Made by a program: the position numbers and the translations under genes. The notes under the pieces are model-generated. The model saw only the letters and a program-made list of their open reading frames with translations. It was not told the origin of the DNA and searched no databases. A DNA stretch of 25,882 nt from a virus (lineage: Duplodnaviria; Caudoviricetes), in IMG/VR virus record IMGVR_UViG_3300025078_000019, positions 1 through 25,882 of that record. One strand, given 5' to 3'. Shown here one piece after another: positions 1 to 25,882 of the stretch. Positions within the stretch are counted from its first letter, which is position 1, and each line of letters begins with the position of its first letter.

Positions 1-344
1 TCATCAATTGACCATCTTTTTTGTCCTTCCACTTTAAATATAATTTCAGTAGCTGTAGATGTATCTACATTATCAACAACCTCTACAGAAGAATCTCCTT
101 CTTCTATTTTGTCAGTATTACCTGCACTTCCTCCTGAGGCATTGATTGTTATTTTATTGGCTTCTTCAACTATAGAAACACCTGTGCCTGCTTCTATGAG
201 CGACTGTCCTGAAGAATCTTTTAAAGAAGATACTCTTATTTCTTCAAAAGAACCGCTAACTGAATTTATACCTTTCCATTTTCTGGTTGATATTCCTAAC
301 TCACCTTCATTATTTGCTCTAGGTACTAAATTTTTTGTTGCCAT
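1..344 (-). CDS. Partial CDS (runs off left edge), probable tail fibre / virion structural protein N-terminus
   Basis: Not in the ORF track. ATG at 344 gives MATKNLVPRANNEGELGISTRKWKGINSVSGSFEE...IEAGTGVSI...KIEEGDSSVEVVD..., open to the window edge. Gly/Ser/Thr-rich beta-type sequence; ATATTTAG motif at 377-384. Confidence 0.65.
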   Translation of the reverse strand, partial: MATKNLVPRANNEGELGISTRKWKGINSVSGSFEEIRVSSLKDSSGQSLIEAGTGVSIVEEANKITINASGGSAGNTDKIEEGDSSVEVVDNVDTSTATEIIFKVEGQKRWSID

Positions 345-437
345 TTTATATCTGACTCCTGTTTTACTTTTCTAATCTAAATATATACGCTTTACTGTTA
401 AATGTTGCTGTATTGTAAAAAATTAATATGACTATAC

Positions 438-941
438 TTAAGAACAAACTGCATTAGCTCTTGGCATAACATTACCTTCGCTATCAAATTCAAAATACTT
501 ATCTCCGACACTTGATCGATTAGTCATTGTATATTGAGAACTTTCTATCATATTACCGCTATCACCAAATATAGGACTAAAATCCATTGCAAATAAACCA
601 GTATCCCCGTCTATTATATTTGTTGGTATCAAATTGTTCGAATCGTTAATGTCTTCTTCCCACAAACTAGCGTCTGATTGCTCTACATATAGAGAGCCAC
701 TGATTACGACATCGCCGCCAAACAATGCTACAGAATTTGGCGTGTTATTTACTTTACCACATTTAGAGCCGCTAACAAATAAAAATACGTCACTGCCAAC
801 TTTTGTCAACATATCTGTGGCAGTTCCACCTGTATCATCGGTTGCGCTAGTCGATGGATAAACTAAAATTTGCGGTGAAGTAGCGTCTGCGCCTATAATT
901 TTAGTTGTTTTTATTTGACTACTTAAAAAATCTTTTGCCAT
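438..941 (-). CDS. Putative virion/tail-associated protein
   Basis: Likely start MAKDF at 941, 1 nt after the upstream stop. Contains FVSGS and ALFGGDVVISGSLY, typical of fibre-associated proteins of large phages; context supports this. Confidence 0.5.
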   Translation of the reverse strand: MAKDFLSSQIKTTKIIGADATSPQILVYPSTSATDDTGGTATDMLTKVGSDVFLFVSGSKCGKVNNTPNSVALFGGDVVISGSLYVEQSDASLWEEDINDSNNLIPTNIIDGDTGLFAMDFSPIFGDSGNMIESSQYTMTNRSSVGDKYFEFDSEGNVMPRANAVCS

Positions 942-942
942 T

Positions 943-1161
943 TTAACTTCCAATCACAGTATAGTAAATTGTTGCTTCTTCTAATTCACTTTTTTCTACA
1001 GAAAAGCTATTAGAAGTTACATTATTAATAAATATATTAATGTTTTTATTAGTAGTTATTTTTATTGCGGGTATTGTAGAATAATTTTTTTGAAAATCAA
1101 TTGTAGCATTAATATTATTACTAGGTATTATCACTTTTCCAACTTCATATTTAGATGACAT
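943..1161 (-). CDS. Small beta-rich protein (H-type-lectin-like), paralog of the upstream gene
   Basis: Likely start MSSKY at 1161. F.K.YSTIPAIKIT..NINIFINNVT matches F.K.YTEIPVIALT..NVNIFVTSLT in 1163..1492. Confidence 0.5.
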   Translation of the reverse strand: MSSKYEVGKVIIPSNNINATIDFQKNYSTIPAIKITTNKNINIFINNVTSNSFSVEKSELEEATIYYTVIGS

Positions 1162-1162
1162 C

Positions 1163-1492
1163 TTAACTAGCCTTAAATACTTGTATGTGAACTTTACCTG
1201 TGAAATTTGCAGAACTTTCAACTATCATACTTGTTGTTGTCAAGCTAGTTACAAATATATTTACATTTTCATCTTCTGGAGTTAATGCAATCACAGGTAT
1301 TTCTGTATATGTTTTAGTAAAACTATAAGTTTTTTGATGTTCATTAGTAAAAGTAATTATTTTAGTTTCTACATCAATACCTGACATACTTGCAACTTCT
1401 TCTTCAGAAAAACATTGTTTATAAACAGGCTTTACTCTTAAAAGAGGATAATTTTTTCGAATTCTATTGTGATCTTGTAGTTTAGATGTCAT
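1163..1492 (-). CDS. Small beta-rich protein (H-type-lectin-like C-terminal domain)
   Basis: 109-aa ORF tightly packed behind phoH; paralogous motif with 943..1161. Confidence 0.5.
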   Translation of the reverse strand: MTSKLQDHNRIRKNYPLLRVKPVYKQCFSEEEVASMSGIDVETKIITFTNEHQKTYSFTKTYTEIPVIALTPEDENVNIFVTSLTTTSMIVESSANFTGKVHIQVFKAS

Positions 1493-1500
1493 TTTTACTC

Positions 1501-2823
1501 CTATAAAAGCTTTGCTGCTGCATTTGCAAGATCAGATCTATAACCTTTTTCAAAGTGAACGTGACCTACAAGCTTTTCGTTCTTAAGTTTTTCTGTTACT
1601 ATTGTCAAACCATTTGAAAACTTATTTACATATGGTAAATCTATCTGCTCAATATCACCTAATAATAATATTTTTGAATTTTTTCCCGTGCGTGTTATTA
1701 TAGTTTTTAATTCGTGAACAGTTGCGTTTTGAGCTTCATCTACAATTATAATTGCATCATTGAAACTTCTTCCTCTAATATAAGATAAAGGTGCTACATC
1801 AATTGTACCTTTTTCCATCATCAAGTTAAAGTAAGACATATCTCCAAATTGATTCCTAAAATTGTCTACTATAGGTGACAACCAAGGCGCCATTTTTTCA
1901 CTTAAAGAGCCGGGCAAGAAACCAATATCTTTACCCACAGTTTGAATAGGTCTTGTGAATATTATTCTTTTCTTTTTTTCTTTTTCAATTTCACTTAGCG
2001 CTGTCATTAGCGCCAAATACGTTTTACCGCTACCAGGAACTCCAGTCATCGTCATCAATGATATTCTTTCATCTAACAAAAGATTTAGCGCAAAAATCTG
2101 TTCTTTGTTTTTAGCTTCTATTTTAGTCTTTTTAAAAATATCTTGCTTTGTCGAAGCTAGAACTAGACTGTTGAATTTTTTAATAGTTAAAGCTGATGAT
2201 GACTCTTCTTTTGATTTAAGGACAATACATTCATTTTCGTGTACTTCTGTAAGCGCTGGAACCTTGTATAAAGCAATATACTTATTATTGTATATGTCAT
2301 CAATTATATTGCTTTCAACTTCAATCTGATTAATTCCTGAATATGTGTTTTTGTTTATTAAAAACTCGTAGTCAGCATAATAATCATTTGCTGCTATGTT
2401 TATTGCATCACATTTTACTCTTAGATTAATATCTTTTGTAATTACTATAATGTCTTCATAATCATTTGAACTTTTCCTAAGATAGTTTGCTGTTGTTATT
2501 ATTAAATTATCATTTGATTTTGAATCTAGATTCTCTAATCCTAACCAACAATTATTTGTTTCTATTCTTATTGACGCATTTATTTCTTCAATATATATTC
2601 CCTTGTGCAAGCTACCTTTTTTTCTTAAATCATCAAGAAATCTATTGAAATATCTAGAATTTTCACCTAAAATTCCTTCTCTAGTCTTGAATTTGTCTAA
2701 TTCTTCAAGCACAATAAGTGGAATAACAATATCGTTTCCTTTTAAATTCTCTATACAACTTCTATCGTATAAAAGAACACTTGTATCAATAATAAACAAT
2801 TTTTTTGAGTTTTTAATAGCCAT
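1501..2823 (-). CDS. phoH: PIN-PhoH family protein (PhoH2/YlaK-like)
   Basis: N-terminal PIN motifs IIDTSVLL, VLEELD, ITKDINLRVK; Walker A GVPGSGKT; DIGFLPG, RGRSF, IIVDEAQN, GDIEQID. Confidence 0.95.
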   Translation of the reverse strand: MAIKNSKKLFIIDTSVLLYDRSCIENLKGNDIVIPLIVLEELDKFKTREGILGENSRYFNRFLDDLRKKGSLHKGIYIEEINASIRIETNNCWLGLENLDSKSNDNLIITTANYLRKSSNDYEDIIVITKDINLRVKCDAINIAANDYYADYEFLINKNTYSGINQIEVESNIIDDIYNNKYIALYKVPALTEVHENECIVLKSKEESSSALTIKKFNSLVLASTKQDIFKKTKIEAKNKEQIFALNLLLDERISLMTMTGVPGSGKTYLALMTALSEIEKEKKKRIIFTRPIQTVGKDIGFLPGSLSEKMAPWLSPIVDNFRNQFGDMSYFNLMMEKGTIDVAPLSYIRGRSFNDAIIIVDEAQNATVHELKTIITRTGKNSKILLLGDIEQIDLPYVNKFSNGLTIVTEKLKNEKLVGHVHFEKGYRSDLANAAAKLL

Positions 2824-2889
2824 TATAAAACCTTTCTTCCACTTCTATAATACTAATTATATCTTAATAATAAATAGAAAGGTTTTATA

Positions 2890-3135
2890 ATGGCTATTAA
2901 AAACTCAAATATATCTTGTTTCACAGCTCATAAAAATTGTGAAAAGTCTTGCGTCAATGAAAAGTGTAGATACTGGCATAACCTAGAAATGTCAAACAAC
3001 TGTATTATCAACAAAATTAATGAAAACAAAGATTTGACATTACAAGAAATAGGTGAATTATTTGACATCACAAGAATGAGAGTATGTCAAATAGAAAAAT
3101 CTTCGCTTGAAAAGCTAAACAGCCTACTTGCTTAA
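2890..3135 (+). CDS. Small protein with Cys-rich N-terminus and sigma70 region-4 helix-turn-helix
   Basis: LTLQEIGELFDITRMRVCQIEKSSLEKL matches region 4.2 (TLEEIG..F.VTRERIRQIE..AL.KL); five Cys upstream; AAAGG RBS. Confidence 0.8.
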   Translation: MAIKNSNISCFTAHKNCEKSCVNEKCRYWHNLEMSNNCIINKINENKDLTLQEIGELFDITRMRVCQIEKSSLEKLNSLLA

Positions 3136-3342
3136 AGTAAACTTAACAAAGTCTCCAGATACTGACTTTAAATACCTTAAACTTTTTCTCAGTCTTACGC
3201 CTGCTGCCTTATTTCCTTTGTTTGCCTTAAGAACATCCTCTTCCATCGACTCAATTAAAAGTCTTACTTTTCCATAAAACTCACTAATATCATTTGGTAC
3301 AAAATCTTCTTCAATTAAATCTGTCATATTATTTCCTTTCAA
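3124..3342 (-). CDS. Histone H1-like (Hc1-type) small DNA-binding protein
   Basis: KGNKAAGVRLRKSL signature of Hc1-like proteins. True start may be MTDL. Confidence 0.65.
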   Translation of the reverse strand: MKGNNMTDLIEEDFVPNDISEFYGKVRLLIESMEEDVLKANKGNKAAGVRLRKSLRYLKSVSGDFVKFTLSK

Positions 3343-3554
3343 ATTACTATATTTTCTTTTTCAATACCTTCAGGCTCGTTCTTTAGTACACTATTAATAC
3401 TTCTCATTAGATTAGTATCTTCCAATTCAAAAGAAAGAAGCTCGATTATCTTAATGATTTCTTTGTCATTTACTCCAAAGCTAACTATTTCTTTGTTTAT
3501 TTGTCTACATTTTTCTAACAATTTCAAATCATTATGATTTTTAGGATCTAACAT
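3339..3554 (-). CDS. Hypothetical protein
   Basis: 71-aa ORF abutting both neighbours in an operon-like run. Confidence 0.7.
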   Translation of the reverse strand: MLDPKNHNDLKLLEKCRQINKEIVSFGVNDKEIIKIIELLSFELEDTNLMRSINSVLKNEPEGIEKENIVI

Positions 3555-4028
3555 CTAAAAAAACCTCTGTTGAATTTCTTTTTTAATTGAGAAATTATTG
3601 CCTTTAATATAAAGAATATTATAAACTATATTATTATCAATTTCATTTTTGTTTAATATTATTTTCCCGTCTTTATTATTTTCAATTAAATGTTCAATAT
3701 ATTCCCATTCACATAAGTCTATATCATTCTTTTCTAATTCTAGAACAATTTTTTCTTTGTTACGGGATTCTAAGTTAAATTTAATATCTTCTTTTGTTGT
3801 TACTAAACTTTTTAGATTCTCGCTTCCCCACTTAATTTCACTTTTACACGCTTCATACACTCTATGAACAATATCACAATTATTACAGATTACATACTTT
3901 TCTTTTATCTCATCATTTTCATCAATTTCTGAAAATACTTTAAATTTATGATATAAAATCTGAGTTTTATTTTTAAATAAATTGAGAACACATTGACACT
4001 CAATTAAATGTTTTACATATTCAGACAT
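3555..4028 (-). CDS. Hypothetical protein, possible zinc-binding N-terminus
   Basis: CQC...CNNC...H...C pattern; overlaps the upstream stop. Confidence 0.7.
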   Translation of the reverse strand: MSEYVKHLIECQCVLNLFKNKTQILYHKFKVFSEIDENDEIKEKYVICNNCDIVHRVYEACKSEIKWGSENLKSLVTTKEDIKFNLESRNKEKIVLELEKNDIDLCEWEYIEHLIENNKDGKIILNKNEIDNNIVYNILYIKGNNFSIKKEIQQRFF

Positions 4029-5214
4029 TATTATCCTTTCTAATTGTATATCCTATATTTGTCAATGTTTTATATAGATTGTTAGACAACTTTTCAGATA
4101 TTAAATCTTCTTTTCTAGAATATATAACTTCATCTTCATCTTTTAAAAGTCCAAATAAGATACAACTATTGTAACATCTTATTAAACTTCTTATCTCTGA
4201 TATAAATTTGATCTTCTGTTTAGGAATATTGATTTCTACAATATTAGGCGATATTCTATTTTTTCTTTTTAGAAGATACTTTTTAAGTTCTTGGTCTGAA
4301 GTCTTGATCTGATCATTAATTTTTTTAACTAACATTTTATTAATATTAAAAATTTCTATATTGTCAGCCTGCAACTTGAGCTTTTTACTACTTGTTTTTT
4401 CAACTATACCAGAATATAGACTATCACCAGCCTCTAAAGAAAAAAGATCAGTGTCTAAGGCTTCTGATATGTCTTTTAACAAAAACGGATCTTCATTGTT
4501 GAATTTTGCTATATACGGATATACTAATATGTTGTTTTTTAATATTATGTTTTTCAAAGAATTTACAGCATAGTCTGATATTCCTCTACAAATAAGTAAC
4601 ACGGGCATTTTTTGCTCGTGACCATAATTTATAAGTGACATTATCTCCGACTCTTTTTCAATGTATACATCCATTACAGCAGAAATATATTGTTTTGTTG
4701 TTTCTTGTTGGTTTGAAAAATATATTCCTCTAAATTTTTCATGAATAGATATATTGAATTTCGTGTTATTTTTCTTTACAATTGTAGTTTCAATATTACT
4801 TGTAGTCTTGCATGACAATGTTGCATCAGGACCACTAAATTTTAGAATATTTAAAAATAAATTAGAATATTCTTTGCTTGTAGAAACACTATCTAGATAT
4901 TTCTTAAAGTTTTCTAGATTTGTCTCTGTTTTGACTTTTTCTTTTTTATTATTGTTACTGTTTAAAATGTCTAGAAGCTTTTCTACAACGTAATACGAAC
5001 TCCCTGGATATAGGTCTTCTGATTTTATCAAGTAATTAAACAAAATATCTTTGTACGGATTGTCTTTCAAGACTTCGAATTGCTGTAGTAGGTAAGTGTA
5101 GAAAAAGTTACTTTCATATACAGCGTTATTCGATATAAATCTCAGTTTGCTGTTTTTAAATTTATTATTGAATTTTTTTAATTTATAGAATAATTCAAGA
5201 AGTTTATTGTTCAT
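4021..5214 (-). CDS. Highly divergent chaperonin (Cpn60/GroEL)-like protein
   Basis: KESEIMSLI...KMPVLLICRGISDYAVNSL resembles the GroEL apical domain (KPLLIIAEDVEGEALATL); LKDISEAL resembles LEDIA. No GDGTTT motif. Confidence 0.5.
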   Translation of the reverse strand: MNNKLLELFYKLKKFNNKFKNSKLRFISNNAVYESNFFYTYLLQQFEVLKDNPYKDILFNYLIKSEDLYPGSSYYVVEKLLDILNSNNNKKEKVKTETNLENFKKYLDSVSTSKEYSNLFLNILKFSGPDATLSCKTTSNIETTIVKKNNTKFNISIHEKFRGIYFSNQQETTKQYISAVMDVYIEKESEIMSLINYGHEQKMPVLLICRGISDYAVNSLKNIILKNNILVYPYIAKFNNEDPFLLKDISEALDTDLFSLEAGDSLYSGIVEKTSSKKLKLQADNIEIFNINKMLVKKINDQIKTSDQELKKYLLKRKNRISPNIVEINIPKQKIKFISEIRSLIRCYNSCILFGLLKDEDEVIYSRKEDLISEKLSNNLYKTLTNIGYTIRKDNNV

Positions 5215-5678
5215 ATCTCACTTTTTTTTATTATATTATAAGCCCAATCTAAACTTTTGTTTAAATAAGAAGGTAATTTTTTTAATGCTTCTTCTTTTGT
5301 CAAATAGAAAAATTCTTGCTTGTGCTCATAATTATCTATTTCATAGTTAAATTTTATTTCAATACTTTCAATAGAATGTATGTCTAATTTAGCTAAAAAC
5401 AAAACTAAACCACTTCCGCAGATATGAGCTTTGTCTATCCTGTCTATTAAAAATCTATCTATATTTAATGATGTAATATTAACTTCTTCATACGCTTCTC
5501 TTTTAGCGCAGTCTAATATCGACTCATTAGCATTAAGGCCCCCTTTAGGAAAATCATATTGACTATTTTTGTCTTCCAAAGTAAGAAATAAATAGTCTTT
5601 TTCTAACTCGTCTATTAGTCCTTTTGTATTGTCTATATAACAAATTATTCCTGCGCCCGTAAGCTTTTGTTTGTTCAT
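5211..5678 (-). CDS. Nudix hydrolase
   Basis: Nudix box FPKGGLNANESILDCAKREAYEEVNI. Start MNKQK at 5678 with GAGG RBS, which avoids overlap with the helicase. Confidence 0.9.
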   Translation of the reverse strand: MNKQKLTGAGIICYIDNTKGLIDELEKDYLFLTLEDKNSQYDFPKGGLNANESILDCAKREAYEEVNITSLNIDRFLIDRIDKAHICGSGLVLFLAKLDIHSIESIEIKFNYEIDNYEHKQEFFYLTKEEALKKLPSYLNKSLDWAYNIIKKSEI

Positions 5679-5685
5679 TTTTACC

Positions 5686-7317
5686 TCAATATTCGTGATA
5701 GTTTTTAAAAAAACTTTCTGGAAAGAGATTTTTAGATTTACCCTTAAGTCTTCTCCAGTCATCATCTAATATGTATGTTACAGCTGTATCTTTTTCAGAT
5801 CTAATACTTCTTCCTACACTTTGTATTATAGTCCTTACAGTCTGTGTATCATACCACCAATTCCATTTAGACATTTTTTTCTTAGTTACTTTATCACCTA
5901 GATACGGGAAAGGTACCTTACATAAAATCTGGAATTTTGAAAGGTCTCCTTTTAAATCTACACCCTCTGACATAGAGGGCGATAATAAAACAGTCGGATT
6001 TTTTGAAGACATATGCTTTTTAAGCATCTTATCTCTATCATTACCATAAGCAATTAAAAGTCTGCTTTTATATTTGCGTTGCAACTTCTTATAAACACTC
6101 TCTGCTATTTTTATGCTATGTGTATGTATTATTCCTTTTTCGTTCTTGTGATTTTCAAGTATAGCATCAATTGATTTAATAATGTTCGGAAGTGTATTTT
6201 GCAAATTCTTATAAGACATACTTCCACACGAAGAAAATATTATGGGTCTATTATCTGTCGGGAATGGCGAGTCTTCTTTTATCGATACAGTTTTATCAAA
6301 AGGTAAACCTAATGTAAGACTAAATCCTTCATGCGAAATAATAGTTGCAGACATAAAAATAATATAGTCAGCATAGTCTAACAAATATTGAGTTGAATAA
6401 TGAGAAACGTCTATTGGCTTAAAAACAAATCTTTTACTGTTATGTTGTTTTTCTTCAATGTCAAATATCCAATTATCTCTATCATATAAACTAATAAACT
6501 GCAGTATTTTCTTTTCGTGTGCAGATAACATATCGAAGTTTTTTGTTATTTTTTGGAACTCTTCTAACTTATTAGAAGTTATACCAAACTTTGAAAGTTG
6601 TTTACTAATGAATTCACATTTAGACTTTACTGCTGGATAGTATATATCTTTAATCCATTTATAAGCTTTAAACTGTGTATTTAAATCGTTAGGAACCTTT
6701 AATTTCAATATTTTATCTGAAAAGTATGATGATATACTTATTTCTATGAATCTAGAAAACTCGTTTTCTAGATTATGCGCCTCATCAATTACTAACACTT
6801 TTTTGTTTGGAACTTTTTGACTATAATTCTTTTCAGTTAAAAAATAACTAAAGTTTGTTATACCTAACTCTTTTTCAATAAAGTCTTTCTTTTTCTTTTT
6901 ATACACACAATCATAACTACAATTATTGAATTTCTTAGGTAAACTATTAGCTCTTAACCCAGATTGTATTTCCTTACAAGAAGCTTTTTTATCATTCTTA
7001 CAACTATAGTTTGAGGAAGAATATAATGACACAAGGCCTGATGTTTTAGAAAAGTCTTTCTCATATTGATCTTGCAATATCTTCTGTGTTGTTAAAAAAT
7101 AAGCACCACTCTCAAATGTACCACTAAATTCTGAACTGTTGTTTATTGATCTTGCAATTGTCAGACCTATTGCAGATTTTCCAATCCCAGTACCACAGTC
7201 AACAATAGCATATTTCTTTCCATTTTTAAATTCTTTAAGAACTTTATTAATTACTCTTTCTTGCTGTTCTCGAGGTTTGTCATAAGGAAAATACTTATTC
7301 CAGTCATTATTATTCAA
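5686..7317 (-). CDS. DinG/XPD (Rad3)-family SF2 helicase with probable Fe-S cluster
   Basis: Q-motif PREQQ, GTGIGKS, four Cys after motif Ia, DEAH, MSAT, EGVDLKGD, KVPFP, QSVGRSIRS; TTG start. Confidence 0.92.
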   Translation of the reverse strand: MNNNDWNKYFPYDKPREQQERVINKVLKEFKNGKKYAIVDCGTGIGKSAIGLTIARSINNSSEFSGTFESGAYFLTTQKILQDQYEKDFSKTSGLVSLYSSSNYSCKNDKKASCKEIQSGLRANSLPKKFNNCSYDCVYKKKKKDFIEKELGITNFSYFLTEKNYSQKVPNKKVLVIDEAHNLENEFSRFIEISISSYFSDKILKLKVPNDLNTQFKAYKWIKDIYYPAVKSKCEFISKQLSKFGITSNKLEEFQKITKNFDMLSAHEKKILQFISLYDRDNWIFDIEEKQHNSKRFVFKPIDVSHYSTQYLLDYADYIIFMSATIISHEGFSLTLGLPFDKTVSIKEDSPFPTDNRPIIFSSCGSMSYKNLQNTLPNIIKSIDAILENHKNEKGIIHTHSIKIAESVYKKLQRKYKSRLLIAYGNDRDKMLKKHMSSKNPTVLLSPSMSEGVDLKGDLSKFQILCKVPFPYLGDKVTKKKMSKWNWWYDTQTVRTIIQSVGRSIRSEKDTAVTYILDDDWRRLKGKSKNLFPESFFKNYHEY

Positions 7318-7350
7318 ATTTAAGTCCTATATAAATTTAGAGGTATACAA

Positions 7351-7605
7351 ATGGTAAACGAAAACTTAACTAAATCTGATTTGAAAAAAATTAAGTCATT
7401 AATTAAAAAAGAATTAGATAAATTTAAAAAAAAAGAAATTGAAAAAAAGGTCAAAGACATTATCAAGTCTGAATTTAATAATGTAGAAAAAATTGACAAA
7501 GATTTTGATTCTAAAGTTGAAGACATAACTAAAGAAGTTATTCAAGCTTTTCACGATTTATTATATAGAGAAAAGTATATATTAAAAAGGAAGGTTAGAA
7601 GATAA
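7351..7605 (+). CDS. Hypothetical Lys/Glu-rich helical protein
   Basis: GAGG RBS before ATG; 84 aa; divergent from the helicase. Confidence 0.7.
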   Translation: MVNENLTKSDLKKIKSLIKKELDKFKKKEIEKKVKDIIKSEFNNVEKIDKDFDSKVEDITKEVIQAFHDLLYREKYILKRKVRR

Positions 7606-7622
7606 AAGTATTATAGAAAACT

Positions 7623-8068
7623 TTATTTATCATTTACAATTATTTTTGTCAAAAGATTTCTAATAACAACAAAGTTTTCTTCTTCATCATCATCTTCATT
7701 AAAAAAATTTGATGTATCAAAACCCTTAGCAGCTACAAGTTTCTCTGGACTTACTGATCCAGTGTCGTTAATTGTGCTTAACACACCTTTTTGCGTAGAA
7801 AAATCTCTCCCTAACTCTTCTTTAATTAGTTTTTTTTTACGTTATTTAATAAATTTTCTGAAATTTTGTTAATATCGTTGTTAGAATAATAATTTACTGT
7901 GTTATTTTCTTTAAAAACTTTTAAAATCCTTCTTACACTATCAATATTAAGCGAATTATTGTTTTTTAAACTAATTACTTCTTCTGTTAAATACAAAGAT
8001 TCAGCTTTGTCTAAAAATATCTCACAATTATCAACTTCGAGTTTTTCTACTAACAAGCTATTCTTCAT
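7623..8068 (-). CDS. Hypothetical protein, split by a -1 frameshift at an A9 run (7830-7838)
   Basis: MKNSLL (8068) stops at 7826 after GTA AAA AAA AAC TAA. The -1 frame continues for 68 sense codons (LIKEELGRDF...IIVNDK*) to 7623 and contains no ATG. Confidence 0.6.
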
Positions 8069-8342
8069 TATTTTCTCTCTTCTTATCTGAATCTTCGTCT
8101 CTATCAAATATTTCAACAGCTGCATTTATATATTTATCTAGCGCAGCTTGTCCTAAAATGTAACCAATTTGTATTATTCCACTTGTAATAACTACTGTTA
8201 GAAGGAACGTCAGTTCTTGAGTCTCTAATTTAGACTTTAAATGCATAAGCATATATATTATTATAATTTTCCAGCCAAAGTCTGCGATTAGATATGCTAT
8301 AAACTTCTTGCTCTTTAACGGCGTTTTATCTAACATTGTCAA
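8058..8342 (-). CDS. Small 2-TM membrane protein (holin-like)
   Basis: KSKKF followed by two hydrophobic segments and a highly charged C-terminal tail. Confidence 0.5.
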   Translation of the reverse strand: MTMLDKTPLKSKKFIAYLIADFGWKIIIIYMLMHLKSKLETQELTFLLTVVITSGIIQIGYILGQAALDKYINAAVEIFDRDEDSDKKRENNEE

Positions 8343-8403
8343 TATTGTCCTATTTAGTATATTATAAGAATAATTATTAACATAAAGGCGAAAAGGCTAA
8401 AAA

Positions 8404-8616
8404 ATGTCTTCAGAAAGAAAATATTTAAGAAACTTTGAAGAAGATATTCCTGACGAGCTTATTTGCCCTCTGTGTAATATAGACAATAAAGATTGTGAAT
8501 GTGTTAAATATAATTGCAAATGCAAAATTACTGCAACAAGCTGTATATGGCCTGATTGCATTTGCAGTAATTGTCTTCAAATGCAAGACAAATGTGTGTG
8601 TATAAATGAACAATAA
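8404..8616 (+). CDS. Cys-rich small protein (12 Cys; metallothionein/zinc-binding-like)
   Basis: CPLC, CEC, CKC, CIC, CVC motifs; AAAGG RBS; overlaps the cyclase start. Confidence 0.65.
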   Translation: MSSERKYLRNFEEDIPDELICPLCNIDNKDCECVKYNCKCKITATSCIWPDCICSNCLQMQDKCVCINEQ

Positions 8617-9475
8617 TTTTAAAGATGCTGCGGTAGAGAATTATATTGCAATAGTTCTTACAGATATTATAGGAAGTACTAGATTCGTACAAAGAAACGG
8701 CTCACATGTTGCTGCGCAGTGGTTTGGTATTCATGATAGATATGTAATGAGTTTTATTGCTAAACACAACGGACAGCTAGTAGATGCAAGTGATGGTCAC
8801 CTAATGTATTTTGGAACAGTCCAAGATGCTATAGCATTTGGCTTTGAATACAAAGCTTTCTTAAAAAAGAAAAAAATACCATTCCAAAGTAGAGTAGGAA
8901 TTCATTGGGATAAAATGCTTATTATCAAGTCTGAAGAGCATATGGTTAGAGCTGGTGGTAAGAGAATAAATCTTGAGGGAATAGGTAAAAACATTGCTGC
9001 TAGAACTATGAGCATTTGTGGCCCTAATCAAATATTGTTAAGTAAACCTGCTTATATTAAGTTTAAAGAAAGAACAAGTTCAAACAGGTTCATTCCAAAA
9101 AATGCAAAAATAGCACTTGCAGGACTATATCAATTCAAAGGTGTTAAAAAGCCAGAACAAATATTTATTATGGGTCTAGAAGAATCACACATACAACCCC
9201 CACAGAGCGGCGAAAAAGTTAAAAGACTTGGAGGCGCAAGAAAAATCAAAGTAAGTTTAAGAAATAAAACAATAAAAGAAGTATCATGGTGGATTTTTTA
9301 TAGGGTTTCAATAATTTTATCTATATACTTAGTTATTGGATTAATACACTCTTCAAATAGCTTTCATGCAAACAACCTGTTTTTCGTAATGACAGACATA
9401 GATTTAAACTATTATATTGGTTGGATATACACATTAATTTCATATTTATATGAAATATTAAAAGTTATGATATGA
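8606..9475 (+). CDS. Class III nucleotidyl (adenylate/guanylate-type) cyclase with C-terminal membrane segment(s)
   Basis: IVLTDIIGST (first Asp), SDGHLMYF (second Asp), RVGIH, NIAAR (N-x3-R), QILLS, YQFKGV; hydrophobic C-terminus. Confidence 0.9.
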   Translation: MNNNFKDAAVENYIAIVLTDIIGSTRFVQRNGSHVAAQWFGIHDRYVMSFIAKHNGQLVDASDGHLMYFGTVQDAIAFGFEYKAFLKKKKIPFQSRVGIHWDKMLIIKSEEHMVRAGGKRINLEGIGKNIAARTMSICGPNQILLSKPAYIKFKERTSSNRFIPKNAKIALAGLYQFKGVKKPEQIFIMGLEESHIQPPQSGEKVKRLGGARKIKVSLRNKTIKEVSWWIFYRVSIILSIYLVIGLIHSSNSFHANNLFFVMTDIDLNYYIGWIYTLISYLYEILKVMI

Positions 9476-9485
9476 ATGGGGTTCT

Positions 9486-9956
9486 ATGTCTAAAGAAGAT
9501 AAAGTGAAAAAACAATTTACAAAAAGTGATAAAGCTAAACGAGGCTGGTGGGCAAGCGTTGTATTTATGGCGCTGATTTGTGAGCTTATATATTTCTTAT
9601 CAACAACAAAAATTGTAGAAGAAAACCGTGATATATTAATTGGAATTATTGGAATGCTCACAGGTAGTATATCTTCAATGTTGGCAATAGCTAGTGGTAG
9701 AGACCCATCAGAAGTTGAAGAACTCAAAGATGAATTATCCAGCGCAAATTCTGATCGTGCTGCTTTAATAGCACGCCTGAGAGATTCGCAAATTCAAATG
9801 CAGCTGCTAAGAGAACAAATATTTGAATTACAAAATGCAGTCATTAATAAACTATCAATGTTTAGTAGAGGAGACAAACCAATAAAAACAAAAGACGCGT
9901 CAGAAGTTATTCTTCACGACGAAGTAAATCAATGGTTACCTAAGATTGAAGATTGA
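9486..9956 (+). CDS. 2-TM protein with C-terminal coiled coil
   Basis: Two hydrophobic helices (WWASVVFMALICELIYFL; ILIGIIGMLTGSISSMLAIA) then a heptad-like segment; 10 nt after the cyclase stop. Confidence 0.75.
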   Translation: MSKEDKVKKQFTKSDKAKRGWWASVVFMALICELIYFLSTTKIVEENRDILIGIIGMLTGSISSMLAIASGRDPSEVEELKDELSSANSDRAALIARLRDSQIQMQLLREQIFELQNAVINKLSMFSRGDKPIKTKDASEVILHDEVNQWLPKIED

Positions 9957-10152
9957 AAGATACTTGATATTCAAATAAAGAAATATTAGTAGCACTAGTA
10001 ATTGGAGACCACTCACTTGAAGATGAATTATACTGTAAATAATCTCCATTACTTGGAGTACTTCCAATATCACTTAAATTCGTTAAAGCAACAGAAACTT
10101 CTCTGCTAATGTCGGGAGATTGACCTGCAACTTTTAATTTATTATGACTCAC
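9940..10152 (-). pseudogene. Truncated paralog of the fibre-like genes at 10751 and 11398
   Basis: GTG start with GGAG RBS. MSHNKLKV...P...L.D...GDYLQYN matches the N-termini of the two ~210-aa paralogs but ends at 70 aa, overlapping a convergent gene. Confidence 0.5.
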
Positions 10153-10211
10153 TGAATAATCTCCGCTAATGTAGTTTTATTATCTCAATATATAATTATA
10201 CATCTAAAATA

Positions 10212-10292
10212 TTAACTATTCCACCATCCATCAAAAAGCCAAAAGATATTTGTTCATGGTGCTATTGGACGAACTGCGTTCATAAACAAAAG
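10212..10292 (-). pseudogene. Possible decayed 3' remnant of the T5orf172/GIY-YIG gene
   Basis: Across frameshifts reads FVYE...HEQISFG/FDGWWNS* versus FSYD...YENIIFGSLDDWWHK* at 12102. Confidence 0.4.
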
Positions 10293-10372
10293 TATTGATA
10301 ATATACATCATTTTAATGACTTTCTATTTTTGTTTTAAAATTACAGCCTATAGTATTTTCGTTTTACAGATA

Positions 10373-10738
10373 TCAACTAATTACACCACGCCAGTAAACT
10401 GTGGCAAATTCTCCTGATGTTTTTGATACTTGTGGTAGTTGTGGAATTAAATAACCAAAGTATTTATCATTTTCATTAGCTACTTTAATAAGATTTCCAT
10501 CAACAGTTATTGGGTAAAACTCACCATTCCAATCAAATTTTAGCTTTGCACATGTAACACCACTAATATGTATTTTTGCATAATAAATTTGAGTATCTTC
10601 GTCTTGATAACTATTAGCAACAACACCTACAATTAATGAATGATCTATATTATCAAATGGAGTAACAAGTGGGCCATTTTTTTTGACAATTGTGCCTACT
10701 TCTAAAAGATCTGCTGTTTTAAACGTACAAAAAGCCAT
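10373..10738 (-). CDS. Putative virion structural/fibre-associated protein
   Basis: 121 aa; IVGVV...A.I.ISG pattern seen in phage decoration/fibre-chaperone-like folds; AGGA RBS. Confidence 0.45.
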   Translation of the reverse strand: MAFCTFKTADLLEVGTIVKKNGPLVTPFDNIDHSLIVGVVANSYQDEDTQIYYAKIHISGVTCAKLKFDWNGEFYPITVDGNLIKVANENDKYFGYLIPQLPQVSKTSGEFATVYWRGVIS

Positions 10739-10750
10739 AATTATATTCCT

Positions 10751-11401
10751 TTAATTTAATCTATATACTGCAATTGCTTGCGAGTTAATTGTTGAACCGC
10801 CTATTGTTTGTGCTGCATTAGCAGTAACAACTGGGTAAACAAATTGGTTTGAACCTGCGCTGTGTGAAGCAATTGCGTAAAAAGCGCGACTAGGAGAATT
10901 ATATGAACAATAAGAATAATTGCCAGACACAGAAGCACTTGAACTTGATCCTGGACTCCATTTAAGTTGACTATATCCAGAAGAACTATTCCAGGATGGG
11001 TTAGGATGGTGTTCAAAAAAATAATTACCTGCTGGTATATAAACTTGTGCAGTCACTCTTGAATTGCCACTTGCATATTGAACTTCTGGTGCAGTTGCAG
11101 TTGTCCCGATGTCATTGCTTACTAATGTAACAGGTGCTCCTCTATTGTCAATGTATTGAGTTACCCATCCATAAGCTGTAACGCCATAGTTGCCTGATGT
11201 TGTTGTATTTTGTACATAGAAATATTCGTCAAGAGTAGTAGTATTTGATGTTGAAATTGTATTGAAGTCATAACTATTAGATAAACCTGTTATTGTTTCG
11301 CCGCTACTAGGTGTATCGCTAATTAAGTCTACTATTTTCAATTCAATGTTATTTGAAGAGTCTGGAGTAATATTATTTACTTTTTCGTTTTTATATGTCA
11401 T
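10751..11401 (-). CDS. Putative tail fibre / receptor-binding subunit
   Basis: Ser/Thr/Gly-rich; IPAGNYFF motif typical of C1q-like fibre heads; shared N-terminus with its neighbour. Confidence 0.55.
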   Translation of the reverse strand: MTYKNEKVNNITPDSSNNIELKIVDLISDTPSSGETITGLSNSYDFNTISTSNTTTLDEYFYVQNTTTSGNYGVTAYGWVTQYIDNRGAPVTLVSNDIGTTATAPEVQYASGNSRVTAQVYIPAGNYFFEHHPNPSWNSSSGYSQLKWSPGSSSSASVSGNYSYCSYNSPSRAFYAIASHSAGSNQFVYPVVTANAAQTIGGSTINSQAIAVYRLN

Positions 11402-12021
11402 GTTTTAACCTGCATTACAAATAAGTGTCCGTATTTTGATTGATTCGAGGTCGTAGTACTATTTGCTGATGAGATTGTATCTATATTTAAGAAAATAGTA
11501 GATGTTGAAGTTAGAGAAAGCATTGCAACAGACTCATAAGGATATGAACCTCCGCTTGCAATGTCATCATAGCTAGCGCCAAGTATGCCGTAGTATGATG
11601 CTGCGGTTTTAAATCTATAGGTCATATTAGGATTAGCACTAGATGTAAAATCTCCAACACAGGTACCTCTTATATAGTATTTACCTGCTGGCAGTGTAAC
11701 ACTTTCATACCAATTAGTCTCTCCACTTAACAAGTTAAGTGTAGCTCCTGGTATTTGATTAAAAGGACTTGATGAATAGAAGCAAACCTTGTCATTTAAT
11801 GACAGGGTTTTTGGGTAATTACTTGTTCCGCCATCACCAATAAAAATACTAGGCGCACCAGTACCAGGCGTATTCGTAACAACAAAGTCACTACCATTAT
11901 ATACCAAGTATGTTCCTGCAGCTAATGTACCACTTAAATCATCTAGATTTGAAATATTTAAAGTTATATTACCAGAAGAGTTTGGTTTTTGCGATGAAAC
12001 TGTTGTTGTATTGTAAGTCAC
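11398..12021 (-). CDS. Putative tail fibre / receptor-binding subunit
   Basis: GTG start at 12021 with GAGG RBS (VTYNTTTV...). LDDL...GTYLVYNG and VTLPAGKYYI motifs. Confidence 0.55.
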   Translation of the reverse strand: MTYNTTTVSSQKPNSSGNITLNISNLDDLSGTLAAGTYLVYNGSDFVVTNTPGTGAPSIFIGDGGTSNYPKTLSLNDKVCFYSSSPFNQIPGATLNLLSGETNWYESVTLPAGKYYIRGTCVGDFTSSANPNMTYRFKTAASYYGILGASYDDIASGGSYPYESVAMLSLTSTSTIFLNIDTISSANSTTTSNQSKYGHLFVMQVKT

Positions 12022-12101
12022 TATAAACCTCATTTTTTTTGCCACTAATACTAAGTATTAAAAAAATACTTTATTTTAATGACTTTCTATCTTAACATTA
12101 A

Positions 12102-12395
12102 TTATTTGTGCCACCAATCATCTAAAGAGCCAAAGATTATATTTTCGTAAAGACTGTCAGGTATACTTCCTACGCAATCGTAACTAAACCACTCACCTTC
12201 AAGGCGATATCTACCTAGTCTCTCGTGAACAATTTTTTCTTTCCACCCTTCTTTTTCAAAAGAAGCTATTAATTTAAGCTTATTAGGATTACCAGTTTGA
12301 AGCTGTTTTAATCTTTTTTGCGGATTTTTAGATCTACCTATTTTTATCATTCCAGTTACATCTGACTGAATTATGTATAAATCGTCATTATTCAT
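12102..12395 (-). CDS. T5orf172 / GIY-YIG-like nuclease family protein
   Basis: LYIIQ...IKIGRSKNPQKRLKQLQTGNP...EK.VH...GEWF; likely start MNNDD at 12395. Confidence 0.88.
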   Translation of the reverse strand: MNNDDLYIIQSDVTGMIKIGRSKNPQKRLKQLQTGNPNKLKLIASFEKEGWKEKIVHERLGRYRLEGEWFSYDCVGSIPDSLYENIIFGSLDDWWHK

Positions 12396-12440
12396 TTTAT
12401 CTCTCATAATTATACTTAAATATAAAACTAAAGGTATTAT

Positions 12441-13703
12441 ATGATTATTATAGCAGAAAACAAAAAAAACCATTATTTAATTAAAAAATTTTTAATAGAA
12501 ACAGGAATGGAAAAAGATAGTGCCAAAAGACACTTCGGGTTAGAGCCAGTCTCAAATATACCATCAGGTGACAATCCCGAGCAATACGTAAAATTAGGTC
12601 TAAAACCCATCAGTAGCCAAAACATCCATACTGATACAGAAGTGATTAAGCCTCACAATAGGAAATTTCAAGAGTTAGTTAAAAAAAATCAGAGGTACAG
12701 TAAGTTGACAGACCTTGCTAAAAAGGGCTTTTTAACTTTTGGAATGATCGTGACTCTTTTTAGCGCTATATCAAGCGAAAAGCATGCTACTGATAAAATA
12801 CACCCTTCATCTCAAAAAATAATTGAAGATGCTGTCGAAGAAGAAATGATTTCTAGAAATCCAGACAATGTTAAAGAGATTGAGTTCACTTTTGACGTCA
12901 TGCAACAAAACAATGTTGAACAACAAAATAATGTTGAAAGTGTAATTATAGATTACGAAAAAGCTATCCCTTTTGACGAAATAATAGACTTAATAATTAA
13001 ACATGAAAATTTTAGATCAACACCTTATCCAGACCATAAGCAATGGAGTATTGGATATGGTTCAAGAGTTTCAGATAAAAGTGGTAGTTTTATTAACAAA
13101 GCTAAACACAACAAACTTCGACCAAAGTATAATAAGCTTTATAGAAAATATCAAAGAACAGGAAGCAGATTAGATCTAGATAAACTTTTAAGATGGACAA
13201 ATAAAAGTTATGTTGGCAGTTGGTATAAAGATTTACATAATTTAAGTGGAAATACAAAAAAAGCTACTGTGACGCCTCTCACAATTGCGCAAGGAAAAGT
13301 AATGTTAGTTAAACATTTAAAAAATGAGCTATCAAGACTTCAAGCAAATGCTGACTTTAATATTAATGAAATGCCTACAAATATCCAGAAAGCTCTATCA
13401 GACATGGCTTATAATATGGGTGGTGCTTTTATTGTTAAGTTTAAAAAGTTTCATAAATGTTTAACATTAATAGACAAAATACAGAAAAAGAAAAACATTA
13501 CAAAAATAGATCAAGACGTATTAGAAGACTTATTTGTTGAAGCAAGTCAAGAAATACAAAGTTCTTTATACTTTAAAGAACTTCCTACAAGAGCTTCAAC
13601 AAATATAAAACTAGTACAGAATGCAATAGAAAACTTTAAAATTATTGACAAAAACTTTCAAAATGAATCACTTAGAAAAGTATATAAACACTTGTTTGTG
13701 TAG
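12441..13703 (+). CDS. Lysozyme (GH24/T4-lysozyme-like) with long N-terminal extension and a hydrophobic segment
   Basis: IIKHENFRSTPYPDHKQWSIGYG (catalytic E-x8-D) and LSDMAYNMG...KFKKF; hydrophobic GFLTFGMIVTLFSAIS; QQNNVE x2. Confidence 0.8.
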   Translation: MIIIAENKKNHYLIKKFLIETGMEKDSAKRHFGLEPVSNIPSGDNPEQYVKLGLKPISSQNIHTDTEVIKPHNRKFQELVKKNQRYSKLTDLAKKGFLTFGMIVTLFSAISSEKHATDKIHPSSQKIIEDAVEEEMISRNPDNVKEIEFTFDVMQQNNVEQQNNVESVIIDYEKAIPFDEIIDLIIKHENFRSTPYPDHKQWSIGYGSRVSDKSGSFINKAKHNKLRPKYNKLYRKYQRTGSRLDLDKLLRWTNKSYVGSWYKDLHNLSGNTKKATVTPLTIAQGKVMLVKHLKNELSRLQANADFNINEMPTNIQKALSDMAYNMGGAFIVKFKKFHKCLTLIDKIQKKKNITKIDQDVLEDLFVEASQEIQSSLYFKELPTRASTNIKLVQNAIENFKIIDKNFQNESLRKVYKHLFV

Positions 13704-13855
13704 GGCATTAAAAAGAAAAAGAATTTAATCCTGTTAACACTTTATCATCAACCACTATTATCTAATCATAAAGATTATAGATTTAATCTAGAAGTAAACG
13801 TCAGAACAATATTGATATATTATTAAAACAAAACTAGCTTACACATAATAAACTT

Positions 13856-15499
13856 CTAATTTTCTTCTGTTAACTTGATTAAATTGTCAATTTGACCTAG
13901 CGCGTAGTCTTTATTATACTTCTTAGTAGACATATTTGCTACTCCAAAAAAAGAAAGAACTTCTGTAGAGATGCCAATTTCAATACCTTTACTTGCCATT
14001 GCATGCTGGAGCTCAGAATAATGTTCAATATCATATACTTTACCTTCGAAAACAACTTCTCCTGCTTTAATTGTTTTTTTCATTTTTTTAAATAATTTAA
14101 TTGCGCTATCTTTTTCTAAATTTTTACTTTCTAAAAACACATGCAATGTCTCTATTCTTTCTTCAAGACTATGCAAATATTGATCCCAACGAGTAGACTC
14201 TATTTCTAATTTAAATTTACCGTCTTCTAAAGGACTAATTCCACCGCCGCCAATTAACATATTAACAAGCAAGGATGCATTTTTTATCATTTTACTTTTA
14301 CCCTCACTGTTTAAATCATCTAAATTGTTTATTTCTAAATCATATAATGCATTTGTTCTTTTTAATAAAAACTTTACAACATCTTTTAGACTAAATATTT
14401 TTTGATTTTTATCATTCATATCTTTAACAAAACCATAGTAAGCATCATTTGAATTTTGTCTAGCATCATCAATGTTCATACTTAAAGCATGCCCTAATTC
14501 ATGCATGATTATTTCTAACGTTGCCGAATCTGATAATAATATTAGACCTCCATGAGAACCAGGCTTTACTTCTGTTAACTCAATACTTACTCCTTTCAAA
14601 TCGGAATCTTTAATAGTTCTAGCTATTGCTTGATTAAAAAATTCTTTAAAAAAATAATAAGGATAAGTTAGCCCTACTTCTTTTTTGTTTTCTATTTTTT
14701 TAAATATTATATTTGATATTTTTTTCAATATGTTCTGTTTTAAGTCGGGAAGCTCTTTGTTGTCTTTTGTTACTTTTAGATTTTTTTCAAAAAATATTTT
14801 TGTAATTTGATTTGCATATTCTTTATACTTTTGTGGATCCATTTTACCAACATATAAGTCAAACTCGCTTGTTATATTGATTTTTTTAAGATCATTTGAT
14901 TTACTTTTGTTTATTTCTGTAATTGCATTATATATCTTTTCAGTTGCAGCTTCACTAGAGTCATGCCCTAGACAGTGAGCAGTCACTTTAGTATACATAC
15001 CTGGAAATAATTTTACTATATTCTTATCTTCTAAATCATTATATCCTTTTTCAAAAGCCTTTAAGAACATTTTGTTAATTTCTTGTTCGTTTTTACCACC
15101 AAAAACTTTATTTAAAATACCGCTTTCATCATTTAAATCATTAGGACTAAGTCCATCCATTCTAGTAAAAACTTCACAAGCTTTTTTATAATTTTCAAGG
15201 CTAACGTTAACACCTACACCTTCACCTCTGTCTGCAACTTGTTGATACGTAGGGACAGGTTGTTTATACGTATGGACAGGGGTATCCGCGTGTGCTGTGC
15301 CTGTTAGTGACATTCCTTTCATCAACAACAAAGGAAATATTATAGAATTTTTAATTCCTTTCTCTCTTAATCTCTTTAAAAAGTTTTCATTTATTAAATT
15401 GTTTTTCAATAAACTTACTTCAAGAAGACATACTTTTTCTTCTACTAATAAAAAATTATTCCATTCTTTTACTAATACCTTATACTCTTGTCTTTTCAT
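13856..15499 (-). CDS. Putative zincin metallopeptidase with N-terminal leader and internal signal-like peptide
   Basis: IIMHELGHAL (HExxH); leader MKRQEYKVLVKEWNNFLLVE. Confidence 0.6.
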   Translation of the reverse strand: MKRQEYKVLVKEWNNFLLVEEKVCLLEVSLLKNNLINENFLKRLREKGIKNSIIFPLLLMKGMSLTGTAHADTPVHTYKQPVPTYQQVADRGEGVGVNVSLENYKKACEVFTRMDGLSPNDLNDESGILNKVFGGKNEQEINKMFLKAFEKGYNDLEDKNIVKLFPGMYTKVTAHCLGHDSSEAATEKIYNAITEINKSKSNDLKKINITSEFDLYVGKMDPQKYKEYANQITKIFFEKNLKVTKDNKELPDLKQNILKKISNIIFKKIENKKEVGLTYPYYFFKEFFNQAIARTIKDSDLKGVSIELTEVKPGSHGGLILLSDSATLEIIMHELGHALSMNIDDARQNSNDAYYGFVKDMNDKNQKIFSLKDVVKFLLKRTNALYDLEINNLDDLNSEGKSKMIKNASLLVNMLIGGGGISPLEDGKFKLEIESTRWDQYLHSLEERIETLHVFLESKNLEKDSAIKLFKKMKKTIKAGEVVFEGKVYDIEHYSELQHAMASKGIEIGISTEVLSFFGVANMSTKKYNKDYALGQIDNLIKLTEEN

Positions 15500-15525
15500 T
15501 TATTTAATCCTTGAATTCTAAGCTA

Positions 15526-15571
15526 ATATATTAATCATTTTCTAAATAATTTAATATATCATCACAATTTT
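15526..15571. repeat. 46-bp exact direct repeat, copy 1 (copy 2 at 16243-16288)
   Basis: ATATATTAATCATTTTCTAAATAATTTAATATATCATCACAATTTT at both positions. Confidence 0.95.
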
Positions 15572-15713
15572 AATAACTAGCTTAAGCCTTTTTATAGAAA
15601 ATTCTATAAACTTTACGTATGATACAAAACCGTCAGAAGACATCTTAACAAATGACTTAGTTGTCAAGTCTAACTTGGTTTACGAATGGTGATTAGTCGA
15701 TAGTGTGATGACT

Positions 15714-16217
15714 TTAGTCAATATAAAATTTAAAGTCTTTATATAATTCCATTTCACCTTTAAGATACTTAAAATATTCAGCATCTTTTTCGCCTATTAC
15801 ACTAAAATCATCTAAGTTTTCATGGGCATCCTCTATTATTGCTAAATGTCTTTCAATACTTTTGATTATACTTAGTTTTATTTTACTCGGGTTTTTATCA
15901 CCTTTTAACTGCTTCAACAGGTCTTTAGCAGCTTTTATTGTCTCTTTTAATTCTGCTTTGTTCCAATTATGTCTAGTCATAGTTTCTACAGTTTTTTCAG
16001 CAGCAGCTGGGTTATCCATAGAATTTGTATTAATATCAAGTTTATTGCATGCAGCAGCCATGCTAAACAGAGAAACAGCAATTGCACCTTTTAAACCTAA
16101 CCTTCCATATTCTTCAGCAAAGTCTTGCATAAAACCTTCACTAATTGTTTTTTTATCCAGACTTTTTAATAACTCTTCTCTTATAATTGCTCTTAGCTGA
16201 CTTTCTTTTATTAACAT
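15714..16217 (-). CDS. Leader-bearing hypothetical protein with internal lipobox-like motif
   Basis: MLIKESQLRAIIREE leader; LKGAIAVSLFSMAAAC; GAGG RBS. Confidence 0.75.
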   Translation of the reverse strand: MLIKESQLRAIIREELLKSLDKKTISEGFMQDFAEEYGRLGLKGAIAVSLFSMAAACNKLDINTNSMDNPAAAEKTVETMTRHNWNKAELKETIKAAKDLLKQLKGDKNPSKIKLSIIKSIERHLAIIEDAHENLDDFSVIGEKDAEYFKYLKGEMELYKDFKFYID

Positions 16218-16242
16218 AATTTACCTCATTTATAATATTAAT

Positions 16243-16288
16243 ATATATTAATCATTTTCTAAATAATTTAATATATCATCACAATTTT
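16243..16288. repeat. 46-bp exact direct repeat, copy 2 (3' end of the lipoprotein gene)
   Basis: Identical to 15526-15571. Confidence 0.95.
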
Positions 16289-16493
16289 TTAACTGCTTTA
16301 TTCTTTCTATTGACGCGTCACCACAATTAGAAATATGCTCAAATGCGCCACGATGTAATCCCATACAATCAGTTACTACATTCAAAATCTGCTCACACTC
16401 AGACTTTGACGCATCAATCTTCTTATACGTTCTACTACAAGAAACTGCAGATGCAACAAAAAATACAACACATATCATTATTTTCTTAAACAT
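16248..16493 (-). CDS. Small Cys-rich lipoprotein
   Basis: MFKK + hydrophobic stretch + AVSC lipobox; C-x9-C-x13-C-x13-C. Confidence 0.7.
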   Translation of the reverse strand: MFKKIMICVVFFVASAVSCSRTYKKIDASKSECEQILNVVTDCMGLHRGAFEHISNCGDASIERIKQLKNCDDILNYLEND

Positions 16494-16528
16494 TGTAAAC
16501 TCACTAAAACTCTTATAATATAAATATT

Positions 16529-16672
16529 ATGCATTACTCAATAACACAAACACAATTAACTTGTATAAACATTCTTATTAGATCTCTCCAAGAAGCTATC
16601 AATAGAAACTGTTTCGACGATGATGAAATGACAAGAATACATAAAACTATAGACAAACTAAATAATGTTTAA
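16529..16672 (+). CDS. Small hypothetical protein (47 aa), below the ORF-track cutoff
   Basis: MHYSITQTQLTCINILIRSLQEAINRNCFDDDEMTRIHKTIDKLNNV*; fills the gap between two genes; TATAAATA at 16519-16526. Confidence 0.55.
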   Translation: MHYSITQTQLTCINILIRSLQEAINRNCFDDDEMTRIHKTIDKLNNV

Positions 16673-16676
16673 AACA

Positions 16677-17513
16677 TCACAGCGTTATGCTCAAAAGGTT
16701 ATAACCTAAATCTTTTTCTAAATCTTTGATATAATTTAAAATTTCTGGCTCCTCTTTATAAAAGGCATACATTAAAACACTATCAACTTCACTCCAGTCA
16801 TTTGACAACTCTTCGCCTGAATTTATCATATTTTCTAATGAACCATACTGATACATTTTATTAGAACCTAACGGTCTATACATTAATGGCAAATCATCAT
16901 TATCCTTGTCAATCATTCCTTCTAGATTGTCTTTCCCATCTATACCATCACCTACCATATCACTTATTGTTAAATCATTAAAACTCATTTTTACGCTATT
17001 CAAATTAAACTCAGAATCAGCTCTTCTTGCATACCTTTCCCATACCTTTTTAGCGTCATCAGATACACTCATCCTGTCACTCATTAACGCTCCATTAAAA
17101 CGACAACTTATAATCTCTAACCCAATCTCATACAACAAAGGCCCAAACCCACCCGCAACCTCAGATTTCTTCACTTGATAAGATTCTCTACTATTACCTC
17201 TATTATCATTAACAAAAACATCTTTGTCAATAAGTCTATATCTTCCAGACTCATCTTTTATTTTATTAAAATATACAAAATTTGTTCTACCCAAATTATC
17301 AGAACCATAATTTAAAATCTGGACTCGTAACATTTTCGTATCATGCTCGAAAACGTCAACACTTAATTTAATATCTTTACCTGTCTCTTCTCTTAACATT
17401 TTTATTCTGTCAACTAAAGACTTAATCTTATTAATCCCACTAATATCAACTGGCGACTCGTTTAAATACTTATTCCAACTCTCAACGAGAATATTCCACT
17501 CTTTACGATTCAT
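16677..17513 (-). CDS. Leader-bearing GNAT-like acetyltransferase-fold protein
   Basis: GGFGPLLYEIGLE...LMSDRMSVSDDAKKVWERY resembles GNAT motifs A/B; leader MNRKEWNILVESWNKYLNE. Confidence 0.55.
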   Translation of the reverse strand: MNRKEWNILVESWNKYLNESPVDISGINKIKSLVDRIKMLREETGKDIKLSVDVFEHDTKMLRVQILNYGSDNLGRTNFVYFNKIKDESGRYRLIDKDVFVNDNRGNSRESYQVKKSEVAGGFGPLLYEIGLEIISCRFNGALMSDRMSVSDDAKKVWERYARRADSEFNLNSVKMSFNDLTISDMVGDGIDGKDNLEGMIDKDNDDLPLMYRPLGSNKMYQYGSLENMINSGEELSNDWSEVDSVLMYAFYKEEPEILNYIKDLEKDLGYNLLSITL

Positions 17514-17541
17514 AATTTTACTCGCTTTTTAGAATCTAAAT

Positions 17542-18528
17542 CTATATAATATCAAAATCTAATATAACAATATCACTTGGACTAGGATTGTCAACAATCT
17601 TTACTCCAAAGTTATCGTCATGCATATCACTTGTACTAATATAACCAAAAGCAGCTGATAATCTTTTAAAATCTTCATAAAACATTACATCTTCTATATC
17701 TTTAACATTTGCAAAATTACTAGCAGCATCATGAAACATCACATTACTTATTTTTGGCAATATTTTATCTAATTTACCAGAATTATCAAAATTACTAGTA
17801 ACTTTTTTTAATTTGTCACTAGCAACTTCTTTACCTTGTCTTTCTGGAGAATTCCTGTTAAACATCAACATCTCTCTATACTTTTCTTCATCATCTTTAC
17901 GATATGTATTTCTCCTCATTTCCGGAAGTCTTGTCATATAAACACACATCATTATAGTACTAACTACAAACTCTTTAAAACTCTTTGATGAACTCTTTGC
18001 TCTATTTTTGTCACCATGATCTAACACGTTCCAAAATGTAGGAAAAACGTTCTTCAATATTGTTATATCTTCAATGTCACTCAAAGGTCTAACTTTTTCA
18101 CAAATATACCAATAAGGCTTTTCATTGACTCTATCATACCCAAAAACTTTAATAAATATATCTGCAGCTGCACCACTATGCGCCTTAGTCAAACACATGT
18201 TTATCTCTTTCTCATTAGTTTCAGCTCCCATAGGGTTCATTGCTATTTTTAAAACCCACGGCTTCCCACTTATAGAAAATCCACTTCTAAAAGCACCCGA
18301 ATTTAAAAGCTCAATCCTCGGCTTATTACTATATGCAACATTCTCTAACTCCCCATAAATATAATGAGGCAAATCTTCTATACCCCCACTATAATCATCA
18401 CTTTCTAAATGAATTCTTAAATCCCTACTTACTTTATCTAACTTCTCACCAATAATGTCTGTTTCAGACCCATCACTAGAATTCATAATTTCTAACAAGA
18501 AATCTTTTATATACACTTCTAATAACAT
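17542..18528 (-). CDS. Leader-bearing protein-kinase-like protein
   Basis: SGAFR (Gly-loop), VLKIA (Lys), NEKE (helix C Glu), DMHDDN (catalytic loop), IVILDF. Confidence 0.75.
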   Translation of the reverse strand: MLLEVYIKDFLLEIMNSSDGSETDIIGEKLDKVSRDLRIHLESDDYSGGIEDLPHYIYGELENVAYSNKPRIELLNSGAFRSGFSISGKPWVLKIAMNPMGAETNEKEINMCLTKAHSGAAADIFIKVFGYDRVNEKPYWYICEKVRPLSDIEDITILKNVFPTFWNVLDHGDKNRAKSSSKSFKEFVVSTIMMCVYMTRLPEMRRNTYRKDDEEKYREMLMFNRNSPERQGKEVASDKLKKVTSNFDNSGKLDKILPKISNVMFHDAASNFANVKDIEDVMFYEDFKRLSAAFGYISTSDMHDDNFGVKIVDNPSPSDIVILDFDII

Positions 18529-18587
18529 ACGTTAACTCTCGTTTAATTCTATATTATAACTCTATATATTTAATCAAACCACAAATT

Positions 18588-21098
18588 CTAACTTAACAGG
18601 AGTATTATGATTAATAAAAATATAACCCAAAGAAAATTAGATTTATTGCTTTTACTTGATTGATTACAAGAAGAAACTGCTACACCACTTTCCTGTCTGT
18701 CTTCTTGAGAACCATTTGCGCCAATATTCTCCTCTAATAAATTGTTTCCTCCACTTTCTCTACCACCAACACTTTCTTCAACAATACTTCCGCCTACTAC
18801 TTCTTCAAACACACTTCTAACACATTGCTGTCCTTGCTCATTTGCAACGCACTCTTGACCAGCAGGACAACTAATAGAATCACATCCACTCCATATACAC
18901 TCGCCTCTTTTACATATCATCCCTTCACCACACTCAATACCTCCACAAATATCTTCTACACACTCACCTGTAATACACACAAGGTCATTAGGACACTCGA
19001 TACCACCACAAAGATCTTCTATACATAAACCATCAACACAACTAGTAAACAATGGACAACTTATCTGTGCGCAAGAAGGAATACACTGCCCACCCCTACA
19101 GAAATCACCTGCTTCACAATTAATACCACTACAAGCATCTGGAATACACTCTACACCATCACAAATACCCCCAGTTTCACATCCTGTATATACACAGCTA
19201 TTAGGTACACACGCTCCCTCCCAACATCTATTACCACTACTTTCACATTCAACACCTTCACAAAGATCAACACACATTAAACTTTGCTCTTCACAAACTT
19301 CACCTCTAACACACTCTACCCCAACACACGGCGGTAAACAGATATTACGCCTCCGATCACATCGATGATCAGCTAAAAAACACTCATCTCTACACACTTC
19401 TCGACATTCTCCTTCAAAACACGCACTATTTTCTCCACAAAGATCACCTTCATCTACAATACCATCACAATCGTTATCTATACCCTCACATCTCTCAATA
19501 GCACTCTCACCACAAAGACCACATGCATTTGCAAACCCCTCATCAATAATCCCATCACAATCATTGTCTATAATATCACATATCTCAATATCTGGCGCAC
19601 GATTCGGCACACATATAACTTCACCATTAATACAACTTTCAATTCCTCTAGCACAAATCCCACCCTGACCAGTTGCGCATAACTGATTCGCTGTACCTCC
19701 ATCTACATAAGCTTCGTCTGTAATTGCATCACAATCATTATCTATACCATCACAAACATCTTCCATTCCATCTGGTACACAGATTAAATCGTCACAAAGA
19801 TCACCTATTTGATCTCCATCATCATCGATCTGATCAGGGTTAGGGACATCAATGCAATTATCACAGGCATCACCCACACCATCCATGTCGAGGTCAGCTT
19901 GATCAGGATTAGCTACTAGAGGACAGTTGTCTTCGGTCGCACAAAGCCCATCTTCATCTTCGTCGAGTAAACAGACACCTCCAAGAGATCTCAAAAGAAT
20001 AAGCAGCGCATAAGAAGTTGCTTGTACACCGTTATGTCCACCCCAACACGAGATATTACCAGCACACCATTTTCCGTTACCACTTTGGTCTTCTGTCAGG
20101 AAGTAAGCATAATCAAAATACCAACGTGCTGACTCTTCTGGAAAACCTACTGAGGCAGGATCTAATGTACCACCAATTTGATCTGAGTAAAGGGCACCCG
20201 CTTGATTACCTATAGAGACTTCAAACGCTTTGGCACTCGCCCACATGTAATAGTAGTAGCTACTATCAGATCCGCCGCGACCTTGATTATTATAGGTATA
20301 ATTAGATTGAAGCCAACTAAGAGCCGACTGAACATTCCCGTCTTCTACCGGTGTACCAGAGAGTAGATAGGTCCATGCACCTGAAGCGCTCATAGCATGA
20401 TCATTATTGCTAGGACTTGAATAACCATGCGACCCATTACCGGATTTAGTACTATTGATAAAACCAAGTGCATTAGGCAGGGTATTATTTGAACCGGGGA
20501 TTACGGTTTCTGCGGCATGTAAGCCCGCCATTGCGAACTGTGTTGTCGACATATCAGCTCGAGGGCTACCTACGTTATATCCAAAACCGCCGCCCGACGC
20601 ATTTTGCAAGGCCTTGAGGTTGTTGACGGCATTTTGAATACCTTGTGTAACGGTTACCCCTGCTCCAACATTATCTGGACCTCCTGTATGTTTATATGTA
20701 CTCATCGCCATTAAACAAGCACCGGTATCATAAGCTTCGGCATTACCATTTTCAATTCCACCGATCGACTGAATACAGTAGCGTATACCGTTACGCACAA
20801 CCTCTTGATCGGCGGGATTCATATTTTGGTAACCTTGAGGTTGAGCATTCCAGTCTGCGCTCGCTCTTTTTTCTAAAAAGCAGAGCACTGCTAAACCGGT
20901 TGGACGTCCCCAACCCCCATTCCCATCTTGATTAGCACGTAACCAACTAATCCCACGATCGATAGATTCATTTACTCTCTCACCAAAAGGAGTAACCAAC
21001 GCTGCCGCTTCAAAAGTAAAAACACCTAAAAAAAAGCTTAAAAAACAAACGAAAGAAACAAGCTTCTTATTAATACTCCTCTTATATTCTCTAAACAT
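18588..21098 (-). CDS. Large secreted/surface protein: alpha/alpha-barrel (prenyltransferase/QW-repeat-like) domain, thrombospondin type-3 repeats, CDGxDNDCDG repeats, Cys-rich repeats, C-terminal membrane anchor
   Basis: Signal peptide ending AAA; [22 protein letters not shown]; [17 protein letters not shown]; three [16 protein letters not shown] repeats; SSC...[13 protein letters not shown] tail. Confidence 0.85.
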
Positions 21099-21308
21099 CT
21101 TACAATAACTCCTGTAGAATCTTTATTATATCTTTACATATTATATCAAGTATGATTAAAAGATTAACTACAAGTTAAAACAAACGTCATGACTCAAGAG
21201 ACGCCCAGCTCGACCAAAATTAATTAAATTTATCGTTTATTACTTTATGCTTTTATTATAAACATAATCTACGTATTTAGTAAAACATCAAAAAAAATTT
21301 TATTCTTC

Positions 21309-21356
21309 CAACTTCCACTTCACCTCGCCATAATCACTTTCCCACACTATTCCCAC
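21309..21356. repeat. 48-bp imperfect copy (43/48) of 22079-22126, near the 3' end of the lipoprotein gene
   Basis: CAACTTCCACTTCACCTC..CA.AATCACT.TCCCAC.CTATTCCCAC at both sites. Confidence 0.9.
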
Positions 21357-21398
21357 GTAATTATACCCAAATGATCAAAACTCACACTACCCCAATAA

Positions 21399-21977
21399 TC
21401 ACCGAACAGAATCTCCTGGTTTACCTGATAAATTGGCTAACGACACATGGAATCTCCTTTGCGGATTCTCTTTCTTCCACAAATTCTCGGGACCTCCAAC
21501 TAATTTCATCACTTTGTTTAAGTACTCTTCAACATCTTTATGATTATCTACCCATGCAACATAAGATATCCTTCCCGTTTCGAGATCTTCTCTTTTTTCC
21601 CAAGTGTCATTCAATTTAATAGACGGCGGCACAATTTCATTACCCTCATCATCTTTTAATTCCGGTACACCATTCTTCGGAAAAAGTGTTTTAAGCGCCT
21701 TTTTGAAAGGTTTTAAAACACTTTGATGAGCTAAAGTAACATGAAGATTTTCTTCCGGTAACAAAATCACAGGCTTCTTAGATACTTCTGTTTCTTTAGG
21801 AAAATCTTCTTGTCCGGTAATATCTCGCGCTTGTTCAATAATCCCGATCGAGTTTATTTTTAAAATTCCAGAAAATTTGACCTTGACCGAGCCGCCAGTT
21901 TGCTCTTCACCCCCACTGCCAGATGAAATTCCCCCTTCTGTTAATATTTCTTGTATGTATTCTCTTAATAGTCTCAT
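21399..21977 (-). CDS. Leader-bearing 2H phosphoesterase
   Basis: Two H-x-T/S motifs, LHVTL and FHVSL; leader MRLLREYIQEILTE then a Gly/Ser linker; GAGGAG RBS. Confidence 0.8.
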   Translation of the reverse strand: MRLLREYIQEILTEGGISSGSGGEEQTGGSVKVKFSGILKINSIGIIEQARDITGQEDFPKETEVSKKPVILLPEENLHVTLAHQSVLKPFKKALKTLFPKNGVPELKDDEGNEIVPPSIKLNDTWEKREDLETGRISYVAWVDNHKDVEEYLNKVMKLVGGPENLWKKENPQRRFHVSLANLSGKPGDSVR

Positions 21978-22048
21978 TTTAACACTCCTCTACTCTTTGT
22001 TCATTATCTATATATTAAACAAAATCTCGAAAAACGTCTTAACACTCA

Positions 22049-22300
22049 TCAACTTCCATCTCCTAACCTACCCAGCCTCAACTTCCACTTCACCTCTTCA
22101 CAATCACTCTCCCACGCTATTCCCACATCCACATCATCACACCCTCCCCACTCTTCAACTCCAATACCCGTACAAGCGCGCACCCTCACTTTTATCGCAT
22201 CACACACCTTCTTCTCACCCAAATTATCAAATCTCTCCCCACCCCAATAATCACCACAACTCAACAAAAAAAATATCAAAAAATAAGCAATTCGACTCAC
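22049..22300 (-). CDS. Small Cys-rich lipoprotein, related to 16248..16493
   Basis: GTG start at 22300 with AAGGGG RBS; SRIAYFLIFFLLSC lipobox; C-x9-C-x10-C-x12-C. Confidence 0.65.
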   Translation of the reverse strand: MSRIAYFLIFFLLSCGDYWGGERFDNLGEKKVCDAIKVRVRACTGIGVEEWGGCDDVDVGIAWESDCEEVKWKLRLGRLGDGS

Positions 22301-22424
22301 AATAAATACCCCTTCAAATAAATCAAATCTACCTATTAACTCAACACCCAAAGATACACCTAAATTCTAAAAAGTTTTCCAATTTTTCTCCCGAAGTTTT
22401 TTTCACAAATTACACAAATTACTT

Positions 22425-22477
22425 CCGCACAAATATAACATATTTTTTTATATTTGTGCGGTCAAGTGTATTATGTT
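22425..22477 (-). promoter_or_regulatory. Hairpin/operator module overlapping a sigma70-like TTGACC box (near-copies at ~23593-23641 and ~25855-25882, the last cut by the window end)
   Basis: Perfect 14-bp inverted repeat CCGCACAAATATAA (22425-22438) / TTATATTTGTGCGG (22448-22461); minus strand TTGACC-N17-TATGTT. Confidence 0.55.
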
Positions 22478-22525
22478 ACGTCTGTGCCTTGAGAGACACC
22501 CAACTCGAGTTAAATCCCACAATAA

Positions 22526-22840
22526 TCAAAAATTAGATCTTCCATCTCTCTCTATTGCAGCATTAATAACAGGCCTAAGCTCCTCCAAATATGCTTCCCT
22601 AGTAATCTCACCTCTCTTAAAGGCTTCTTGCGCACGAATTGCATCGTCATAGCCATCAACCCTATCAGTCTCAAAGCTATGTATCATCAACATCTCCTCT
22701 AACTCTTCTAAACGCACATTACTAACTTCAACTTCACCATACGCCCCATATCCCGTATACTCATCAGACTCGTCGTACGGTAGGTTTTCACTTATTACTC
22801 TTCTTATTACTCTTCTTAATATACTTTCAGTTATTCTCAT
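22526..22840 (-). CDS. MRITES-leader acidic hypothetical protein
   Basis: MRITESILRRVIRRVISE; GAGGA RBS. Confidence 0.8.
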   Translation of the reverse strand: MRITESILRRVIRRVISENLPYDESDEYTGYGAYGEVEVSNVRLEELEEMLMIHSFETDRVDGYDDAIRAQEAFKRGEITREAYLEELRPVINAAIERDGRSNF

Positions 22841-22949
22841 ATTAAATCCTCGTTAAATTATGTTCATAATCTATATATTCAATTAAATCACAAAATAAAA
22901 CTTAACATACATAAACGTCATGACACTAGAGACACCCAGCTCGAGAACT

Positions 22950-23471
22950 CTAGTTTTTATATTTAGCTTTCTTTTTACCATCTTTTGAATACTGTATTTC
23001 GTCGTTCCATCTCCAACTTTCTGCTCCAGATGAAGGACCAAGAACTTTTGTATTAATTAGTTCTTTATCTAATAATACTTCAAAAAGCTTAAGATATAGT
23101 CTTTCAATAAAAAATTCATAATTGTTTTCACTACTAGACTTATTTTTAATTATAGATTTAAGCCACTTAATAGCATTATATTTACCATTTGTATTCTTTT
23201 TAAAATCATTGTTTTTTGCAAACTGGAAGTACTCGTTACAAACTCTTTCAGCCTTCAATCTTTTAACTATACCCGTTCTAGCTTCAATATATTCAGGATA
23301 ATCTTTCGCATGCTTAGCAATATCATTTTTGCCAACTTCACCAATTTTCTTAACAGCTTTTTTAAAGCTTTCTTTCGCACTACTTAAAATCGACTCGTTC
23401 AAATTAATCGATTCATTTTCTGCAATCACACTTCTTATTATTCTTCTTAGTCTACTCTCAGTTATACGCAT
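22950..23471 (-). CDS. MRITES-leader basic hypothetical protein
   Basis: MRITESRLRRIIRSVIAENESINLNE. Confidence 0.8.
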   Translation of the reverse strand: MRITESRLRRIIRSVIAENESINLNESILSSAKESFKKAVKKIGEVGKNDIAKHAKDYPEYIEARTGIVKRLKAERVCNEYFQFAKNNDFKKNTNGKYNAIKWLKSIIKNKSSSENNYEFFIERLYLKLFEVLLDKELINTKVLGPSSGAESWRWNDEIQYSKDGKKKAKYKN

Positions 23472-23689
23472 TCTTAAGTCTCTCTTTTTTCACATATTAT
23501 ATAAATCTATTTATCTCTGAAATGGTAAAAGTTATCCAAAATTTCTCCCGAAGTTTTTTTCGAAAATTCGGTGTATTCAGATGTGTGCTTCACACAAATA
23601 TAATATATTTTTTATATTTGTGCGGTCAAGTGTATTATGTTACGTCTGTGACCCAAGAGACACCCAGCTCAATCAACATTGTTACTACT

Positions 23690-23908
23690 TTATCTATTGG
23701 TACCAAATACATCTTTATTATATAGTTTTTTAAATAAATCTGCACCTTCATAACAAGCTTGATCTAGATCATCTTCGTGATATTTAAGCATTCTAGTCCA
23801 CATCACTTCATTAGGACAACTACCACTGTAACTTAATAAGTCATCTCTAACAATCAACACCCCTAATACATAATCAATATGGATCACGATGTCTTCTATA
23901 CGCATCAT
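23690..23908 (-). CDS. Hypothetical protein (overlaps the upstream gene by 35 nt; start uncertain)
   Basis: 72-aa ORF filling the space up to element B. Confidence 0.45.
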   Translation of the reverse strand: MMRIEDIVIHIDYVLGVLIVRDDLLSYSGSCPNEVMWTRMLKYHEDDLDQACYEGADLFKKLYNKDVFGTNR

Positions 23909-24161
23909 TTATAATTTCATCAGCAAATTTCGCCAAGCCAGCATTTAAACACATTTTTTTATAGTCGATCTCCAAAACTTCAGCATTCTCACTAGTCTGT
24001 TCATTATAGATTCTATTTGCAATCCTGTTAATTAAACTCTCAACTTCATAACCATGTTCTTCTTTTAACTCAGTATAACTCGTTATATGATCATATTTTC
24101 TCGATACCTCTGCCAATATTTGTCTTATCACTCGCCTTAATCTACTCTCAGCTATTCTCAT
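23874..24161 (-). CDS. MRITES-type leader hypothetical protein
   Basis: MRIAESRLRRVIRQILAE. Confidence 0.78.
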   Translation of the reverse strand: MRIAESRLRRVIRQILAEVSRKYDHITSYTELKEEHGYEVESLINRIANRIYNEQTSENAEVLEIDYKKMCLNAGLAKFADEIINDAYRRHRDPY

Positions 24162-24326
24162 ACTTAAAATTCTTTCTATTAATATCTCTAAATATAACTC
24201 TAATTATCAAAAAGTTTTCGAAAATTTCTCGCGAAGTTTTTTTCACTAAAACTGAAAATACTATTTAAAATAAGTGCCGCAAACTTTCATACGTCGTGAC
24301 GCAAGAGATACCCAGCTCGACAAAGA

Positions 24327-25016
24327 TTATCTAGTATATTCGTACCAAGGAAGCTCTTCATCTTTTCTTTTTTGCTCAGCTTTTTTCCTGCGCTTTAAAT
24401 AATCAGCTTGCTGTTTTTCGTTATACCTTCTTATATTACCAGCCTCTTTTCTATCAAATATCTTATGATTATGAGGATTTTGTTCAATTACAAAATAATT
24501 ACTCGTGTCAACCGTTGAATGATTGCCTGGCTTTTCATATATTAAACAAGATAACAACTTATCATTTCCAGATTTTATCACACCAACAATCGCCATCTCT
24601 CCAGATTTCATTTGTTTTAATGCTTTTTTGTCTTTAGCACCAAAATTAACTTTTAACTTTCCATTTTCTATTAGCAAACCAACAGTCGCTGTAAACATTA
24701 AATTAAGTCTTGACATCTCATCAGCATCTGCAGCAGGTACGCTTGATATGTTAGAAAGAATAGATGTTAACTCGCCCTCAGAAATTCCTCTATCTTGAAA
24801 TTTAGTTAAATTATATACAACACTATCGTTACTATTTATATCAACATGAGAAATACCAAAGTCGCTTAGACATTCATATGAAATCTTTGATAAACTTCTT
24901 TTTTTAATTTTTTCTGTTGCTTCCACCCAATCAGAATACCAACTATGTGATCCACCATCACTTTCTTTTATTACTTGACGAATTATCTTTCTTAGCTTGC
25001 TCTCAGTTATTCTCAT
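24327..25016 (-). CDS. MRITES-leader hypothetical protein
   Basis: MRITESKLRKIIRQVIKE; AAGG RBS. Confidence 0.82.
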   Translation of the reverse strand: MRITESKLRKIIRQVIKESDGGSHSWYSDWVEATEKIKKRSLSKISYECLSDFGISHVDINSNDSVVYNLTKFQDRGISEGELTSILSNISSVPAADADEMSRLNLMFTATVGLLIENGKLKVNFGAKDKKALKQMKSGEMAIVGVIKSGNDKLLSCLIYEKPGNHSTVDTSNYFVIEQNPHNHKIFDRKEAGNIRRYNEKQQADYLKRRKKAEQKRKDEELPWYEYTR

Positions 25017-25185
25017 ATTTAAAACCTTACTTTGAAAATATTATATAATTCTATTTATCACTTAAAATGTCAAAAGTTTTCGAAAATTTCTCCCGAAGTT
25101 TTTTGACCAAAACTGAAATATTACTTTTTATAAAAAGCGCCGCAAACGTCTTTTACGTCTGTGACTCAAGAGACACACAGCTCGA

Positions 25186-25692
25186 CTAAAAACCTATCGC
25201 TTTTATAGCTTTCTTGTTAGACATTTTCTCAAATGCACGAAATACCAAACTGTACTTCTTTTTCAGATCAGGACTTTTCTCAAATAGTGCCAAAACTTCT
25301 TTCATTATTTCATCACCAGCTTCACCCATTTTTTCGAACTTTTCAATATAATCTGATAGTATATTCTGCCCACCAAAAGGATTTGCTCTAAGCTTTTTTA
25401 CTAACTCGTCTTGCTCTTTTTGCAAATTTCCTACTCCTTCAATTTCTAAATCAGCTTTACTTTCTTTGCTCTGAGTCTGACTAATAGTATCATTCATTTG
25501 ACTTATAAAACCTTTGGCATTTGCTGTACCACTTAACGCTAACATCACTAATCCTATCGCAGCACCTTTACTAACTTTACCAGACAAATCTTGCAAAACA
25601 CCTTCAACTATCAATGACTCGTTTAAAATGTTATTACTCTTCATCAACTCTTCACTTATTATTCTTCTCAATCTACTCTCAGTTATACGCAT
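25186..25692 (-). CDS. MRITES-leader protein with internal signal-peptide-like segment
   Basis: MRITESRLRRIISEE...LIVE then KVSKGAAIGLVMLALSGTANA. Confidence 0.82.
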   Translation of the reverse strand: MRITESRLRRIISEELMKSNNILNESLIVEGVLQDLSGKVSKGAAIGLVMLALSGTANAKGFISQMNDTISQTQSKESKADLEIEGVGNLQKEQDELVKKLRANPFGGQNILSDYIEKFEKMGEAGDEIMKEVLALFEKSPDLKKKYSLVFRAFEKMSNKKAIKAIGF

Positions 25693-25882
25693 CTTTCAAT
25701 CTCTCTTTCTTGTATTATAAATATATATCAAAAAGTTATCCAAAAACTCTCCCGAAATTTTTTTGACAAAATCGATAATTTCTCTTTCTCAACTGAAAAA
25801 CTATTTGGTACACAATTCTCACTTTACACACGATATATCCAGATGTGTTCTTTCACACAAATATATTATATTTTTTTATATT

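Follow-up and report, generated by a model that had tools for sequence, protein, structure and literature searches.

In an uncultured T4-like phage from the sea, as well as in its relatives, several unrelated proteins carry an export-signal-like stretch directly behind a shared N-terminal leader that ends in a protease-type I/L-x-E motif, and this layout is more widespread than first noted. The window analysed here is the whole record of 25.9 kb. A sequence-only reading had pointed to the layout in three of its proteins, and it is found in all three as quoted: the I/L-x-E is followed by basic residues, then by a hydrophobic core of short length and finally by an A-x-A or lipobox end. Judged from the sequences, the layout is real, while its mechanism is a proposal. 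In our main reading, to which we give a probability of about 0.4, the leader is likely a capsid-loading tag that the head protease would remove, and the trimmed protein would be delivered with the DNA and exported by Sec in the new host.

The 168-aa protein at 25186-25692 (minus strand, as are all genes below) reads LIVE, then GVLQDLSGKVSKGAAIGLVMLALSGTANA, then KG. Its leader (residues 1-30, 25603..25692) consists of a class A core, MRITESRLRRII, and a spacer ending LIVE, with a leader profile score of 31.7; Glu30 and Gly31 at the junction are invariant in 12/12 homologs. The signal-like stretch (residues 31-59, 25516..25602) has a basic part, the core GAAIGLVMLAL, Gly at -5 and then ANA followed by K, and is the most conserved part of the protein (0.92). 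In this family the signal ends in ANA (10/12), ASA (1/12) or, in the homolog P0008, the strict lipobox LSGC (1/12). The body (residues 60-168, 25186..25515) is helical. It gave no family match in Pfam, PHROGs or NCBIfam and no usable match in the ESM Atlas, and the AlphaFold2 pLDDT is 54.7.

The 167-aa protein at 15714-16217 reads TISE, then GFMQDFAEEYGRLGLKGAIAVSLFSMAAA, then C. The leader (residues 1-27, 16137..16217; profile score 31.2) is formed by MLIKESQLRAIIREEL and a spacer ending ISE, and a putative lipoprotein-type signal covers residues 28-56 with Cys57 (16047..16136). The lipobox recognized by signal peptidase II has the pattern [LVI][ASTVI][GAS]C and follows a hydrophobic core; the A-A-A-C end here fits a relaxed lipobox rule only. 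Among ten family members, seven end in AAAC, one in SSAC and two in ANA without Cys. The net charge between the junction and the core is -1 in this protein, which counts against the main reading. Searches of Pfam, PHROGs and NCBIfam gave no family for it, its body (15714..16046) included.

The 547-aa protein at 13856-15499 reads LINE, then NFLKRLREKGIKNSIIFPLLLMKGMSLTGTAHA, then DT. It has a long class B leader (residues 1-38, 15386..15499), made of a core helix with a Trp motif and a second helix ending LINE; the profile score is 34.2 and AlphaFold2 predicts a helix at 3-32. Such a two-helix leader also precedes signals on other protein bodies. The signal-like stretch (residues 39-71, 15287..15385) has a basic part of +4, the core IIFPLLLM, Gly at -5 and then AHA followed by D. 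The family ends are AHA in 9/13, AFS in 3/13 and AYG in 1/13, so Ala at -3 is invariant. A Lys within the hydrophobic stretch of this family counts against the main reading.

Across its family, the body of the 547-aa protein (13856..15286) keeps a HELGH motif and two cysteines without variation, the invariant residues being H333, E334, H337, C108 and C176. The motif suggests a candidate zinc peptidase. Sequence searches of Pfam, PHROGs, NCBIfam and the PDB were matchless, and Foldseek returned zero matches at E<=0.001. Superinfection exclusion and an ejection conduit, the roles put forward for these proteins in the sequence-only reading, find no support in the family, fold and structure searches.

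The hydrophobic cores of the three window proteins are 8-13 residues long, which is signal-type, and none of the three reaches a Kyte-Doolittle value of 1.6 over 19 residues. A signal-anchor or SAR-type membrane helix, about 19 residues long and above 1.6, does not fit these values. The basic n-region, the core of about 7-15 residues and the small residues at -3 and -1 agree with Sec signal peptidase I cleavage by a manually applied rule. The signals start at residues 28-39 of the precursors and not at the N-terminus; they would turn N-terminal only once the junction is cut.

The case had been made to depend on conserved A-x-A or lipobox residues in homologs, and the layout is kept in 12/12, 10/10 and 13/13 aligned sequences. 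Gly or Pro is found at -4 to -6 in the 168-aa, 547-aa and 295-aa families, the end type swaps between A-x-A and lipobox within two families (168-aa and 167-aa), and the L022 protein has the strict lipobox LAAC. Switching between these ends is how real export signals evolve. The signals look real, because the cleavage grammar is conserved while the sequences drift and two families switch the end type. The conservation of basic part and core versus body is 0.75 versus 0.67, 0.92 versus 0.84 and 0.79 versus 0.56. Plain signals are seldom conserved to the same degree as the bodies or more strongly, and the values, which count against the main reading, point to some further constraint.

The protease-type motif is far commoner at the leader-signal junction than expected. 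All 13 signal-bearing leader proteins have [ILMV]-x-E 4-17 residues ahead of the hydrophobic core, and they make up 9 independent families when L014 is grouped with the 295-aa family, or 10 by another grouping. The background in 55 core-less leader proteins is 421/1265 positions (0.33), giving a chance of about 5e-5. A crude and permissive rule-based signal detector gave a modest enrichment, which counts against the main reading: it flagged 14/65 leader proteins as opposed to 37/335 control ORFs (p=0.026, odds ratio 2.2), and these controls are contaminated with wrong-frame ORFs and further leader proteins.

In the sampled loci, 10/52 leader-protein families have the leader and signal layout. 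Among 1.84 billion representatives, a profile of the combined module found 22 matches, and a hydrophobic core lies past the junction in 13/13 of those examined by script. The net charge from junction to core is +3 to +5 in 12/13 of these library-wide representatives and +1 in the other. Library-wide, the module of about 70 residues precedes at least four protein bodies that are unrelated to one another, and a leaderless full-length homolog was not found among the 22 matches.

The sampled loci have 72 unique leader proteins in 52 unrelated families, one of them with an AAA_33 kinase, and in 42/52 families the leader is present without any signal. There are two leader classes, and the leaders end in I/L-x-E such as IAE, ISE, LAE, IKE and LNE. 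An extra helix between the core leader and the signal is seen on signal-bearing members only. Compared with the 90%-identical relative, the leader has five synonymous and two non-synonymous changes, which shows that it is translated and kept under purifying selection.

The leader is probably a capsid-loading tag, as suggested by two genomic associations. The T4 gp21-type protease family PF03420 (Peptidase_S77) scores above the cut-off in 5/5 large leader-bearing contigs and 0/14 control genomes, and leader-like small proteins flank this protease in the head modules of relatives. A 331-aa protein that combines the leader with a hydrophobic stretch is encoded within the head module of contig G003, which is complete. 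Head genes and the protease are absent from the window, a point against the main reading, and the link is made through the relatives. In T4, the cleavage site of gp21 follows L/I-X-E, and proteins that are unrelated to one another enter the head by means of the capsid targeting sequence (PMC9026906).

Other genes of the window carry either part without the other. Four class A leader proteins without a signal (22526-22840, 22950-23471, 23874-24161 and 24327-25016) span 22526..25016, with an A+T-rich region upstream of each one; the last is 87% identical to a protein on contig G006, which carries a T4-type head module. A class B leader protein of 278 aa without a signal (16677..17513) has a leader ending YLNE, a score of 42.3 and homologs in L001, L005 and L013. 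Ordinary N-terminal signals without a leader are found on an 81-aa lipoprotein (16248..16493; homologs in L001 and L005) and on an 836-aa protein that has Cys-rich repeats and is anchored in the membrane by its C-terminus (18588..21098). Since the same gene cluster also uses these plain signals, the leader with the signal is a separate design.

T4 head cargo acts in the cytoplasm. Export signals are not known from the internal proteins of T4, and literature searches found no such case. Like the T4 capsid targeting sequence on IPI-III and Alt, which gp21 removes (PMC9026906), the leader is short, N-terminal and common to unrelated fast-evolving proteins. It also ends in L/I-x-E, its lineage has a gp21-type protease and the genes for its cargo are grouped in a variable cluster. 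It differs in being 18-38 residues long and of two classes, whereas the T4 tag has 10 residues, and it has no obvious resemblance to the T4 tag. Packaging and cutting are established for T4 but predicted from genes here.

The closest precedent, by analogy of layout and for the first step of the route, is gp47 of the Salmonella giant phage SPN3US. In this virion protein the head protease cuts at ALE-111, which leaves a predicted membrane helix at the start of the mature form. Contact with the host membrane is a speculation of the authors (PMC5694885). Both layouts have a propeptide cut after x-x-E and then a hydrophobic N-terminus. However, gp47 is a single protein with a full predicted membrane helix, in contrast to the cleavable A-x-A or lipobox signal on a reusable module with many bodies here.

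The ejection proteins T7 gp14-16 and P22 gp7, gp16 and gp20 are carried in the virion and function in the envelope of the cell being infected, which they reach via the tail without Sec or signal peptidase. They are not known to have a CTS-type leader or ends of the A-x-A or lipobox kind. The extended signals of autotransporters and two-partner secretion also have a conserved extension before a Sec signal, about 50-70 residues in total (PMC2805444), while the extension here has a protease-type motif at its end and belongs to phages that encode a gp21-type protease. An autotransporter-type extended signal peptide region does not fit the presence of the leader on the 42/52 signal-less families, and Pfam found no autotransporter passenger or barrel domain.

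In the proposed two-step route, the leader would load the pre-protein into the prohead, where the T4-type head protease would cut at the I/L-x-E adjoining the signal. The trimmed protein would then be ejected along with the DNA, and Sec export and signal-peptidase processing would follow in the recipient cell. A fuller version is a two-part label, in which loading and exact trimming are followed by placement through the Sec, signal peptidase and Lol machineries of the host, with a leader helix hiding the signal in the producer; this version is tentative and rather doubtful as a whole. The ready-made protein would arrive in the new host's periplasm or outer membrane within seconds of infection and ahead of any phage gene expression. 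The extra helix between the core leader and the signal would hide the signal from the producer's Sec.

Sec normally accepts signals that are internal or carry an N-terminal extension, and therefore the uncut precursor should be exportable in the producing cell. Long autotransporter signal sequences exemplify such extended signals, and signal-anchor and extended signals function away from the extreme N-terminus (PMC2805444). The main rival, possible though we do not favour it, is that Sec takes the uncut precursor via its internal signal in the producer; the leader would stay cytoplasmic as a passenger or modulator, and signal peptidase I or II would free the body into the periplasm. It draws on canonical signals and the two invariant cysteines of the 547-aa family, which fit a periplasmic protein, and masking by the leader is a conjecture. 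It leaves unexplained the protease-type motif at the junction (13/13), the selection on leader and junction in every homolog and the plain N-terminal signals of the neighbouring genes, and gp47 shows that a protein whose propeptide precedes a hydrophobic helix can become part of virions (PMC5694885). That same precedent, the unusually high conservation of basic part and core and the 331-aa protein in the G003 head module agree with an unlikely variant of packaging and trimming, in which the hydrophobic N-terminus would be a membrane-insertion element for ejection, as has been proposed for gp47, and neither a Sec substrate nor cut by signal peptidase. The cores are short for it, with 8-13 residues and 19-residue values that stay under 1.6, and the conserved A-x-A grammar and the repeated switches between A-x-A and lipobox ends would be pointless without signal peptidases.

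Translation from internal starts, which the sequence-only reading took as refuting because it would make these ordinary secreted proteins, is improbable; the leader-bearing form would then be minor or unused. In the 547-aa family and in the L026, L014 and L015 proteins, the stretch from leader to core is free of ATG, GTG and TTG, so the objection fails for them. A start-capable codon does exist in 15714-16217 (Met30), 25186-25692 (Leu33) and L022 (Met33), an ATG or TTG 3-4 nt past GAAGG, with the Leu33 situation repeated in L001, so these three proteins may have a leaderless isoform. Yet GAAGG comes automatically from Glu-Gly codons, its spacing is shorter than at true starts, Met30 is replaced by Leu in 3/10 homologs of the 167-aa protein, and the leaders are under purifying selection. 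Still less probable is a membrane tether for head assembly, a pure conjecture in which the signal would anchor in the inner membrane, the cytoplasmic leader would join the prohead core and the cut would help the prohead leave the membrane. T4 and SPN3US proheads do form at the inner membrane and depend on the protease for their release (PMC9026906, PMC10052503), the junction has a cut site and one protein with leader and hydrophobic stretch sits in a head module; but the many unrelated, fast-changing bodies in a hypervariable location are unlike an assembly factor, and the protease works within the closed prohead. That the stretches are ordinary buried helices without a targeting role is barely credible: the detector flags 37/335 control ORFs too, but at least 10 families share a conserved grammar, changes of end type, a basic flank and a fixed position with respect to the junction.

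Even with export in the producer cell, one conserved module on at least four unrelated bodies stands, and its signals, about 30-45 residues into the protein, are overlooked by standard annotation. If the two-step route is true, the pre-packing of proteins predicted to reach the next host's envelope would be a route without earlier description, and a new viral means of placing pre-made proteins in the periplasm or outer membrane at infection. The module would also be a natural modular tag to load secreted proteins into phage particles. The cargo of T4-type heads would then widen from cytoplasmic to envelope effectors, one candidate of which has a zinc-peptidase motif.

Three minus-strand proteins of the window, of 168 aa (25186-25692), 167 aa (15714-16217) and 547 aa (13856-15499), carry signal-like segments behind their N-terminal leaders. 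The stretches quoted for them in the sequence-only reading are found exactly as written. After the last I/L-x-E, all three continue with a segment that is basic or close to neutral and a hydrophobic core 8–13 residues long, and then reach a small-x-small end or a Cys. A rule-based signal detector is too permissive to carry weight. Conservation of the A-x-A or lipobox end, on which that reading depended, holds among homologs drawn from a collection of 5.8 billion proteins. The layout is kept in 12/12 of the 168-aa family, 10/10 of the 167-aa family and all 13 aligned members of the 547-aa family, whose alignment omits two of 14 matches (one near-duplicate and one N-terminally cut).

The ends themselves vary in type. 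The 547-aa family ends in AHA (9), AFS (3) or AYG (1), with Ala invariant at -3 and a small residue always at -1; Gly or Pro occupies -5 or -6, and the linker that follows is variable. In the 168-aa family, 11 members end in ANA or ASA and one in a strict lipobox, LSGC; in the 167-aa family, eight end in AAAC or SSAC and two in ANA without Cys. Such switching of the end type in two families would not be expected unless the sites are read by signal peptidases I and II, and the ends behave like signal-peptidase sites.

Relative to the bodies, the basic part and core show equal or higher conservation, at 0.92 vs 0.84 (168-aa), 0.79 vs 0.56 (167-aa) and 0.75 vs 0.67 (547-aa). In the three family alignments, variability is confined to the end of the signal and the first residues of the body. 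This is odd for plain Sec signals and may point to an added role, for example leader-helix pairing or membrane insertion.

An [ILMV]-x-E motif ends 4–17 residues ahead of the core in 13/13 signal-bearing leader proteins, which represent nine independent families. At comparable positions in 55 core-less leader proteins, its background is 421/1265 (0.33). With nine families and this background, the probability is ~5e-5. Thus, a putative protease-type site is kept exactly where a cut would make the internal signal N-terminal. The residue next to the junction Glu is Gly31 in the 168-aa protein, Gly28 in the 167-aa protein and Asn39 in the 547-aa protein.

The same layout recurs on other bodies, in 10 of the 52 leader families of the sampled loci. 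Among the fetched relative loci, it is found in a 295-aa family (L001 and L005), a 290-aa protein (L014), proteins of L015, L009, L026 and L054, an L022 protein with the strict lipobox LAAC and, as a weak case, an L027 protein. It is also found in a 331-aa protein encoded in the head module of G003, a complete contig of 184 kb.

The profile of the 547-aa family gave 22 matches among 1.84 billion representatives. Five are full-length relatives, two of them distant, and eight are alike only in the first 60–130 residues, the leader and the signal, and continue into other bodies. The remainder are short fragments (6) and fragments matching the body only (3), and no full-length leaderless form is among the 22. 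The bodies fall into four unrelated groups. The L-L-N-E junction is nearly invariant, and what follows it reads as a textbook signal. In the 13 matches examined, the net charge after the junction is +3 to +5 in 12 and +1 in one, the core is always present and the A-x-A ends vary. By eye, among the class B proteins inspected, an additional helix separates the core leader from the junction in the signal-bearing members and is absent from the leaders without a signal.

By profile search, eight minus-strand proteins between 13.8 and 25.7 kb begin with one of two leaders. The class A leader, MRITESxLRRIIR..I-x-E, heads those at 22526, 22950, 23874, 24327 and 25186, and the one at 15714 has the form MLIKESQLRAIIREEL. 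The class B leader, M-N/K-R-K-E-Y-x-L-L-V-E-x-W-N-x-F/Y-L, heads those at 13856 and 16677. Two further minus-strand proteins, at 21399 and 17542, are leader-like by eye only. The former (21399-21977, 192 aa) has two H-x-T/S-x motifs, which we take to recall 2H phosphoesterases, and no family match backs this likeness.

A degenerate class A DNA pattern found 25 stretches in IMG/VR, on contigs up to 242 kb, and from these came 27 distinct ORFs, one of them apparently a chance match. Profile scans across all fetched loci collected 72 unique leader proteins (class A, 53; class B, 19), whose bodies sort into 52 families. A 20-residue leader query gave no match by tblastn, and the leader profile matched the two nearest cultured phages weakly (E 0.04 and 0.0016). 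In L005 (2051-2785 and 4113-4445), the leader cargo without a signal comprises among others an AAA_33 P-loop kinase and a 110-aa protein rich in Cys.

Synonymous sites vary among the leaders, and compared with a 90%-identical relative the leader codons show five synonymous and two non-synonymous changes, indicating that selection acts on the leader peptide. A nucleotide-level element was dropped because of this synonymous variation. A Tat signal was rejected too: Arg-Arg is present, but the leader-only proteins have no hydrophobic core after it. An autotransporter-type extension was likewise dropped, since the same leader heads 42/52 families without a signal and Pfam shows no passenger or barrel.

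The window is the entire record of 25,882 bases, A+T-rich with 26–35% G+C except in one gene, and megablast found no match among cultured phages. Its left half holds a PhoH-like ORF (named by eye), tail-fibre-like genes and a helicase ~30% identical to those of large-genome phages. A 49.7-kb IMG/VR contig, at an estimated CheckV completeness of 20%, shares genes of 90% identity with the window and has baseplate and tail-fibre genes. A 95-kb leader-bearing contig, G006, encodes one protein 87% identical to a window protein. It also has a T4-type head module of terminase, portal, gp21-type protease, scaffold-like protein and major capsid protein. The G006 protease shares 59% identity with its counterpart in Microcystis phage Mel-JY01, 47% with the one in Flavobacterium phage immuto and ~40% with those of cyanophages. 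From these shared genes and this head module, the window is assigned as a fragment of an uncultured marine T4-related phage of large genome.

PF03420 scores above its cut-off in 5/5 large leader-bearing contigs vs 0/14 control genomes. In the head modules of the large contigs, small proteins adjoining the protease start in leader-like helices that terminate in I/L-x-E. As described in PMC9026906, T4 gp21 cleaves after L/I-X-E and a T4 capsid targeting sequence brings unrelated proteins into the head. From this co-occurrence, the protease neighbours and the T4 parallel, we infer that the leader is probably a capsid-loading, protease-trimmed tag. The 331-aa G003 protein (L039, G003:150000-162000, 6294-7289) lies a few genes past the protease amid other leader-bearing small proteins; its class A leader is followed by a highly basic segment, then by a hydrophobic core and V-Q-A as the end.

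The bodies of the three window proteins matched no family in Pfam, PHROGs or NCBIfam, their best PDB sequence-profile match had E 0.86 and the ESM Atlas gave no usable match. AlphaFold2 models were weak, with pLDDT of 63.6 and 54.7 (the latter for the 168-aa protein), and Foldseek found no PDB match at E<=0.001. The 547-aa family has a HELGH motif and two cysteines, all invariant, which suggests a candidate extracytoplasmic zinc peptidase; this reading is backed by no match to a family, the PDB or a fold. The roles earlier proposed for the cargo, superinfection exclusion or an ejection conduit, are guesses.

Several other features lie nearby. A perfect 46-nt direct repeat (15526-15571 and 16243-16288, 717 nt apart) flanks the 167-aa gene and its upstream region, and the 3′ end of the gene for the 81-aa lipoprotein falls within one copy. 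In L001 and L005 the 547-aa gene directly follows the lipoprotein gene, which gives the 167-aa gene the look of an inserted cassette. The listed 100-aa ORF at 22049-22351 (minus) is the homolog of an 81-aa lipoprotein of L001 and L005, and its true start is probably downstream of the listed TTG. The 836-aa protein gene (18588-21098, minus) has 41–45% G+C against the 26–35% background and looks like a recent acquisition; its product has an N-terminal signal, a C-terminal hydrophobic anchor and weak matches to thrombospondin type 3 and MopE-like Cys-rich repeats.

The motif TTTTSGAWAACTTTT, with the palindrome TTTTCGAAAA in two copies, occurs on the minus strand at 23527-23541, 24210-24224, 25072-25086 and 25731-25745, ~40–55 nt upstream of four class A leader genes. 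With <=2 mismatches it has seven matches vs 1.6 expected, a count reached in 0/100 shuffles, and it may be a shared promoter or operator. The TATATAG late-promoter test was not significant (13 matches vs 7.6 expected, 13 being reached in 3/100 shuffles). On the plus strand, a lysozyme-domain protein (12441-13703; PF00959, E 2.4e-5) carries, near residues 95–112, a hydrophobic stretch that lies behind a long N-terminal region beginning with an I-A-E motif and may represent a further internal signal or anchor. Its gene start overlaps a GIY-YIG/T5orf172 nuclease-like gene on the opposite strand (12102-12473). In the protein of 8606-9475 (+), whose C-terminal part is hydrophobic, TIGR04510 marks a nucleotide-cyclase-type domain (E 8e-30, below its cut-off), and Pfam gives no match at 0.01.

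Internal translation starts would make these ordinary secreted proteins, an objection raised by the sequence-only reading itself. It fails for the 547-aa family and the L026, L014 and L015 proteins, in which no ATG, GTG or TTG lies between leader and core and the full-length protein is the only predicted product. Start-capable codons exist in 15714-16217 (Met30), 25186-25692 (Leu33, TTG) and the L022 protein (Met33), each 3–4 nt past a GAAGG that is itself made by Glu-Gly codons. Met30 is replaced by Leu in 3/10 homologs. A leaderless isoform is possible for these three, neither conserved nor general, and internal starts are quite improbable as the overall explanation. Chance, set beside the kept junction and ends, is hardly credible.

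The main rival is export already in the producing cell, since internal or extended signals are normally Sec-competent according to PMC2805444; we consider it doubtful. Plain N-terminal signals without a leader occur in the same cluster, on the 81-aa lipoprotein and the 836-aa protein, and therefore the leader-plus-signal design is distinct. In SPN3US, as PMC5694885 describes, the head protease cuts gp47 at ALE-111, the protein is present in virions and its mature form has at its start a predicted membrane helix, which in the authors' view comes into contact with the host membrane. A gp47-like insertion element acting without Sec is clearly unlikely here, and none of the three window stretches reaches the hydrophobicity of a membrane-spanning helix. 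Very improbable is a head-assembly tether freed by the protease; in T4 and SPN3US, release of the prohead from the membrane depends on the protease, as stated in PMC9026906 and PMC10052503.

The geometry fits the two-step idea, that the leader would mask the signal and the head protease would unmask it for the envelope of the next host. A head-protease cut at the junction would make the internal signal N-terminal, and for the first step SPN3US gp47, as described, offers a precedent. Searches of open-access papers and bioRxiv turned up no account of a Sec or lipoprotein signal placed after a capsid tag. We place the leader-plus-signal proteins under putative T4-type head cargo, and give a probability of about 40% that they would take a two-step route, into the capsid first and then to the envelope of the next host.
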